Assembly: GCA_963813815.1 (NCBI GenBank)
Contig: CAWFAD010000010.1
Coordinates: 32,001-96,000, forward strand
Source of the DNA: an uncultured bacterium
GTDB lineage: Bacteria; Krumholzibacteriota; Krumholzibacteriia; Krumholzibacteriales; Krumholzibacteriaceae
Length of the DNA stretch: 64,000 bases
Direction of reading: 5' to 3'
Every line of letters starts with the position of its first letter. Position 1 is the stretch's first letter. Under the pieces are notes generated by a model, which saw only the letters and a program-made list of their open reading frames with translations, searched no databases and was not told the origin of the DNA. A program made the translations under genes and the position numbers. Below are positions 1 through 64,000 of this stretch, piece after piece.

Positions 1-344
1 ATCGAGCCCGTGAGCACGAGCGCGGCGAGCGCGGCGGCCTGCGCCATGGAGAGTATCTGCGTCACGAGGAGGGTGCGGTGGAGGTTCCAGCGGTCGATGT
101 GTACGCCGGCGAATGGCGAGAGCAGAAACACCGGAATCTGCGCGGCGAACCCGACCGCGCCGAGAATGAGGGCCGAGCCGGTCAGCCGGTAGGCGAGCCA
201 GCCGACGGCGACGCGCTGCATCCACGTGCCGACGAGCGAGACGCTCTGCCCGGCGAAGAAGAGCCGGTAGTTGCGGTGGCGCAGCGCCCGGACGAGCAGC
301 TCGAACCCCGCTGGCTCGGCTCCGGAACCGTTATGCCCTCTCAT
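1..344 (-). CDS. MFS transporter, N-terminal part (runs off the window edge)
   Basis: Not in the ORF track. Manual translation from ATG at 344 gives MRGHNGSGAEPAGFELLVRALRHRNYRLFFAGQSVSLVGTWMQRVAVGWLAYRLTGSALILGAVGFAAQIPVFLLSPFAGVHIDR, a typical MFS_3/DHA3-type N-terminus. Confidence 0.85.
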   Translation of the reverse strand, partial: MRGHNGSGAEPAGFELLVRALRHRNYRLFFAGQSVSLVGTWMQRVAVGWLAYRLTGSALILGAVGFAAQIPVFLLSPFAGVHIDRWNLHRTLLVTQILSMAQAAALAALVLTGS

Positions 345-502
345 GGACGTATGCCTTCATCCTCGTGTCAGCGGAACAGTTGCGGCCTCGCGTCCCGTTT
401 CGAGGGACGCCGGCGCTCGAATCGGGAACAGATTTTACTACAGAAGCGTTAAAGATACATATAAAATGGGGCCTTCGAACGCAACCGCCGGGGAGAGGCT
501 CG

Positions 503-2299
503 ATGAAGATTGCGAGAAAATTCAACCTCCCGCTCGCGATGCTGCTGGCCGCGGCGGCCCTCGCGCCGGGCTGCGGGCGGGGCGGTCGCGAGGAACGGGA
601 GTTTTCCGCGCTCGAAAAGGATTTCGTCGAATATTATCTGAAAACGAATCCGTCGGTCGCCACGTCCGTCGGCGAGCATCGTTACGACGACCGGCTCGAG
701 GATATGAGCGTCGCGGCCGTGGAGGCGAACCTCCGGACCTGCCGCGGCTATCTCGATCGTCTGCGCGCGATCGACGGGAGCGGGCTCTCGCGCGACCGTG
801 CGATCGACGCCCGGCTCCTCGAGCAGAACATCGAGCTCATTCTCCTGGATCTCGAGGAGGATCGCGCCTACCGGAACAATCCGCAGCTCTACACCGAGAT
901 ACTGGCCAACTCGATATACGGCGTTCTGAGCCAGCAATCGGCCCCGCTCGAGGAGCGGCTCGACCGCATCGCGAACCGCCTCGACGAGTTCCCGCGATTC
1001 GTCGCTCAGGCGATTGCCAACCTCGATAACCCGCCGAAGATTCGCACGGAGGTCGCGATCGACGTCACGCGGGGGCTCATCGCGTTTCTCGAGGGCGACG
1101 TGCTGCGCGAGGCGGCACAGGGGAAGAGGATGCAGGATCGCGTGAAAGGCTCGTTCGTGCCGGCCCGGGAGGCGCTCGCGCGGTTTCAGAGTTTTCTTGA
1201 GAACGATCTCCTCAATCGCTCCTTCGGCGACGTGCGCATCGGGGAGGAGTCCTTCCGCAGGCGGTTCGAGCTATCGCTCGGAACCGATATGACTCCGGAA
1301 ATGATGGTGGACGCGGCGTACCGCGAGCTCGACGCCGTGCACGAGCGGATGTTCGCGCTCGCCGCTCCGATCTACGAGGAGATGACCGGCGAGGCGATTC
1401 CGGAGGAGACGGATTACGAGGAGCGGAACCGGATCGTCGCGGCCGTGCTCGCCGACATCGCCGATGATCATCCGGAGCCCCGCGGCCTGCTCGACGCGTG
1501 CAGGGCCGCGTACGCCGAGGCGGAGGGCTTCGTCCGCCAGCGGGATCTCGTCGCGCTGCCGGAGTCGCCCCTCATTATCGACACGGCGCCGCCGTTTCTT
1601 CGGGTGACCCAGATCGCGGCCTCCATTGCGCCGGGGGCTTTCGACCCGGACGGCCGCTACTATTTCATGGTGTCCCCGGTGCCCGATTATCTGAGCCCCG
1701 AGCAGGCGGAGCTCTTTATGCGCGAGTACAACTCCGAGATGATCCGCATCGTGACGATACACGAAGCCATGCCGGGGCACTTCGTGCAGCTCGCCCGCGC
1801 CGCCCGCTCCGCGTCCCCGGTCCGGTCGGCGTTCTCGAGCCCGGCCCTCTGCGAGGGCTGGGCCGTGTACGCGCAGGGTCTCATGGTCGAGGAGGGATTC
1901 CGGGGCGGCGGACGTTTCGCCCTCGTGGCCGACAAATACTATCTGCGCGTCATCGTCAACGCCCTGCTCGATTCGGGGATGCACCGGGAGGGCATGCAGG
2001 AGGACGAGGCCGTTCGTCTCTCCGTGCAGGAGGCCTTTCAGGACGGCTCCGACGCGCTCGCCAAGTGGCGGCGCCGCGTGGGCATCTACCCCAGCTATCT
2101 CTCGTCGTACTTCGTCGGCGCCCTCGAGATCAGGTCGATTCGCGAGGACGCGAGCCGGGCGTGGGGGGAGCGTTTCTCGCTGAAGGATTTCCACGAGAGG
2201 CTTCTCGCGTGCGGCAGCATTCCCCCGAAATACGCGCGCGAGATCGTGCTCGGTCCCGGAGAGGCGACGGCGTCCCCGGGCGCTCTCTCCGGACGCTAG
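503..2299 (+). CDS. DUF885-family lipoprotein (putative metallopeptidase)
   Basis: Signal peptide with lipobox LAPGC; HEAMPGH and EGWAVYA motifs; C-terminal FSLKDFHERLL. Start set at ATG 503, after GGGAGAGG. Confidence 0.85.
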   Translation: MKIARKFNLPLAMLLAAAALAPGCGRGGREEREFSALEKDFVEYYLKTNPSVATSVGEHRYDDRLEDMSVAAVEANLRTCRGYLDRLRAIDGSGLSRDRAIDARLLEQNIELILLDLEEDRAYRNNPQLYTEILANSIYGVLSQQSAPLEERLDRIANRLDEFPRFVAQAIANLDNPPKIRTEVAIDVTRGLIAFLEGDVLREAAQGKRMQDRVKGSFVPAREALARFQSFLENDLLNRSFGDVRIGEESFRRRFELSLGTDMTPEMMVDAAYRELDAVHERMFALAAPIYEEMTGEAIPEETDYEERNRIVAAVLADIADDHPEPRGLLDACRAAYAEAEGFVRQRDLVALPESPLIIDTAPPFLRVTQIAASIAPGAFDPDGRYYFMVSPVPDYLSPEQAELFMREYNSEMIRIVTIHEAMPGHFVQLARAARSASPVRSAFSSPALCEGWAVYAQGLMVEEGFRGGGRFALVADKYYLRVIVNALLDSGMHREGMQEDEAVRLSVQEAFQDGSDALAKWRRRVGIYPSYLSSYFVGALEIRSIREDASRAWGERFSLKDFHERLLACGSIPPKYAREIVLGPGEATASPGALSGR

Positions 2300-2949
2300 A
2301 GCTCGACGATCGCCCGGACGCCGTTCATCGCCTGAAGCTTCTCAACGAGCGCGTGATGCCGCTCGTGCGACGCGGCGTACTCGAAGGTCGCCTTCCAGAT
2401 TTCCCCGTTTCGGCTCACCTCGACGGCCTCGCGGTCGATCCGCAGCTCCTCGAATCCGGCGGTGATATCCTTGAGCGCCCCCTCGTGCCGGTCGAAGGTC
2501 ACCTGCATGAGATGGTACGAGCGCTTCGTCGCGAGCTTCTCCTCGATGGCGCCGATGACGACGAGCGTGCCCGTGATGAGGAAGGCGACGAACACGGAGA
2601 GCAGCAGGTACCCGGCGCCGACCGCGAGCCCGATCGCGGAAAGAGCCCAGATCGTCGCCGCCGTCGTGAGCCCGACGACGTGAAAGCGGGAGCGCATGAT
2701 CGTTCCGGCGCCGAGAAATCCGATGCCGGTCACGACCTGGGCCGCGATGCGGCCCGGATCGGCGGTGCGCGCCGCCGAGCGCGCGATCTCGATCGAGATG
2801 ATCATGATGAGGCACGAGCCGATGCAGATGAGCATATTGGTGCGCATGCCGGCCGGCTTCCCCTTGAACTCGCGCTCGAGTCCGACGGCTCCTCCGATGA
2901 GGAGCGCGATCACGAGGCGCACGAGATAGCTCGAAAAAGGCTCTGTCAT
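2296..2949 (-). CDS. MgtC/SapB family membrane protein
   Basis: GLERE..KPAGMRT, DPGRIAAQVVTGIGFLGAG and GLTTAATIW motifs. Confidence 0.92.
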   Translation of the reverse strand: MTEPFSSYLVRLVIALLIGGAVGLEREFKGKPAGMRTNMLICIGSCLIMIISIEIARSAARTADPGRIAAQVVTGIGFLGAGTIMRSRFHVVGLTTAATIWALSAIGLAVGAGYLLLSVFVAFLITGTLVVIGAIEEKLATKRSYHLMQVTFDRHEGALKDITAGFEELRIDREAVEVSRNGEIWKATFEYAASHERHHALVEKLQAMNGVRAIVEL

Positions 2950-3059
2950 TTCGGCACCGTCCCGGTTCGTTTTCTAGAGATTGGATGCGGGGGACATAGT
3001 ATATTTACGCACAGTCTAGGGCGGCCACCGGGGCCGGCACAAGGAAAAAGAGATATCAT

Positions 3060-5384
3060 ATGCGGCTCGGCGAACTGATTCGAACGCTGTCTCTCTCGCG
3101 CGATCCCGCCCGGCTTCGGCTCGGCATCCGGGGGCGCGTGCAGGGGGTGGGCTTCCGTCCCGGGATCTACCGGATCGCCAAGCGCTCGGGGGCGGGCGGG
3201 TCGGTGCGCAACACGCGCCGCGGCGTGGTCGTCGAGATCGAAGGCTCCGCCGACGCGATCCGGTCCTTTCTCCGGGGGCTCGCCGACGAGCTTCCGCCGC
3301 TCGCCCGGATCGACGACGTCGTCGCCGAGGAGACGGAGCCCGCCGGCGAGCGCGAGTTCGTGATCGCCCCGAGCGAGGGCCGGGGGGCGGCCGAGGCCGT
3401 TTTCCCCGTCGACGCGGCGACGTGCCCGGATTGCCTGCGGGAGCTGCGCGATCCGTCCGACCGGCGGCACCGGTATCCCTTTATCAACTGCACGAACTGC
3501 GGCCCGCGATTCACGATCATCGAGGGGCTGCCATACGACCGTCCGCTCACGACGATGCGCGATTTCGCGATGGACGAAGGGTGCCGGGCGGAGTACGCGG
3601 ATCCCGCCGACAGGCGGTTCCATGCGGAGCCGATCTCCTGTCCGGGCTGCGGCCCGGCGCTCCGGCTCGTCGACGCCGCGGGGCGGGACGTTCCCGGGGA
3701 TCCGGTCGCGGGGGCGGTCGCGCTGCTCGCCGAGGGGCGGATTCTCGCCGTCAAGGGGCTCGGCGGCTACCACTTCGCCGTGGTCGCGACCGACGAGGAG
3801 GCCGTGCGGCGGCTGCGCGAGCGCAAGGGGCGCCCCGCGAAGCCCTTTGCCTGCATGTTCCGCGACATGGACGTTCTCGAACGGTACTGCGCCGCCGGCG
3901 ATACGGAGCGCCGCCTGCTGCGCTCGGCGGAGGCGCCGATCGTGCTGCTCCGGCGGGGAGAGCGCCGGCTGCCCGGCGCGGTGGCGCCGCGGAACGCCTA
4001 CGTCGGCGCCATGCTCCCCTACACGCCCCTGCACCATCTTCTCATGGAGCGGTTCGAGGTCCTCGTCATGACCTCCGGCAATTTCACCGACGAGCCCCTC
4101 ATCTCGAACGAGGGGGAGATCCCGGCGGTCCTCGGGTCGATAGCGGACGCGGCTCTCGTGCACGACCGCCGCATCGCGCACAAATGCGACGATTCGATAT
4201 TTTTCACCCCCGGTGGGGAGACGGTGCCGGTGCGGAGGGCGCGCGGGCTCGTGCCGGAGCCCATCGCGCTGCCGTTCGCGGCGGAGGTGCCCATCGTGGC
4301 CCTCGGAGCGCAGGAGAAGAGCACCTTCGCCCTCGCGCGCGACGATCGGGCGTTCGTCTCGCCGCACCTCGGGGATCTCGGCGACGTCCGGAGCGACGAC
4401 AACTTCCGGCGCGAGCTCGCCTCCTTCGAGCGCATGCTCGACGTCTCGCCGCGCGCCTGCGCGCACGATCTGCACTTCGATTATTACACGACGCGTCTCG
4501 CCGCCGTGCTTCCCGTGGACGCGCGGATCGCCGTTCAGCATCACCACGCGCACGCGGCGAGCGTCATGGTCGAGCACGGGCTCCCGGGACCGGTGATCGG
4601 GGTCGTCTTCGACGGCACCGGATACGGCACGGACGGAAAGCTCTGGGGAGGGGAGTTCCTGCTCGCCCGCTACGACTCGTTCGAGCGGCTCGCGGCGCTC
4701 GCGTATGTGCCGCTCCCGGGCGGGGAGGCGGCCATTCACGAACCGTGGAGGATGGCCCTTATGCAGCTGCGCCGCCTCCAGAGCGACGGAGGGCCGTTGC
4801 GGCTTCCCCGCGGCGTCTCGTTCGAGGGGCTCCCCGCGGACGAGGTGCTTTCGATCGCCCGCCACGGCATCAACTCGCCCGGCACGTCGAGCATGGGGCG
4901 TCTCTTCGACGCGGCGGCGTATCTCCTCGGCTGCGGCGCGCGGGTGTCGTACGAAGCCGAGGCGGCCGTGGCGCTCGAGGCGCTCGCATGCGAGGCGCGG
5001 GACGCCGCGAAGAGCTACGCCTTCGCGGTCGGGGGGGGAGAGGGTTTCGCAGTGATCGAGCCGGCGCCGGTTTTCGCGGAGATGCTGAACGATATCGCCG
5101 CCGGCGTGCCCGCGCCCGAGATCGCCGCCGCGTTCCACCGGGCCGTGGCCGGCCTCGTGCTCTCGTACGGAACGGCGCTGGCCCGCCGGCACCGGTGCGG
5201 CGACATCGTCCTCTCCGGCGGATGCTTCCAGAACCGCCTGCTCTGCGAATACGTCTTGGAGGGCGCGACGGCGAAACCGGAGCGCTTTTACCTGCACTCG
5301 CTCGTTCCGCCGAACGACGGCGGAGTGTCGCTCGGCCAGCTCGCCGTCGGCATCGCCCGGCTCCGCAGACACGAAAGGAAGTGA
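3060..5384 (+). CDS. hypF: Carbamoyltransferase HypF ([NiFe]-hydrogenase maturation)
   Basis: Acylphosphatase-like GRVQGVGFRP; two CxxC-x18-CxxC zinc fingers; KGLGGYH; QHHHAH; DGTGYG; PPNDGG. Confidence 0.97.
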   Translation: MRLGELIRTLSLSRDPARLRLGIRGRVQGVGFRPGIYRIAKRSGAGGSVRNTRRGVVVEIEGSADAIRSFLRGLADELPPLARIDDVVAEETEPAGEREFVIAPSEGRGAAEAVFPVDAATCPDCLRELRDPSDRRHRYPFINCTNCGPRFTIIEGLPYDRPLTTMRDFAMDEGCRAEYADPADRRFHAEPISCPGCGPALRLVDAAGRDVPGDPVAGAVALLAEGRILAVKGLGGYHFAVVATDEEAVRRLRERKGRPAKPFACMFRDMDVLERYCAAGDTERRLLRSAEAPIVLLRRGERRLPGAVAPRNAYVGAMLPYTPLHHLLMERFEVLVMTSGNFTDEPLISNEGEIPAVLGSIADAALVHDRRIAHKCDDSIFFTPGGETVPVRRARGLVPEPIALPFAAEVPIVALGAQEKSTFALARDDRAFVSPHLGDLGDVRSDDNFRRELASFERMLDVSPRACAHDLHFDYYTTRLAAVLPVDARIAVQHHHAHAASVMVEHGLPGPVIGVVFDGTGYGTDGKLWGGEFLLARYDSFERLAALAYVPLPGGEAAIHEPWRMALMQLRRLQSDGGPLRLPRGVSFEGLPADEVLSIARHGINSPGTSSMGRLFDAAAYLLGCGARVSYEAEAAVALEALACEARDAAKSYAFAVGGGEGFAVIEPAPVFAEMLNDIAAGVPAPEIAAAFHRAVAGLVLSYGTALARRHRCGDIVLSGGCFQNRLLCEYVLEGATAKPERFYLHSLVPPNDGGVSLGQLAVGIARLRRHERK

Positions 5385-5392
5385 CGGACGAC

Positions 5393-6409
5393 ATGTCACA
5401 GGAAGCGCGCGAACGGATACTCCTCGCCCACGGCGGCGGCGGTCTGCTCATGAAGGAGCTCGTCCAACTGATCGTCGGGCGCCTCGGGCGGCCCGGCGCG
5501 GGCCCGCTTCAGGACAGCGCGACGCTGGAGGTGGAGGGGGGGCGCATCGCCTTCACGACCGACTCGTTCGTCGCCAGTCCGCTCCGTTTCCCCGGAGGGG
5601 ATATCGGGCGGCTCGCCGTGTGCGGAACGGTGAACGATCTCGCCATGTCCGGAGCGAGACCGATGTGGCTCTCCCTGTCGTTCATCATCGAGGAGGGACT
5701 TCCCCTCGACGAGTTCGCGCTCATCCTCGATTCGATAGCGGCGGCCTCCCGCGAGGCGGGGGTCGCGATCGCGACGGGAGACACGAAGGTCGTCGAACGG
5801 GGAAAGGCGGACGGCCTTTTCATCAACACGTCGGGGATCGGGATCGTGCCGCCCGGCGTCGAGCTCTCCTCGGCGGCGGCGCGGCCGGGGGACGCGGTGA
5901 TTCTGAACGGAAGCGTGGGCGAGCACGGGCTCGCGCTCCTCAGCCGCCGCGAGGGGATCGATTTCGGGAGCGCGCTCGAGAGCGACTGCGCGCCCCTCTC
6001 GCTCCTCACCGTTCCGCTGCTCGAGCGCTTCGAAACGATCCGCGCCATGCGCGACGCGACGCGCGGCGGCCTCGCCTCGGTCCTCAACGAGATCGCGGCC
6101 GATTCGGCGGTGTGCCTGCGCCTCGACGAACGCGCAATCCCCGTCTCGGACACGGTGCGGCGCGCCTGCGAGCTCATGGGGTATGATCCCCTGCACATCG
6201 CGAACGAGGGAAAGTTCGTGGCCGTGGTGGGGAGCGAGGAAGCCCGAGAGGTCGTGGCCTTCATGCGCGCGCACCCGCTCGGGGCGAACGCGGCCGTCAT
6301 CGGAGAGGCTGCCGCCGCGCCCCCGGGCATCGTCTCTCTCCGGACCGTTTTCGGCGGCGAGCGCGTCGTCGACGTCCCCTACGGCGACATACTGCCGAGG
6401 ATCTGCTGA
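5393..6409 (+). CDS. hypE: Hydrogenase maturation protein HypE
   Basis: LAHGGGG, TTDSFV, GDTKVV and RDATRGG motifs and C-terminal PRIC. Corresponds to the 3' part of ORF 3422..6409; GTG 5381 is an alternative start. Confidence 0.96.
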   Translation: MSQEARERILLAHGGGGLLMKELVQLIVGRLGRPGAGPLQDSATLEVEGGRIAFTTDSFVASPLRFPGGDIGRLAVCGTVNDLAMSGARPMWLSLSFIIEEGLPLDEFALILDSIAAASREAGVAIATGDTKVVERGKADGLFINTSGIGIVPPGVELSSAAARPGDAVILNGSVGEHGLALLSRREGIDFGSALESDCAPLSLLTVPLLERFETIRAMRDATRGGLASVLNEIAADSAVCLRLDERAIPVSDTVRRACELMGYDPLHIANEGKFVAVVGSEEAREVVAFMRAHPLGANAAVIGEAAAAPPGIVSLRTVFGGERVVDVPYGDILPRIC

Positions 6410-6458
6410 GCCGCTACCGGTTGCGGGCGGCGCCGATCTATAGTATGTTGGTTCGATT

Positions 6459-7271
6459 ATGATCGATTATCATCTGCACGGCAACTTCAGCGGCCACGGG
6501 AGCGGCGAGCTCGTCGAGTACGTCGACTCCGCTCTCGCCAAGGGCTTCGTCGAGATTGGCTTCAGCGATCATCTGCCGAAGGTCGTCGATCCCGATCCCT
6601 ACCACGCGATGCTCGAGGAGGAACTTCCCCGGTACGTCGACACCGTCCTTTCGCTCCGGGAGCGCTATCGCGGCCGCATTACGATCAGGCTCGGCATCGA
6701 GGCGGATTACTTCGAGGGGCACGAGGACGCCACGCGCGAGCTGCTCGCGAGGTTCCCCTTCGACTATGTTCTCGGCTCGATTCATTTTCTCGGCGATTGG
6801 CACTTCACGAGCCGGGAGGGGCTCCCCCGGTACGCCGAGGAGGATCCCGCCACCGCGTTTCCTCTCTATTTCGATCTCCTCGGCCGCATGATCGCCACGG
6901 GGCTCTTCGACGTCGTTGCGCACCCCGACGCGCTGCGGCGCGGCTCGTTCCATCCGGTTCGCTCGCTCGACCGCGAATACGGAGTCCTGGCGCGGCTTCT
7001 CGCCGCGCGGGGCATGGCGATTGAGCTCAACACGGGCGGTATCCGCCGGGGCCGCGGGGCGCCCTATCCCGACCGGGACCTGCTCGCCGCGTGCGTCGCC
7101 TCCGGCGTGCCCATCACGCTCGGCTCCGACGCCCATTCGCCGCAGGACGTCGGGAGGGATTATGGGGAGGCCTTTCGGGTGCTCGCCGATCTGGGGGTGA
7201 ACGAAGTCGCCACCTTCGATCTCCGCAGGCTCGCCGCGAAGCCGCTCGAGCCGCGGCTCGACAGGGCTTGA
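6459..7271 (+). CDS. PHP-family histidinol-phosphatase (HisJ/HisK family)
   Basis: DYHLH, GFSDH, GIEAD, GSIH, AHPD and GSDAH metal-binding motifs. Confidence 0.85.
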   Translation: MIDYHLHGNFSGHGSGELVEYVDSALAKGFVEIGFSDHLPKVVDPDPYHAMLEEELPRYVDTVLSLRERYRGRITIRLGIEADYFEGHEDATRELLARFPFDYVLGSIHFLGDWHFTSREGLPRYAEEDPATAFPLYFDLLGRMIATGLFDVVAHPDALRRGSFHPVRSLDREYGVLARLLAARGMAIELNTGGIRRGRGAPYPDRDLLAACVASGVPITLGSDAHSPQDVGRDYGEAFRVLADLGVNEVATFDLRRLAAKPLEPRLDRA

Positions 7272-7296
7272 CAGCCGGGGCGGGAGAAGGTATTTT
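7268..7296 (+). promoter_or_regulatory. sigma70-type promoter for guaB
   Basis: TTGACA-N17-TATTTT. Confidence 0.65.
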
Positions 7297-7385
7297 GCAA
7301 GAACCGAATCCGCCGAGCATCATGGAAATAAATATCTTACCGTGACGAGAGGAGGAAGAAGGGGCCGACGCCGCCTTCGCCGCCA

Positions 7386-8851
<1,466 letters not shown>

Positions 8852-8902
8852 CGCCCCGCCGGAGAGCGGCGGAAAGTCCGGGCCCGCGGGGCAGGGAATT
8901 CG

Positions 8903-9622
8903 ATGCAGCTACTGGAGCCCCGGGAACGCCTCGAACGCATCGCCGGCGTCGCGAATCGGTGCGGCGTCGACGTCGTTTCGTCGTGTCTTCTCGACGGGGA
9001 GACGAAATCCCGTTTCCACGCTTCGCTGAGAGAGGCCGCGACCCGGCTCGATTACGCGATCGTGCTCGGCATCCGTCTCTCGTCCGAGGTGCTCGATACG
9101 ATCGCGGGCGCCCCGAACTGGACCTACTACCACCACTACCGGACGGTGAACTTCGCGCTCGATCAGGCGGCGCTCCTCGCGGCGGCGGAATGCCGGCGGC
9201 TCGGCGCGCGGGCGCTTCCCGTGCCCGCCTCGCAGGTCCTCGACTGGGAGCGCCTGCTCGGGCATCTCTCGCACCGCGAGATCGGAGCGCTCGCCGGAGT
9301 CGGCTGGAGGGGCAGGAACAATCTCCTCGTGCATCCCCTCTACGGCTCCCAGGTGCGTTACGCGACCGTTCTGACCGATCTGCCCCTTCTCGCGCGGGGC
9401 GTCGATTCCGCCGGCGAGGCCGGCTGCGGCGATTGCCGGGCCTGCGTCGCCGCGTGCCCGGCGGGGGCCATCCAGTTCGACCCGCTCGCGTTCGATCTCG
9501 ATCGCTGCACGGCGCAGGTGCGGCGCTTCTCGCAGAGCGAGAAGCTCAACGTCCTCATCTGCGGGATTTGCGTTCGCTCGTGCCGCGGCCGGGCCGCCGC
9601 CGCACAGGGAGGAGCCGCATGA
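8903..9622 (+). CDS. QueG/reductive-dehalogenase-like 4Fe-4S dicluster protein
   Basis: [48 protein letters not shown] and CGICVRSC. Confidence 0.7.
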
Positions 9623-10512
9623 AGGACGCCCTCGCCCGGATCAACCATTCGGTATGGGAGCTCGCCAAGCTCGTCGCGAAGCATCCCGACAGCTATATGA
9701 TTCGAGCCGATTTTCTCCGCTACTATCACGAGAGCCGGCTCTTCGGCGAGCGGCGGCGGAACATACCGGAGGAGGGGCGGAGCTTTCTCATGCTTCAGGA
9801 GCGCGAGGCGCTCTGCTGCTATCTTCTCCACGGCATCGGCGGCTCCCCCGCCGAGATGCGCCCCCTCGGAGAGCACCTCTATCGATCGGGCCATACCGTT
9901 TACGGCGCGCGTCTCGCGCTCGGAAACGACGGGCCGGGCGATCGGATCGGCGGAAGAGACCGGCGCGGCGTCGCGCGGATTCCGTGGCGGCGCGACGGCG
10001 GAAACCGGGCCGGTTACGATTGGGAGCGCTGCGTCGCCGACGCGGACGTCGTGCTCGGCGCGCTCCTGACCTTTTCGCCCGACGTCTGCGCCTTGGGGTT
10101 CAGCTTCGGCGGCGCCGTCGCCTTGAATCTCCTGCGGGACCGGCCGCTCAAGGGGGCTGTTCTCATCGCTCCCGGCCTCTTTCCGGCTACCGACGGCCGT
10201 TCGACGCTGTTTTCCTTCCTGCGCACGCTCGCGCCCTTCGTCGCGCGGGAGGCGTTTCCCCGGGAGTCCGCGCTCCTCGAGTTCGCCGAGCGCACGCGCG
10301 CCCGGGTCGCGGCCGTCGAGCAGCCGGTTCTCGTCATCCAAGCGTCGCGGGATCGCGTCGTGTCGCCGCGGGGTTTCCATTACATCAAGGCGCGCGCCAA
10401 GCATCCGAAATCGCGTTTCGAGCTCATCGACAGCTCGAACCACGTGCTCGTCAAGGGCGACGAGGCGCGCCGCGTCTACCCGCTCTGCGTCGATTTTCTC
10501 AAAGAGATTTGA
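9619..10512 (+). CDS. Alpha/beta hydrolase (carboxylesterase-like)
   Basis: LHGIGG oxyanion motif, GFSFGG nucleophile elbow, RDRVV (Asp) and NHVL (His). ATGA overlap with the upstream gene and GGAGGAG RBS. Confidence 0.8.
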   Translation: MKDALARINHSVWELAKLVAKHPDSYMIRADFLRYYHESRLFGERRRNIPEEGRSFLMLQEREALCCYLLHGIGGSPAEMRPLGEHLYRSGHTVYGARLALGNDGPGDRIGGRDRRGVARIPWRRDGGNRAGYDWERCVADADVVLGALLTFSPDVCALGFSFGGAVALNLLRDRPLKGAVLIAPGLFPATDGRSTLFSFLRTLAPFVAREAFPRESALLEFAERTRARVAAVEQPVLVIQASRDRVVSPRGFHYIKARAKHPKSRFELIDSSNHVLVKGDEARRVYPLCVDFLKEI

Positions 10513-11284
10513 TTCGGTCGAGCGAGCCGAGGTCGAAGGCGAAGGACGGGTCGAGCTCGCGCAGGGCGCGGGCCGCTTCCTCGAGCGACTGTCTGCCGCG
10601 CGGTGTGGGATCGCGGCGATAGGAGGAGTAGCGGTCGAGGAAACGATCGTACGCTTCGGCGACGCCCGAGCGCTCGCGCGCCGGCGTCGAGTGCTCGAGA
10701 TGGTACAGGGTGCCGTCCGAGATTCCCCGCACGATGCCGAGATGTTCCCCGGCGAGATGCGAGAGCACGGCGAGGTACCGTTCGAATCCGCGGGAGAGCT
10801 TGCCGAGGACGTCGGCGGCGGCGTTCCCTCGGCGGGCGAGACCGGCCGCCAGGGAAGAGGCGATCGCGTAGTACGCCTTCGCGCGTCCGACATACGCGGC
10901 GTCCGGCGGCGCCAGGCGCGGCGTCGATCCCGGGCGCTTGCCGCGGGCGTTCCTGAATATTCCGAGGGAAACGAGCAGCGCGTCGGCCGCCGCGCGGTAC
11001 GTCTCGTACCGGGCGCGGGCCCCCGGGGCGGCCGTGATCGCCTCGAAGAGATCCGCGTCGGAGAGCGCGAGGCCCTCGTCGAACGCCCCGCCCGCCGGCT
11101 GGATGCGCGAGGCGAGGAGCCCTGCGAGGTACACGTTCACGTCCTCGTCGGGAAACTCGTGATTCGACGGATATCCCGTTTCCATGCGGCTCGTGAGGAG
11201 CGCGTTCATCATGAAAAAATGCGCCTGCTCGGGAGTGGAAAACCGCGAGCCGGAAATGGGAGTATAGGCGGTCAGAACGCTCAT
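10499..11284 (-). CDS. Hypothetical protein, predicted alpha-helical
   Basis: Protein-like composition from MSVLTAY onward; fills the gap between a convergent and a divergent neighbour. No motif recognised. Confidence 0.65.
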   Translation of the reverse strand: MSVLTAYTPISGSRFSTPEQAHFFMMNALLTSRMETGYPSNHEFPDEDVNVYLAGLLASRIQPAGGAFDEGLALSDADLFEAITAAPGARARYETYRAAADALLVSLGIFRNARGKRPGSTPRLAPPDAAYVGRAKAYYAIASSLAAGLARRGNAAADVLGKLSRGFERYLAVLSHLAGEHLGIVRGISDGTLYHLEHSTPARERSGVAEAYDRFLDRYSSYRRDPTPRGRQSLEEAARALRELDPSFAFDLGSLDRIKSL

Positions 11285-11402
11285 GGTGTCGATCCTCGAT
11301 GCAGCGCGGAGAAGCCTTTGCCGATACGAGCAAGGGGCATGCCACGGCCCGGCCCCCGCCCGGCGGCTCCGCGAACAAGATGCTGCACGGCAAGGGGTTC
11401 TG

Positions 11403-11411
11403 TGATATAAT
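11403..11411 (+). promoter_or_regulatory. Extended -10 promoter element upstream of the nitrilase-family gene
   Basis: TGATATAAT (TGn-TATAAT), about 60 nt upstream of ATG 11471. Confidence 0.5.
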
Positions 11412-11470
11412 CCCCGTCGAATCGTTCGAAATCGATACACGGGCCCTCGAGATATACCGGGGTGCTGCTC

Positions 11471-12274
11471 ATGCGGATCGGCTTCCTGCAATTACATCCG
11501 CGATTCGGCGCGATCAAGGAAAACGTGCGCAGAGCCGTCGCGCTTCTCGACAAGCTGTCGGATGCGGTTATCGTGCTCCCCGAGCTTTTCAATACGGGGT
11601 ATCTGTTCCGGAACGCGGAGGAGCTCGCCGAGCTCGCCGAAAAAGTACCCGGCGGATACACGACGGCGGAGATGCAGAAGCTCGCGAAGCGGCGGAAGCT
11701 GACGCTCGTCTTCGGCCTGGCGCAGAAGCACCGCGGGGCGTTCTACAACTCCGCCGTCTGCATTTCTCCGTCCGGGAAAGTCGAGGTCTATCAGAAGGTG
11801 CATCTCTTCGACCGAGAGAAGCTCTTCTTCGCACGCGGGAAATCGCTCAAGGTCGTATCGGCGGGCGGAGCGAAGCTCGGCATGATGATATGTTTCGACT
11901 GGATGTTTCCGGAGACGGCGCGCTCGCTCGCGCTGCAGGGGGCGCAGCTGCTCTGCCATCCCGCGAACCTCGTGCTTCCGTGGGGACAGCAGGCGATGCG
12001 CACGCGATGTCTCGAGAATCGCGTATTCTCGATCACGGCCAACCGGCTCGGGAGCGAGCGGCGCGGCACGGCGTTTCTCTCCTTCACCGGCGGCAGCCAG
12101 ATCGTGAGCCCCGCCGGCGAAGTGCTCGCGTCCGCGAGCGAACGGAGCGAATCGCTCCGCGTCATCGACGTTGATATCAACGAGGCGAACGACAAGCACA
12201 TCACCCCGGCGAACGACCTGTTCGCCGACCGTCTGCCTTCCGCCTACGGAGCGCTCATCCGCAGGCGCCGGTAA
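11471..12274 (+). CDS. Carbon-nitrogen hydrolase (nitrilase family)
   Basis: E-K-C triad: LPELFNTGY, YQKVHLF, ICFDWMFPE. Confidence 0.92.
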   Translation: MRIGFLQLHPRFGAIKENVRRAVALLDKLSDAVIVLPELFNTGYLFRNAEELAELAEKVPGGYTTAEMQKLAKRRKLTLVFGLAQKHRGAFYNSAVCISPSGKVEVYQKVHLFDREKLFFARGKSLKVVSAGGAKLGMMICFDWMFPETARSLALQGAQLLCHPANLVLPWGQQAMRTRCLENRVFSITANRLGSERRGTAFLSFTGGSQIVSPAGEVLASASERSESLRVIDVDINEANDKHITPANDLFADRLPSAYGALIRRRR

Positions 12275-12448
12275 CGAAATCGTTTCGAAAAGCATTCTCA
12301 TCGGCGCCGTTTCACTCGCCTCGGGCGGCGCGTCCTCGCGTGCAAAACGCAAAGGCCGGTGCGCGCAATGCTTCGCCCGCGCCGCGCTTTTTCCTCCTAA
12401 TTACCTATAACGCCTTGCAATTGCTCGTGTTTGAAGCTTTATCCCCCC

Positions 12449-12464
12449 TGGCATAATCCTTGCG
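12449..12464 (+). promoter_or_regulatory. sigma54 (-24/-12) promoter
   Basis: TGGCAT-AATCC-TTGCG with exact GG-N10-GC spacing, in an AT-richer intergenic region about 90 nt upstream of the operon start. Confidence 0.75.
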
Positions 12465-12556
12465 AAATTACGCTCCGACATTGAATTGCCTGAGCCGGGA
12501 TACGGCCGGATTCACATACCGGACTGCCTGTGCCGCATACGAGAAGGAGAACAACC

Positions 12557-14464
12557 GTGAAGAAGCGTAGGGCCAAAAAGCGCTTTTCGAGGAATTCGAA
12601 ACCCGTTCTCACGTCTCCGTGGAAGATCGGAATCCTCGTGTCGCTCCTTCTCGTTTTCGTCGGTCTCGGGGTCGGCGGCTATTTCGTGAGCGTCTATCGC
12701 GTGCGTTTCGCGTGGATTTCGCTCGGACCGAACGGAGTGAGCTTCGATTCGCTACGATTCTTCCGCGAGATGTACCCGCTCGTCGCGGTCCTCTCGGTCA
12801 TTTCCCTCATCGCCTACTTCGCGATCGTTTCGTCCGTCCGGCGCTACCGGTTCTACCTCGACTCGGGGCAGGACTACCGCAAGATGATTTCTCTCGCCGA
12901 GAGCATCGACGATCTGACGAATCCGGCTCAGATCGCGCGCCTCTCGTCGTTCCCGGAGCTCCAGGGCGTGCTCCGCGCGTACGGCGATCAGGTGCGCGAC
13001 ATCGCGCAGGATCTCGGGCAACAGCAGGACCCGATGAACGTCGAGGAGTTCGAAGCGGACGTCGAAGCGATGCTCGGCGAAAACGACGTGAAGCAGGGCG
13101 CGCTCGGCACCAAACCGTACGCGGGAGGCCTGCGCCGGATCGTGCAGCGGCTCGCCGCGGACCGGGCGAAGGCGGAGGATCTGTCGAAACAGGAAGAGTC
13201 CGTCCGGCGATCGATCGGACTCGCCGCGCTCGCCTGCGGGCGGGTAATGGAAGCGGCGGGAGGCGCCGGGGAAGAGCTCACGGAGATAGACAAGTCGATC
13301 GGCGATATCCATCGCGCCGCGGGCGAGCTCGTCGCGGGAGCCCAGTCGGCCGGTTCCGCGCAGTCCGCGAACCCGGACGCATGGAAGACCGCCGGAGCCG
13401 GCGTCGAAAGCGCGGCGAGAAAGCTCGAGGACGGAAAGACGCTGCTGCAGGAGCTCGCCGACGAGAACAACAGCGTCGCGATCGCGCTCGCGCTTCTGGC
13501 GGCCCGGGACAAGGCCGGCGGCCACGAGCTCGCGGCGTTCGCCGAACGCGTCCGCATTACCTCCGAACGGTTCCACAAGCTGAGCAAAACGATCGAGCCC
13601 GTGGCGAAGGGGCTTCTCGACTCATGCTACGCGCTCAAGGGCGTGCCTCCCCCGGCCGCCGGAGTGAAATCTCCGGCCGAAGCCGGCGATGGGGCGTTCC
13701 GCGCGATCGACGAGATCGCCGGCGAGATAGAGCGGCGCAGCGCGAATCTGCAGAACAGGATCTGCGGCATCGGCAACGAGCTCTGCGACCTGCGGGAGCT
13801 CCTGCGGGGCGAGAGGGCGAATCAGGCTCCCGGCGAAGGCCTCGACTCGTTCGAACCCTCAGAGCGGGCTCCGGCCGCCGAAGCCGCAGAGCCGGACGAG
13901 CGCGACGGCGGGGAGGAAACGTTCGTCGTCGATCACGGCAGCGCCTGGGCCGGCATGACGGAATCCGCGGGCGGAGCGGAGGAGCGATTCGACGAGCCGG
14001 CGCCGGAGGCCGACGAGGCCTCGGCGGCGGATCGTCGCGAGACCCCCGCGGCGCAGGCCGCGCCGCAGGCGATGGGAGAATTTTCCGATATGTCGAGCCT
14101 CCGCGATCTGGACCGCTCGGTCTCCGCGGAGAGCGGCGAGAGCGTCCCCGAGGACGCCGCGAGCGCCGTCGAAGAGAGCGAGAGCGCGCCCGAGGAGAGC
14201 GGGAGCGCGCCGGAAACGCCGCGGGCGGCGGACGGCGCATGGATGGAGATGCCCGGTCATCGCTGGCTCAAGATAGATATCAATAAGAGCGAGGGCGAGG
14301 AAGAGCGTCCGGTGGATGTAGCCGTGGAATCCCCCTCTCCGGAGACGGAAGCGCCGGTTTCGGCGGCTACGGAGGACGAAGAGGAGAGCGCCGCGGAACG
14401 GATATACGACCTCAGCGAGCTCGGTGCGGTCGAATGCGTCGAGGAAGCCGAAGTACAGAGGTAA
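12557..14464 (+). CDS. Two-TM membrane protein with a degenerate methyl-accepting chemotaxis signalling domain and an acidic low-complexity tail
   Basis: GTG start after AAGGAG; two hydrophobic helices. LALLAARDKAGGHELAAFAERVRITSER resembles the MCP tip [29 protein letters not shown]. Confidence 0.65.
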   Translation: MKKRRAKKRFSRNSKPVLTSPWKIGILVSLLLVFVGLGVGGYFVSVYRVRFAWISLGPNGVSFDSLRFFREMYPLVAVLSVISLIAYFAIVSSVRRYRFYLDSGQDYRKMISLAESIDDLTNPAQIARLSSFPELQGVLRAYGDQVRDIAQDLGQQQDPMNVEEFEADVEAMLGENDVKQGALGTKPYAGGLRRIVQRLAADRAKAEDLSKQEESVRRSIGLAALACGRVMEAAGGAGEELTEIDKSIGDIHRAAGELVAGAQSAGSAQSANPDAWKTAGAGVESAARKLEDGKTLLQELADENNSVAIALALLAARDKAGGHELAAFAERVRITSERFHKLSKTIEPVAKGLLDSCYALKGVPPPAAGVKSPAEAGDGAFRAIDEIAGEIERRSANLQNRICGIGNELCDLRELLRGERANQAPGEGLDSFEPSERAPAAEAAEPDERDGGEETFVVDHGSAWAGMTESAGGAEERFDEPAPEADEASAADRRETPAAQAAPQAMGEFSDMSSLRDLDRSVSAESGESVPEDAASAVEESESAPEESGSAPETPRAADGAWMEMPGHRWLKIDINKSEGEEERPVDVAVESPSPETEAPVSAATEDEEESAAERIYDLSELGAVECVEEAEVQR

Positions 14465-14465
14465 G

Positions 14466-16118
14466 GTGAAGCTCGTGGCGAATCTGAAAAACGATACGAG
14501 ACGCCTCTTCGGCGAGCAGGTCAACGATCATATCGAGAAGCTCAATGATCTGATGAACCTCTCTTCCGGCGCGGCGTTCGACGAGCAGGTCATTCGCAGG
14601 GCGTGCCTCGCCACGAAGCTGCTCGAGGGGAGCACGCGCATGCTCTCGTTCGAGGCGTGGAGCCGCACGCTCAAAGCGCTTCGAGAGCTCATGGAGCGGG
14701 CTTCGGGCTCGGGACGCCGCTGGGACGAGCAGCTCTCGACGATCGTCTCGGAAGTGCTCGAGACCGAGGAGCAGCTCGCCGCGGAGATTCTGGCCGGGGA
14801 GATCGAGGAGGTCGGCCGGGCCGAGCGCTTCACGGGGCTCGAGCAGGAGATCGAGGTCCTCGCCGGCGAGAGCGCCGAGGCGAGCGCCGAAACGGGCGCC
14901 GGCGCCCGCGCCGAAGCGAGCGTCCCGGAGCCGCGGCCGGCGGCGGCCGAGCCCCGCTCCGCCGAGCCCGATACGGGCGGTTCGGGCGATCTCTCCGAGC
15001 ACGTTTCGACGTTCACGCGGCTCATCGAATCCCTCGGACGGGTTCGCGACATGTATCAGGAAATGGTCGACAAACCGGGCAGCGAACGGCTCGTGAAGGA
15101 TATCGAAACCGCCTACGGCGAGAGCGAGTTCTTCATGCGTCTCGCGACGGAGAGCCTGCGGCGGCTCGGACGGGGGCAGCGGGCCTTCAGCGCGAAGATC
15201 GCGTCGAAGGTCGTGCTCGCCGGACTCAAGGATTTTTTCGGCAACCAGGCGAAGCTCCGCCGGTGGAACGCGCGCCTCGCGGTGCGGTGCGGCGATTTCA
15301 CGCTCGACGGAGACATGGCGTCGCAGCTCGCGGCGGTTCTCACGAGCTGCATCTTCGACATCTGCAAGCGGTACGAGATGCGGGACGAGATCTCGCTCGC
15401 GATCGGCGTGGACGTCCGGAGCGAGGGATCGTTCCTCGTCGCCCGCATTCAGGATAACGGCCCCGATTTTCTGTCCGATTCCGAGATCGACCGGGACGAC
15501 GCGGGGGCCTTCTATCAATGCCTGCGCGAGGTTCGTCCGCGGCTCGAGGGCGTCGGCTCGATCCTCTGGCTCGAACCGGGGGGCGGGAACGAGGGGCGGT
15601 TCATGTTCACGTTCCCGCGGTCGCGCGCCAAGACCGACTATGTCGTGGTGTCCTCCTCCGGAAAGCGGTTCGCCGTTCCGCGCCACGCCGTCGATTCGGC
15701 GTTCGAGATGGGATCGATCGAAATCATGCGCGGCGAGGGGTTCCGGTCGGTGATGATTTCCGGCTCGCGCGTGCCGGTGTTCGCGATCGACGAGCTCGTC
15801 GTCGAGGAGCTCGAATCGCACGGCGCCCCCGACCGGATTCTCGTCATCGGCGCGGCCGAGCGGCGGGTGGGACTGTTCATCGAGGGAGCGGGACGCACCG
15901 CGGAAGCGGTCGCGGAGCAGATCACGGAAGGCTCTTGGGGGGCCCTCACGGAAGGGGTTCTCAACATCGGCGAAGAGGAGTTTCCGATTATAGACGCGCA
16001 GAGCGTCATGCGTACGGCGAACGCGCTTCTGGGGACGGATGGCGGTCCGCAGGAACCCGGTTCGTACGCCGATACGGACAAGCGTAGCGAACAGCGAGCA
16101 ACGGTTCCGCGTGCATAA
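14466..16118 (+). CDS. CheA-like protein (Hpt-like, HATPase-like and CheW domains) with degenerate catalytic motifs
   Basis: Hpt-like IRRACLATKLLEGSTRMLSF; IQDNGPDF G1-like box; EGRFMFTFP; C-terminal CheW-like segment (RFAVPRHAV..VPVFAIDEL..RVGLFIE). Confidence 0.7.
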   Translation: MKLVANLKNDTRRLFGEQVNDHIEKLNDLMNLSSGAAFDEQVIRRACLATKLLEGSTRMLSFEAWSRTLKALRELMERASGSGRRWDEQLSTIVSEVLETEEQLAAEILAGEIEEVGRAERFTGLEQEIEVLAGESAEASAETGAGARAEASVPEPRPAAAEPRSAEPDTGGSGDLSEHVSTFTRLIESLGRVRDMYQEMVDKPGSERLVKDIETAYGESEFFMRLATESLRRLGRGQRAFSAKIASKVVLAGLKDFFGNQAKLRRWNARLAVRCGDFTLDGDMASQLAAVLTSCIFDICKRYEMRDEISLAIGVDVRSEGSFLVARIQDNGPDFLSDSEIDRDDAGAFYQCLREVRPRLEGVGSILWLEPGGGNEGRFMFTFPRSRAKTDYVVVSSSGKRFAVPRHAVDSAFEMGSIEIMRGEGFRSVMISGSRVPVFAIDELVVEELESHGAPDRILVIGAAERRVGLFIEGAGRTAEAVAEQITEGSWGALTEGVLNIGEEEFPIIDAQSVMRTANALLGTDGGPQEPGSYADTDKRSEQRATVPRA

Positions 16119-16179
16119 CGGAGCCGGACCGGTCTCACGAGCAGGGATGGGGCCGGGCCACCAACACAGAGAGGTGGAA

Positions 16180-16422
16180 ATGTCCAAGCAGCATCAGCAT
16201 GATTACGGCAGCATCATCATCGGTGGCCACGACGATGCGTCCGAGGTGATGACCTCGGTCGAAGCGGCCGAGTACCTCAAAATGCACGTCAAGACGGTCT
16301 GCCGACTCGCCAAGGAAAAGAAAATACCCGCCAAGAAGGTCGGGAGCGAATGGCGGTTCGTGCGGAGCGTGCTCGATCGCTGGCTGGCGGAGGAGGAATC
16401 GGTCGTCAAGGCGCTCGACTAG
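16180..16422 (+). CDS. Small excisionase/MerR-like HTH DNA-binding protein
   Basis: MTSVEAAEYLKMHVKTVCRLAKEKKIPAKKVGSEWRF; GAGGTGG RBS. Confidence 0.9.
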   Translation: MSKQHQHDYGSIIIGGHDDASEVMTSVEAAEYLKMHVKTVCRLAKEKKIPAKKVGSEWRFVRSVLDRWLAEEESVVKALD

Positions 16423-16448
16423 CCGAGCGGCCTCCGGAGCACACGTCG

Positions 16449-18335
16449 ATGGTCAAGACGAAATTCGATAAAATCGATGTCGGCATTCCCGATGTCGCCG
16501 CATTTCGGATCGAGGGGAAGCTCGGATTTCACGAGAACGCGAAAATCCAGCGCCTCGTCGGCGAATGCGTCAAACGCGAGTACCGCGCGGTGATCATCGA
16601 TTTCTCGGAGCTCGCCTCCCTCGGGGGCGGTGTGGCGAAGATCCTGCGCGATTTTGACGCGGCGATCGGCGAACGGGGAGGGCGGGTCAACTTTGTCGTC
16701 ACCAAGGAAATCGTAGCGCAGTTCCTGCAGGATGGAGCGAAGCCGGTCCTCATCTATCGCTCGTTCGCCGAGGCGCTCGCGGCGGCCAAACAGGAAGCGC
16801 CTCGCGGCGCAGCGCCTGAGGCGGCGGAAGCCCCCGCCGCGGAGGTGCCGCAGACCTCCCGCGGGAAGAAGGCCGGCGCCCGGGCCGAAGCGGACGTCAT
16901 TTGCATGCCGTACGAGGGGCCGGAGACCGGTCCCGCGGGGCGCGAGCAGGAGGCCGCTTCGCCCGACGCGGCGGATGAGGGCGTTTCAGGGGAAGATCCG
17001 GCGGTCGCTGAGAGCGCCGGCGAGCCGATGGCCTCCCCCGAGAGCCTCGAGGAGCCGGCGGCCGGCGGGGAATCCGCGGCGCGGAACGGCGAAAACGGGT
17101 CCGAAGCGGAGGGCATCATCGGCGAGATTTTCGGAAGCGCCGCCGAAACGGTCGAGGTCGAGCCGCCGAAGCGCGCCGCGAAAGAGGAGCCGGCGCCGCC
17201 CACGCGCGCGAGCGTCAATGTCGCCGTGGACGATCTCAACCGCCAGCTCAAGCGCCGCATCCTCGAGCTCAGGACGCTCTTTTCGATCAGCTCCGATTTC
17301 AACGCCATCCGGGATCGCAAGAAGCTGATCGACATCTTTCTTCTCACCTCGATCGCGGAGGGTGGGGTCGAGTCCGCGGCGTTTTTGGAGCATCAGGGCA
17401 CGTGCTTCAAGCCGGTCATGTCGAAGGGTATCGACGCCGAGACGATGGCGCGGCTCGAGGTGCCCGTGGGCGCCTGCTCCGCGGGAGCCGGCGACAACGA
17501 CATTTTCCCCCTCGAGAGCTTCCCGCTCGAGCCGAGCTGGAAAAAGGCGATCGGCGCCGAGGGGATCGAGTACGCGTGCCCGTTCCGCACGAAGGACGGG
17601 CTCTCCGGCATCGTGCTGCTCGGCAAGCGGATCATGGGCCGCGGCATGAAGCAGGAGGATTTCGAGTTTCTGCGCATTCTCCTGAACATCGCGCAGGGCG
17701 CGTACGACAACGCACTCATGTTCGAGCGCGAGCACGAGCGCACGCTCGGCATCGTCAAAACGCTCATGTCCATCATCGAGGACAACACGCTGCTCAAGGG
17801 AACCTCGGAGTTCGTGTCGCGCTACGTCGGCATGACGGCGAAGGGTATGGATTATCCCGAGGAGCATTTCAAGGACCTGATCTACGGGACCGTGCTCCGC
17901 GACATGGGCATGGTCAAGGTGAGCGACCTCATCCTCCGCAGCCCCCGCGATCTCAGCAAGGAGGAATGGGAGATCATCAAGCGGCACCCGGAAGACGGCG
18001 GCGAAATGCTCGATCGCATGAAGTTCGCCGATCACGTCGTCAATATCGTCCGCACGCATCACGAACGATTCAACGGCGAGGGGTATCCGTACGGCCTCAG
18101 GGGCAAGGAGATCCCCCTCGGTTCGCGCATCATCTCCGTCGTCGAGAGCTACGCGGCGATGATACACGAGCGTCCGACGCGTCCCGCCCTTTCTCAGCGC
18201 GAGGCGCTCGATACCTTGAAGGAAAACTACGGCCTCCGGTACGACCGGGAAGTCGTCGTGAAATTTTCGTCCATTATGGAAAAGGAAATCGCCCGATCGG
18301 TTCAGACGGGAACCGCTGTGCTGCAAGGAAGGTAA
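16449..18335 (+). CDS. STAS-linker-GAF-HD-GYP protein with a degenerate HD motif
   Basis: N-terminal STAS-like VIIDFSELASLGGG; GAF-like region; VLRDMGMVK (RD instead of HD); HHERFNGEGYPYGL. Confidence 0.85.
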   Translation: MVKTKFDKIDVGIPDVAAFRIEGKLGFHENAKIQRLVGECVKREYRAVIIDFSELASLGGGVAKILRDFDAAIGERGGRVNFVVTKEIVAQFLQDGAKPVLIYRSFAEALAAAKQEAPRGAAPEAAEAPAAEVPQTSRGKKAGARAEADVICMPYEGPETGPAGREQEAASPDAADEGVSGEDPAVAESAGEPMASPESLEEPAAGGESAARNGENGSEAEGIIGEIFGSAAETVEVEPPKRAAKEEPAPPTRASVNVAVDDLNRQLKRRILELRTLFSISSDFNAIRDRKKLIDIFLLTSIAEGGVESAAFLEHQGTCFKPVMSKGIDAETMARLEVPVGACSAGAGDNDIFPLESFPLEPSWKKAIGAEGIEYACPFRTKDGLSGIVLLGKRIMGRGMKQEDFEFLRILLNIAQGAYDNALMFEREHERTLGIVKTLMSIIEDNTLLKGTSEFVSRYVGMTAKGMDYPEEHFKDLIYGTVLRDMGMVKVSDLILRSPRDLSKEEWEIIKRHPEDGGEMLDRMKFADHVVNIVRTHHERFNGEGYPYGLRGKEIPLGSRIISVVESYAAMIHERPTRPALSQREALDTLKENYGLRYDREVVVKFSSIMEKEIARSVQTGTAVLQGR

Positions 18336-18337
18336 CA

Positions 18338-19876
18338 TTGAGCTGCAACATACTGCTCGTCGACGACGATCCGAACGTGGTGGAAATCCTGTCCGAATCG
18401 CTCAGAAACAAGGGGTATTCGACGTTCTCGGCTTCCGACGGCGAGGAAGCGCTCCGCGTGTACGACGAGAGCCGTCCCGATCTGGTCGTGCTCGACGTCG
18501 TTCTGCCGAAAAGGGACGGCTTCGCCGTGTGCGACGAGATACGCGCGCGCGACATCCATCGCGACGTCCCCGTGATCATGATTTCGGCCAATGCGATCAA
18601 CGATTCGATGGTGCGCGGGCTTCGATCGGGAGCTCAGGATTACATCAAGAAACCGTTCTCCGTCAAGGAGATCGTGGCGAAGATCGACCACCAGCTCACG
18701 CAGGCGCAGCATCGGCGCGATCTGCGCGAGCAGAATCTGCAGCTCGAGGACGAGGTCGAGCGGGGTCAGGCCGATTACACGCGGATCAACCGCGAGCTCA
18801 AGAAGCGCGTGCTCGACATGCGGACGCTGTTCGGGCTCAGTCAGGATCTCAACCGGCTCCGCGACCCCGAGGAGCTCATCCGTGTCTTTTGCCTCACGCT
18901 CGTCGGACAGCTCGGCGTGAGCTCCACCGCGCTCTTCTACGCTTTCGACGACATCGACGACCATCTCTCGTACGCAGGCGGGAGCGGCATGTCCGACGGC
19001 GTGCTGCGCTCCGTGCGTCTCTCGCGCGAGATCGCCCTCTCGAAGCACCTGCTCGCCAAGCAGAACGTCGCCCGGCTCACGGAGGGCGACCTTCCGCCCG
19101 ACGCCCGGCGGGAGGCGGATTTTCTCACCCGTTTCGGATTCGAATACGCGTATCCCCTCATCGTGAAATCGCGTCTCATCGGCATCGTGCTCATCGGCCA
19201 GAAGGTCAACCGGCAGGAGTACAGCGCCGGCGAGATCGAGCTCTTCAAGTCGATCTGCACGTCGGCGGCCACCGGCCTCGAAAACGGCCGCCTCTACGCC
19301 GAGCTGCAATCGACCTATCTCTCGACGATCAAGGTGCTCGTCTCGACGATCGAGGCCAAGGACGCGTACACGCGCGGCCACACCGAGCGGGTGGCGGAAT
19401 ACGCGCGCATGATCGCCGAGGAGATGAGGCTTTCGAGACGCGAGGTCGAGACCGTGAGCTTCGGCGCGGCGCTCCACGACATCGGCAAGCTCGGCGTGTA
19501 CGAGAACATCCTCAACAAGCCCGGCGAGCTCACCGAGCAGGAATGGGAGATCGTGCGCAGCCATCCCGAGGTGGGCGCCAACATCATCCGCAACATGAAG
19601 TTCCTCGAATCCGCCTGCGATCTCGTCCGGCACCATCACGAGCGGCTCGACGGCAAGGGATATCCGGACGGCCTTCGCGGTCCGCAGATCTCCGTCGGGG
19701 CGCGCATCATCGCCGTCGCCGACAGCTTCGACGCCATGACGAGCGACCGGCCCTACCGGCGGGCGTTCTCGATCGAGGAAAGCCTCTCGCAGCTCAAGTC
19801 GCAGGAAGACAAATTCGATCAAGAGATCGTCGCCTACATGGAGACTCTCGTTCGAAGCGGCCGTCTACAGCGGTAA
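18338..19876 (+). CDS. Response regulator receiver-GAF-HD-GYP phosphodiesterase
   Basis: TTG start after AAGGAAGG. Receiver motifs ILLVDDD, LDVVLP and KKPF; HD-GYP motifs AKDAYTRGHTERV, LHDIGK and HHERLDGKGYPDGL. Confidence 0.92.
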   Translation: MSCNILLVDDDPNVVEILSESLRNKGYSTFSASDGEEALRVYDESRPDLVVLDVVLPKRDGFAVCDEIRARDIHRDVPVIMISANAINDSMVRGLRSGAQDYIKKPFSVKEIVAKIDHQLTQAQHRRDLREQNLQLEDEVERGQADYTRINRELKKRVLDMRTLFGLSQDLNRLRDPEELIRVFCLTLVGQLGVSSTALFYAFDDIDDHLSYAGGSGMSDGVLRSVRLSREIALSKHLLAKQNVARLTEGDLPPDARREADFLTRFGFEYAYPLIVKSRLIGIVLIGQKVNRQEYSAGEIELFKSICTSAATGLENGRLYAELQSTYLSTIKVLVSTIEAKDAYTRGHTERVAEYARMIAEEMRLSRREVETVSFGAALHDIGKLGVYENILNKPGELTEQEWEIVRSHPEVGANIIRNMKFLESACDLVRHHHERLDGKGYPDGLRGPQISVGARIIAVADSFDAMTSDRPYRRAFSIEESLSQLKSQEDKFDQEIVAYMETLVRSGRLQR

Positions 19877-20197
19877 CGCCGGTTCCGTCCGCTCCATCTC
19901 CCGCTTTTCGTGCTCCCGCGCGGATTCCCTCTACTGAAAGCTCGATTCACGGTGAACGCCGTTGACGGCTCCGTCGCGGCAGGTCTCGGGGGCCGGGAGC
20001 GCACGGCGGCGCAACCCCTTCTCGCAAAGGATGATACGCGATGTCTCAGCGCGGCGAGGGCGGCGGCATGCCGCTTGCCCAAAGGCGGGGCGGGCATTTT
20101 CGGAGGCATCGCGGGGCGCCGGGAGCCGGGGGGGTGGATGGGTGGCTGGGAGCTCCGGCGCCCCGGGCGCTCGACCCGGCGCCGGCCCGGGCGGGCC

Positions 20198-20974
20198 TCA
20201 GGCCGCGGGAGCGCCCTCTTCGGCCTTGATGCCGATCATGCCCGCGAGGTCGTTGCGGAGAGCGTTGATGTCGAGCTTGCGTTTGAGCTTGCCGCCCGAG
20301 GCGAGGGAGATCGTCCGCGTTTCTTCGCTCACGATGATGACGACGGCGTCCGTTTCCTCGGAGAGCCCGAGCCCGGCGCGGTGCCGCGTGCCGAGAGATT
20401 TCGTCAGGCGGGGATTCTGCGAGAGGGGCAGGATGCAGCCGGCCGCCACGATGCGGTTCTTCTCAATGACGACCGCGCCGTCGTGGAGCGGGCTCGAGGG
20501 CGTGAAGATCGTGACGAGGAGCTCGGCCGTGACGCGGGCGTCGATGGGCGTGCCCGTCTCGATGTAGTTGCGCAGCCCCACGTCCTGCTCGAGCGCGATG
20601 ATGGCCCCGATGCCGCCCTGCGTGAGCTGGTGGCAGGCCTTCACGATTTCGCTCACCGTGCTCGTTTCCTCGACCTTGATGAAATAGCCGAGGATCCTGT
20701 TCTGTCCGAGCAGCGACAGCGCCCGGCGCAGCTCGGGCTGAAAGAGGATCACGAACGCCACGACCCAGACCGTCTTGAGGCTCGAGAGGATCCAGTTGAT
20801 CGCGTTCATGTCGAGCCAGCGCGCTATGAACGAGAGCGTGAAGAGCAGGAAGAGGCCGACGAACATCTGCGCCGATCGTGTTCCGCGGATGAGGAGAAAA
20901 AGACGGTAGAAGAGAAACGCGACGATGATAATGTCGAGGATATCGATGGTGAGGTTCAGCTGAAAGGAGCTCAT
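20198..20974 (-). CDS. cdaA: Diadenylate cyclase CdaA/DacA
   Basis: Three N-terminal TM helices; FQPELRRAL, LHDGA, GTRHRA and VSEET motifs. Confidence 0.95.
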   Translation of the reverse strand: MSSFQLNLTIDILDIIIVAFLFYRLFLLIRGTRSAQMFVGLFLLFTLSFIARWLDMNAINWILSSLKTVWVVAFVILFQPELRRALSLLGQNRILGYFIKVEETSTVSEIVKACHQLTQGGIGAIIALEQDVGLRNYIETGTPIDARVTAELLVTIFTPSSPLHDGAVVIEKNRIVAAGCILPLSQNPRLTKSLGTRHRAGLGLSEETDAVVIIVSEETRTISLASGGKLKRKLDINALRNDLAGMIGIKAEEGAPAA

Positions 20975-22194
20975 GCGATCGTCTCCGGTCTCTCGATTGC
21001 CCGCCAGACCTTGATATAGTCGGCCGCCTCGCGCACGTCGTGGACGCGGACGATCGCGGTCCCCGCGGCGCAGCAGCGCCCGAGCGCCGCGAGCCCGCCG
21101 GCGAGGCGCTCGGAGCTCTCGCGCCCCGTGACCGCCCCGATGAAGGCCTTCCTCGAGAAGCCGACCATGACGGGAAAGCCGAGCCCGCGAAAATCGCCGA
21201 GCTGGGCGATGAGCGCGAGGTTGTGCTCCAATCTTTTCCCGAAACCTATTCCCGGGTCAACGATAATCGCCTCGCGCGCTATCCCCGCCTCCGAGAGCTC
21301 GTCCGTCCTCGCCGCGAGCCAGGAGAGAATCTCCGCGGTCACGTCGTCGTAGCGGGGATCGATCTGCATCGTCTCGGGGCTTCCCCGCATGTGCATGACG
21401 ACGACGGCCGCGCGCCGCCGCGAGGCGAGCTCGCCCATCGCCGGATCGCCCGCGAGCCCCGTCACGTCGTTCACGATCGACGCCCCCAGATCGAGCGCCA
21501 TGCGGGCGACGGAGCTCCGGCGCGTGTCGATCGAGAGCGGCACGGAAAGCTTTCCCGCGAGGCGCTCGAGAACCGGTTTCACCCTCGCGATCTCCTCTTC
21601 GGCCGTCACGGTGGCCGCGCCGGGACGCGTCGATTCGCCGCCGACGTCGATCACTCCCGCGCCCTCCTCGGCCATGGCGAACGCCCGCTCGGCCGCGCGG
21701 TCCGGGTCGAGGTACCGCCCGCCGTCGCTGAAGCTGTCGGGGGTGACGTTGAGGATGCCCATGACGACGGGTCCGGCGGAAAGGTCGAGCTCTCCGGACG
21801 GAAGGCGCACCGATCGCGGGGGGCGCAGCGCGGAGGCGACGAGCCGCTCGAGAGCGCCGCCGAGCTCCGCGAGGCCGAAGGGCTGCCGCGCGAGCTTTTC
21901 CGGCAGGCGCTCCATCCGGGCGCGGTCGGCGACGATGTAGACGCTCGATCGGTCGGGTCCGCCGGTGATCACCTCGCGGTGAACAGCGGCGTCGCCGCCG
22001 AGCGAGAGGAGCTGCTGCTTGATGATGTTCGCCTCGGGCGCCCGAACGCCGTCCACGCGCACGACGAGCATGTCGGCCTTCGCGGCGACTCTGTCCGCGC
22101 CGTGGGGATCGACTCCGGCCTCGCGGAAATACCGGGCGAGGGTTTCCCCGTGGCGGGCCGAGATGAGACGGAGAGAAAACGACATGGGCTCCAT
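20971..22194 (-). CDS. folP: Dihydropteroate synthase with N-terminal extension
   Basis: MGILNVTPDSFSDGG, GGESTRPG, DPGIGFGK, SRK and VRVHDV motifs. Confidence 0.95.
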   Translation of the reverse strand: MEPMSFSLRLISARHGETLARYFREAGVDPHGADRVAAKADMLVVRVDGVRAPEANIIKQQLLSLGGDAAVHREVITGGPDRSSVYIVADRARMERLPEKLARQPFGLAELGGALERLVASALRPPRSVRLPSGELDLSAGPVVMGILNVTPDSFSDGGRYLDPDRAAERAFAMAEEGAGVIDVGGESTRPGAATVTAEEEIARVKPVLERLAGKLSVPLSIDTRRSSVARMALDLGASIVNDVTGLAGDPAMGELASRRRAAVVVMHMRGSPETMQIDPRYDDVTAEILSWLAARTDELSEAGIAREAIIVDPGIGFGKRLEHNLALIAQLGDFRGLGFPVMVGFSRKAFIGAVTGRESSERLAGGLAALGRCCAAGTAIVRVHDVREAADYIKVWRAIERPETIA

Positions 22195-22245
22195 CGTTCC
22201 GGCCGCGCGGGCGGCGCCGGAGGGCCGGGCCGCGCGGGGCGGGCG

Positions 22246-24243
<1,998 letters not shown>

Positions 24244-24298
24244 GGCGTACTCTTTCTGTTCCTACTGAACATACGTAATGGAGAATGATTTGTCCATA

Positions 24299-24976
24299 TC
24301 ACGGTTCGCGTTTCGCGTCGGTTTCCGCGGGGGGGGCCTCCCGCGCCCGCCCGACCGGCCGGAAAGGCCTCTCCGGCTCTAGTTCCGCCGCGGGGAGGGG
24401 ATCCCCGGCGGAGGCGGCCTCGCCAGCGGCGATGGGGATGAGCTCCGCGATATGGGAGAGGTTGCGGTAGCGCTCCATGAAGTCGAGCCCGTACCCGACG
24501 ACGAAGACGTCCGGCACGCGGAACCCGACGTAATGGACGGGGACGGAGATCTCCCGGCAGGCCGGCTTGTCGAGCAGCGCGCAGACGCGCAGGCTTCGCA
24601 CCTGGCGTCCGAGGAGCAGCTCCTCGAGAACCGAGAGGGTGTGTCCCGTATCGACGATGCCGTCGATGATGACGACGTCCCGGCCGGCGACGCTGCGAGC
24701 CATGTCGTTCAGTATCTCGATCCGCTCGCTCCGCTCGAAGCCGGAGCCGTAGCTGCGGACCGTGATGAAATCGATCTCGTGGGGGATCGTGAGGTGGCGC
24801 ACCAGATCGGCGAGAAAAATGAAGCCTCCCTTGAGGAGGCTGATGAAAACGGGAGTGCTGTCCGCGTAGTCCGTCGAGATCTCCTCGGCGAGCTCGCGGA
24901 CCCGCGTTTCTATTTCATCTCGGGAGATGAGCACTCGCCCGAGATGAACGCATTTGCCGGCGCCGTCCGATATCAT
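24299..24976 (-). CDS. hpt: Hypoxanthine phosphoribosyltransferase
   Basis: LLKGGFIFLADL, IVDTGHTL, LLDKP and FVVGYGLD motifs; tilS-hpt-ftsH synteny. Confidence 0.92.
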   Translation of the reverse strand: MISDGAGKCVHLGRVLISRDEIETRVRELAEEISTDYADSTPVFISLLKGGFIFLADLVRHLTIPHEIDFITVRSYGSGFERSERIEILNDMARSVAGRDVVIIDGIVDTGHTLSVLEELLLGRQVRSLRVCALLDKPACREISVPVHYVGFRVPDVFVVGYGLDFMERYRNLSHIAELIPIAAGEAASAGDPLPAAELEPERPFRPVGRAREAPPAETDAKREP

Positions 24977-25030
24977 TTCGTGTTCCTGCCCTCATCGATG
25001 GATTGTATCATACGGCGCTCCCCCCGCGCA

Positions 25031-26410
25031 TCAAAATCCTCGCCGGAGGGGGGAAAGTTTTATGCGGATGGCCCCGCGGCGCCCCGCCGCCACCCGGGTG
25101 CGCTCGTCCGTCGCCACTCCGGGGACCCAGAATGGCCCGTTCAGGTCCTCGAACACGGGAATCGCGTCGCGCTCCGAGCACGGAACCTTCCGGTCGATCA
25201 TGATATCGCTCAGCTTTCTTCTTCCCCGCATGCCGAAGGGCGTCATGCGGTCCCCCGGACGCCGCCGGCGGACGAGGATCGGGAATCGCAACGACGCGAA
25301 CACCGCCTCGCGCGGGCCGGCGCGCAGCGTTCCCTTCAGGGGGGCGGTTCGCTCGACGAGCACCGAGAGGTTCCACGCGGGCAGAAGGTGCCTGCCCGTT
25401 CCCCCGATGACGGCCGCGGGCCTCGGCGCGGCGGGCGCGGCCTTCCGGATGAGGAGATGCGCCTGTTCCCGGACGATTTCCACACCGTGCGGAAGGGACA
25501 GGCGCCGGCCCGAGCGGCCTCCGGCCACGAGGCGCTTCACGGCGTCGTAGTGCTTTTTCTCGATGTCGCGGGGGACGCCGAGGCGCTCGCGGCAGGCGAG
25601 CTCGACGAGGAGGTAGAGCTCGAAACCGCCGAGACGCTCGATTCTCGCGAGCGGCACCCGGATCTCCCCGCCCTGCCGGGAGCGGGGGAGAAGCGCCCGC
25701 ACCGGCGCCTCGAGGGCGTCTCCGGCCTCGGCGACGTTGCCGGCGAGCCGGAGCAGCGACTCGTCGATCGCGGGGTTGAAGCCGCGGCGGAGCAACGGGA
25801 GCAGCACGTGGCGGACCCGGTTCCGGAGCATGGCGGTGTCGCGGTTGCTCGGATCGAGCGCGTAGCGGACGCCGCGGCGCCGCAGGAACGATCTCAGCTC
25901 GTCCCGCCCGCACCCGAGCAGGGGACGGATGAACACTCCCCGCCGCGGCGGCATGCCGGCGATCCCCCGCAGGCCCGCCCCGCGGATGATGTTGAGCAGG
26001 ATCGTTTCGATTTGATCGTCGCGCGTGTGTCCGAGCGCGACGGCGTTCGCGCCCCACGCCCCGGCGCATTCCTCGAGAAAGCGATGCCGGAGAATCCGGG
26101 CCGATTCCTCGATCCCTTTCTTCATCCTTCGCGATTCGGCGGGGACGTCGGCGGCTCCCGCCATGAAGGGGAGCCCGAGCGCGCGGGCGCGGCGCTCGAC
26201 GATCTTCCGCTCGCGGGCGGCCCCGGGCCGGATGCCGTGCTCGAAATGCGCGACGGCGAGCTCGAACGGCGTCTCGCGGGCGATGCGGTTCAGGATCTCG
26301 AGGAGGGCCATCGAGTCCGGGCCGCCCGAAACGGCCGCGATGATCCGGCTTCCCGGCGCGCACAGGCCCCGGGAGATCATCCACTCCCTGACATCGTCGA
26401 TACAGCCCAT
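25031..26410 (-). CDS. tilS: tRNA(Ile)-lysidine synthetase
   Basis: SGGPDSMALL, GHTRDDQIET, RPLL, DPSN and RNRVR motifs, plus C-terminal RRRPGDR. Start set at ATG 26410 to avoid overlapping the tRNA. Confidence 0.95.
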   Translation of the reverse strand: MGCIDDVREWMISRGLCAPGSRIIAAVSGGPDSMALLEILNRIARETPFELAVAHFEHGIRPGAARERKIVERRARALGLPFMAGAADVPAESRRMKKGIEESARILRHRFLEECAGAWGANAVALGHTRDDQIETILLNIIRGAGLRGIAGMPPRRGVFIRPLLGCGRDELRSFLRRRGVRYALDPSNRDTAMLRNRVRHVLLPLLRRGFNPAIDESLLRLAGNVAEAGDALEAPVRALLPRSRQGGEIRVPLARIERLGGFELYLLVELACRERLGVPRDIEKKHYDAVKRLVAGGRSGRRLSLPHGVEIVREQAHLLIRKAAPAAPRPAAVIGGTGRHLLPAWNLSVLVERTAPLKGTLRAGPREAVFASLRFPILVRRRRPGDRMTPFGMRGRRKLSDIMIDRKVPCSERDAIPVFEDLNGPFWVPGVATDERTRVAAGRRGAIRIKLSPLRRGF

Positions 26411-26458
26411 ATTGAGGCGGGTTTTGAACCGCGGAATGCGCCGGCCCGGAAAATAATC

Positions 26459-26534
26459 TGGTGGCGGTGCAGGGACTCGAACCCCGGACACAGAGATTAT
26501 GATTCTCCTGCTCTACCAGCTGAGCTACACCGCC
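26459..26534 (-). tRNA. tRNA with CAT anticodon, most likely elongator tRNA-Met
   Basis: GGCGGTGTAGCTCAGCTGGTAGAGCAGGAGAAT-CAT-AATCTCTGTGTCCGGGGTTCGAGTCCCTGCACCGCCACCA. Full cloverleaf, G1-C72 pair (so not an initiator), encoded CCA. Confidence 0.93.
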
Positions 26535-26545
26535 ACAGCCGATGA

Positions 26546-26575
26546 ATAGTAAGGGCGAAACAGCGCTTCTGTCAA
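26546..26575 (-). promoter_or_regulatory. sigma70-type promoter for the tRNA-tilS-hpt-ftsH unit
   Basis: TTGACA-N18-TACTAT on the minus strand, just upstream of the tRNA. Confidence 0.65.
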
Positions 26576-26610
26576 GGAAAAAGCTCGGAAGTGCCGTTCG
26601 GATAAGCCCC

Positions 26611-26639
26611 TTGCACGGGGTCCTCCGTTTTGCTATAGA
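26611..26639 (+). promoter_or_regulatory. sigma70-type promoter for ilvC
   Basis: TTGCAC-N17-TATAGA with TG extension. Confidence 0.45.
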
Positions 26640-26675
26640 TATAAAGCTGTTGTTCGGACGAACCGGGAGCGAGAG

Positions 26676-27695
26676 ATGCGTTTGTTCACTCCCTCCGACG
26701 CCGCCGCGGGCGTTCTCGAGGGCAAAACGATAGCGATCGCCGGATACGGCAATCAGGGACGGCCGCAGGCGCTCAATCTGCGCGACAGCGGGTGCAGCGT
26801 GATCGTCGGCGCCCGCCGGGGGCGCCCGGGCTGGAAACGGGCGTCGGACGAGCGCTTCGAGGTCATGACGATCGCCGAGGCCGCCCGCAGGGCCGATATC
26901 CTCATGCTTCTCCTCCCGGACGAGGTCCAGGGCGACGTGTTCAGGGACGAGGTCGCCGGCGCGCTTCGCGGCGGCGCGGCGCTCTGCTTCGCCCACGGAT
27001 TCGCCGTCGCCTTCGGGGAGATCGACGACCGCGGCCACGACGTCATTCTCGTCGCGCCGAAGGGGCAGGGCGGAAGGCTCCGGGAGACGTTCGTTTCGGG
27101 GGAGGGGCTGCCGTGCCTCGTCGGCGTGGCGAACGACGCGACGGGCGGCGCGCTTTCCCTCGCGCTCGGTCTCGCCGAGGCCCTCGGTTGCCTGCGCGCG
27201 GGGGCGTACGAGACGAGCTTTCGCGAAGAGGCGGTGAGCGATCTCTTCGGGGAGCAGGCCGTTCTCTGCGGCGGCGTGCCGGCGATCGTGAAACAGGCGT
27301 TCGATCTTCTCGTTCGGAAGGGATACAGCCCAGAGGTCGCGTACTTCGAGTGCGTTCACGAGCTCAAAATCATCGTCGATCTCGTCACCGAGAGGGGCTT
27401 CGCCGGAATGCGCGACGTCACGAGCGGCACGGCGGCGTACGGGAGCCTCGCGTTCGGCGAACGGATCGTCGGGAACGAAACCGGAGCGCTCATGGAAGCG
27501 CTTTTCGAGCGCATCGAGAGCGGCGAGTTCGCGCGGCTCTGGCTCGAGGAGAAGCGCTCGGGAGGGGCTGAGTTCCGGCGGCTCCGCGACGCGGAGCGGG
27601 GTCTTCTCGTGGAAACGGCCGGAGCGATCGTTCGCGGCCGGCTGCCGGTCGGCGCGGATCGCTCCGCGCGAGAAAAGGAGAAACACGATGCGTAA
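26676..27695 (+). CDS. ilvC: Ketol-acid reductoisomerase
   Basis: GYGNQGRPQALNLRDSG, LLPDE, FAHGF, VAPKG, SDLFGEQAVLCGG and AYFECVHELK motifs. Confidence 0.95.
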   Translation: MRLFTPSDAAAGVLEGKTIAIAGYGNQGRPQALNLRDSGCSVIVGARRGRPGWKRASDERFEVMTIAEAARRADILMLLLPDEVQGDVFRDEVAGALRGGAALCFAHGFAVAFGEIDDRGHDVILVAPKGQGGRLRETFVSGEGLPCLVGVANDATGGALSLALGLAEALGCLRAGAYETSFREEAVSDLFGEQAVLCGGVPAIVKQAFDLLVRKGYSPEVAYFECVHELKIIVDLVTERGFAGMRDVTSGTAAYGSLAFGERIVGNETGALMEALFERIESGEFARLWLEEKRSGGAEFRRLRDAERGLLVETAGAIVRGRLPVGADRSAREKEKHDA

Positions 27696-28530
27696 TATGA
27701 TATTCGCGGCCGCGTTGGCGGCATTCGCGATCACGGCGGGCTGCGGCAAGGAGACGAAGAAGGACGAAGCGTCCTTCCGCATACCCGATTCGCTTCTCTC
27801 CGAGGTCGAGGGATTCCATCTCACCGTCGACGACTATCATCCGGTGAAGGGCGGCGTCATGGCGAACCGCCAGATCGAGCTTCATTACCCCGCCAACGAG
27901 TACATCCGGTTCGTCGCCGTCAAATCGTTCGGATACCTGAAGCGGGCGCACGAGCTCGTCTCGCAGGAGATCGGCCGGCCGGCGGAGGACAAGCTCGTCG
28001 TCATCGGCGCGACCGATCTCGACGAATATCTGCTCATGACGCGCAAGGAGTGGTGGTATTACGGCCTCGTCAAGGGGGACACGATCATTTTCGAGCCGCT
28101 CGACATCCTGCTCAAGCGGGTGATCATCGAGCCGGCGACGATCAACCGGGTCGCTCAGGCGGCCATCAATTACCGCTCGGGAGGCCGCTCTCCCTTCTGG
28201 CTCAAGGAAGCGGTCGCGTCGCGCGTCGCCGGAGAGGGCGAGATTCTCAAGATTCAGATGCCCGAGTTCGAGCACGAGGGCAGGGTCATGGATCCATCTC
28301 CGGAGGCGATCGAAGCGGCGATCGCCGAGGGGACCGACCGGGGGGCGTCCCGGGTGGCCTACTACGCGGCTTACCGGATGCTCGACAATCTGCTCGCCGC
28401 GCACTCGATGGACAACGTCATGTCGTTCTTCGACCGTCTCAAGCAGGGCGCGACGATCGACGAGGCCTCCTCGGAGGCCTTCGGCCTCCCGTACGACGCG
28501 CTCATCACCAAGATCCGGATCGACCGGTGA
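27688..28530 (+). CDS. Lipoprotein with a possible degenerate peptidase-MA-like fold
   Basis: Lipobox ITAGC. PFWLKEAVA resembles the PxWLxEG motif, but no HExxH precedes it. Confidence 0.65.
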   Translation: MRNMIFAAALAAFAITAGCGKETKKDEASFRIPDSLLSEVEGFHLTVDDYHPVKGGVMANRQIELHYPANEYIRFVAVKSFGYLKRAHELVSQEIGRPAEDKLVVIGATDLDEYLLMTRKEWWYYGLVKGDTIIFEPLDILLKRVIIEPATINRVAQAAINYRSGGRSPFWLKEAVASRVAGEGEILKIQMPEFEHEGRVMDPSPEAIEAAIAEGTDRGASRVAYYAAYRMLDNLLAAHSMDNVMSFFDRLKQGATIDEASSEAFGLPYDALITKIRIDR

Positions 28531-28543
28531 GCGGGCGCGCGGC

Positions 28544-30142
28544 ATGATGGATCGCGTCGAACGGCAGGAAGAGGTCGTGCGGGTGCGTTTCGCCCCGAGT
28601 CCGACGGGGCACCTCCACGTGGGGGGCGCCCGCACGGCGCTCTACAACTTTCTCTACGCGCGCAGAAACGGCGGGGTCTTCGTGCTGCGCATCGAGGACA
28701 CCGACGCGGCTCGATCGACCCGCGAATCGTACGAGGGGATTCTCCGCGGCATGCGCTGGCTCGGGCTCGAGTGGGACGAAGGGCCCGATATCGACGGCCC
28801 GTACGGCCCGTACGTGCAGTCGGCGCGGAGCGTGCTCTATCACAACGAGGCCGATCGCCTGCTGCGGGAGGGAAATGCCTACCGCTGCTTTTGCACGCCC
28901 GGGGAGATCGAGGCGATGCGCGCCGCGCAGGAGGCGGGGGGAGAGCCGCCGAAGTACAACGGACGCTGCCGCTCCCTCTCCGCGGCCGAAATCGAGGAGA
29001 AGCTCGGCCGGGGAGCTCCGCACGTCGTCCGGTTCATGATGCCGGTCGAGGGGCAGACGCGGTTCCGGGACGTGATCCGCGGCGATTTTTCGTTCGACAA
29101 CGCCGGACTCGACGATTTCGTCCTCATCAAGTCGGACGGGCGGCCGACCTACAATTACGCCGTCGTCGTCGACGACGCGCACATGCGCATCAGCCACGTC
29201 ATCCGCGGCGACGACCACATCTCGAACACGCCGCGCCAGGTGCGCCTCTACGAGGCTCTCGGGTACAAGCTGCCCAAGTTCGCCCACCTGCCGATGATTC
29301 TCGGCGCCGACCGGACGCGCCTCAGCAAACGCCACGGCGCGACGTCGATCGACGCCTACCGGGACCTCCACTACCTCAGCGATGCCATGGCCAACTACCT
29401 CGCGCTTCTCGGCTGGTCGTTCGACGGCAAGCGCGAGCTCTTCACGTTCAAGGCGCTCGTCGACGCCTTCTCGCTCAAACGGGTGTCGAGCAATCCGGCC
29501 GTGTTCGACGTGGGCAAGATGGAGTGGATCAACGCCGAGCATTTCAAGCTGCTGCCTCCGGCGGAGAAGCTGAGACTCGTGTGCGACGTGCTCGTGGAGG
29601 AGAAGCTCCTCCCGCCGGCATTCGAGGTCGATCTCTCGCGCCCCGTGGATCTCAAGCTCGTCGCGGGAAAGGAGCCGCTCAAGATCGAGGCCGCCGACGC
29701 CGGGGAGAAGGCGTACGCCCGGGAGCTGCCGCGCCTCGCCCTCATCATCGATACGCTCGGCAACCGTCTCAAGCTCCTCCGCGAGGTCCGGGATCTCATG
29801 GGGTATTTCTACAGCGACGACTTTCCGCGGGACGAAACGGCCGTGCGGAACCATCTCGCCTCGAAGGAGGCGTCCGCGCGGCTCGCCTCTCTCGCCGGGG
29901 CGTTCGAGGAGCTTCGGTACTTCGATCGCGCCTCGGTCGAGGAGACGCTCCGCGGACTCGCCGAGCGGCTCGGAGTCGAGGCCGGGGAGCTCATCCATCC
30001 CTGCCGCGTGGCCCTGACCGGCAGGACCGTATCCCCCGATATTTTCTGGGTGATCGTGCTCCTCGGCAAGGCGAAAACGATCGAGCGGCTGCGCGTCGCC
30101 TCGGGGGTCGGCTCCGCGCCGCCGGCCCCGAAAAACGATTGA
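28544..30142 (+). CDS. gltX: Glutamate--tRNA ligase
   Basis: RFAPSPTGHLHVGG, RIEDTD, IRGDDH and RLSKR motifs. Confidence 0.97.
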   Translation: MMDRVERQEEVVRVRFAPSPTGHLHVGGARTALYNFLYARRNGGVFVLRIEDTDAARSTRESYEGILRGMRWLGLEWDEGPDIDGPYGPYVQSARSVLYHNEADRLLREGNAYRCFCTPGEIEAMRAAQEAGGEPPKYNGRCRSLSAAEIEEKLGRGAPHVVRFMMPVEGQTRFRDVIRGDFSFDNAGLDDFVLIKSDGRPTYNYAVVVDDAHMRISHVIRGDDHISNTPRQVRLYEALGYKLPKFAHLPMILGADRTRLSKRHGATSIDAYRDLHYLSDAMANYLALLGWSFDGKRELFTFKALVDAFSLKRVSSNPAVFDVGKMEWINAEHFKLLPPAEKLRLVCDVLVEEKLLPPAFEVDLSRPVDLKLVAGKEPLKIEAADAGEKAYARELPRLALIIDTLGNRLKLLREVRDLMGYFYSDDFPRDETAVRNHLASKEASARLASLAGAFEELRYFDRASVEETLRGLAERLGVEAGELIHPCRVALTGRTVSPDIFWVIVLLGKAKTIERLRVASGVGSAPPAPKND

Positions 30143-30199
30143 TACCAGAAAGATGGAGTTGCTTTCCCGGCCCGACTGTTTTATTTTCTGGTACGCTTT

Positions 30200-30273
30200 T
30201 GGGGAGTGGTCTAATGGCAGGACAACTGACTCTGGATCAGTTTATGGGGGTTCGAATCCTCCCTCCCCAGCCA
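30200..30273 (+). tRNA. tRNA-Gln(CTG)
   Basis: TGGGGAG/CTCCCCA acceptor stem, ACTGA-CTCTGGA-TCAGT anticodon arm, TTCGAAT T-loop, CCA end. Confidence 0.95.
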
Positions 30274-30284
30274 TGAACGGACGT

Positions 30285-30359
30285 GGCCCCTTAGTCTAGT
30301 GGTCAGGACGCTTGGTTCTCAGCCAAGAATCAGGGGTTCGACTCCCCTAGGGGCTACCA
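30285..30359 (+). tRNA. tRNA-Glu(CTC)
   Basis: GGCCCCT/AGGGGCT acceptor stem, CTTGG-TTCTCAG-CCAAG anticodon arm, TTCGACT T-loop, CCA end. Confidence 0.95.
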
Positions 30360-30404
30360 GAAATAGGAAACCCGCCAGGCGCCGAGCCCGCGGGTTTCAA
30401 TGAT

Positions 30405-30447
30405 AAAGCCCGGGGTCGCGCCTCGCTGCACCCCGGGCTTTTCGTTT
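30405..30447. terminator. Probable bidirectional intrinsic terminator between the tRNAs and the convergent ArsR operon
   Basis: 12-bp stem AAAGCCCGGGGT...ACCCCGGGCTTT followed by TCGTTT. A second hairpin, GAAACCCGC/GCGGGTTTC, lies at 30367-30398. Confidence 0.7.
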
Positions 30448-30465
30448 CGAGCGGCGACCGCCGCG

Positions 30466-30657
30466 TCAGCAGCCCGCTCAGGTGGGGCCGCAGGAGGAGC
30501 CGCCCGAGCACCCGCCGCACGACTTGGCCACGGCCGAGATGAGCTTCTCGAGATCGGTCGATGCGCAGGAGGGGCAACTGACCTCCTGCGACGCCCTCAT
30601 GACGAGCTCCTCGAACAGCGCGCCGCATTTCCCGCATCGATATTCGAATATCGGCAT
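30466..30657 (-). CDS. FmdB-family zinc-ribbon protein, candidate selenoprotein (59 aa to TGA 30478-30480; 63 aa if read through)
   Basis: Not in the ORF track. MPIFEYRCGKCGALFEELVMRASQEVSCPSCASTDLEKLISAVAKSCGGCSGGSSCGPT-[TGA]-AGC-TGA. The gene is secure; the Sec readthrough is inferred. Confidence 0.85.
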
Positions 30658-30662
30658 GACGC

Positions 30663-30872
30663 CTACTTTTTTTGTTCCGGGCTCTCGTCCGGCCGCGCGC
30701 CGGGATCCGCCCCTTTCTTCTGATGCGCCGCATCCTTCGATCGGTCCCCGATCGAGCAGGCCGACGACATTCAGGTGGGCACGCCGAGGCGCGGCAGAAT
30801 GAAGAACATGAGCACGAACCAGATGGCGACAAAGAGGAGCAGCTTGACCACGTCGTTCATCCCCCGTTTCAT
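30663..30872 (-). CDS. Small single-TM protein, candidate selenoprotein with a U-x-x-x-C motif (69 aa with readthrough)
   Basis: MKRGMNDVVKLLLFVAIWFVLMFFILPRLGVPT-[TGA 30771-30773]-MSSACSIGDRSKDAAHQKKGADPGARPDESPEQKK-TAG. ATGA overlap with the arsR stop; the readthrough stop ends 5 nt before the next ATG. Confidence 0.7.
30723..30770 (-). promoter_or_regulatory. Candidate bacterial SECIS hairpin
   Basis: Immediately 3' of the TGA: perfect TCGATCGG-GGA-CCGATCGA upper stem (30737-30755) with a G-rich loop about 22-23 nt from the TGA, on lower pairings CCT/AGG and ATG.CGTCG/CGGCG.CAT. Confidence 0.6.
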
Positions 30873-31231
30873 CGTTTCGTACGTCCGGCGGGCGCGCCGC
30901 GCCGGGTTTTGCCGGACGGTTTCCGTTCGAGCGTCGCGCAGATCATGTCGCATATATCCTCGGGCAGAGCGCTGCTCAGCCGGTAGCGCACGTTCCGGCG
31001 GTCCCTCCGCGAGGCTACGAGCCCCTCGTCCCGGAGCACGCGCAGGTGCTTCGAAACGTTCGCCTGCGCGAGCCCCGTCTCGGCGACGAGCGCGGTGACG
31101 CTCCGCTCCCCCTCGCAGAGGCTTCGCAGCACGGAGAGGCGCGACGCGTCGGCCATCGCCTTGAGCCGTCTCGCGACGAGCTCGAGGGCCGGCGCGTCGA
31201 TCGAAAGCAGCGTATGCGCGGTTCCCTTCAT
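30869..31231 (-). CDS. ArsR/SmtB family transcriptional repressor
   Basis: LKAMADASRLSVLRSL..ERSVTALV..GLAQANVSKHLRVLRDEGLV; C-terminal ICDMIC. Confidence 0.92.
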   Translation of the reverse strand: MKGTAHTLLSIDAPALELVARRLKAMADASRLSVLRSLCEGERSVTALVAETGLAQANVSKHLRVLRDEGLVASRRDRRNVRYRLSSALPEDICDMICATLERKPSGKTRRGAPAGRTKR

Positions 31232-31259
31232 ATTCCTATATACTCATATAATAATATGT
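31229..31259. promoter_or_regulatory. AT-rich inverted repeat, candidate ArsR operator
   Basis: CATATT-cctatatactcatatat-AATATG overlaps the arsR start and RBS in an otherwise very GC-rich region. Confidence 0.45.
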
Positions 31260-31302
31260 GACCGGCGTCAAGGGGAAAGCGTCGCGCGCCGGCGGGAGAG
31301 GG

Positions 31303-33018
31303 CTAGGAAACGAGCAGCGTCGAGACGATGATCTGCGCGAGGAGGATCTTCGCGATCATCGAGGCGGGATAGACGGCGGCGTAGTAGACGTTCGGCAGCT
31401 CGTTGCCGGCCTGCTGGTTCGCGTAGGCGAGCACGGCGGGCTGCGTGTGCATGCCGGAGACCACGCCCATCACCGCGGAGAGCGGGAGCCGGAAGATCTT
31501 CGAGCAAACGACGACCGCCGCCACCGTCACGAAGGTCGTGATCGCCGCTCCGGCCGCGATGAGCCCCCAGCCGCCCGATTGGAAGGTGGCCCCGAAGCCT
31601 TCCCCCGCCTTGGTTCCGATCCCCGCGAGGAAGAAAACGAGCCCGACCTGCCGGATGACGAGGTTCGCCGCGAAGGGAAGCCCCCAGATCACGGGTCCCG
31701 TTCGCTCGAGCTTGCCGAGGATGAGCCCCACGAGCAGCGGGCCGCCCGCGAAGCCGAGCCGGAACATCATGCCGTTCGGCAGAGGGAGGGCGATCATGCC
31801 GAGGAACACGCCGAGCACGATGCCGATGGAGAGCGAGAGGTAATCGGTCTCGGAGATCGAGCGGAGCGAATCGCCGAAAAAGCGGGAAATCGTCTCGATG
31901 TTCTCGCGTTTCGTGACGACGCGGATGCGGTCGCCCGACTCGAGGATCGTATCGGGACCGGGCACGAAGTCGACGTCGCCGCGGCGCAGCCGCGTGATCG
32001 TCGCGTCGAAGATCGTGTGGAGCCGCAGCTCCCGGATCGTCCTGCCGATCACGTTCTTGCTCGAGACGAAGATGCGCCGGTAGGTGACCTCCCCCGACGT
32101 TTCCGGAAGATGCTCGGCGCTCCGCTCGCCGAAGAGTATGCGCGCTCTCTCGAGCGTCTCATCCGTTCCGACGGCGACGACGAGGTTGCCGCTCTCGAGC
32201 AAGGTGTCCCCGAGAACCACCGATATCGAGCCGCCCTTCTGTATGCGGCTCAGGACGAAGCCCGGATCGCCGAGCGCGGTGAGCGCCTCAGCGACCGTTT
32301 TTCCGGCGGCGGCGGGATTCGTGATGCGGAAGGTTGCGCTCCGGACGGCGGCCGCGCCCGATTCCCGGAGATACTCCGCGGCCTCCTTCGCGAAATCGGC
32401 GCGGAAGATCTTCGTGAAAACGAAAAGCCAGAGGATCACGCCGAGCACGCCGAAAGGATACGCGAGACCGTACGTGACGACGGGGCTTTCGAGGTAGAGA
32501 TCGACGAGGGAGGGATCGATCGCGCTCCTCATGTTCTCGATCGTCTCGACGGTGGCGGCGAGCGCGGGAGTGTTCGTGAGCGCGCCGCAGAAAAGCCCCG
32601 CCGCGCTCGGCGCGGGGAGCGAAAGCGCGTATTTCAGAATGACGGTCGTCCCGGCGGCGGCGGCGAGCACGATGACCGCGGCTATGTTGAGTCCGAGCAC
32701 CCGCTTGCGGAAGGAGGCGAAGAAGCCGGGGCCGGCCTGAAGGCCGATCGCGTAGACGAAGAGCACGAGCCCTATAACATATATATAGTCGGGAAGGGCG
32801 AGACGCGCGTCGAAGGCGCTCAGGCCGATTCCGACGAAAAGGACCGCGGCCACGCCGAGGCTGAATCCGAAAATCTTAATGTTTCCAATGAGATAGCCGA
32901 GACCTATCACCGTGAAGAGCAGCAGTATCGGACTGGAGGCGAGCACGTCGGCGAGCCCCCGGGCGGCGCCCGAGAGAACGGCGAAGGTGACGAGCGTATC
33001 GGTCAAGGGGAACCTCAA
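31303..33018 (-). CDS. AspT/YidE/YbjL aspartate:alanine exchanger family transporter with TrkA-C domains
   Basis: LGVAAVLFVG, GLVLFVYAIGLQAGPGFF, GALTNTPALA, two RCK_C domains and AGGPLLVGLILG. Confidence 0.92.
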   Translation of the reverse strand: MRFPLTDTLVTFAVLSGAARGLADVLASSPILLLFTVIGLGYLIGNIKIFGFSLGVAAVLFVGIGLSAFDARLALPDYIYVIGLVLFVYAIGLQAGPGFFASFRKRVLGLNIAAVIVLAAAAGTTVILKYALSLPAPSAAGLFCGALTNTPALAATVETIENMRSAIDPSLVDLYLESPVVTYGLAYPFGVLGVILWLFVFTKIFRADFAKEAAEYLRESGAAAVRSATFRITNPAAAGKTVAEALTALGDPGFVLSRIQKGGSISVVLGDTLLESGNLVVAVGTDETLERARILFGERSAEHLPETSGEVTYRRIFVSSKNVIGRTIRELRLHTIFDATITRLRRGDVDFVPGPDTILESGDRIRVVTKRENIETISRFFGDSLRSISETDYLSLSIGIVLGVFLGMIALPLPNGMMFRLGFAGGPLLVGLILGKLERTGPVIWGLPFAANLVIRQVGLVFFLAGIGTKAGEGFGATFQSGGWGLIAAGAAITTFVTVAAVVVCSKIFRLPLSAVMGVVSGMHTQPAVLAYANQQAGNELPNVYYAAVYPASMIAKILLAQIIVSTLLVS

Positions 33019-33141
33019 TATCGAACGACGGTTGCTGTCCTCGGCGCCGCGTTTCGGCGGAAGGCGCGCTTCCCGGCCCGGCGCCCGCTCCGACGAGACA
33101 AATATGAGGCGGAAGGCATAAAGTCAAGCGGTTTCGATGCG

Positions 33142-35091
33142 TTACGCCGCCGGCGGCGGCCCGTCGGGGCTCCGTCCGAGGAGGTAGAGAGCCGCGCCGA
33201 CGGTCGCCGCGCCGAGCGCGAGCGATGCGGCGGCGGAGAGGCCGAAGGCGAGGGGCAGGTATCCGCAGAGAACGGCGGCGCCCGCGGCGGTCAAGGCGTA
33301 GGGAAGCTGCGTGCGCACGTGGTCGACGTGATCGCAGGCGGATGCCATCGAGGACATGATTGTCGTGTCGGAGATGGGCGAGCAATGGTCGCCGAAAACG
33401 GACCCGCCGAGAATCGCCCCGATCGAACCCGAGAGAATCGCGTCGAGCGCGCTTCCGGAGATCGCGGCCGCCTTCGAGGCGCCGAAGACGAGCGGCACGA
33501 CGATCGGGGTGAGGATCGACATGGTGCCCCAGGACGTGCCCGTCGAAAACGATATCGCCATCGCGACGAGGAAGACGACGAGCGGGAGGAAGCGCGGATC
33601 GAGAACCCCGGAAAGCAGATGCACGAGATAATCCGCGGTATGGAGCTCGGTGCACACGGAGCCGATGCACCACGCGAGCACAAGGATGACGATGGCGATG
33701 AGCATCGAACGGATGCCGTTCATCCAGGCGGCTACCGTCTCGGTGAGGGTGAGCAGGCGTTGAACGAGGGCGAGGACCGCCGCCGACAGGCAGCCCGCCA
33801 TCGAGCACCACAAGAGCGCGACAAAGGAGTCGGCCTCCCTGAGGGCGGCGAGCAGCCCGCCCGGCTCGCCGCGCGCCGCGAGCGCCTCGCGCCCCGTGAC
33901 CACGAGCCCGGCGAAGGCGACCGCGATGACGACGGCGATGGGAACGAGCCCGTTGATCCAGCGCGGCCGCGCCGAGGCCGCCGGCGCCGCGCTCTCGGCG
34001 TCGATGTTCGAGAGGAGCACCGCGCCGTCGGCGGACGTTTTGCCCGTCGAGCGCGCGCGCCGCTCGGCGGAGAGCATCGGGCCGAAATCGCGGTTCATGA
34101 GCGCGACGAGGAGCACGAGGAGAACGGCGAAGATCGAGTAGTAGGAGTACGGTATGGCGGCGACGAAGGCGGCGAAGGGGTTCCGGTCGACTCCGATCGA
34201 GGCGAACGATTGCCCGAGGAGCGACACCTGAAATCCGATCCAGCTCGTGATCACCGCGATCGAGGTGACGGGGGCGGCCGTCGAGTCGACGATGTAGGAG
34301 AGCTTTTCCCGCGAGATGCGGAGACGGTCCGTGAGCGGACGCATCGAGTTTCCGACGATGAGCGTGTTCGCGTAGTCGTCGAAGAAGATCACGACCCCCA
34401 TGAGCCAGGCGGCGAACTGCCCCCGCCGAGGCGTCGTGGCGAGGCGCGAGACGCGGTCGACGATCCCCTGCATGCCCCCCATGCGGTACATGATGCCGAC
34501 CATGCCGCCGAGGAGCAGCGTAAAGACGATGATCGAGGCGTGATCGCTCCCCTGCGCGGGGTCGGAGAGAGTTTTGATCGCGTCGCGATCGACGATCCTG
34601 AGCAGCGCGGCGAGCGGGCGATACCCCTCGAGAAAGAAGTTGCCGAGCCAGACGCCGGAGAGAAGCGCGAGCACCACCTGCCGGAAAACGAGCGCGATGA
34701 CGATCGCGATGAGCGGGGGCAGGATCGAGAACCAGGCGGGAACGGCGAATATCTCTTCGCGGAGAGTCTCCCCGCCGACCGCGAGGGCGATTTCGTGGCG
34801 GCCCGCGCTGGGGAGCGTCACGGCGACGGCTTCGCCCGGATGGGGCGGGACGCCCCGGTACAGGATCTCTCCGTCGAGCAGGACGACGAGGGAGTCGCCG
34901 GGGGCGTGCGGAACGTCCCCGGGCGGCTCGTAGCGGTAGGGTATGCCGGCGAGCGCCGTGCGCCGGTTTCCGGCGTCCGCCGCGGAAGCCGCTCGATCCG
35001 GGAGAAGGGAGCAGGCGAGAACGGCGGCAAAAAGGATGATGGCGGGGGCTCCGGCGCGTTTCTTGGCGGATGCGGTCACTGGCGCCGTCAT
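33142..35091 (-). CDS. Na+/H+ antiporter NhaC-family transporter with N-terminal extracytoplasmic extension
   Basis: IFFDDYAN, SREKLSYIVDSTAAP, FSTGTSWGT and GDHCSPISDTTIMSS motifs. ATGA-coupled to the upstream gene. Confidence 0.9.
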   Translation of the reverse strand: MTAPVTASAKKRAGAPAIILFAAVLACSLLPDRAASAADAGNRRTALAGIPYRYEPPGDVPHAPGDSLVVLLDGEILYRGVPPHPGEAVAVTLPSAGRHEIALAVGGETLREEIFAVPAWFSILPPLIAIVIALVFRQVVLALLSGVWLGNFFLEGYRPLAALLRIVDRDAIKTLSDPAQGSDHASIIVFTLLLGGMVGIMYRMGGMQGIVDRVSRLATTPRRGQFAAWLMGVVIFFDDYANTLIVGNSMRPLTDRLRISREKLSYIVDSTAAPVTSIAVITSWIGFQVSLLGQSFASIGVDRNPFAAFVAAIPYSYYSIFAVLLVLLVALMNRDFGPMLSAERRARSTGKTSADGAVLLSNIDAESAAPAASARPRWINGLVPIAVVIAVAFAGLVVTGREALAARGEPGGLLAALREADSFVALLWCSMAGCLSAAVLALVQRLLTLTETVAAWMNGIRSMLIAIVILVLAWCIGSVCTELHTADYLVHLLSGVLDPRFLPLVVFLVAMAISFSTGTSWGTMSILTPIVVPLVFGASKAAAISGSALDAILSGSIGAILGGSVFGDHCSPISDTTIMSSMASACDHVDHVRTQLPYALTAAGAAVLCGYLPLAFGLSAAASLALGAATVGAALYLLGRSPDGPPPAA

Positions 35092-36089
35092 CCGATCTCC
35101 CGCAGCGCGACCGTCGTGTCGCGTCCCGCCATCCGGGCGGCGGCGCGCACGTGCTCCCACGGCGAGTGTTTGTGGATCTCGGCGAAGAGGTCGTCGCGTC
35201 CCGATACTCTCGCGACGAGCTCGAGGGACGCGGCGTCGGCGGTGATCATGTCGGGCGCGCAGACGAATCCGATGTCCGGAGCGACGAGCGGTCCCGCGTT
35301 CGCGTCGCAGTCGCAGAGGCGGCTGATGTTCTTGAGGACGTTCACGGCGTACACCTTCTTGAACCGCGCGGCGGCGAGCACCGCCGCCTCGGCGAGAAGC
35401 TCGTCGAAGAGGCCCACCCTCGGCGCGATCGAACGTTCCGGGCAGACGAGAGCGCAGTTGCTGCAGCCGGGGCACCAGGTGACGCCGAAGCGCGGCCGGT
35501 CCCCCTCGAGGACGATGTTGCCCGTCGGGCATCGCTCGACGCAGGTCCCGCACCGCGTGCAGCCCTCGCCGTACACGGGCTCGCCCCCTTCGTGGATCGC
35601 GCCCTTCGTTTCCCTGGCGACGCATCCCATGCCGACGTTCTTGACGGCGCCTCCCATGCCGCACGCGACGTGTCCCTTGACGTGCGAGAGGAGCAGCACG
35701 CCGTCCGCCTCGATCGGATCCGAGGCGAGAAGAAAGGTCATCGCCGCGCCCGCGACCTCGACGTGTCGGTTCGAGACGGTCACGGGAGCGCCGAGGTTTC
35801 GTTCCGTGTAGCCGCGCGCGGCGGCGCTGAGAAGATATCCCTCGACGGTGTGGCGCGGGCTCGAGTAGACGACGGGCGTGTCGAACACGTACGGACGGCA
35901 GCCGATTCCCGCGAGACAGGCCGCGATGCGCCGCACGAAGGGCGCCTCGATGGAGAACGGATTGCCCGGCTCTCCCATGTGGATCTTGATCGCGACGCGA
36001 TCGTTTCGCGCGAACACTCGCGCGAGCGCGCCCTCGAGATACGAGAGAAGCGCGTCGTCGGAGGCGAGAAATGTCGCTTCGTGTTTCAT
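35088..36089 (-). CDS. DUF362-family protein with a 2x[4Fe-4S] ferredoxin domain
   Basis: VAIKIHMGEPGN, SHVKGH..GGAVKNVGMGC, CTRCGTCVERCP, CPGCSNCALVCP and CDC motifs. Confidence 0.85.
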   Translation of the reverse strand: MKHEATFLASDDALLSYLEGALARVFARNDRVAIKIHMGEPGNPFSIEAPFVRRIAACLAGIGCRPYVFDTPVVYSSPRHTVEGYLLSAAARGYTERNLGAPVTVSNRHVEVAGAAMTFLLASDPIEADGVLLLSHVKGHVACGMGGAVKNVGMGCVARETKGAIHEGGEPVYGEGCTRCGTCVERCPTGNIVLEGDRPRFGVTWCPGCSNCALVCPERSIAPRVGLFDELLAEAAVLAAARFKKVYAVNVLKNISRLCDCDANAGPLVAPDIGFVCAPDMITADAASLELVARVSGRDDLFAEIHKHSPWEHVRAAARMAGRDTTVALREIG

Positions 36090-36241
36090 CCCGGTGCTCC
36101 GTGTTCGCCGCCGCTCGGCGAACGAACGCGGAGCCACTATAGCAACGCGTCGCGCGCGTGTCAATCGATGCGCCCGCTCGTCGCGCGAGCCCCGCGCGCG
36201 TCGCCGGCGCAAAAAATATTTTCTCCGCGAGTCAAAAATGC

Positions 36242-36271
36242 TTGACACATTTTTTCATGAGTGAATACCAT
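36242..36271 (+). promoter_or_regulatory. sigma70-type promoter for the Lys-rich peptide gene
   Basis: TTGACA-N18-TACCAT. Confidence 0.6.
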
Positions 36272-36387
36272 GCCCTCGAAGTGAATTCGGGTCCGCTTCG
36301 GACGGCATCGAGCGCAGCGCAACGGAGAGAGAAGCGGACATCAAGTGGCGATGGTAGGCTTTCAACCTTCACAAAGGAGTGGAGACC

Positions 36388-36498
36388 ATGCCGGTAAAGA
36401 AGAAAGCCAAGGCGAAACCGAAGAAGAAAGCCAAAGCCAAAGCGAAGCCGAAAAAGAAAGCGAAACCCAAGAAGAAAGCAAAAGCCAAGAAGAAATAG
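36388..36498 (+). CDS. 36-aa Lys/Ala/Pro-rich basic peptide (histone H1-like repeats)
   Basis: Not in the ORF track. MPVKKKAKAKPKKKAKAKAKPKKKAKPKKKAKAKKK; AAGGAGTGGAG RBS; synonymous codon variation among the repeats; own promoter and terminator. Confidence 0.85.
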   Translation: MPVKKKAKAKPKKKAKAKAKPKKKAKPKKKAKAKKK

Positions 36499-36538
36499 CA
36501 CGTCTTCGCCATTTCCGACAGCAACCATCGTCATTTTG

Positions 36539-36574
36539 CGGGAGCGGCCATCGGGCCGCTCCCGTTTTCATTTT
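36539..36574 (+). terminator. Intrinsic terminator
   Basis: CGGGAGCGGCC-ATCG-GGCCGCTCCCG followed by TTTTCATTTT. Confidence 0.85.
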
Positions 36575-36578
36575 GGCG

Positions 36579-36606
36579 TTGACATCGCCACTCCGCGCGC
36601 GATAAT
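36579..36606 (+). promoter_or_regulatory. sigma70-type promoter for the polyamine operon
   Basis: TTGACA-N16-GATAAT. Confidence 0.6.
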
Positions 36607-36690
36607 GCAGTTGAATCGATTCGATGTTCGGCGGAGCCGGGCCGGATGCGGCCGCCGGCGGGCACTCACCACTCGCAAAGGGGTGTTGGG

Positions 36691-37251
36691 GTGGAAGGAA
36701 AGGTACCTGACAAGATCTTCCTGTCGCGGGGCGTCGGAAGACACCGGGAAAAGCTCACGAGCTTCGAGCTCGCGCTGCGCGCGGCCGGGATCGCGCAGTT
36801 CAACCTCGTGCACGTCTCGAGCATCTTTCCGCCGCACTGCGTCCTCATCCCGCGCACGCGGGGCATCTCGATGATGCGGGCCGGCGAAATCGTCTACTGC
36901 GTTCTCGGACAGAACAGCACGAACGAGCAGAGTCGTCTCGTCGGCGCCGGCATCGGCGTCGCCATTCCGACGGACCGCAAGAAATACGGCTACATATCCG
37001 AGCACCACGCCTTCGGCATGCGGCAGGAAGAGATGGGGGATTACACGGAGGATCTCGCCGCGACGATGCTCGCCTCGACGCTCGGCATCGAGATCGATCT
37101 CAGCCGCGCGTGGAACGAGCGGAAGCAGGAGTGGAAGATCGCCGGGCAGATCGTCCGAACGACGAACATCACGCAAACGGCCCTCGGCAAGGATGGAATG
37201 TGGACCTCCGTCGTCGCCGCGGCGGTGTTCTGCAGCTACAAGAACCGGTAA
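36691..37251 (+). CDS. pdaD: Pyruvoyl-dependent arginine decarboxylase
   Basis: LTSFELALRAAGIAQFNLVHVSSIFPP (Ser-Ser autocleavage site), YGYISEHH and WTSVVAAAVF. Confidence 0.9.
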   Translation: MEGKVPDKIFLSRGVGRHREKLTSFELALRAAGIAQFNLVHVSSIFPPHCVLIPRTRGISMMRAGEIVYCVLGQNSTNEQSRLVGAGIGVAIPTDRKKYGYISEHHAFGMRQEEMGDYTEDLAATMLASTLGIEIDLSRAWNERKQEWKIAGQIVRTTNITQTALGKDGMWTSVVAAAVFCSYKNR

Positions 37252-38093
37252 TGGAGCGAAGCTACGATTTTCTCGGCGCCGAAGTCGCCGGTTCGGACAG
37301 GGATCGCGTGTACGTGATCCCTGTTCCCGTCGAATGGAGCGTCACGTACGGGAAGGGGGCGGGGAGCGCCCCCGCGGCGATGCTCGCCGCCTCGATGCAG
37401 ATCGAGGTGTACAACGCGGGCCTCGACGTCGACCTCGAGGGCGCCGGCATCGTGACGCTCCTGCCCGAGATCCACTCCAAAGACGATCTCGTCGCCTTCG
37501 TGCGGGAGCATCGCGGGCTGTTCCGGGAAGCGCTGCCGTGCTTCCTCGGCGGAGAGCACTCGATCACGCCCTGGATACTCGAGGGGCTCGGGCTCGCGGA
37601 CATCGGGATCGTGTGGCTCGACGCGCATGCCGACCTGCGCGAGAGCTATCTCGGCGAGCGCGAGAACCACGCCTGCGCCGCGCGCAACTCGCTCGCCTAC
37701 GGGCCGCTCGTCCAGATCGGCGTCCGGAGCTACTCGCGCGAGGAGCGGGATTTTCTGCGGGGCGCGGGAGGCACGCGCGTCTTTCCGTTCTGGAACGAAG
37801 GCGCCTGGGAGGCGATCCGGCGCCTGCCCGAGAACGTCTACCTCTCGATCGATTTCGACGCCGTCGATCCGTCGATTCTGCGCGCCGTCGGCACCCCCGA
37901 GCCCGGCGGACTCGCGTGGGATGAGCTCATGGATCTCCTCACCTTCGTGTTCGAGAAGAAGCGCGTCGTCGGGATGGACGCGGTCGAGCTCGCGCCCGCC
38001 GGGCATGACGAGACATCGAGCTTCATCGCGGCGAAAATCGTCTACGAGGCGATCTCGCGGTATCTGAGAAGGGAGTTGCCCCGTGAAGCGTGA
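37251..38093 (+). CDS. speB: Agmatinase (ureohydrolase family)
   Basis: GGEHSIT, DAHADL, SIDFDAVDP and GTPEPGG motifs; coupled to the arginine decarboxylase. Confidence 0.88.
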   Translation: MERSYDFLGAEVAGSDRDRVYVIPVPVEWSVTYGKGAGSAPAAMLAASMQIEVYNAGLDVDLEGAGIVTLLPEIHSKDDLVAFVREHRGLFREALPCFLGGEHSITPWILEGLGLADIGIVWLDAHADLRESYLGERENHACAARNSLAYGPLVQIGVRSYSREERDFLRGAGGTRVFPFWNEGAWEAIRRLPENVYLSIDFDAVDPSILRAVGTPEPGGLAWDELMDLLTFVFEKKRVVGMDAVELAPAGHDETSSFIAAKIVYEAISRYLRRELPREA

Positions 38094-39075
38094 CTATCTC
38101 ACCCATCCGACGAGGCCGATCCTGCCGAAGGCGGGGATGACGTGCGACGAGCTGCTGCGCGGACTCGAGGGATGCAGCTTTCAGGCCCGCCAGCTCGCCC
38201 TCGCCGCGAAGATCTGGACGGAGGCGCTCGACGACGACATCGTCGTGATGTTCGGTCTCGCCGGCGCGATGGTTCCCGCCGGCATGCGCCGGACCATCGT
38301 GACGCTCATGGAGCACCGCCTCATCGACGTCGTCGTCTCGACGGGCGCCAACCTCTACCACGATTTCTACGAGACGGCGGGCAACTATCATTACATCGGG
38401 AGCGCGGAGGCGGACGATACGAAGCTCCGCAAGGACAAGATCGACCGAATCTACGACACCTACGCCGACGAGGACGGATTCGTCCGGCTCGACCGGCACA
38501 TCGGGCGGTGGGCGACGAAGACGCTCGAGGAGCGGCCCTACACGACGCGCGAGTTTCTCCATTTGCTCGGCAAGGAGGCGAACCGCGTCTCGAAGGGGGA
38601 ACAGGGCATTCTCAGCGCCGCATACCGCCTCTCGATTCCGGTGTATTGCCCCGCGATCGGCGATTCGTCGATCGGCATCGGTCTCGCCGGACGCAAGCCG
38701 AAGGTGATCTTCGACATGATCGGCGACGTGGAGGAGACCGCCGACATCGCGGCGAGCAAACCCACGATGGTGATTTACGTCGGAGGGGGAACGCCGAAGA
38801 ATTTCATCCAGCAGACCGAGGTGACGAATATGGTCCTCGGGCGCGAAGCCGAGGGACACCGCTACGCGATCCAGTTCGTGGTCGACGCTCCGCACTGGGG
38901 AGGCCTCAGCGGCTGCACCTTCGAGGAGGCGATCTCCTGGGGCAAGATCGCGGTCGACGCCAAACGCGTCACCGTCGTTTCGGATGCGGCGATCGCGCTG
39001 CCGATCGTCGCGGCGTCCGTGCTGACGCGCCGCGCCCGCGCGAAGAGAAGGCGCGCGCCGAAGAAGATGTTCTAG
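38083..39075 (+). CDS. Deoxyhypusine synthase-like protein (probable homospermidine synthase)
   Basis: GLAGAMVPAG, STGANLYHD, IDRIYD, PAIGDSSIG, GGGTPKNF and GGLSGCTFEEAISWGK motifs. Confidence 0.9.
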   Translation: MKRDYLTHPTRPILPKAGMTCDELLRGLEGCSFQARQLALAAKIWTEALDDDIVVMFGLAGAMVPAGMRRTIVTLMEHRLIDVVVSTGANLYHDFYETAGNYHYIGSAEADDTKLRKDKIDRIYDTYADEDGFVRLDRHIGRWATKTLEERPYTTREFLHLLGKEANRVSKGEQGILSAAYRLSIPVYCPAIGDSSIGIGLAGRKPKVIFDMIGDVEETADIAASKPTMVIYVGGGTPKNFIQQTEVTNMVLGREAEGHRYAIQFVVDAPHWGGLSGCTFEEAISWGKIAVDAKRVTVVSDAAIALPIVAASVLTRRARAKRRRAPKKMF

Positions 39076-39120
39076 AACGGGCCGCCGGTGCGGCCGGGGT
39101 GGTGTGAGGGGAGGTCGGGG

Positions 39121-40653
39121 ATGGTCGCTGAAATCCGTTCGGGTGCCGTTCTCGGGATAGAGGGGTTCGGGGTCACGGTCGAGATCGATCTCGCGCGGGG
39201 GCTGCCCTCCTTCGCGATCGTCGGTCTGCCGACCGCCGCCGTGCGGGAAAGCCGCGAGCGGGTGACCGCCGCGATCAAGAACAACGGCTTCGCCTTTCCC
39301 CAGAAACGCATCACCGTCAATCTCGCCCCCGCCGACGTGCGAAAGGAAGGGGCAGCCTTCGACCTGCCCATCGCGCTCGGCATCCTCACGGCGAGCGGTC
39401 AAACGGCGCGCGAGGTTCCCCCGCACGCGCTCGTTCTCGGCGAGCTGGCTCTCGACGGCAGGCTGAAGCCCGTGAGGGGCGTGCTCCCCATAGCCCTCTT
39501 CGCGCGCGCTCTCGGTTACCGGCGGATGTTCGTCCCCGAGGCGAACGCCGGGGAGGGAGCGGCGGTGCGGGAGATCGAGATCGTGCCGTGCGCCGATCTC
39601 GGCGAGGCGCTCCGCGTCATCGACGGGGCGCCGCCGCGAGCCGTGCGGGCGCCGTGTCCCGACGGTCTCCCGGAGTGGGGCGGGGATCTCGACTACGGGC
39701 AGGTGCTCGGACAGCACGCGGCGAAGCGGGCGATGCAGATCGCCGCGGCGGGGGGCCACCACGTCATCATGGTGGGGCCGCCGGGATCGGGAAAGACGAT
39801 GCTCGCCCAGCGCCTGCCGTCGATCCTTCCTCCCCTCGACGACGAGGAGGCGCTCGAGCACGCGAGGATCATGAGCGTCGCCGGGGCGCGGAGCGTCGCC
39901 GTGCTCCGCCGGGAGCGTCCCTTCAGGGCGCCGCACCACTCGGCGAGCGACGCGGGGCTCGTCGGGGGCGGACGCTGCGCCTCTCCGGGGGAGATCACGC
40001 TCGCCCACAACGGCGTTCTCTTCCTCGACGAGCTCACCGAGTTCAAACGAAACGTTCTCGAGTGCCTGCGCCAGCCGCTCGAGGAGGGTCGCGTCGTCAT
40101 CTCGCGCGCGAACGCCTCCTGCAGCTATCCGGCGCGCTTTCAGCTCGTCGCCGCGATGAACCCGTGCCCGTGCGGCTACGCCGGCTCTCCGCGGCACGCG
40201 TGCCGCTGCTCGCCGAACGCCGTCGAACGATACCTCGCCAAGATATCCGGTCCCCTCATCGACCGGATCAGCGTGCATGTGCCCGTGCAGCCGGTCGAGC
40301 CGTCGGATTTCGACCCGGCCGCCTCAGGCGACGGAATGCACTCGGCCGCGCTGAGGGAAGGGGTGTTTCTCGCCGTCCGCGCGCAGGGAGAGCGCTTTCG
40401 CGGCGAGCGCGGGATACGGCGGAACGCCGACATGCCGGTCGCGGATCTGGCGGGCGTTTGCGGGCTCGGGAGAGAGGCGATGGAGCTGCTGGCGGCGGCG
40501 CAGCGGAGGCTCTTCCTCAGCGCGCGAACGAGACGCAACGTCGTGCAGGTCGCCCGCACGATCGCCGACCTCGACGGATCGGCGGCGGTGGAGGCGCGCC
40601 ATCTCGCCGAGGCGATCCAGCACCGCGTGCCCCGGCTGCTCGAGCGGGCCTGA
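39121..40653 (+). CDS. comM: YifB/ComM Mg-chelatase-like AAA+ ATPase
   Basis: VGLP..AVRESRERV, NLAPADVRKEG, GPPGSGKT, PFRAPHH, AHNGVLFLDE and MNPCPCG motifs. Confidence 0.92.
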   Translation: MVAEIRSGAVLGIEGFGVTVEIDLARGLPSFAIVGLPTAAVRESRERVTAAIKNNGFAFPQKRITVNLAPADVRKEGAAFDLPIALGILTASGQTAREVPPHALVLGELALDGRLKPVRGVLPIALFARALGYRRMFVPEANAGEGAAVREIEIVPCADLGEALRVIDGAPPRAVRAPCPDGLPEWGGDLDYGQVLGQHAAKRAMQIAAAGGHHVIMVGPPGSGKTMLAQRLPSILPPLDDEEALEHARIMSVAGARSVAVLRRERPFRAPHHSASDAGLVGGGRCASPGEITLAHNGVLFLDELTEFKRNVLECLRQPLEEGRVVISRANASCSYPARFQLVAAMNPCPCGYAGSPRHACRCSPNAVERYLAKISGPLIDRISVHVPVQPVEPSDFDPAASGDGMHSAALREGVFLAVRAQGERFRGERGIRRNADMPVADLAGVCGLGREAMELLAAAQRRLFLSARTRRNVVQVARTIADLDGSAAVEARHLAEAIQHRVPRLLERA

Positions 40654-40666
40654 CGGGCCGCTGTCC

Positions 40667-41818
40667 TCAGATCTGCCGGGCGTGCATCACCTCGTGAGCG
40701 ATGATGAGGCGCTGGATCTCGCTCGTTCCCTCGAAGAGGCGGTTGATGCGCGAATCGCGGTACATCCGCTCGATCGGGTACTCGCGGATGAATCCGTAGC
40801 CGCCGTGCACCTGGAGCGCCGCGTCGACGATCCGGTCGAGCGCCTCGGAGCAGTAGAGCTTCACCATGGAGGATTCCTTGGTGACGTCCATGCCCTGGTC
40901 GTACATCCATGCGGTGCGGTACACGATCGATTCCATGTTGTAGATCTGAGTCGCCATGTCGGCGAGCATCCACTGAATGGCCTGGGTCTGGGATATCTTC
41001 GCGCCGAACTGAACGCGCTCCTTCGAGTGGCTCACGCTGAGGGAGAGAGCTTCCTTCGCGGCGCCGAGCGTGGCGGCGCCGAGCCCGAGACGACCGCAGG
41101 CGAGGATGCGCATGCCGACGATGACGCCTCTCCCCGCGCGGCCGAGGAGGTTCGCCGCGGGCACCTTGACGTCGTCGAAGATGAGCTCGGCGGTTTCCGA
41201 TCCGCGGATGCCCATCTTGTGCTCGATCTTGCCGATCGAGAATCCGGGGAACGCCCGCTCGACGATGAAGGCCGAAACCTTGCCGTCCGCCTTGCCGCCC
41301 TTGTTCCGTGCGAAGACGGTGAAGGTGTCGGCGAAGCTCCCGTTCGTGATGAAGTTCTTGCGGCCGTTCAGCAGATAGTGGTCGCCCTTTTCCTCGGCGA
41401 CCGTCTCGCAGTTGAAGGCGTCGGAGCCGGCGTTTGGCTCGGTGAGGGCGAAGGCGGCTATTTTGCGCCCCTCGGCGAGCGGCACGAGATACTTCTGCTT
41501 TTGCTCCTCCGTTCCGAACATATAGATGCCCGAGCTCCCGATGCTCTGGTGCGCGCCGATGAAGGTCGCGGTCGACGAGCACCCCCTGCCGATCTCCTCC
41601 TGCACGATGCAGTAGCCCGTCTCGCCCATGCCGGCCCCGCCGTACTCGGGCGGAAACGAGACGCCGAGCAGCCCCAGCTCGGCGATCTTCGCGATGAGCT
41701 CGCGCGGTATCTTCTCCTCCTGATCGATCCGCTCGGCGATCGGCTTGATCTCGTTCGCGACGAACTTGCGGACCATCTCGCGCAGCATTTTCTGCTCTTC
41801 GGTGAATGTCCAATCCAT
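40667..41818 (-). CDS. Acyl-CoA dehydrogenase
   Basis: FALTEPNAGSDA, NGRKNFITNG, KMGIRGS, RVQFG, QVHGGYG and FEGTSEIQR motifs. Confidence 0.95.
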   Translation of the reverse strand: MDWTFTEEQKMLREMVRKFVANEIKPIAERIDQEEKIPRELIAKIAELGLLGVSFPPEYGGAGMGETGYCIVQEEIGRGCSSTATFIGAHQSIGSSGIYMFGTEEQKQKYLVPLAEGRKIAAFALTEPNAGSDAFNCETVAEEKGDHYLLNGRKNFITNGSFADTFTVFARNKGGKADGKVSAFIVERAFPGFSIGKIEHKMGIRGSETAELIFDDVKVPAANLLGRAGRGVIVGMRILACGRLGLGAATLGAAKEALSLSVSHSKERVQFGAKISQTQAIQWMLADMATQIYNMESIVYRTAWMYDQGMDVTKESSMVKLYCSEALDRIVDAALQVHGGYGFIREYPIERMYRDSRINRLFEGTSEIQRLIIAHEVMHARQI

Positions 41819-42053
41819 GCGGAGCCTCCTCCGTAGTCGTCGTTTCGGGTGATGCCGGCCTCCGGCGGCAATGGCGAATCGATGCGGGACGCGCCAAGAG
41901 ATGGAATACCCAGGCGCTCGGAAGGCCGGATTCGAGTTCGAGCGGGATAGGGTAAGTCCGCAACCCCTTCCTGTCAAGGGAAATGCGTTGCGACACCCCC
42001 CCGTTTCGTGCTACTCTGCGAAGCCGCGTCCGGACGGTGGAGGCGTCGATCGA

Positions 42054-42767
42054 ATGGCCGGAACCGCGCAGATCGAGCTCAGGATGGAATGGCTCCCGCT
42101 CGGCAAACGCCGCGCGACGGCCATGCTCCGCCGCGCGGTGCCCGCCGTCCGCGCCGCGGTCGAGGGCGCGCGGAGCCCTTCTGTGACGGAGATCGCGAGG
42201 AGCACGCGCGAGCCCTTTCGCGTGCTCGTCTCGACCGTCATCAGCGCGAGGACCAAGGACGAGGTGACGGCGGAGGCGAGCCGGCGTCTTTTGGGCCGCG
42301 CGTCGACGCCCCGGAGGTTGGCGGCGCTCCCCGAGCGGACGATCGCCGCTCTCATCTACCCGGCCGGCTTCTACCGGACCAAGGCGAGGGCGATCCGGGA
42401 GCTCTCCCGCGTGATCGCCCATGATCTCGGCGGGCGGGTCCCCGATACGATGGAGGGCCTGCTCGAGCTCCCCGGCGTGGGAAGGAAGACGGCCAACCTC
42501 GTGCTCACGCTCGGCTTCGGAAAGCCGGGAATCTGCGTCGACACGCACGTTCACCGGATATCGAACCGTCTCGGCGCCGTGCGCACGGCCCGTCCCGCCG
42601 AGACGGAAGCGGCGCTCCGCGCGGCCCTGCCGCGCGAGCACTGGATCGAAATCAACGATCTTCTGGTCATGTTCGGGCAAACGATCTGCGTTCCCGTCTC
42701 GCCGCGCTGCTCGGCGTGTCCCCTCGCCCGCGTCTGCCGGCGCGAGGGAGTGACGCGATCGCGATGA
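42054..42767 (+). CDS. nth: Endonuclease III (HhH-GPD, 4Fe-4S)
   Basis: LPGVGRKTANL, VDTHVHRI and C-x6-C-x2-C-x5-C motifs. Start codon uncertain. Confidence 0.9.
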   Translation: MAGTAQIELRMEWLPLGKRRATAMLRRAVPAVRAAVEGARSPSVTEIARSTREPFRVLVSTVISARTKDEVTAEASRRLLGRASTPRRLAALPERTIAALIYPAGFYRTKARAIRELSRVIAHDLGGRVPDTMEGLLELPGVGRKTANLVLTLGFGKPGICVDTHVHRISNRLGAVRTARPAETEAALRAALPREHWIEINDLLVMFGQTICVPVSPRCSACPLARVCRREGVTRSR

Positions 42768-42845
42768 ATCCGGACCGCCGCTTCCGCGAAGGGAACGCGG
42801 CGCGGACGGAAGGCCCGGCGGAAACGCTCGCATCGGAGGTTGCAC

Positions 42846-44135
42846 ATGAGGCTGCTCGCGACACTTGCCCTTTTTATCGCTCTCTGCGGCCCGGCCGCGG
42901 CGGGGACTCCCGGCTTCGACCGGTACTTCACGCCTCAGGCGCTCCGCATCGATCTCCACCACGGGGGCGACGCGGCGCACGAGACGTACAGTCTCGACGA
43001 GCTCCGGGCGGAGCCCTTCTACGCGGGGAGCCGGACGAATCTCCTCGACACCCTCGGCCTCGGCGAGTATCTCGTCCGGGTGTTCGATCTCAAAACGGGG
43101 GTCATGATATTCTCCCGCGGCTTTTCGACCGTCTTCGCCGAATGGAGGACGACGGACGAGGCGATCGCCGGATTCGGGAGGGTCTTCCACGAGTCGATCA
43201 TCGTTCCCTTTCCACGGGCGCCCGTGCAGGTCCGCGTCGAGCGGCGCGACCGCAACAGGGTGTTCAGGAGCCTGTTCGATCTCGTCGTCGATCCGGCCGA
43301 CTGGCATATCAACCGGGAGCGGAGGATGAGGGATTTCCGCGTCGTCGAGCTCGCCGCCAACGGTCCGAGCGAGCGCATGGTCGATATCGCGATCCTCGCC
43401 GACGGTTACCGGAGAGACGAGGTGCACAAGCTCCGCAAGGACGCTGATCGCCTCCTCGCCGTGCTCTTCGGCATGGAGCCGTTCAAGAGCCGCAAGCGGG
43501 ATTTCAACGTCAGGCTCATCGAGAGCCTCTCGGCGGAGTCGGACATCGACGAGCCCCGCGAGGGTCGCTGGCGCGCGAACGCGCTCGGATGCTCGTTCGA
43601 AGCCTTCGATATCCCCCGCTACGTGCTGACCTATTCGAACAAGGTCATGCGGGACGTCGCCGGCAACGTGCCGTACGACGCCGTGCTCGTCCTCGCGAAC
43701 GCCAAGCGGTACGGCGGCGGGGGCATCTACGGGCTCTACGCGATCAGCACCGTCGACAACGAGTTCTCGCCGTTCGTGTTCACGCACGAGTTCGGCCACT
43801 CGTTCGCGGGGCTCGGCGACGAGTATTACTCGTCGGAGGTGGCCTACAACGACATGTATCCGCGCGGCATCGAGCCGTGGGAGCCCAATATAACGGCTCT
43901 CCTCGACTCGACCGCGGTGAAGTGGGGGGATCTCATTGCGCCGGGGACTCCCGTGCCGACGCCGGACGACTCGCTTCACGCGGACGTCGTGGGGTGTTTC
44001 GAGGGAGCGGGGTACTCGGCCAAGGGGCTCTACCGCCCGATGCGCGACTGCCGCATGTTTTCGAAGAAGGCGGACTCCTTCTGCCCCGTGTGCCGGCGGG
44101 CGATCGAGCGGATGATCGATTTCCATGTGAAGTAG
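42846..44135 (+). CDS. Secreted M64 (IgA peptidase-like) metallopeptidase
   Basis: Signal peptide; HEFGHSFAGLGDEY; EGAGY..YRP..CRM..FCPVC. Confidence 0.9.
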   Translation: MRLLATLALFIALCGPAAAGTPGFDRYFTPQALRIDLHHGGDAAHETYSLDELRAEPFYAGSRTNLLDTLGLGEYLVRVFDLKTGVMIFSRGFSTVFAEWRTTDEAIAGFGRVFHESIIVPFPRAPVQVRVERRDRNRVFRSLFDLVVDPADWHINRERRMRDFRVVELAANGPSERMVDIAILADGYRRDEVHKLRKDADRLLAVLFGMEPFKSRKRDFNVRLIESLSAESDIDEPREGRWRANALGCSFEAFDIPRYVLTYSNKVMRDVAGNVPYDAVLVLANAKRYGGGGIYGLYAISTVDNEFSPFVFTHEFGHSFAGLGDEYYSSEVAYNDMYPRGIEPWEPNITALLDSTAVKWGDLIAPGTPVPTPDDSLHADVVGCFEGAGYSAKGLYRPMRDCRMFSKKADSFCPVCRRAIERMIDFHVK

Positions 44136-44145
44136 GAAACGGGAA

Positions 44146-44172
44146 CGGGGGCGGCCGCCGAGGCCGCCCCCG
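44146..44172. terminator. GC-rich hairpin between convergent genes
   Basis: CGGGGGCGGCC-GCCGA-GGCCGCCCCCG; no U-tract. Confidence 0.4.
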
Positions 44173-44210
44173 CCGGATGACGGGGAGGGACGAACGCGCC
44201 GTTCGCCCCG

Positions 44211-44717
44211 TCACGGACCGACGTTCATGAGGCGCTCTCCCCGCAGAAAATCGTCCGTGTTGTAATCCTCGGTGATCTCGAGGGCGCGATACTCCGCCTC
44301 GAGGATCGAGTAGTGGCTGCGCTCCATGCTCGCGAGGTACTCGAGCATCGATCGGCTGCTCTGGTCGCGCGTCTTTCCGGCCAGCGCGCCGTAGAACTCC
44401 TCCGATTTCTTTTCGGCCTCCATCGCGGCGGCGAAGCACTCTTTGAGGGTGGCGTCCCGCTCGAGCACGTCCGATACGCTCGGAACGAGCGATTTCGGAG
44501 GCAGGCTGAGATCGACGCCGGGGAAGCGCTTGCGGTAGGCCTCGGTGAGGATCCTTTCGTGGCTCTGCTCTTGGGCGATGAGAAAATCGACCTTCGCCTT
44601 GAGGTCGGGATTTTTCGCCTTTTCCCGCATGCGGTGATAGAGCTTGATCGCCTCGACCTCGGATTTGACGGCGATGGCGAGGACCTCGAGGGTCGTGAGA
44701 TCGCGTTCTCGGCTCAT
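44211..44717 (-). CDS. Ferritin-like/rubrerythrin di-iron domain protein
   Basis: AVKSE..EQSHE and AMEAE..ERSHY, i.e. a duplicated E...ExxH pattern. Confidence 0.85.
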   Translation of the reverse strand: MSRERDLTTLEVLAIAVKSEVEAIKLYHRMREKAKNPDLKAKVDFLIAQEQSHERILTEAYRKRFPGVDLSLPPKSLVPSVSDVLERDATLKECFAAAMEAEKKSEEFYGALAGKTRDQSSRSMLEYLASMERSHYSILEAEYRALEITEDYNTDDFLRGERLMNVGP

Positions 44718-44816
44718 GCGCGAATCCTTTCGTTCCGTGCGGCGTGTCCGCGGGGACGCGCCATTATTTCACTTTACTCGGTCCGCGGCCGCTCGTACCT
44801 TGTGGGCGGCATCGTT

Positions 44817-44860
44817 CGAGAACCGTTTTCAATAGTAGGGGAGCGGCGCGGCCGTGTCAA
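44817..44860 (-). promoter_or_regulatory. sigma70 promoter with an adjacent Fur/PerR-like 7-1-7 palindrome
   Basis: Minus strand reads TTGACA-N17-TACTAT, directly followed by TGAAAAC-G-GTTCTCG. Confidence 0.55.
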
Positions 44861-44920
44861 GGACAGGCCGCCGGTTTGAGACGCCCGCGCCGCGGGAGCG
44901 TTCGTCCAAGGAGGACCGCC

Positions 44921-45442
44921 GTGGAGAACACGAACCGGCTCGAGGCGCTGAGGCTCGCCCTCGCGAACGAAGAGAAGGAACGCGATTTCTATCTCGCCCA
45001 CGCGAAACGCACGAAGGATCGTCTCGGCAGACAGATGTTCGAGTCGATAGCCGCCGACGAGGACGAGCATTACCGGCGGCTCGCGGAGCTCGGCAAGAAG
45101 CTCGAGGAGCGCAACAAGTGGCCCGAGGGCTTTTCGCCCGATATCCGGACCCGCGTCACCGATGCCCTCAACCGTCTCAGCAAGGAAGCGAGCTCCGCTC
45201 CCGAGAGCGACGACGACGATCTCGAGGCGGTCAAGATCGCGATCGAGTTCGAGAAGAAGGGCGAGGCCTTCTACGCGCGTCTCGCCGACGGGGCGAAGGA
45301 CAAGGCGGAGAAACGCTTTTTCTCGCTGCTCGCCTCGATGGAGCGCGAGCATATGCTCTCGCTCGAGGACACCTTCGAGTATTTCACCGATCCGGAAAGC
45401 TGGATGGAGAGAAAAGGCGGCCGCCACCTCGACGGCGCGTGA
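44921..45442 (+). CDS. Ferritin-like/rubrerythrin di-iron domain protein
   Basis: GTG after AAGGAGG; ALANE..EDEHY and AIEFE..EREHM. Confidence 0.88.
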   Translation: MENTNRLEALRLALANEEKERDFYLAHAKRTKDRLGRQMFESIAADEDEHYRRLAELGKKLEERNKWPEGFSPDIRTRVTDALNRLSKEASSAPESDDDDLEAVKIAIEFEKKGEAFYARLADGAKDKAEKRFFSLLASMEREHMLSLEDTFEYFTDPESWMERKGGRHLDGA

Positions 45443-45463
45443 GTCCCGGCCGGCCCGGCGAAG

Positions 45464-46213
45464 CTACAGCGTGATCCCGCCGTCCACGACGATGGTCTGC
45501 CCCTGGATCCAGGAGGCCTCGTCCGAGAGCAGAAAGACGACGACGGCGGCGATCTCCTCCGGTCTCGCGAGGCGGCGCGCCGGAGTTCGCTCCTTCCATT
45601 TTTCGACGAGCGCTTCCCTATCGGGGAAATAGTCGAGCGCCGCCGTGTCGACGGGCCCTCCCGAAACCGCGTTCACGTTGACGCCGCGCGGCGCGAGCTC
45701 GGCGGCGAAGTAGCGGACGAGCGTCTCGAGCGCCGATTTGCTCGCGCCGACCGCCGCGTACCCGGGCAGGCACGTGAAGCTCCCGATCGACGAAACGGCC
45801 ACGGCGCGCCCTCCCGATTCGGGGAAGAGCTTCGCCGCTTCCTGCATGCCGAGCAGAAAGGCCCGGGCGTTCGCATTGAGGGCGAGGTCCCAGCCGAAGC
45901 GGCCGATCCTCGTCGCCGGTCCGATGACGCCGGAGACGGCGTTCGACACGAAGCAGTCGAGCCCGCCGAACGCCTCCTTGGCGGCGGCGAAGAGGCTCCG
46001 GATGTCCTTCGGCTCCGACACGTCGGCCCTGATCCGCACGGCCCGGCGGCCGAGACGCTCGATCGCGAGCGCGGTTTCGGCCGCCGCTTCCTCGTTCTTC
46101 ACGTAGCTCAGAACGACGTCGGCGCCTCGTCCGGCGAGCCGGAGCGCCACGGCGCGGCCGATGCCGCGGGAGCCCCCCGTCACGAGGACGCGTTTTCCCG
46201 AAAAGTCTTCCAT
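45464..46213 (-). CDS. fabL: SDR oxidoreductase, FabL-like enoyl-ACP reductase
   Basis: TGGSRGIG, FVSNAVSGV, Y-x6-K (YAAVGASK) and VSGGPVDT motifs. Confidence 0.72.
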   Translation of the reverse strand: MEDFSGKRVLVTGGSRGIGRAVALRLAGRGADVVLSYVKNEEAAAETALAIERLGRRAVRIRADVSEPKDIRSLFAAAKEAFGGLDCFVSNAVSGVIGPATRIGRFGWDLALNANARAFLLGMQEAAKLFPESGGRAVAVSSIGSFTCLPGYAAVGASKSALETLVRYFAAELAPRGVNVNAVSGGPVDTAALDYFPDREALVEKWKERTPARRLARPEEIAAVVVFLLSDEASWIQGQTIVVDGGITL

Positions 46214-46240
46214 GGCTCGTTCGCCGGGGCCGGCGCGTTC

Positions 46241-47173
46241 CTACCAGCCCGGAGCGGATTCCTCCCCCTGCAGAAATTTCAGGGCGTCGATCGCGGCGCG
46301 GCAGCCGCTGCCGGCCGCCGAGATCGCCTGCCGGTAGCGCGGATCGGCCACGTCGCCCGCGGCGAACACGCCCCGCACCGACGTGCTCGTGCCCTTCGTC
46401 ACGACGTATCCGTGAGGGTCGAGCTCGATCTTTCCCTTGAAGAGGGCGGTGGCGGGATCGTGGCCGACCGCGACGAAAACCCCGTCGACGGCGAGCTCCC
46501 TGCGCGCGCCCGTCTTCACGTCGCCGAGGACGAGCGCCGTGACTTTGTTCAAGGCGGGATCGAGTATATCCTCCACCACGGCGTTCCACTCGAACGCGAT
46601 CTTCGGATTGTCGAGCGCCTTCTTCTGCATGGCCTTCGAGGCGCGAAGCTCGTCCCGGCGGTGAACGATCGTCACCGAGCTCGCGAACCGCGTGAGAAAG
46701 GTCGCCTCTTCGACGGCGGCGTCGCCTCCTCCGACGACGGCCACGCGCTTTCCGGTGAAGAAGAATCCGTCGCAGGTCGCGCACGCGGACACGCCTTTGC
46801 CCCGAAGCAGTTTCTCCGATTCGAGCCCGAGCCAGCGGTAGGCGGAGCCCGTCGCGATGATGATGGAGCGCGTTTCGAACGTCTTCGCGCCCATCGAAAC
46901 CCTGAAGGGGCGGCTTTCGAGGTCGACCGAGGTGACCTCGCTCGATACGAGCTCGGCCCCGAACCGCTCGGCCTGCGCGCGGACGCGCTCCATGAGCTCG
47001 GGGCCCTGGATGCCCTCGGGAAATCCGGGGAAATTGTCGACGGTCGAGGTGATGGTGAGCTGGCCGCCCGGCTCGGCGCCGGTCGCGACGAGCGTCGAGA
47101 GCTCGGAGCGGCGGGCGTAGATCGCCGCGGTGAGACCGGCCGGGCCGGAGCCGATGATCGTGACGTCGTGCAT
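46241..47173 (-). CDS. trxB: Thioredoxin reductase
   Basis: GSGPAG, CATCDG, GGGDAAVEEA, HRRD and FAAGDV motifs. Confidence 0.96.
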   Translation of the reverse strand: MHDVTIIGSGPAGLTAAIYARRSELSTLVATGAEPGGQLTITSTVDNFPGFPEGIQGPELMERVRAQAERFGAELVSSEVTSVDLESRPFRVSMGAKTFETRSIIIATGSAYRWLGLESEKLLRGKGVSACATCDGFFFTGKRVAVVGGGDAAVEEATFLTRFASSVTIVHRRDELRASKAMQKKALDNPKIAFEWNAVVEDILDPALNKVTALVLGDVKTGARRELAVDGVFVAVGHDPATALFKGKIELDPHGYVVTKGTSTSVRGVFAAGDVADPRYRQAISAAGSGCRAAIDALKFLQGEESAPGW

Positions 47174-47374
47174 GAACGTTCCTCCTGTGAGCGGAGCAGG
47201 GCTCAGAGTATAAGAATCGCGGAGGGCCGCGACAAGGGAAATCAGGGCCCGGGCCGCCCGGCGGGGCCGCCGGTAGCGTCAAGTAACGTGTGCAAATCGG
47301 GGTAGTGGGCGGCCCGGCGTCTTGCGGCGGACGGCGAGTCCGTGGTACGCTCGCCCTCGTACGGGAGGACCGCT

Positions 47375-47482
47375 ATGCCCGCCAATCTGCCGCCGCAATA
47401 CTACAAGGCCGAGGAAGAGTACAAGAGCGTCGAGCGCGATAACGTGCTCGAGGACGGGGACGTCATCGAGCTTCACATCTGA
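47375..47482 (+). pseudogene. 35-aa head-to-tail remnant of a DRG-like/TGS-domain GTPase
   Basis: Not in the ORF track. GGGAGGA RBS, then MPANLPPQYYKAEEEYK-SVERDNVLEDGDVIELHI. The two halves match the N- and C-termini of this GTPase family and the core is absent. Confidence 0.7.
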
Positions 47483-48324
47483 CGGCGCAGCGCGCGCAGC
47501 ACGGCGAGGTTCCGGCGGTCGTTGCGGCCGCGCTCGTCCTTCGGCGTTTCGAGAATCATGGGCCGGTCGAGGAATCGTCCGTCGTTCACGAGGAGCGAGA
47601 AGGCCGTTTCCCCGATCGTTCCGCGCCCGATGTGGGCGTGGCGGTCCACGCCGCTTCCGAGCTCCCGCGAGGAGTCGTTCAGATGAAAAACCTTGAGCCG
47701 CTCGAGGCCGATCGTCCGGTCGAAGAGCTCGAAGGTCCGGTCGAAGGAGCGCTTCGCGCGGAGGTCGTATCCCGCGGCGAAGGCGTGGCACGTGTCGAAG
47801 CAGACGCCGAGCCGGTCGCCGCGGTGGCAGAGCTCCATGATACGGGCGATCTCCTCGAAGGTGCGTCCGAGCGCGCTTCCCTGTCCGGCCGTCGTTTCGA
47901 GGAGGAGCCCGGTTCCCGATCCCTTCGCGGCGGCGAGGGCCGCGTCGATCGCCCGCGCCGCGCGCCGGCAGCCGCGCACCGATCCCTCCCCGCGATGGCT
48001 TCCCGGATGGATGACGAGGTAGGGAATGCCGAGGGCTCCGGCCCGCCGCAGCTCGTCGCCGAGGCAGTCGATCGAGCGCTCGAGAAGCCGGGGGTCGGGA
48101 GAGGCGACGTTGAGGAGGTAGCTCGCGTGGCCGACGACGAAGCCCGGCGCGAAGAGGGCCGCGAGCGATCGGAAGCGCTCGATTTCTTCCGGGGCGAGCG
48201 GGCGGGCGCGCCATTGATTCGAGCTCTTCACGAAGAGCTGCGCCGCGTTGCACCCGGCCGAGCGGGCGCGCTCGAGGGCGCGGTGCATTCCCCCCGCGAT
48301 CGACATGTGGGCGCCGAGATTCAT
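47473..48324 (-). CDS. nfo: Endonuclease IV
   Basis: LGAHMSIAGG, HASYLLN, HPGSH, ETTAGQG, DTCHAFAAG, HLNDS, DRHAHIG and ILETP motifs. Confidence 0.96.
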   Translation of the reverse strand: MNLGAHMSIAGGMHRALERARSAGCNAAQLFVKSSNQWRARPLAPEEIERFRSLAALFAPGFVVGHASYLLNVASPDPRLLERSIDCLGDELRRAGALGIPYLVIHPGSHRGEGSVRGCRRAARAIDAALAAAKGSGTGLLLETTAGQGSALGRTFEEIARIMELCHRGDRLGVCFDTCHAFAAGYDLRAKRSFDRTFELFDRTIGLERLKVFHLNDSSRELGSGVDRHAHIGRGTIGETAFSLLVNDGRFLDRPMILETPKDERGRNDRRNLAVLRALRRQM

Positions 48325-48406
48325 GTCCTCTCCGGTTGCGGGCGTTCTTGACTCCGCTCCACGGGGGCTAGTATTATCACATCGAACGACAGGAGGCCAC
48401 GGCGAA

Positions 48407-48646
48407 ATGGACGAGGATAGGAACGGCGAGTTCATCGAGCTCGCGAACGTGCAGGGAGATTTCGAAGCGCAGGTTCTGAGGGCGCTCCTCGAGTCCGAGG
48501 GGATCGACGTGATCGTGAAGGCGGGTCTCGTTCACTCCGTGCATCCGCTCACGGTCGACGGCCTCGGCGAGGTGCGGTTGTGCGTGCGCGACCGGGACGT
48601 CGAACGGGCGCGGGAGATTCTCGAGGCCTTCCGGAGCCACGGATAG
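48407..48646 (+). CDS. DUF2007-like small signal-transducing protein
   Basis: EAQVLRALLESEGI..VRLCVRDRDVERAREIL; AGGAGG RBS; upstream TTGACT-N18-TATTAT. Confidence 0.8.
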   Translation: MDEDRNGEFIELANVQGDFEAQVLRALLESEGIDVIVKAGLVHSVHPLTVDGLGEVRLCVRDRDVERAREILEAFRSHG

Positions 48647-48676
48647 ACGCGGCGCCCGGGCCCGGCGCATCGACTC

Positions 48677-48705
48677 TTGCCATCCATCGGGAACTTCGCT
48701 ATTAT
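48677..48705 (+). promoter_or_regulatory. sigma70-type promoter for tRNA-Val
   Basis: TTGCCA-N17-TATTAT. Confidence 0.65.
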
Positions 48706-48715
48706 CTTTCGGCGT

Positions 48716-48790
48716 GGGGGCTTAACTCAGCGGTAGAGTGCTATCCTCACACGATAGAAGTCGCAGGTTCAAATCCTGCAGTCCCCACCA
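48716..48790 (+). tRNA. tRNA-Val(CAC)
   Basis: GGGGGCT/AGTCCCC acceptor stem, CTATC-CTCACAC-GATAG anticodon arm, TTCAAAT T-loop, CCA end. Confidence 0.95.
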
Positions 48791-48913
48791 GGTTTTTCCG
48801 CTCGACCGGCCGAGCCGGCGGCGGGATGTCGCCGAGACCCGCCCGGCGGCGTCCGCGAGGGCGCCGCGTTTATGCGATAACGTTTTCCATCACCCGTCGA
48901 AAAGGAGTTCGCC

Positions 48914-51900
48914 ATGATCCATGGGTCGCGTTCCGTGAATCCGCGCCGCGCGGCCGCCCTGTCGGCCGCCGCTCTGGCGCTCGCCGCCGTCTGCGCCTTC
49001 GTTTCCGCCGCGGGCGGCCCCGCGCCCGAGCAACGTCCGCTCATGCGCTTCCCGGATATCGCCGGGAACACGATCGCGTTCGTGTACGGCGAGGATATCT
49101 GGTCGGTGAGCGCGGACGGCGGCGTCGCCGCGAGGCTCACGATGCACGACGGGCAGGAGCGGTATCCGCGCTTCAGCCCGGACGGCTCGATGATCGCCTT
49201 CACCGGCGAATACGACGGCAACGCGGACGTGTACGTGATGAACGCCCACGGCGGAGACATCACGCGCGTCACGTACCATCCGGATTACGACCGGGTCGTC
49301 GGGTGGCACCCCGTGAAGAACAAGATCGTGTTCATATCGGGACGAAAGCACTTCAGGTACACGAGGCTGTACCTCGTTTCCCCGGACGGGTCCGGCCTCG
49401 AGGAAATGATCCTGCACAACGTCGCGCACGCGAGCTTCTCCGGCGACGGGACGATGATCGCCTACAACAAGGTCGAACGCGAGTTCCGCACGTGGAAGCG
49501 CTACCGGGGCGGTCTCGCGCAGGAGGTCCACCTCTACGATCTCGCGACGAACGAGGAGCGCAACCTCACGAACTTCGACGGCACGGATCGTCTCCCCATG
49601 TGGATCGGGGATACGGTCTATTTCTCCTCGGACCGCGACGGCGTCCTCAACATCCATTCGGTCGATCCGCGATCGGGCACCATCGAGCAGATCACGCGCC
49701 ACGCCGACTACGACGTCCGCCGGCCGAGCGAGGGCGACGGCCGCATCGTGTACGAGCTCGGCGGCACGCTGTGGGTGCTCGACGTCGCGACGAAGCGAAC
49801 GCGGCAGGTCCCCGTCGAGATCAAAACCGACGCCCCCGAAGCGCGCCCGTCGCGCGTGGACGTCGCCGGGCTCATTCAGGGCGTCGAGATCTCCCCGGGC
49901 GGCAAACGAGCCCTCGTCGTCGCCCGCGGCGAGGTCTTCACCGTTCCGAAGGAGCACGGCCCCATACGCAACTTGACGCAGACGAGCGGCTCGCGCGACA
50001 AGGACGCCGTCTGGTCGCCCGACGGAACGTCGATCGCCTACCTCTCGGACCGCGGCGGCGAGTACGAGATATACGTCGTCGACGCCGAGGACGGCGGCAA
50101 TCCGCGGCGCATCACGACGAACAGGGACGGGTACCGGCATACGCTGCGCTGGTCGCCCGACGGCGCGAAGATCGCCTTCACGGATCAGACGCTCACTCTG
50201 TACTTCGTGGACGTCGAGACGAAAAAGGTCACGAAGGTGGACAAGGCGGAGTACGAGAACATGGACGTTTCGCTCGACGCCAAGGATATCTACGATTTCG
50301 CCTGGTCCCCCGACAGCCGCTATCTCGCCTACTCGAAGATGAACGCGGATCTCGTCACGCAGGTCTACGTCCATTCGCTCGACGGGAAGGAGACGCACTG
50401 CGTTTCGAACGGACTCTTCAACGATTTTCATCCCGTCTTTTCCCGCGACGGGAAGCGTCTGTTCTTCGTCTCGAACCGGCGGTTCGATCCCGTGTTCTGC
50501 GATTTCGAGTGGGAGATGGTCTACAAGAAATCCTCCGGGATCTACTGCCTCGCCCTCGGGAAGGACGTGGAGCCGCTGCTGCCGCCGCGGAGCGACGACG
50601 AGATCGCGGAGCGGCCGGCCGAGGAGAAGGACGAGGTCTCCGTTCGCATCGATTTCGACGGCATCGCTGACAGGATCGAGCACCTCCCGCTCCCCCCGGG
50701 CAACTACCGGTTCCTCGCCGCCGGGGAGAAGGCGCTCTTTTATCTGAACCGGCAGGACGGCGATTTCAACCGCTTCGAGTTTCGCCTGCCCGAGACGATG
50801 AGCCTCTACGCGTTCGATTTCGAGGAACGCTCCGAGAAGAAAGTCATCGACGAGATCAACTCCTACGCGCTCTCGGCCGACGGGTTGAGCATCGCGTATC
50901 GGCAGGGCCCCGCCGTCGGCATCATCTCCTCCGACGCGCGCGAGACCCCGGGGAGCCCGCTCGATCTCGCGGATCTCGCCATGTGGCTCGATCCGCGCGC
51001 CGAGTGGACGCAGATCTTCAACGAGGCCTGGCGCATGGAGCGCGATTTCTACTACGATCCGGGGATGCACGGGCTCGACTGGCCGGCGATGAGGGAGAAA
51101 TACGGCCGCCTCATGCCGTACGCCTCGTGCCGGCAGGACGTCGAGTTTCTCGTCGGGGAGCTCATCGGCGAGCTCAATACGTCGCACACCTACGTCTACG
51201 GCGGCGATAGACGGCGCGAGGCGGAGCCGATCGGCGTCGGGATGCTCGGCGCCGATTACGAGGTCGACTCAGCCGCGAACCGCTACCGCATCGCGAGGAT
51301 CCTCCGCGTTCCGGACTGGACCCGCGAGATCCTCCCGCCGCTCGTGCGGCCGGGGCTCAGGGTGGCGGAGGGGAACTACCTCCTCCAGGTGAACGGCCGC
51401 GACGTCACCGCCGACCGGGAGATCTACTACTGGTTCCAGGGCCTCGCGGGGAAGCAGGTGACGCTGCTGCTCGCCGACAAGCCGTCCGGGGCGGGCGCAT
51501 GGAAGGTCGTCGTCGAGCCGCTCGCGGGCGAGGGCACGCTCCGGTACCTCGATTGGTGCGAGCGCAACCGGGAGATCGTGGAGCGCGAGTCGAACGGCGC
51601 GATCGGCTACCTCCATCTCCCCGACACGTATACCGGCTCGGCGCGCGAGTTCCCCAAGTATTTCCTCAGCCAGACGCGCAAGCAGGGGATCATCGTCGAC
51701 GGCCGCTTCAACGGCGGCGGACTCGATCCCTTCATCTTTCTCGAGCGGCTGACGCGCCCGGTCACGGGATACTGGACCCGGCGCCATTCTCACGATCAGA
51801 CGAGCCCCTTTTTCGCCGTCAACGCGCACTTCGTCTGCCTCACGAACCGTGAGGCGGGGTCGGGCGGCGACGAGCTGCCGTTCGAGTTTCAGCTTCTGAG

Positions 51901-52204
51901 GCTCGGTCCGGTCATCGGCACGCGCAGCTGGGGAGGGCTCGTGGGCGTGTCGATGTTCATCGGTCTCGTCGACGGCGGCGGACTGACGGCGCCCGATTAC
52001 CGGATCTACGATCCGAACGGCGCATGGGTGGTGGAGAACGTCGGCGTCGTTCCCGAAATCGAGATCGATCTCGATTCGTCCGAAGTGGCGCGCGGCTACG
52101 ACGCCCAGCTCATGAAGGGGATCGAGGTTCTCAAACGAAAGATAGCGGAGGATCCGCGCCCGTGGCCGAAGCACGAGGCGGTTCCCGTCGACAACAACGG
52201 GTAG
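48914..52204 (+). CDS. Tricorn protease homologue (S41), secreted
   Basis: Signal peptide; PD40 beta-propeller repeats (FSPDG/WSPDG); GELNTSHTY; PDZ domain; DGRFNGGG, AGSGGD and GTRSWGG motifs. Confidence 0.93.
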   Translation: MIHGSRSVNPRRAAALSAAALALAAVCAFVSAAGGPAPEQRPLMRFPDIAGNTIAFVYGEDIWSVSADGGVAARLTMHDGQERYPRFSPDGSMIAFTGEYDGNADVYVMNAHGGDITRVTYHPDYDRVVGWHPVKNKIVFISGRKHFRYTRLYLVSPDGSGLEEMILHNVAHASFSGDGTMIAYNKVEREFRTWKRYRGGLAQEVHLYDLATNEERNLTNFDGTDRLPMWIGDTVYFSSDRDGVLNIHSVDPRSGTIEQITRHADYDVRRPSEGDGRIVYELGGTLWVLDVATKRTRQVPVEIKTDAPEARPSRVDVAGLIQGVEISPGGKRALVVARGEVFTVPKEHGPIRNLTQTSGSRDKDAVWSPDGTSIAYLSDRGGEYEIYVVDAEDGGNPRRITTNRDGYRHTLRWSPDGAKIAFTDQTLTLYFVDVETKKVTKVDKAEYENMDVSLDAKDIYDFAWSPDSRYLAYSKMNADLVTQVYVHSLDGKETHCVSNGLFNDFHPVFSRDGKRLFFVSNRRFDPVFCDFEWEMVYKKSSGIYCLALGKDVEPLLPPRSDDEIAERPAEEKDEVSVRIDFDGIADRIEHLPLPPGNYRFLAAGEKALFYLNRQDGDFNRFEFRLPETMSLYAFDFEERSEKKVIDEINSYALSADGLSIAYRQGPAVGIISSDARETPGSPLDLADLAMWLDPRAEWTQIFNEAWRMERDFYYDPGMHGLDWPAMREKYGRLMPYASCRQDVEFLVGELIGELNTSHTYVYGGDRRREAEPIGVGMLGADYEVDSAANRYRIARILRVPDWTREILPPLVRPGLRVAEGNYLLQVNGRDVTADREIYYWFQGLAGKQVTLLLADKPSGAGAWKVVVEPLAGEGTLRYLDWCERNREIVERESNGAIGYLHLPDTYTGSAREFPKYFLSQTRKQGIIVDGRFNGGGLDPFIFLERLTRPVTGYWTRRHSHDQTSPFFAVNAHFVCLTNREAGSGGDELPFEFQLLRLGPVIGTRSWGGLVGVSMFIGLVDGGGLTAPDYRIYDPNGAWVVENVGVVPEIEIDLDSSEVARGYDAQLMKGIEVLKRKIAEDPRPWPKHEAVPVDNNG

Positions 52205-52255
52205 GGCGGCCCGCCCCGCCGGGAAGCGCCGCCCGGCCTTGGCGCGCGGCGGCGG

Positions 52256-53279
52256 TCATCGGGAGGGGGCGTCGGAGCGCCTGCCGGGCTCGCGCCGGAG
52301 CCGCCGCGTCTCCTCCGTGTACCGCCTCTGCATCTCGAGCAGCTCCGGATCGCCCTCGTTCGCGAGGGCGGCCGGGCATCGGTTCTCCGCGGCCACCGCG
52401 AGCGAGTCGCCCTCGAAGACGACCGATACCTCGGTGAAGAAGCGCTCCTTGTCTCCCGTCTCCACCACGGTCGCGCCGCCGGCCCGCTCGACGCGCATCG
52501 TCCGGGACGGGGCGTGGCCGCTCAGGACCAGGTCGATCCCCGGAACCTCGCGAGCCAGCTCCACGCTCCCTTCCCATCCGAGATGCGAGACGGCGACGAC
52601 GACGTGGCACCCGCGCGCGCGGAGTCTCGCCGCCGCTTCGAGGGCGGCCTCGCGCGGGTCGGCCACGGCGTAGCGTTTTCTCGCGGCCGCGCCCCTCTCG
52701 TAGACGTACGCCGGAAGGACGACGGCGAAGAGGCCCACGCGGAGCTTTCCGGGCTTGCCGCTCGCCGTCGCGACTCCGGGAAAATCCTTCACGATGTCGC
52801 TCGCGAGTGCACTCCTGCCCGTGCGGCGTTCGACGACGTTCGTGAGGAGCAGCGGCGGCCGGCGGCCGCCCGAGCGGGAGAGAAGCTCGTCGAGGCCGAC
52901 GCGCAGCTCGTTCTCGCCGACGGCGACGGCGTCGTATCCGAGCAGCCGCATCGATCCGAAGAGATGGCGGTCGTTCACCTCGGGGAAGCGGACGGGGGCC
53001 TTGAAATAGAAATCGCCGCCGTCGACGAGGATCGTCGGCCTGCGGCGCCGCCCTTCTTCGACGAGGGAGGCCCACCGGGCCATCCCGCAGTGCTGGGTGC
53101 CTTTTCAGCCGCAGGGTTCGCGATAGCCGGAAAGTCCGCTCGTGAAGAAAATGCCGAGACTCGTGCCGGGGGCGCAACGCTCCGGAAGGGGTTCCTCGCG
53201 GGCCATCCGCACGCGGAACGGCGGGTAGAGGACGAGCAGAGCGAGGAGAACGAGAGCGGCGGTCCGGAGCGTGACGCTC

Positions 53280-53302
<23 letters not shown>
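52256..53302 (-). CDS. UshA/5'-nucleotidase-like metallophosphoesterase, candidate selenoprotein with a C-G-U motif (348 aa with readthrough)
   Basis: ORFs 53105..53302 and 52256..53083 are in the same frame, separated only by TGA 53105-53107: GYREPCG-[TGA][12 protein letters not shown]. Downstream DGGD, VGENEL, SHLG and SGH motifs; N-terminal membrane anchor. Confidence 0.85.
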
Positions 53303-57924
<4,622 letters not shown>

Positions 57925-58020
57925 ACGGCGCAACCGTTAATGAATTTGACCGAGTTAAAATACTTTACAGCATCGGGCGCATCAAAAGCAAGTGAAAAAT
58001 GAGGAGGCCGGGATCGATCT

Positions 58021-58365
58021 TCAGGGAATGTAGAGGAGTCGTCCGCAGTTTTCGCAGGTTTGAAGCTCGTTGCGGCTCACCGCGGAGAAGAAGGACGTGG
58101 GGAGCTTCACGTAGCAGCCGAGACAGCGGCTTCCCGTGACCGGCAGGATGGCCATCAGGAAGTGCTTGGTGAGCTTTTCGTACCGGTTGAGCAGCGCCTT
58201 CGGGACCTTGCCGGCGAGCTTCGTTCGCTCGCTCTGGAGCAACGATACCCCCGTGAGCTTGAACCCGAGGCCCTCGAGCTCCTTCGAGGTGTTCTTGTCC
58301 TTGACCTCCTTGATCATGATATCGAGGTCTTGAAGAGCGATGAGCATCCGGTGCTCGTCTTTCAA
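58021..58365 (-). CDS. Short C4-type zinc-ribbon protein (DUF164/FlgZ/CdsZ-like, lacking most of the coiled coil)
   Basis: LIALQDLD..LLNRYEKL..CLGCYVKLP..CENCGRLLY. TTG start overlaps the upstream stop (TTGA). Confidence 0.8.
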   Translation of the reverse strand: MKDEHRMLIALQDLDIMIKEVKDKNTSKELEGLGFKLTGVSLLQSERTKLAGKVPKALLNRYEKLTKHFLMAILPVTGSRCLGCYVKLPTSFFSAVSRNELQTCENCGRLLYIP

Positions 58366-58829
58366 TCGTCCTTCCCTTCGAAGATGCTCCCGAGCGCGGC
58401 GAAATCGGTCACCTCGCAGAGAGCCTTGAGCTTCGCCGGCTTCTGTATGAGCCCGATGAGCTCGCTCAGGATGGCGAGATAGGTCTCGGAGCCCTTGTCG
58501 GACGGGGCGAGAATGAGGAAAAAAACCTGCGTCGGCTTTCCGTCGAGCGAGTCGAAATCGACGCCGGAGGCCGAGCGGGCGAACAGCACCGTGAGGTTCT
58601 TGATCGCGAGAGAGCGGCCATGGGGGAAGGCGACGCCGTTGCCGAGCCCCGTGCTGCCGAGGTTTTCGCGATTCTTCAGCATGTCCAGGATGAACCGCTC
58701 GTCGGATATCCGCTTCTGGATGGCGAGGTGATGGACGATCTCCGTGAGCACGCTTATTTTCTTGCGTGACCGGAGATGAAAAATGCAAAGATCTTCTTCG
58801 AAGAACGAAATCAGCTTAGAAGCTTCCAT
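58362..58829 (-). CDS. PTS EIIA domain protein (PtsN/fructose-type)
   Basis: RENLGSTGLGNGVAFPHGR with phospho-His; GVDFDSLDGKP. Confidence 0.9.
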   Translation of the reverse strand: MEASKLISFFEEDLCIFHLRSRKKISVLTEIVHHLAIQKRISDERFILDMLKNRENLGSTGLGNGVAFPHGRSLAIKNLTVLFARSASGVDFDSLDGKPTQVFFLILAPSDKGSETYLAILSELIGLIQKPAKLKALCEVTDFAALGSIFEGKDD

Positions 58830-58956
58830 ACGGAGCGCATCATATCATTCGCCTCGAAGGCTTGTATAGCAATTTTGTCGTTCAGCGGAAAAATATTTTT
58901 TGCTATCTTCCGACGGATGTGGGTACCGGCGATGGAAGCCGTGGAGCGTGGTTGAA

Positions 58957-59894
58957 ATGGCCGCCGAAGAAATTCTCGAGGGTCTCGTCGTTCGCGTTCG
59001 CGGGACCGAATACGTCGTCGAAAGCGGGGGCGGGGAGGTGCGCTGCGCGCTGCGGGGGCGGCTACGCCTCTCCGGCGCGCCGGGGGAGGGGCTCCCTGTC
59101 GTCGGCGACAGAATCCGTTTCTTGATCGAGCCGGGGGGCACCGAGGGTGTCCGGCGCGGGTTCGTTTCGGAGGTGCTGCCGCGCCGCTCCTTCCTCGCCC
59201 GCGTCGATCCTTCGCAGCGGTCCGGCCACCGGCTCATGTGCGCGAACATGGACCGCGCCGTTCTCGTGTTCGCCGCGCGGGAGCCTTCTTCAACGCGCGG
59301 ATGCTCGACCGCATGCTCGTCGCGGCGGAGTGCGGATCCATAGAGCCCGTCATCTGCCTCAACAAGATCGACCTCGCCGATGACCGTGCCGAGATCGATC
59401 GGGAGCTCATGCCGTATCGCGAGATGGGATACGGGGTGGTCCTCGCGAGCGCCGTGACGGGAGAGGGAACGATTGAGCTCGCCCGTCTCCTCGCCGGCGG
59501 CCTCTCCATTCTCGCCGGGCCGTCGGGGGCCGGCAAATCCTCCCTCATCTCGCGCGTGCAGCCGGGGCTCGAGCTCTCGGTCGGCGAGGTGAGCGCGCGG
59601 ACGGGCAAAGGGAAGCACACGACGACGCATTTCGAGCTTCACCGCATGGCCGCCGGAGGGTATCTCGGCGACACCCCGGGCGTCCGCGAGTTCGGGATCT
59701 GGGGGGTGCCGAAGGCGGCTCTTTCATCGTATTTCAGGGATTTCGCCGGGCTGCGCGGCCGGTGCCGGTTCGCGACGTGCACGCACAGCCACGAGCCGGA
59801 CTGCGCCGTCAAGGAAGCGGTCGCCGCGGGCGACCTGGCGCCCGCGCGGTACGAGAGCTATCTTCGTATATACGAAACACTTCCGGACCGGTAG
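58957..59894 (+). CDS. rsgA: Small-subunit-dependent GTPase RsgA (single-base frameshift near 59244)
   Basis: OB fold (CALRGRLR..VVGDRI), NKID, GPSGAGKSS, GKHTTT, DTPG and C-x4-C-x-H-x5-C motifs, split across ORFs 58900..59343 and 59238..59894. Confidence 0.93.
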
Positions 59895-60065
59895 GGGGGC
59901 GGTGGGCGAAGAGCGCCGGCGAATAAAAAATTGGCGGCCCGGGGAGGGCCGCCATGCGCAAGAAGGGATTATGGGATGGGGGCAAAACCAACATGTTCTG
60001 CCGGTTAATACGCGAAAGGCGCCGGTGAAGTTCCAAAATATTCTGATTTTTTTCCGCAAGCCGAT

Positions 60066-61169
60066 ATGAGCAAGAAAATTGAAAAATCGCTCAAACTCGC
60101 CCTCGCCCGGCTCGTTTCCGCTTTCCTCGACCGAAGGCGGGTCACCCCCGCCGAGCTCGACGGCATGAATCCGTCGCGGATTCTCGTCATTCGCCAGCAT
60201 AACCAGATGGGGGACATGTTGCTCGCGGTTCCCGCCTTTCGCGGCCTTCGCAACCGCTTCCCCGGGGCGCGGATCTCGCTCGTCGCCGCTCCCATCAACG
60301 CGGCTGCGGCCGCCCGCTGCCCCTACGTCGACGAGGTGCTGACCTACGCGAAGCGGAAAAACCGGGTGAATCCGCTCGCGCTCGCCGCCTTCGTCGCGCG
60401 CCTGCGCGCCGGGCGCTTCGACGCCGTCATCGTGCTCAACACCGTGTCGTTCTCGATCACGAGCATGCTCCTCGCCGCGGCGAGCGGCGCCCGCGTCCGC
60501 ATCGGTTCGACGAGCGGGCCTTTCGGACACGACCTCTCGGCGAGGTTCTACCACCTCGAGCTGCCGCTCCCCGCCCCCGGGGAGCTCGCCCGGATGCACG
60601 AGAGCCGCCACAATCTCTATCCTCTCGAGTCGATCGGCGTGAAGGAGGACGATCTCCGGTCGCTCATCGTGCCGACGAGCGAGGAGGAGCTCGCCGCGGA
60701 GAGCTTTCTCGACGCGTCCGTCGGGAAGTCGCCCTTCATCATCGTCCATCCGGGAGCGGGAAAGAAACAGAACATCTGGCCGCCGGAGCGTTTCGCCTCT
60801 GTCGCATCGCAGCTCCAGCGGCGATACGGGGTGGGAGTGATCGCCGTTCGCGGACCCGTCGACGGGCCGGCGAGCGACGAGTTCATCCGCGCCTCGGCGT
60901 CGCGCCCCACGGTCGTTTCGTCTCCCGGCATCGGATTCCTCGCGAGCCTCATGAAGCGCGCTTCCTGCACTCTCTGCAACGACACCGGAATCATGCACGT
61001 CGCCGGCGCGGCCGGCGCGAGATGCGTGGCCGTGTTCGGGCCGACCGATCCGCTGCGCTGGAAGCCCGTCAACGAGACGGTCGCGGCCGTGCGCGCGGAG
61101 GACGGGAGAGTCGAGTCGGTGACCGTGGAGTCCGTACTCGATGCGGCCGTGCGCTTACTGGCCCTGTGA
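60066..61169 (+). CDS. Glycosyltransferase family 9 (heptosyltransferase-like)
   Basis: MGDMLL, HPGAG..WP and NDTGIMHVAGA..VFGPTDP motifs. Confidence 0.9.
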   Translation: MSKKIEKSLKLALARLVSAFLDRRRVTPAELDGMNPSRILVIRQHNQMGDMLLAVPAFRGLRNRFPGARISLVAAPINAAAAARCPYVDEVLTYAKRKNRVNPLALAAFVARLRAGRFDAVIVLNTVSFSITSMLLAAASGARVRIGSTSGPFGHDLSARFYHLELPLPAPGELARMHESRHNLYPLESIGVKEDDLRSLIVPTSEEELAAESFLDASVGKSPFIIVHPGAGKKQNIWPPERFASVASQLQRRYGVGVIAVRGPVDGPASDEFIRASASRPTVVSSPGIGFLASLMKRASCTLCNDTGIMHVAGAAGARCVAVFGPTDPLRWKPVNETVAAVRAEDGRVESVTVESVLDAAVRLLAL

Positions 61170-62978
61170 TTCGGGAACGAGACGGATGGAGAGGCTGAGC
61201 GGTTCGTCGGGGGGCACGTACACTTCGGTCGACCATGGACGGTACCCCGCTTTTTTGATCTGCACGCGATGCGCGCCCGGCGAGAGCGAGACGGGTTGGG
61301 AGAGCGGCAGGGTTCCCCGGTACGCGCCGTCGACGTAGAGCTGGGCGCCGCGCTCGGAATCGACGTGGAGCGATCCGGTTATCTCCTGCAGAGCGATCCG
61401 GCGGCGAGAGAGCTCGCCGCTCGTGATCCAGACCGTTTCCCGGTACTCGCGATACCCTTCCCGCCTGCAGACGATCTCGTGCGATCCCGCCTCGAGCTCG
61501 AGCATGGCGAGCCTTCCGCTCGCGGTCCGGGGCTCGCCGTCGACGACGATGGATGCCGGGGGCTCGACGGCGACGTCGAGAAAGCCCATTTCGACCGCCC
61601 GCGCGCTTCGAGCGGGCGGGGCGGCCGGCGTCCGCGTGGGCGCCGCGGGGGCGGCGGGGGCGATCGTGTCCGGCGCGGGCGCGGGGTTCGGATCCGTCTC
61701 GGCCGGCGGGGCGGCCGGCGGCGGAACCGGCGCGTTCGGCGAGGTCTTCTCGACGGCGGCGGTATCGGCCGGCGGAGTGACGGGAACGCCTGCGGGGGAA
61801 GCGGACGAATCGGGCGGCTGCCGAAGGGTCTCGGCCTCCGCCGGGAGAGCGCCGGCCGGCCGGACCGGCTCCTCGATCGGCGTCACGATGACGCCGGCGA
61901 GCGGCTCCTCCATTCCCGCGAGCATCGTCGTTCCCTGCGGCGAGACGGGCTCGGCGAACCCGGCGCGAATCGATCGCGAAAAGCCGTCGACGCCGCCGCT
62001 TCGCAGGATGGCAAAGACGAGCAGGGCGGCCGCCGCCGCGGCGGCCGCGAGCGCGGCGGCGGAGCGCCTCGGCGGTTTGCGCTTCGCGCTCGCGCTGCGG
62101 CGGGGGGAGCTCTCCCTGCGTTCGGCGAGAAGCCGCAGCCGGTCGCGGGCCGACGAGAGCGCGTCCGGAGAGAGCGCGGACTCGACGGCGTTCGCCATCT
62201 CGGCCGCGTCGCGGAACCGCTTCGACGGATCGCGCGCGAGCGCCTTCATGACGATCGCCTCCGTCTCGGGGCGTACGGAGGCCGCGCGGCGCCTCGGTTC
62301 CATCGGGGCGCCGTTCACGATGCTGTGTATCACGGCCGCGTAGGTGTCCCCCCGGAACGGCCGCGTTCCGGTGAGGGCTTCGTAGCAGATCGTGCCGAGG
62401 GAAAAGAGATCGCTCCGCCCGTCGATCGTCTCGCCGACCGCCTGCTCGGGAGACATGTAGAGGGGCGTGCCGAGCAGCGTGGAGGCGACCGTTTCCTGTC
62501 TGTCGGGGAGCTGGAGCTTGGCGAGGCCGAAATCCGTTATCACGACTCTTCCGTCGCGTCCGATCATGATGTTCGCCGGTTTGATGTCGCGGTGAACGAT
62601 GCCGCGCCGGTGCGCATGATCGAGCCCGAGACAGATCTCGCGCGCCACGAGGAGGGTGAGATCGTCACCGAGCACGCGTTCCCCGGCGAGCACCTCCTTG
62701 AGGCTCGGCCCGTCGATGTATTCCATGACGATGTAATGGTCGTCGCCCGAGGCGCCGAAATCGATGATGCGCACGATGTTTCCGTGGTCGAGCCGCGCCG
62801 CGGCCTTGGCCTCGAGCTGGAAGCGTCTCGTAAAATCGGGGTCGGAGATGAGGTGCGCGTGCAGGCGTTTGATGACCACGGGACGGTCGAGCGAGGTCTG
62901 AATGGCCTTGTAGAGAACGGCCGTGCCGCCCGTGGCGATGGTTTCGAGAATCCGGTACGTTCCTTCGATGTCTTTCAT
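61155..62978 (-). CDS. Membrane Ser/Thr protein kinase with C-terminal PEGA domains
   Basis: VIK, HRDIKPAN, DFG, YMSPEQ and SDLFSLG motifs; TM helix; Pro/Ala linker; PEGA repeats. Confidence 0.95.
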   Translation of the reverse strand: MKDIEGTYRILETIATGGTAVLYKAIQTSLDRPVVIKRLHAHLISDPDFTRRFQLEAKAAARLDHGNIVRIIDFGASGDDHYIVMEYIDGPSLKEVLAGERVLGDDLTLLVAREICLGLDHAHRRGIVHRDIKPANIMIGRDGRVVITDFGLAKLQLPDRQETVASTLLGTPLYMSPEQAVGETIDGRSDLFSLGTICYEALTGTRPFRGDTYAAVIHSIVNGAPMEPRRRAASVRPETEAIVMKALARDPSKRFRDAAEMANAVESALSPDALSSARDRLRLLAERRESSPRRSASAKRKPPRRSAAALAAAAAAAALLVFAILRSGGVDGFSRSIRAGFAEPVSPQGTTMLAGMEEPLAGVIVTPIEEPVRPAGALPAEAETLRQPPDSSASPAGVPVTPPADTAAVEKTSPNAPVPPPAAPPAETDPNPAPAPDTIAPAAPAAPTRTPAAPPARSARAVEMGFLDVAVEPPASIVVDGEPRTASGRLAMLELEAGSHEIVCRREGYREYRETVWITSGELSRRRIALQEITGSLHVDSERGAQLYVDGAYRGTLPLSQPVSLSPGAHRVQIKKAGYRPWSTEVYVPPDEPLSLSIRLVPESQGQ

Positions 62979-63703
62979 CTAGCCGTCGCGAGCCGCACGG
63001 CGAGCGATTCCGGCAGACCCGCACTCCGAATCTTTTCCTGCGCTCCCCGGACGTCGTAGGGGATGCGCCGGATGTTGATGGTTCCTCTCTGCGCGTCGAG
63101 CAAGACGAAGCTCGCCGCGGCGACGCCGTCCCGCGGCTGTCCGACGCTTCCCACGTTCACGATGTAGCGCGCGCCGGGAGCGGCGGCGACGAGCGTGCCG
63201 CGCAGCACCCGCGAGCCCCGCGTGCCGTCGTGCTCGATGATGGCCGGTACGTGGGTATGGCCGATGAAGATGAATCGCTCGGAGGTCTTCGAGAGAATCC
63301 GGTTCGCCTGGTTGAGGGTGGATATGTATTCCCAGTCCATCGGCGCCGCGGGCGAGGCGTGCGCGAAGACGCAATCGCCGTGGCGGCGGACCGTGTCGTA
63401 CTCGGCGAGCAGCTCGCGGCTCGGCGAGCTGATCGTCCGGCACGTCCAGCGGATCGCCCGCTCGGCCGTCTCGTTGAACGAGTCGGTGTCGATGAGACCG
63501 GCCGCCGCGACGTCGTGGTTGCCCGCGATGCGCAGGGCGGCGCGCTCCTCGACGAGGGCGACGCACTCGTTCGGGTTGGCTCCGTAACCCACGACGTCGC
63601 CGAGCGAGACGACGAGATCGGGGCGCAGGCGATCGGCCTCCTCGAGCACCCGCTCGAGAGCCTCCGCGTTTCCGTGCACATCGGAAAAAACGAAGTACTT
63701 CAT
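62975..63703 (-). CDS. Calcineurin-like metallophosphoesterase
   Basis: SDVHGN, LGDVVGYG, GNHD, HASP, GHTH and NVGSVGQPRDG motifs. Confidence 0.93.
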   Translation of the reverse strand: MKYFVFSDVHGNAEALERVLEEADRLRPDLVVSLGDVVGYGANPNECVALVEERAALRIAGNHDVAAAGLIDTDSFNETAERAIRWTCRTISSPSRELLAEYDTVRRHGDCVFAHASPAAPMDWEYISTLNQANRILSKTSERFIFIGHTHVPAIIEHDGTRGSRVLRGTLVAAAPGARYIVNVGSVGQPRDGVAAASFVLLDAQRGTINIRRIPYDVRGAQEKIRSAGLPESLAVRLATAR

Positions 63704-63705
63704 GG

Positions 63706-64000
63706 CTATTCCTTGAAGACGAATTCCTCGGCGCCGATCGCGATGAGATCCTCGCGCTCGAGGGTTTTTTCGTCCGTTTCCTCGCCGTTGATCCGGATGC
63801 GCCCGCGTCCCTTCGCGTGGAGCACGTAATCGGCTCCCGAACGCACGATTTCGACCCGCACGCGCGGGGCGAAGAGTCCGCGGAGCCGTATGTCGGCGTC
63901 CCTGGCCCTGCCGATCACCGTCGTATCCTTCCGTATGTGGTAGTCGTTCATCGCCGACCTTCTGAACAGGCGCGGCGCCGGCGGCGGCGCGGTCCGGACG
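63706..64000 (-). CDS. FHA-domain protein, C-terminal part (start lies outside the window)
   Basis: The frame stays open to the window edge. TVIGRARDADIRL..IRINGE..LEREDLIAIG. Confidence 0.75.
   Translation of the reverse strand, partial: VRTAPPPAPRLFRRSAMNDYHIRKDTTVIGRARDADIRLRGLFAPRVRVEIVRSGADYVLHAKGRGRIRINGEETDEKTLEREDLIAIGAEEFVFKE

Follow-up and report, generated by a model that had tools for sequence, protein, structure and literature searches.

Does a short gene cluster headed by an ArsR-type repressor encode two selenoproteins that conventional annotation has cut short, and if so, what might they do together? The cluster lies on the minus strand of a 64-kb stretch of bacterial DNA (the window, by which we mean the whole stretch analysed), and a first-pass annotation had described it as an ArsR-regulated operon of two candidate micro-selenoproteins for metal(loid) or sulfur stress. 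The reading that we favour with moderate confidence is that an ArsR repressor is joined here to two UGA-decoded micro-selenoproteins that would constitute a thiol/selenol exchange system.

Gene layout and selenocysteine machinery

The following features, all on the minus strand, are relevant for the argument:

31266..31271, minus: -35-like hexamer TTGACG of the arsR promoter, as read from the sequence
31235..31258, minus: conserved AT-rich box over the -10 region, a putative ArsR operator, with its core ATATGAGTATAT at 31249..31238
31231..30869, minus: arsR, gene for an ArsR/SmtB-family HTH repressor of 120 aa with Cys39 and Cys94-x3-Cys98
30872..30663, minus: gene 2, a 69-aa single-pass membrane selenoprotein candidate with the predicted Sec codon TGA at 30773..30771
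30737..30755, minus: SECIS-like apical hairpin of gene 2, TCGATCGG-GGA-CCGATCGA, 15 nt 3' of the TGA
30657..30466, minus: gene 3, a 63-aa FmdB-type zinc-ribbon selenoprotein candidate ending in ...CGGCSGGSSCGPT-U-AGC, with the predicted Sec codon TGA at 30480..30478
30468..30466, minus: TGA, the true stop of gene 3, directly after the C63 codon
30451..30464, minus: SECIS-like hairpin of gene 3, GCGGC-GGUC-GCCGC, non-coding, 13 nt 3' of the predicted Sec codon
30399..30438, minus: intrinsic terminator-like hairpin GCCCGGGG...CCCCGGGC, then TTTATCATT, from RNA folding

All elements of the layout described earlier were recovered, and the pattern goes well beyond coincidence. The TGA stop of arsR shares bases with the ATG of gene 2 (the ATGA overlap at 30872..30869), and gene 2, when read through its internal TGA, stops at TAG 30665..30663 and hence 5 nt short of the gene 3 ATG (30657). 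Both small genes contain Pro-Thr-TGA with a Cys codon nearby, 5 codons on in gene 2 (U34, C39) and 3 codons on in gene 3 (U60, C63), and hairpins are found 3' of both TGAs. The AT-rich inverted repeat that was said to cover the arsR start does exist (31258..31235), but it abuts the start just upstream instead of covering it. As proposed, a strong stem with a T-run (30438..30399) ends the unit; the terminator region (30405..30485) folds with -46.2 kcal/mol (z = -3.63, 1 of 200 shuffles equally stable). A simple promoter/terminator scan listed neither this terminator nor the arsR promoter and gave two other weak sites instead, the terminator probably being absent because of its long loop. An Rfam search of the window returned tRNAs only. 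The upstream gene for a YidE/YbjL-like transporter (31303..33018) was considered as a further member of the unit and rejected, as it stands beside arsR in no relative.

The source genome (metagenome-assembled, 90.8 % complete) holds a complete set of Sec machinery, which had been named as a check: tRNA-Sec (71.3 bits, anticodon TCA) is present along with selA (506 bits), selB (353 bits), and selD (367 bits), all four scoring above cut-off. The selD gene carries an in-frame TGA of its own; its SECIS was tried as an organism-specific consensus and rejected, the hairpin being different and less regular.

Probable decoding of the two TGA codons as selenocysteine

In gene 2, Sec34 and Cys39 lie directly after the single predicted membrane helix, within the motif LPRLGVPT-U-MSxxC (U-MSSAC in the window). 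In a search of 61 genomes, the in-frame TGA was kept in 44 of 46 matching relatives, and it is present in 31 of 31 unique relatives, whose terminal stops differ (TAG 15, TGA 13, TAA 3). Matches to gene 2 occur in 148 of the 208 genomes of the phylum and, among the matches listed, every one that passes profile position 29 has the TGA. Coding conservation past the TGAs, whose absence would have counted against the proposal, is found in the relatives' alignment of gene 2, in which Cys39 is invariant and Met35 is present in at least 90 %, but it is thin in gene 3, because read-through adds only 1–4 residues there. Ser in the gene 2 relatives is spelled by both TCN and AGY codons.

The database contains 629 proteins that match gene 2 at E ≤ 1e-3. 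In 44 of these that were inspected, the residue at the Sec site is Cys in 33, W in 7, G in 1, and S in 1, while 2 end there; the loci L072–L075 have Cys at this site, too. TGA/Cys pairs of the kind that had been looked for are thus available for gene 2, and also for gene 3, whose U-x-x-C aligns with the C-x-x-C of Cys homologues (U corresponding to the first Cys). A search of genome contigs with gene 2 yielded only 5 Cys-form loci because the Sec site had been back-translated as Cys; one of them (L076, Micrarchaeota) was rejected as a chance match inside a DedA-like gene. A second phylum also holds Sec forms of gene 2 with other hairpin codons (14 of 15 matches, 151 genomes; 6 of 10 loci retrieved).

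The hairpin of gene 2, the stem of which can extend back to the UGA in the predicted fold, appears in an alignment of 28 sequences with 83.9 % of cells paired and with compensatory changes at 4 of 8 pairs (47 cells). Covariation amounts to 0.48 as compared to 0.18 in shuffles, with 0 of 500 shuffles as high, and controls in which the hairpin was slid along the alignment reach at most 45 % of paired cells. The GDR residues of gene 2 sit on the hairpin loop and are missing from the Cys forms, which is expected if the hairpin RNA constrains those residues; they may serve as a clean example of a SECIS constraint that shapes protein sequence.

An ATG follows the TGA in the window and in most close relatives (TGAATG), so that gene 2 might instead be conceived as a pair of coupled micro-ORFs, the first giving a membrane peptide of 33 residues that stops at the TGA and the other initiating at the adjoining ATG. 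We consider this very improbable, given that Cys homologues hold the motif in one uninterrupted ORF (...PTCMSGxC...), that CTG or CTC replaces this ATG in some Sec forms (L034, L063, L067), and that others have a Gly, Ala, or Ile codon and hence no start codon there; the covarying hairpin at SECIS distance argues in the same direction. Judged by these patterns, gene 2 is very probably a real selenoprotein gene.

It also seems to represent an undescribed selenoprotein family. The window protein matches no Pfam or NCBIfam family at E ≤ 1, and 20 Cys, W, or fused homologues gave chance-level Pfam/NCBIfam matches only (E ≥ 0.01, far below cut-offs), barring the thioredoxin half of one fusion (P0146). 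Compared by name, motif, or model accession, gene 2 is unlike any of the 119 prokaryotic selenoprotein families in a 2026 review table. A reading of gene 2 as a lipoprotein with Cys/Sec at +1 was dropped, as VPT-U does not suit a lipobox. The product of gene 3, on the other hand, is of a known kind and belongs to the FmdB/Zn_ribbon_8 family (TIGR02605, 57.2 bits, cut-off 31.3; PF09723, 53.9 bits, cut-off 34.4).

The gene 3 protein consists of an N-terminal CxxC-x17-CxxC zinc ribbon, beginning from the initiator Met, and a low-complexity tail; C8, C11, C28, and C31 are invariant across homologues. Within 1–4 codons of the first stop, all 45 unique homologues have a second in-frame stop (TGA 31, TAG 12, TAA 2), and the tails in between vary by genus (UAGC, UGGC, UNPFR, UG, UAS). 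Within the window's genus, TGA serves almost without exception as this second stop too, a point against read-through of gene 3. Of the 45 homologues, 41 have a GC-rich hairpin (5 pairs or more) no further than 30 nt away, whereas shuffled sequences average 15.6 of 45. The stems of this hairpin change (GCGGC, ACGGC, CCGGC) while a GGU loop stays. The hairpin loop of E. coli fdhF is GGUC, like that of gene 3.

Database entries inspected for both small genes end at the respective TGA, just as truncation by gene callers had been predicted. For gene 3, such entries could also be taken at face value: gene 2 would then be the sole selenoprotein, the gene 3 TGA an ordinary stop, and the hairpin an element of mRNA stability or attenuation, a reading in keeping with the short and variable extension and with the abundance of TGA stops in GC-rich genomes. 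What makes it quite improbable is that all 45 homologues use TGA as their first stop, whereas TGA accounts for only 13 of 31 terminal stops of gene 2 and 5 of 15 second stops of gene 3 in class-level relatives. In addition, a second stop within 1–4 codons in every homologue is unexpected at 55–75 % GC unless the tail is translated, the GGU-type loop keeps a fixed distance despite changes in stem sequence, a separate terminator follows downstream of the hairpin, and U-x-x-C matches C-x-x-C in the Cys homologues. Gene 3 is therefore, on this comparative evidence, likely to be a real selenoprotein gene as well.

Selenoproteins of the FmdB family have been predicted before, from Global Ocean Sampling data (Zhang and Gladyshev 2008, PMC2398784), and are also included in later reports (PMC9312934, PMC13188914); the text and tables of these papers give only 2 sequences with a CxxU motif, later given as U/CxxU and then as UxxU. 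Gene 3 belongs to the same family (TIGR02605 / COG2331 / PF09723), and in both cases the prediction derives from Sec/Cys pairs and a SECIS-like hairpin. As far as these texts and tables go, gene 3 differs from the reported forms in its single Sec located 1–4 residues from the C-terminus (T-U-x-x-C or G-F-x-U-x) and in its phylum-conserved place beside gene 2. The small bacterial selenoprotein families UXX-star and KCU-star (NF041114, NF041211, NF041212, NF033934; Table 1 of PMC13188914) are comparable to the gene 3 protein, and to a good number of its homologues (U-G-stop, U-A-S-stop), in that Sec lies few residues before the stop, which renders the SECIS non-coding. However, the domain of gene 3 is an FmdB zinc ribbon, and the UXX-star/KCU-star models gave no match to 11 gene 3 homologues at E ≤ 10 or to the window protein at E ≤ 1.

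The ArsR regulator and the conserved pair

The first gene encodes a winged-helix protein (Pfam HTH_5, PF01022, E 6.8e-14; NCBIfam NF033788, 77.1 bits, cut-off 55). The C-terminal CxxxC noted in the first-pass annotation is present as C94/C98 in the terminal stretch ...EDICDMICATLER..., and the Cys residues are kept among 26 homologues to 23 (C39), 25 (C94), and 23 (C98). Of 24 unique arsR upstream regions from relatives, 18 contain the core of the AT-rich box when up to 2 mismatches are allowed (9 of them exactly), as compared to only 3 of 2000 random 180-nt segments of the window at the same tolerance. In 17 of the 24 regions, TTGAC precedes this core by 16–32 nt (mostly 22 nt). The box would be the ArsR operator.

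As(III)-sensing ArsR proteins carry an ELCVCDL-type Cys triad in helix 3 as their alpha-3 site. The corresponding stretch of the present ArsR reads GERSVTALV, with no Cys and thus without such a site. Its second-best NCBIfam match is BigR, a sulfite/persulfide sensor (51.7 bits, far below the cut-off of 155), the TsoR model gives 42 bits (far below its cut-off of 115), and CmtR (48.4 bits) and other metal sensors also match, all below cut-off. PDB matches include structures of BigR, SqrR, and YgaV; Cys39 aligns 3 residues after the sensing Cys of BigR/SqrR, and the C-terminal Cys residues fall outside the aligned stretch. These persulfide-sensing repressors (PMC9774250, PMC12344995) resemble the present protein in their ArsR/SmtB fold and in having one Cys where helix 2 ends as well as Cys in the C-terminal helix. 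They have ygaP-type rhodanese/DUF2892 partners, and Cys homologues of gene 2 adjoin genes for YgaP-like_TM, rhodanese, persulfide dioxygenase, and TauE. Unlike them, the present ArsR has an extra CxxxC, a Cys39 shifted by 3 residues, and a score far below the BigR cut-off, and the operon in the window itself contains no sulfur gene.

How far ArsR control belongs to the system can be judged from relatives. Genes 2 and 3 are adjacent there, tblastn finding an FmdB gene in 17 of 20 class-level loci, and the pair forms a single-copy core set at one conserved site by gltX and tRNA genes phylum-wide. ArsR stands beside the pair in 23 of 30 order-level loci as compared to 4 of 20 class-level loci, with PAP2 and other genes flanking the pair elsewhere. 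The synteny that had been anticipated thus exists phylum-wide for the pair but only partly for the regulator: what is conserved is the pair of genes 2 and 3, and ArsR joins in only part of the phylum. The notion of an ArsR-regulated operon may hold for this locus, where the unit is preceded by a gene of the ArsR family whose operator-like box is conserved, but since most class-level relatives lack an adjacent ArsR, such regulation is a local and not a defining trait.

A possible thiol/selenol exchange system

The surroundings of the Sec forms, with gltX and tRNA genes, contain no conserved sulfur or redox gene; the redox/sulfur context comes from Cys forms in other phyla. Among the neighbours, scanned without preselection, in 44 Cys-form metagenome loci, several of which are near-duplicates, are zf-HC2 anti-sigma factors (14), YgaP-like_TM (14), cytochrome-bd-like/c fusions (10), Trx or DsbD-Trx (5), and Lactamase_B+rhodanese with TauE (2). 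In three planctomycete loci (L073–L075), the Cys form of gene 2 lies among genes for persulfide dioxygenase-rhodanese, TauE, SQR-like, and DsrE-like proteins, in a context that includes an ArsR gene retaining CxxxC, and the homologue P0146 is a thioredoxin fusion. Seven chosen query proteins compared with 80 Cys-form loci mostly found no match (at most 12 loci per query, FmdB in none). Taken as they are, the Cys-form neighbourhoods point to a thiol/selenol redox or reactive-sulfur role over metal resistance.

An alternative, and the main idea of the first-pass annotation, is the handling of soft metals or metalloids. Both proteins might bind Hg, As, Cd, Cu, or similar through Sec/Cys in the manner of MerT/MerP, under a metal-sensing ArsR/SmtB protein. 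The order of regulator, small membrane Cys-pair protein, and small soluble CxxC protein would suit this, as would the sub-threshold matches of ArsR to CmtR and other metal sensors, the extra Cys runs in some Cys forms of gene 2 (e. g., TCMSGGCCGTSAC), and the CxxC...CxxC clusters that Cys homologues carry in their FmdB tails. Metal-binding Sec proteins, among them MerT-like and HMA-domain ones, are moreover on record in Table 1 of PMC13188914, and merR-merT-merP units with a Sec MerT-like protein (PF02411, same source) show the same layout of regulator, membrane thiol-selenol pair, and soluble CxxC-UxxC protein. Unlike merT, however, gene 2 shows no sequence relation, has one helix instead of three, and is core chromosomal rather than accessory. 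Neither small protein matches MerT, HMA, or a metal family at E ≤ 1, the alpha-3 stretch of ArsR (RSVTALV) is not of the ELCVCDL type, and a single-copy core pair beside gltX and tRNA genes is unlike an accessory resistance cassette. Metal transporter families are absent from the 146 neighbours of Cys forms; efflux genes of the HlyD/MacB or AcrB type occur at three Cys-form loci (L112, L142, L165). The metal(loid) role put forward at first thus finds no direct backing, and we regard it as unlikely. The sulfur alternative offered alongside it, persulfides included, fits the neighbourhoods of the Cys homologues better but keeps the status of an extrapolation. A redox or reactive-sulfur role of the pair is, on these sequence contexts, a possibility that we take seriously without quite expecting it to hold.

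The Tso 'three selenoprotein operon' (TsoR, NF045707), as outlined in PMC13188914, likewise places an ArsR-family regulator by co-operonic selenoprotein genes; the proteins of genes 2 and 3 match none of TsoA, B, C, X, and Y.

For the thiol/selenol exchange system, the following mechanism may be envisaged. The proposal of one membrane-anchored and one soluble product agrees with the predictions for gene 2 (single-pass membrane) and gene 3 (soluble). The former would consist of one membrane helix followed by the Sec34/Cys39 selenol/thiol pair, probably on the cytoplasmic face, and the latter of a soluble FmdB zinc ribbon with a flexible Gly/Ser/Cys-rich tail that ends in Thr-Sec-x-x-Cys. Each UGA would be recoded through its downstream hairpin, with SelB as the expected binder. 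As membrane-tethered and soluble partners of one exchange system, the two products might act at the membrane's inner face on thiols that have become oxidised or loaded with sulfur (persulfide-type), which they would reduce, carry, or resolve. Expression of the pair would set in, in this genome, when the three-cysteine ArsR leaves the AT-rich operator over the -10 region. Sec insertion, the topology and interaction of both proteins, and the ArsR effector are elements of this scheme that we infer from sequence.

The locus illustrates that annotation systematically loses selenoprotein genes, here two neighbours truncated in every database entry inspected. Gene 2 would add a family without a Pfam/NCBIfam model that is nonetheless conserved in its phylum and has hundreds of Cys relatives, and gene 3 a C-terminal-Sec form for the functionally unexplained FmdB family; the two provide new search profiles for gene callers and selenoproteome surveys. 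They would also tie small membrane CxxxxC peptides to YgaP-like domains, anti-sigma factors, and reactive-sulfur genes in a way that can be tested.

In eukaryotes, SELENOK and SELENOS are micro-selenoproteins that cross the membrane once and carry Sec near the C-terminus, in a cytosolic segment that is short and disordered. Gene 2 is likewise predicted to be single-pass, with Sec directly after the helix, and homology is not claimed. A bolder and rather doubtful proposal is that gene 2 defines a new widespread family of membrane micro-selenoproteins, core in one phylum and present in a second at least, which, together with its C-terminal-Sec FmdB partner, acts as a relay dedicated to selenol chemistry on the inner side of the membrane. 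If true, electrons or sulfane sulfur would travel through this relay between components of the membrane and thiol systems of the cytosol, the large and unexplained FmdB family would receive its first function, and SELENOK and SELENOS would have a bacterial counterpart.

A compact minus-strand unit in a genome with selenocysteine machinery

Three tightly packed genes lie on the minus strand of the window, namely arsR, gene 2 (a single-pass membrane peptide) and gene 3 (an FmdB-type zinc-ribbon protein), followed on the opposite strand by tRNA-Glu, tRNA-Gln and gltX. All sequence details listed in the first-pass annotation were found:

31231..30869, minus strand: arsR, 120 aa; its TGA stop overlaps the gene 2 ATG as ATGA
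30872, minus strand: start of gene 2, which under table 11 stops at TGA 30773..30771 after 33 residues
30657, minus strand: start of gene 3, five bases past the gene 2 end, with TGA 30480..30478 after 59 residues
30438..30399, minus strand: strong hairpin and T-run closing the unit (81-nt stretch, fold −46.2 kcal/mol, z = −3.63)

With read-through, gene 2 ends at TAG 30665..30663 and encodes 69 residues (MKRGMNDVVKLLLFVAIWFVLMFFILPRLGVPT-U-MSSACSIGDRS...), and gene 3 continues past its first TGA for three codons (Ala-Gly-Cys) to a second TGA at 30468..30466. On the plus strand, a 1517-aa open frame (31258-35811) runs antisense to a YidE/YbjL-like transporter gene (31303..33018) and beyond; its low-complexity, Arg/Gly/Asp-rich translation is of the kind that spurious antisense frames typically give in GC-rich DNA.

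The same annotation had proposed two micro-selenoproteins here, and the required machinery is indeed present in the genome (GCA_963813815.1, G000; 16 contigs, 90.8 % complete): tRNA-Sec (71.3 bits; called by ARAGORN as tRNA-SeC with anticodon TCA), selA (506 bits), selB (353 bits, cut-off 242) and selD (367 bits). From this gene content, the organism is predicted to be able to read UGA as selenocysteine (Sec). The selD gene (G000:C10:174414-175340, locus L018, beyond the window) itself contains one in-frame TGA (...SCAG-U-AAKL...), so that selenophosphate synthetase would itself contain Sec in this genome; the hairpin downstream in selD is less regular than in genes 2 and 3.

Genes 2 and 3 as predicted selenoproteins

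A six-frame search matched gene 2 in 46 of 61 related genomes, 44 of the matches carrying the in-frame TGA and the other two being weak and partial, and an alignment profile search of 208 genomes from the phylum gave a match in 148, although relatives in these counts, as in those for gene 3, are not independent samples. Among the profile matches listed, TGA is present in every one reaching past position 29, and the four without a stop all end at that position. The internal TGA is invariant in 31 unique sequences, whereas the terminal stop varies (TAG 15, TGA 13, TAA 3). Coding is conserved beyond it, with Met, any three residues and an invariant Cys, and serines in this stretch use codons of both the TCN and the AGY set. 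Among 1.84 billion representatives, a full HMMER search retrieved 629 homologues at E ≤ 1e-3, and 33 of the 44 inspected carry Cys exactly at the Sec site (...G[VI]PT-C-MSGxC...); the remainder have W (7), G (1), S (1) or a stop (2). When 151 genomes of the planctomycete phylum (that of locus L074) were sampled, 15 gave a match and 14 of the matches carry TGA; six of ten loci examined there read ...T/S-U-xxxx-C, followed by other hairpins without Gly-Asp-Arg.

Two coupled micro-ORFs joined at TGA-ATG would be an alternative explanation for gene 2. This reading is ruled out by the Cys forms, which at their genome loci are one uninterrupted ORF, and also by Sec forms in which the next codon is CTG, CTC, GGN, GCN or ATC. 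Gene 2 thus very probably encodes a selenoprotein, judged from these sequence comparisons.

The public protein collections hold W at the Sec position in P0008, P0014, P0018, P0029, P0031, P0042 and P0087, and G in P0006. Most simply, these residues reflect a TGA read by the gene caller under another code, the likeliest cause being that genetic codes 4 or 25 were applied to contigs using UGA for Sec, a source of mis-assigned genetic codes.

In all relatives, a hairpin (NNNCGG-GGA-CCGNNN) follows the gene 2 UGA by 15-19 nt. Across 28 aligned sequences, 83.9 % of the cells in its 8-pair stem are paired, as compared to only 18-45 % when the partner is slid by 1-3 columns, and four pairs (47 cells) show changes on both sides; the covariation score of 0.48 (0.18 in shuffles) was reached by none of 500 shuffles. 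The loop and inner stem encode Gly-Asp-Arg (GGG GAC CGN), residues conserved in these relatives but not in Cys forms, and covariation extends to the codons on either side (Ile...Ser, Ala...His, Thr...Tyr, Val...Arg), so that part of the peptide appears to be dictated by the RNA.

Gene 3 is an FmdB-type zinc ribbon (TIGR02605, 57.2 bits; PF09723, 53.9 bits) that directly follows gene 2 in relatives. Its first in-frame stop is TGA in all 45 unique homologues from order- and class-level relatives, with one (9), two (12), three (19) or four (5) codons up to a second stop that varies (TGA 31, TAG 12, TAA 2); for the class-level set alone, the first stop is TGA in 15/15 and the second TAG (9), TGA (5) or TAA (1). 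In 41 of the 45, a GC-rich hairpin follows within 30 nt (15.6 in shuffles). Its stem varies (GCGGC, ACGGC, CCGGC, ACGGCA) and its loop, GGU(C), which is the loop of E. coli fdhF, is kept; being outside the reading frame, this hairpin cannot owe its conservation to coding. The family's Cys homologues have the C-terminus ...S-C-G-G-C-xxxx-C-x-x-C-x, and a MAFFT alignment places the Sec at the first Cys of their terminal CxxC. Every database entry for close homologues ends at the TGA; one of these is labelled 'Candidatus Latescibacterota bacterium' by NCBI. A real selenoprotein is a probable reading of gene 3 as well, with a lower chance than for gene 2 because the tail is short and variable and because the excess of TGA second stops in the window's genus is unexplained. 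Nearly all species of that genus have TGA as the true stop, three codons past the Sec codon (UGGC-TGA, UAGC-TGA), and more distant relatives mostly have TAG; this second TGA may be part of a lower SECIS stem.

Known families and extent of the conserved unit

A 2026 review tabulates 119 prokaryotic selenoprotein families (PMC13188914), including several whose Sec comes shortly ahead of the stop (UXX-star, KCU-star) and an FmdB-family entry of two GOS sequences with the motif UxxU, given earlier as CxxU in PMC2398784. That table shows no counterpart of gene 2, and the motif listed there for the GOS proteins differs from that of gene 3. Selenoprotein-specific NCBIfam models did not match gene 2, 20 Cys or other homologues, or 12 gene 3 forms, and literature searches on FmdB selenoproteins, UXX-star and Krumholzibacteriota selenocysteine gave nothing closer, the 2008 'hypothetical protein GOS_A' lying outside the comparison. 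By standard criteria, gene 2 would represent a new selenoprotein family and gene 3 would place Sec at a position new to its family, for which selenoproteins have been predicted before, with some chance of prior description for both.

The order arsR-gene 2-gene 3-(tRNAs)-gltX is kept across the taxonomic order. Among 30 loci with gene 3, arsR is present at 23; the other seven comprise three cut by contig ends, three with MatE or gltX upstream and one class-level relative. At 20 class-level loci, FmdB adjoins gene 2 in 17 but arsR is found in only four, the flanks being instead PAP2-family and other genes. The module therefore consists of the two selenoprotein genes, and ArsR is a regional addition. 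A planctomycete locus (L198) also has an FmdB protein ending KFG-U-G-stop next to a gene 2 match; FmdB genes are absent from all 80 metagenome loci with Cys forms.

The regulator and possible functions

Family models identify the regulator as a plain ArsR/SmtB protein, the next-best matches (BigR, SdpR, CmtR, TsoR) all being far below cut-off; PDB matches include SqrR, BigR, HlyU and YgaV. Conserved cysteines are C39 (23/26 homologues), C94 (25/26) and C98 (23/26), and the window protein lacks Cys at the position of the classical ArsR As(III) site. SqrR, BigR and YgaV are known to sense sulfide/persulfide (abstracts of PMC9774250 and PMC12344995); C39 lies three residues after the aligned sensing Cys of SqrR and BigR. 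Two elements precede arsR:

31271..31266, minus strand: TTGACG, upstream of arsR and 22 nt before the core ATATGAGTATAT
31249..31238, minus strand: core ATATGAGTATAT, covering the −10 region; putative ArsR site

Of 24 unique relatives, 18 have the core with at most two mismatches, and 17 of those have TTGAC upstream; among 2000 random segments of the window, three contain it. Its position over the −10 region is as expected for a repressor site, and ArsR is inferred to bind it. Within 31229-31250 (minus strand), only some 7-10 nt separate the end of the conserved −10/operator box from the arsR start codon, with no evident Shine-Dalgarno sequence, and the arsR transcript may have little or no leader.

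The Sec-form loci themselves hold nothing indicating function. Among Cys forms, the gene at the planctomycete locus L074 is flanked by genes for a metallo-beta-lactamase/rhodanese fusion of the persulfide dioxygenase type, for TauE and for an SQR-like flavoprotein, and in L075 (also planctomycete) it follows a divergent ArsR that shares the CxxxC and precedes DsrE-like, rhodanese-YgaP and TauE genes. The 208-aa protein P0146 is a natural fusion of a small CxxxxC membrane peptide with a thioredoxin domain (WCGPC).

Neighbours of Cys forms in an unselected Pfam scan (146 neighbours at 44 metagenome loci); several loci are near-duplicates, so that the counts overstate independence
zf-HC2 anti-sigma factor directly upstream: 14/44
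YgaP-like_TM (DUF2892): 14/44
Cytochrome-bd-I-like / cytochrome c fusion: 10/44
Thioredoxin or DsbD_TM-thioredoxin: 5/44
Lactamase_B + rhodanese: 2/44
ECF sigma factor: 2/44

A cluster recurring in other bacteria (metagenome loci L089, L104, L115, L129, L133-L136, L144, L149-L151 and L161) reads (ECF sigma) - zf-HC2 anti-sigma - small CxxxxC membrane peptide - YgaP-like_TM (DUF2892) - cytochrome fusion, the last combining a cytochrome bd subunit-I-like domain with a c-type cytochrome. We know of no description of this cluster; a regulon for thiol or sulfur stress is a possible reading.

The Cys-form neighbours are regulators and carriers for thiol-oxidative and reactive-sulfur stress. Of the metal(loid) or sulfur-stress roles first proposed, metal binding by the small proteins is a less likely alternative and is without specific support. 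Arg/Lys after the helix and a short uncharged N-terminus suggest that the gene 2 motif faces the cytoplasm. The best reading, drawn from Cys-homologue neighbourhoods in other phyla, is that the gene 2 product would be a membrane-tethered U/C-x4-C redox or sulfane-sulfur carrier that, in the window's phylum, would work with the Sec-tailed FmdB protein.

Follow-up and report, generated by a model that had tools for sequence, protein, structure and literature searches.

A short open reading frame on the minus strand of the 64,000-nucleotide Krumholzibacteriota window analysed here (30663..30872; read by translation, with 44 homologues in 61 relatives) is very probably a genuine selenoprotein gene, the selenocysteine (Sec) form of a family of small single-pass membrane proteins, with selenium insertion predicted at an in-frame TGA (30771..30773). 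The frame comprises 69 codons from the ATG at 30872-30870 or 65 from the ATG at 30860-30858, the UGA being counted in both, and the candidate Sec is accordingly residue 34 or residue 30. The start is ambiguous between these two sites; in one close relative Ile occupies the second position, and the start position at 30860 is shared with most other genera. The reading is MKRG-MNDVVKLLLFVAIWFVLMFFILPRLGVPT, the TGA, then MSSACSIGDRSKDAAHQKKGADPGARPDESPEQKK and the stop TAG (30665-30663). The product would have one transmembrane (TM) helix, the stretch LPRLGVPT-U-MSSA-C and a charged, disordered tail that is poorly conserved; an AF2 model places residues 2-24 in a helix and the remainder in coil. 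The first-pass annotation, made from the letters alone, had described this frame with its hydrophobic helix, in-frame TGA and 35 open codons to the TAG, all of which we recovered on the minus strand. Its motif, given as C-x3-C, needs correction, because the actual spacing is U-x4-C (C-x4-C in Cys forms). The Cys codon, TGC at 30756..30758 on the minus strand, occupies a near-invariant column (C35) in the alignment of relatives and encodes the predicted resolving partner of the Sec in U-x4-C.

Taken as an ordinary stop, the TGA would leave a hydrophobic peptide of 29-33 residues, and the RNA hairpin described below would be a regulatory or stabilising element in the spacer before the next gene, fmdB. 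Gene callers do end the protein there, and the truncated database homologues stop exactly at ...PT before the TGA, a check that the first-pass annotation had proposed. With fmdB starting at 30657, a stop at 30773-30771 leaves 113 nt (30770-30658) without assignment, the same operon gap that the first reading had pointed out. We collected homologues with queries spanning the TGA, which biases the sets toward in-frame conservation, although variants with a stop or Cys codon would still have shown. Matches at E<=1e-3 came from 46 of the 61 related genomes, and all 44 true homologues carry TGA at the same column. The other two (G054 and G049), which have no stop there and were considered as Cys forms, were rejected as FliL-like proteins similar only over the helix/LPRLG stretch. 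When a DNA pattern permitting TGA, TGC or TGT was run over 185,579 species genomes, 94 hits were obtained; 81 have the TM helix followed by LP[RK]xxxPT, and TGA is present in 81/81. Nine TGY hits and four other TGA hits lack the helix and were discarded as chance matches. Homologues ending here in TAA or TAG, which by the earlier account would speak against recoding, were absent from both the 44 relatives and the 81 pattern-found members, as were Cys codons at this column.

The sequence past the TGA is also conserved as coding, in line with what had been proposed. The Cys codon five codons on is retained with synonymous exchange between TGC and TGT among relatives, indels occur only as multiples of three (3 nt), and 98/98 distinct loci have 18 or more open codons in this frame, whereas the +1 frame is shorter than 17 codons in 30 of the 98 and the +2 frame in 57. 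Each of these features argues against an ordinary stop.

Related proteins that run on through this column bear on the same question. A profile search returned 897 of them at E<=1e-3. Cys stands opposite the TGA in 110 of the best 149 representatives (LPxxGxxT-C-MSGx-C), so that the expectation of Cys-aligned homologues was borne out with C-x4-C spacing, and one unparsed sequence also has Cys. The other rows are 12 proteins cut at ...T, the truncation that an ordinary stop would also give, and 18 with W, 3 with R, 2 with G, 2 with S and 1 with L; these residues were read from proteins alone and could reflect TGA under another table or real substitution. The invariant positions of the Cys-form alignment are G, T, C and C, with no GDR afterwards.

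The third line of evidence is a candidate SECIS hairpin at 30737..30755 on the minus strand, supported by folding and covariation. Its sequence is TCGATCGG-GGA-CCGATCGA, with an 8-bp stem (7 bp conserved) and a GGA apical loop, and it overlaps the codons S-I-G-D-R-S. The stem begins 15 nt and the loop 23 nt past the TGA, which agrees with the 8-bp stem and loop distance first described. Bacterial SECIS elements are expected to have a loop 16-37 nt from the UGA, a loop size of 3-14 nt and a G in the first apical-loop positions, and the GGA loop at 23 nt falls within these limits. Folded as a single 81-nt sequence, the region is unexceptional (z -0.72, with 37 of 200 shuffles folding equally well), which would suit an ordinary stop, and the significance of the hairpin comes from comparison with relatives. 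Across the 44 sequences, 82.3% of cells are paired compared with 17.7-44.2% in slid controls, and 71 cells show double-sided changes compared with 3-24. In the 94 sequences (91 distinct) the corresponding values are 80.5% against 19.5-44.4% and 149 against 20-44, and none of 500 shuffles reached the observed value. Compensatory changes of the kind that the first-pass annotation had suggested looking for are therefore present, for example CG29/GC28/UA21 and GC26/AU25/CG20. The extended lower stem that it had also described appears in the single-sequence fold but is not conserved, the outermost pair being kept in 7 of 43 sequences. A search against Rfam returned only chance-level hits, a negative of little weight, as Rfam may lack a bacterial SECIS model.

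The G-D-R that follows the second Cys is conserved in TGA forms only. Since the Cys forms lack it, we attribute its conservation to the SECIS RNA and not to protein function. Conservation imposed by RNA would also be explicable if the TGA were a plain stop, but the position and loop of the hairpin suit a SECIS and the genome decodes Sec. Together with the Cys-form proteins that continue through the column, these observations make an ordinary stop very unlikely.

The same genome encodes tRNA-Sec (71.3 bits, cut-off 47; called SeC(tca) by ARAGORN), SelB (353.1 bits, cut-off 242.25), SelA (506.3 bits, cut-off 267.9) and SelD (367.2 bits), the last with its own in-frame TGA, and SelA is present in 61/61 relatives, in 60 of them above the cut-off. 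This machinery also weighs on the idea of readthrough without SelB, whether near-cognate suppression inserts Trp or Cys at the UGA or some other recoding operates. The W found at the column in 18 of the best 149 database representatives would fit such suppression, as would the minimal 3-nt apical loop, GGA, which the apical loop of the E. coli fdhF SECIS does not resemble. Neighbouring genes such as arsR, however, use TGA as a normal stop, SelA is universal among the relatives, relatives have Cys, the usual counterpart of Sec, at this column, and suppression leaves no role for a covarying hairpin at SECIS distance. We regard this as a distinctly remote alternative. An arrangement of two genes, in which the TGA ends the TM peptide and the adjoining ATG (TGAATG) opens a second one (MSSACSIGDR...) by translational coupling, draws on the fact that ATG follows the TGA both here and in most close relatives. 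Across members, M, L, I, V, A, G, R and T all occur after U, and a start codon is therefore not required there; the next codon in other members is GCN, GGN, CGN/AGA, ACT or ATA, none an accepted start, and each Cys form is one continuous polypeptide with Met in C-M-S-G-x-C, which marks this Met as a conserved internal residue. Two genes are thus extremely improbable. A decaying gene or an assembly error, with a Cys codon (TGC/TGT) mutated or misread to TGA, might be suspected in a metagenome-derived 16-contig draft of 90.8% completeness, but is effectively refuted: the same TGA recurs at 98 distinct loci spread over several phyla, and Cys codons occur in 0/81 pattern-found members.

The preferred reading is therefore a Sec-encoding gene, and the protein it predicts belongs to a family that is unnamed, widespread and made up of small (about 50-90 residues) single-pass membrane proteins, whose only conserved soluble feature is the juxtamembrane LPxxGxxT-[C/U]-M-S-G-x-C. 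The micro-protein matched no family in Pfam-A (E<=1) or NCBIfam r20 (E<=10, including the NF04xxxx selenoprotein models), and the hits of 20 Cys forms in Pfam and NCBIfam were all below threshold and at chance level. Such a family is also absent from Table 1 of PMC13188914 (119 prokaryotic families, 2026); within these sources, the earlier statement that no named selenoprotein family fits stands. On this basis the micro-protein, whose in-frame TGA is almost certainly read as Sec, would found a selenoprotein family not listed there. Record names place the family in Krumholzibacteriota, Latescibacterota, Fibrobacteraceae, Geobacter/Desulfuromonadales, Acidobacteriota and Desulfobacterales, and cultivated carriers of the TGA form are Geobacter argillaceus ATCC BAA-1139 and Geobacter sp. 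OR-1. Separately, a stored homologue in the ESM Atlas belongs to a 'hypothetical protein' cluster whose commonest phylum is Planctomycetota (score 0.86), which we mention as a lead only.

We then considered the genes around the micro-ORF. The first gene of the operon, at 30869..31231 on the minus strand, encodes an ArsR/SmtB-family helix-turn-helix repressor (NF033788, 77.1 bits, cut-off 55; PF01022, E 6.8e-14), and it ends in a TGA that shares bases with the first micro-ORF ATG (ATGA). An AT-rich region lies next to it at 31232-31262. An ArsR-like gene lies upstream in 29 of the 81 family loci within 700-nt flanks. Assignment of the repressor to BigR, the persulfide/sulfite-sensing subgroup, was rejected, with 51.7 bits against an equivalog cut-off of 155. 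It resembles BigR in having one Cys in the N-terminal third and two near the C-terminus, a lead only. The operon ends at a terminator-like hairpin read from the sequence at 30403..30438 on the minus strand (GCCCGGGG...CCCCGGGC followed by TTTAT), which tRNA-Glu and tRNA-Gln face on the other strand; a consensus terminator scan missed it because of its long loop. A promoter scan gave one promoter-like site only, on the wrong strand.

Neighbourhoods of other members vary by lineage; Acidobacteriota, for instance, have PilZ there and one Geobacter has a methyltransferase. Near Sec forms we found ArsR, YgaP_TM, C_GCAxxG_C_C and Trx-like genes. Three Cys-form loci (L165, L167 and L188) share the order ArsR, rhodanese+YgaP_TM, thioredoxin, MBL+rhodanese, micro-protein and TauE; thioredoxin fusions occur in two Cys forms (L178 and L231), one locus (L183) has DsbD_TM+Trx and two (L218 and L232) have Pyr_redox(+rhodanese), with an ArsR-family regulator near some Cys forms (L178, L188 and L228). 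From this gene neighbourhood, namely rhodanese/YgaP, thioredoxin, persulfide-dioxygenase-like MBL-rhodanese, the sulfite exporter TauE, DsbD, pyridine-nucleotide disulfide reductase and ArsR, a juxtamembrane role in selenol/thiol redox or sulfur handling is suggested. We slightly favour a function as a membrane-tethered site for selenenylsulfide/dithiol redox or for hand-off of sulfane sulfur, possibly of selenium or a metalloid.

Downstream of the micro-ORF, at 30466..30657 on the minus strand, lies an FmdB-family zinc-ribbon gene (TIGR02605, 58.6 bits, cut-off 31.3; PF09723, 54.3 bits, cut-off 34.4). Its ribbon, CxxC-x17-CxxC (C-GK-C ... C-PS-C), uses four ordinary Cys codons. The annotated stop is a TGA (30480-30478), followed by AGC and a second TGA (30468-30466), and the first TGA may possibly encode Sec, giving a candidate C-terminus ...CGPT-U-AGC. 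The first in-frame stop is TGA in 47/47 complete neighbours, database homologues all end just before it, and the extension past it amounts to 1-4 codons only; some relatives read G-F-G-U-x-x-stop. With a candidate Sec 1-4 residues before the true stop, a SECIS must lie after the stop. A candidate for this second SECIS is the hairpin GCGGC-GGUC-GCCGC at 30451..30464 on the minus strand, 14 nt after the first TGA and beyond the final stop. The core CGGCGGUC(C)GCCG is conserved in 27 sequences at a distance of 18-23 nt from the TGA, with 86.4% pairing compared with 26.4-52.8% in slid controls and covarying outer pairs. Word-indexed searches found no homologue with Cys aligned to this C-terminal TGA. 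Cys-rich tails ending C-x-x-C-x do occur in more remote FmdB proteins and may correspond. Assignment of the neighbour to NF041197 ('dual CXXC small selenoprotein') or to UXX-star was rejected, as neither model gave a hit.

Sec replaces Cys in the ribbon CxxC of FmdB-family selenoproteins from the GOS metagenome (PMC2398784), and FmdB-family selenoproteins are listed as UxxU/CxxU (PMC13188914, PMC9312934). The neighbour described here is like the GOS examples in PMC2398784 in being an FmdB/TIGR02605 ribbon in a Sec-using organism, and differs from the cases given there in carrying its candidate Sec within a C-terminal tail, ...G-[FGP]-[GTS]-U-x(1-4), and in having the hairpin beyond the final stop. 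In the 'UXX-star' and 'KCU-star' selenoproteins of Table 1 in PMC13188914, Sec is a few residues from the C-terminus. The candidate Sec 1-4 residues before the true stop is similarly placed, although the neighbour has a zinc-ribbon domain and gave no hit to NF041114, NF041211 or NF033934 at E<=10.

An FmdB partner is found in 52 of 81 Sec-form loci and in 0 of 80 Cys-form loci, a contrast that is confounded by phylogeny. Its presence with Sec forms and never with Cys forms in the loci sampled would fit a selenium-dependent partnership. One possible, though rather doubtful, interpretation is that the operon encodes a selenoprotein pair, a membrane U-x4-C micro-protein and a soluble zinc ribbon ending ...G-x-x-U-x(1-4), which form a joint intermolecular selenenylsulfide/diselenide relay under an ArsR-type sensor. 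Such a relay could serve hand-off of sulfane sulfur, selenium or a metalloid, or act as a redox switch at the membrane.

For the micro-ORF itself, we propose that transcription is under the ArsR/SmtB-type repressor and, in the Krumholzibacteriota lineage, is shared with the FmdB zinc ribbon, which may end in Sec and act as a soluble partner. When the ribosome meets the UGA, SelB.GTP.Sec-tRNA(Sec) would bind the hairpin and insert Sec. The resulting protein of 65-69 residues would carry an N-terminal TM helix, then the selenol/thiol pair U-x4-C at the cytoplasmic face of the membrane, as the positive-inside rule suggests from its charge distribution, and finally a disordered K/E/D-rich tail. 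In its in-frame UGA, coding-region hairpin, G-first loop, Cys homologues and accompanying selA, selB, selC and selD, the gene is like SelB-decoded bacterial selenoprotein genes such as fdhF and selD, whereas its U-x4-C differs from the classical UxxC/CxxU redox motifs. The Cys-form relatives have the TM helix and LPxxGxxT-C-MSGx-C in common with it, and differ in having Cys for Sec and in lacking both the hairpin-imposed GDR and an FmdB neighbour. SELENOK and SELENOS are eukaryotic single-pass ER membrane selenoproteins with an N-terminal TM helix and a disordered, charged cytosolic tail; in these, a 3'-UTR SECIS together with SBP2/eEFSec directs the insertion of Sec at the very C-terminus. 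The micro-protein is like them in architecture only, being short with one N-terminal TM helix and Sec on a disordered charged tail; its Sec comes directly after the helix and its SECIS is of the bacterial coding-region type. No sequence relationship is expected. Unlike the families in Table 1 of PMC13188914, where it is absent, the micro-protein has no globular domain and is far smaller than most of those listed.

These findings would add a widely distributed family to a catalogue of about 119 selenoprotein families, and one unusual in kind, since it is a membrane anchor of roughly 65 residues. Such genes fall below annotation thresholds, and every database copy examined is cut at the UGA. With [C/U]-x4-C at the face of the membrane, the family also provides a candidate active site for at least 897 small proteins recorded as 'hypothetical', and many of the inspected Cys forms lie in sulfide, persulfide or thiol-redox operons. 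The micro-ORF is in addition a clean case of RNA structure forcing apparent amino-acid conservation and covariation (x-x-G-D-R-x), and it may be adjoined by a second likely selenoprotein whose SECIS would lie after the stop codon.

The micro-ORF, its hairpin and the flanking operon genes all lie on the minus strand. The ArsR/SmtB repressor gene (31231-30869) ends in a TGA stop that overlaps the first ATG of the micro-ORF as ATGA (30872-30869). From this ATG at 30872, or from a second at 30860, the micro-ORF encodes (MKRG)MNDVVKLLLFVAIWFVLMFFILPRLGVPT-TGA-MSSACSIGDRSKDAAHQKKGADPGARPDESPEQKK up to a TAG at 30665-30663, five bases from the start of an FmdB-family zinc-ribbon gene (30657-30478; TIGR02605, 58.6 bits against a cut-off of 31.3). 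The first-pass annotation had described an in-frame TGA followed by 35 open codons and a 113-nt gap without readthrough; we confirmed both, placing the TGA at 30773-30771, the 35 codons (MSSACSIGDRSKDAAHQKKGADPGARPDESPEQKK) up to the TAG, and 113 nt without assignment if translation ends at the TGA. The unit closes with a long-loop GC hairpin and T-run (30438-30403, minus strand), and the opposite strand facing its end carries tRNA-Glu, tRNA-Gln and the glutamyl-tRNA synthetase gene gltX (28544-30142, plus strand). Immediately upstream of arsR, an AT-rich stretch in GC-rich surroundings (31232-31262; …CACATATTATTATATGAGTATATAGGAAT…) is a likely promoter/operator. Beyond it lie an Asp-Al_Ex/TrkA_C permease (31303-33018) and a Na_H_antiporter family protein (33142-35664), both on the minus strand. 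Since the flanking genes are unrelated housekeeping and transport genes, the three-gene operon stands alone.

A six-frame search of 61 related genomes with the read-through protein (E ≤ 1e-3) gave 46 matches. Two of these were FliL proteins with only a helix in common and were rejected as family members. The remaining 44 came from genomes as close as the genus and as distant as the class; every one carried TGA at the same column, after which the open frame read U-[MLIVAG]-x(2-4)-C-x-x-G-D-R and then a K/E/D-rich tail. A second search took a single genome from each of 185,579 species and applied the DNA pattern G-x-P-T-[TGA/TGC/TGT]-x4-C-x2-G-D-R. Of its 94 matches, 81 were preceded by the helix and the LP[RK] motif, every one of them with TGA; the 13 helix-less matches comprised nine Cys codons and four TGA, a split as chance would give. 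Record titles place the family in Krumholzibacteriota (relatives of the window), Latescibacterota, Fibrobacteraceae, Geobacter/Desulfuromonadales, Terriglobales/Acidobacteriota and Desulfobacterales. The sequence past the TGA is conserved as coding: indel lengths are divisible by three, and the conserved Cys codon varies synonymously between TGC and TGT. In all 98 distinct loci the read-through frame has no stop for 18 codons or more, and the two alternative frames end sooner in 30 and 57 loci; in 54 rows the openness of the read-through frame was partly forced by the search pattern. A reading as two coupled ORFs is removed by the codon right after the TGA, which is often no start codon (Ala, Gly, Arg, Thr or Ile).

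Homologues with Cys at the TGA column, as the selenoprotein reading implies, do exist. We built a profile from the 44 read-through proteins, with C in place of TGA, and compared it with 1.84 billion representatives; 897 proteins scored at E ≤ 1e-3. In the best 149 of these, for which we parsed the Sec column, the residue was Cys in 110, Trp in 18 (P0010, P0024, P0038, P0041 and 14 others), Arg in three, Gly in two (P0007, P0128), Ser in two and Leu in one; in one more, where the regular expression failed, it was also Cys. Another 12 were shortened proteins ending exactly at ...T before this column. A different translation table applied to TGA may account for some of the W, R, G, S and L residues; the 18 Trp and two Gly forms may reflect tables 4 or 25 applied by metagenome gene callers. 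The common motif of the Cys forms is LPxxGxxT-C-M-S-G-x-C, with G, T and both Cys invariant in 26 sequences, and the spacing first proposed as C-x3-C is corrected to U-x4-C. On some metagenome contigs, the TM helix and C-MSGx-C module are joined to a full thioredoxin domain (PF00085, 108-110 bits; L178:80-598 and L231:895-1422, both plus strand; also L202).

The hairpin TCGATCGG-GGA-CCGATCGA (30755-30737, minus strand) begins 15 nt past the TGA and places its loop at 23 nt. This much of the first-pass description stood, whereas the extended lower stem appeared in a single-sequence fold only and was not conserved. The single-sequence fold was by itself no better than chance (z -0.72), and covariation carries the case. 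In the alignment of 44 relatives (A1), 82.3% of cells were paired against 17.7-44.2% with the 3′ partner slid, and 71 cells showed double-sided changes against 3-24. In the larger alignment (A5; 94 sequences, 91 distinct, from the 98 loci after exclusion of four indel rows, L064-L067), the values were 80.5% against 19.5-44.4% and 149 against 20-44, and none of 500 shuffles equalled the observed value. The search pattern partly fixed the loop and the three innermost pairs, but the four variable pairs were free of it (AU28/GC14/CG13; CG29/GC28/UA21; GC26/AU25/CG20; CG33/UG33/UA22). A Fibrobacteraceae subgroup has the hairpin displaced by 2 nt, with a GGU loop. Residues flanking G-D-R (30737-30758) covary at the protein level in A1 and A5 (I..S, A..H, T..Y, V..H/R). 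Because the Cys forms lack G-D-R after the motif, we conclude that G-D-R and this flanking covariation in the TGA forms are imposed by the RNA stem, the covariation being entirely a product of SECIS base pairing inside the coding sequence; this forms an independent line of evidence for selection on the hairpin as RNA. The hairpin's position and G-G loop match the rules for bacterial SECIS elements, and an Rfam search gave no match. Recoding of the TGA would follow the standard bacterial mechanism.

The host genome (2.53 Mb, 16 contigs) encodes tRNA-Sec (71.3 bits, anticodon TCA), SelB (353.1 bits), SelA (506.3 bits) and SelD, and can thus make selenoproteins. Its selD, outside the window (G000:C10:174414-175340, locus L018), is itself a selenoprotein gene with one in-frame TGA (…SCAG-U-AAK…). 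SelA was found in all 61 related genomes searched, which agrees with Sec use throughout the clade but offers no negative control.

The neighbouring FmdB gene is probably, though by no means certainly, a second selenoprotein gene of the operon, whose candidate Sec would be C-terminal and whose candidate SECIS would follow the stop. Its first in-frame stop was TGA in each of the 43 relatives found to have the gene and in all 47 complete genes at pattern-found loci, a set excluding one frameshifted gene and two cut by contig ends. The TGA follows ...G-[FGP]-[GTS] and precedes one to four codons (AGC/GGC, SPF, NPFR, GPRW, AH, AR, AS and others) and a second stop, which would extend the window gene to 30657-30466. 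At 18-23 nt from this TGA, 27 sequences of Krumholzibacteriota- and Latescibacterota-type loci share a hairpin core, CGGCGGUC(C)GCCG. The window is one of them (GCGGC-GGUC-GCCGC, 30464-30451, minus strand), and its GGUC loop letters are those of E. coli fdhF. Pairing in this hairpin reached 86.4% of cells (26.4-52.8% in slid controls), with covariation at the two outer pairs (GC16/AU4/GU3/CG2/UA1 and AU10/CG4/GC3/GU2/UA1). All database FmdB homologues end right before the TGA; none was found with Cys aligned to it, and the extension is very short. Published FmdB selenoproteins carry Sec within the ribbon CxxC (PMC2398784), whereas the candidate Sec here is C-terminal.

No named selenoprotein family could be assigned to the micro-protein, as first noted. 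No Pfam or NCBIfam model matches the window protein or 20 Cys forms, and for one Cys form the Atlas cluster carries the name 'hypothetical protein'. Such a family is absent from the 119 in Table 1 of a 2026 prokaryotic selenoproteome review (PMC13188914) and is mentioned neither in passages of a 2022 review (PMC9312934) and the GOS paper (PMC2398784) nor in passages of deep-Sep (PMC12013277) and BSepDB (PMC13326102); the word 'membrane' does not occur in the main text of the latter two. A literature search pairing selenoprotein with Krumholzibacteriota returned no papers. The finding is real and the selenoprotein interpretation of the micro-ORF holds; the family is new to the selenoprotein catalogues consulted, and it is widespread, membrane-bound and unusually small.

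An AF2 model built on the 44-row alignment has a single helix at residues 2-24 (pLDDT about 89) and is otherwise coil; the acidic N-terminus and the R/K past the helix suggest an N-out/C-in topology. Within 700-nt flanks, Sec-form loci carried the FmdB gene in 52 of 81 cases and an ArsR gene in 29; elsewhere, the neighbours of Sec forms included a YgaP-like TM protein, C_GCAxxG_C_C, Trx-like and MBL-fold proteins, a methyltransferase or PilZ. The FmdB gene was found at none of 80 metagenome Cys-form loci by regular expression or by tblastn with five FmdB queries. We scanned the ORFs of 22 of these loci against Pfam. Three (L165, L167, L188) showed the order ArsR, rhodanese+YgaP_TM, thioredoxin, MBL+rhodanese, micro-protein, TauE (and Pyr_redox_2), which resembles sulfide/persulfide detoxification operons under BigR/SqrR-type repressors. 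In two the motif was fused to a thioredoxin domain, which links it to thiol-disulfide chemistry; in one the micro-protein lay between thioredoxin and DsbD_TM+Trx, and in two it preceded a pyridine-nucleotide disulfide reductase, once with a rhodanese domain. Several loci placed it downstream of a zf-HC2 anti-sigma factor or upstream of a YgaP-like TM protein. The neighbourhoods are heterogeneous, and our best-supported guess places the micro-protein under the control of an ArsR-type sensor, with its membrane-tethered selenol/thiol pair taking part in thiol-disulfide or sulfane-sulfur (possibly selenium or metalloid) transfer.
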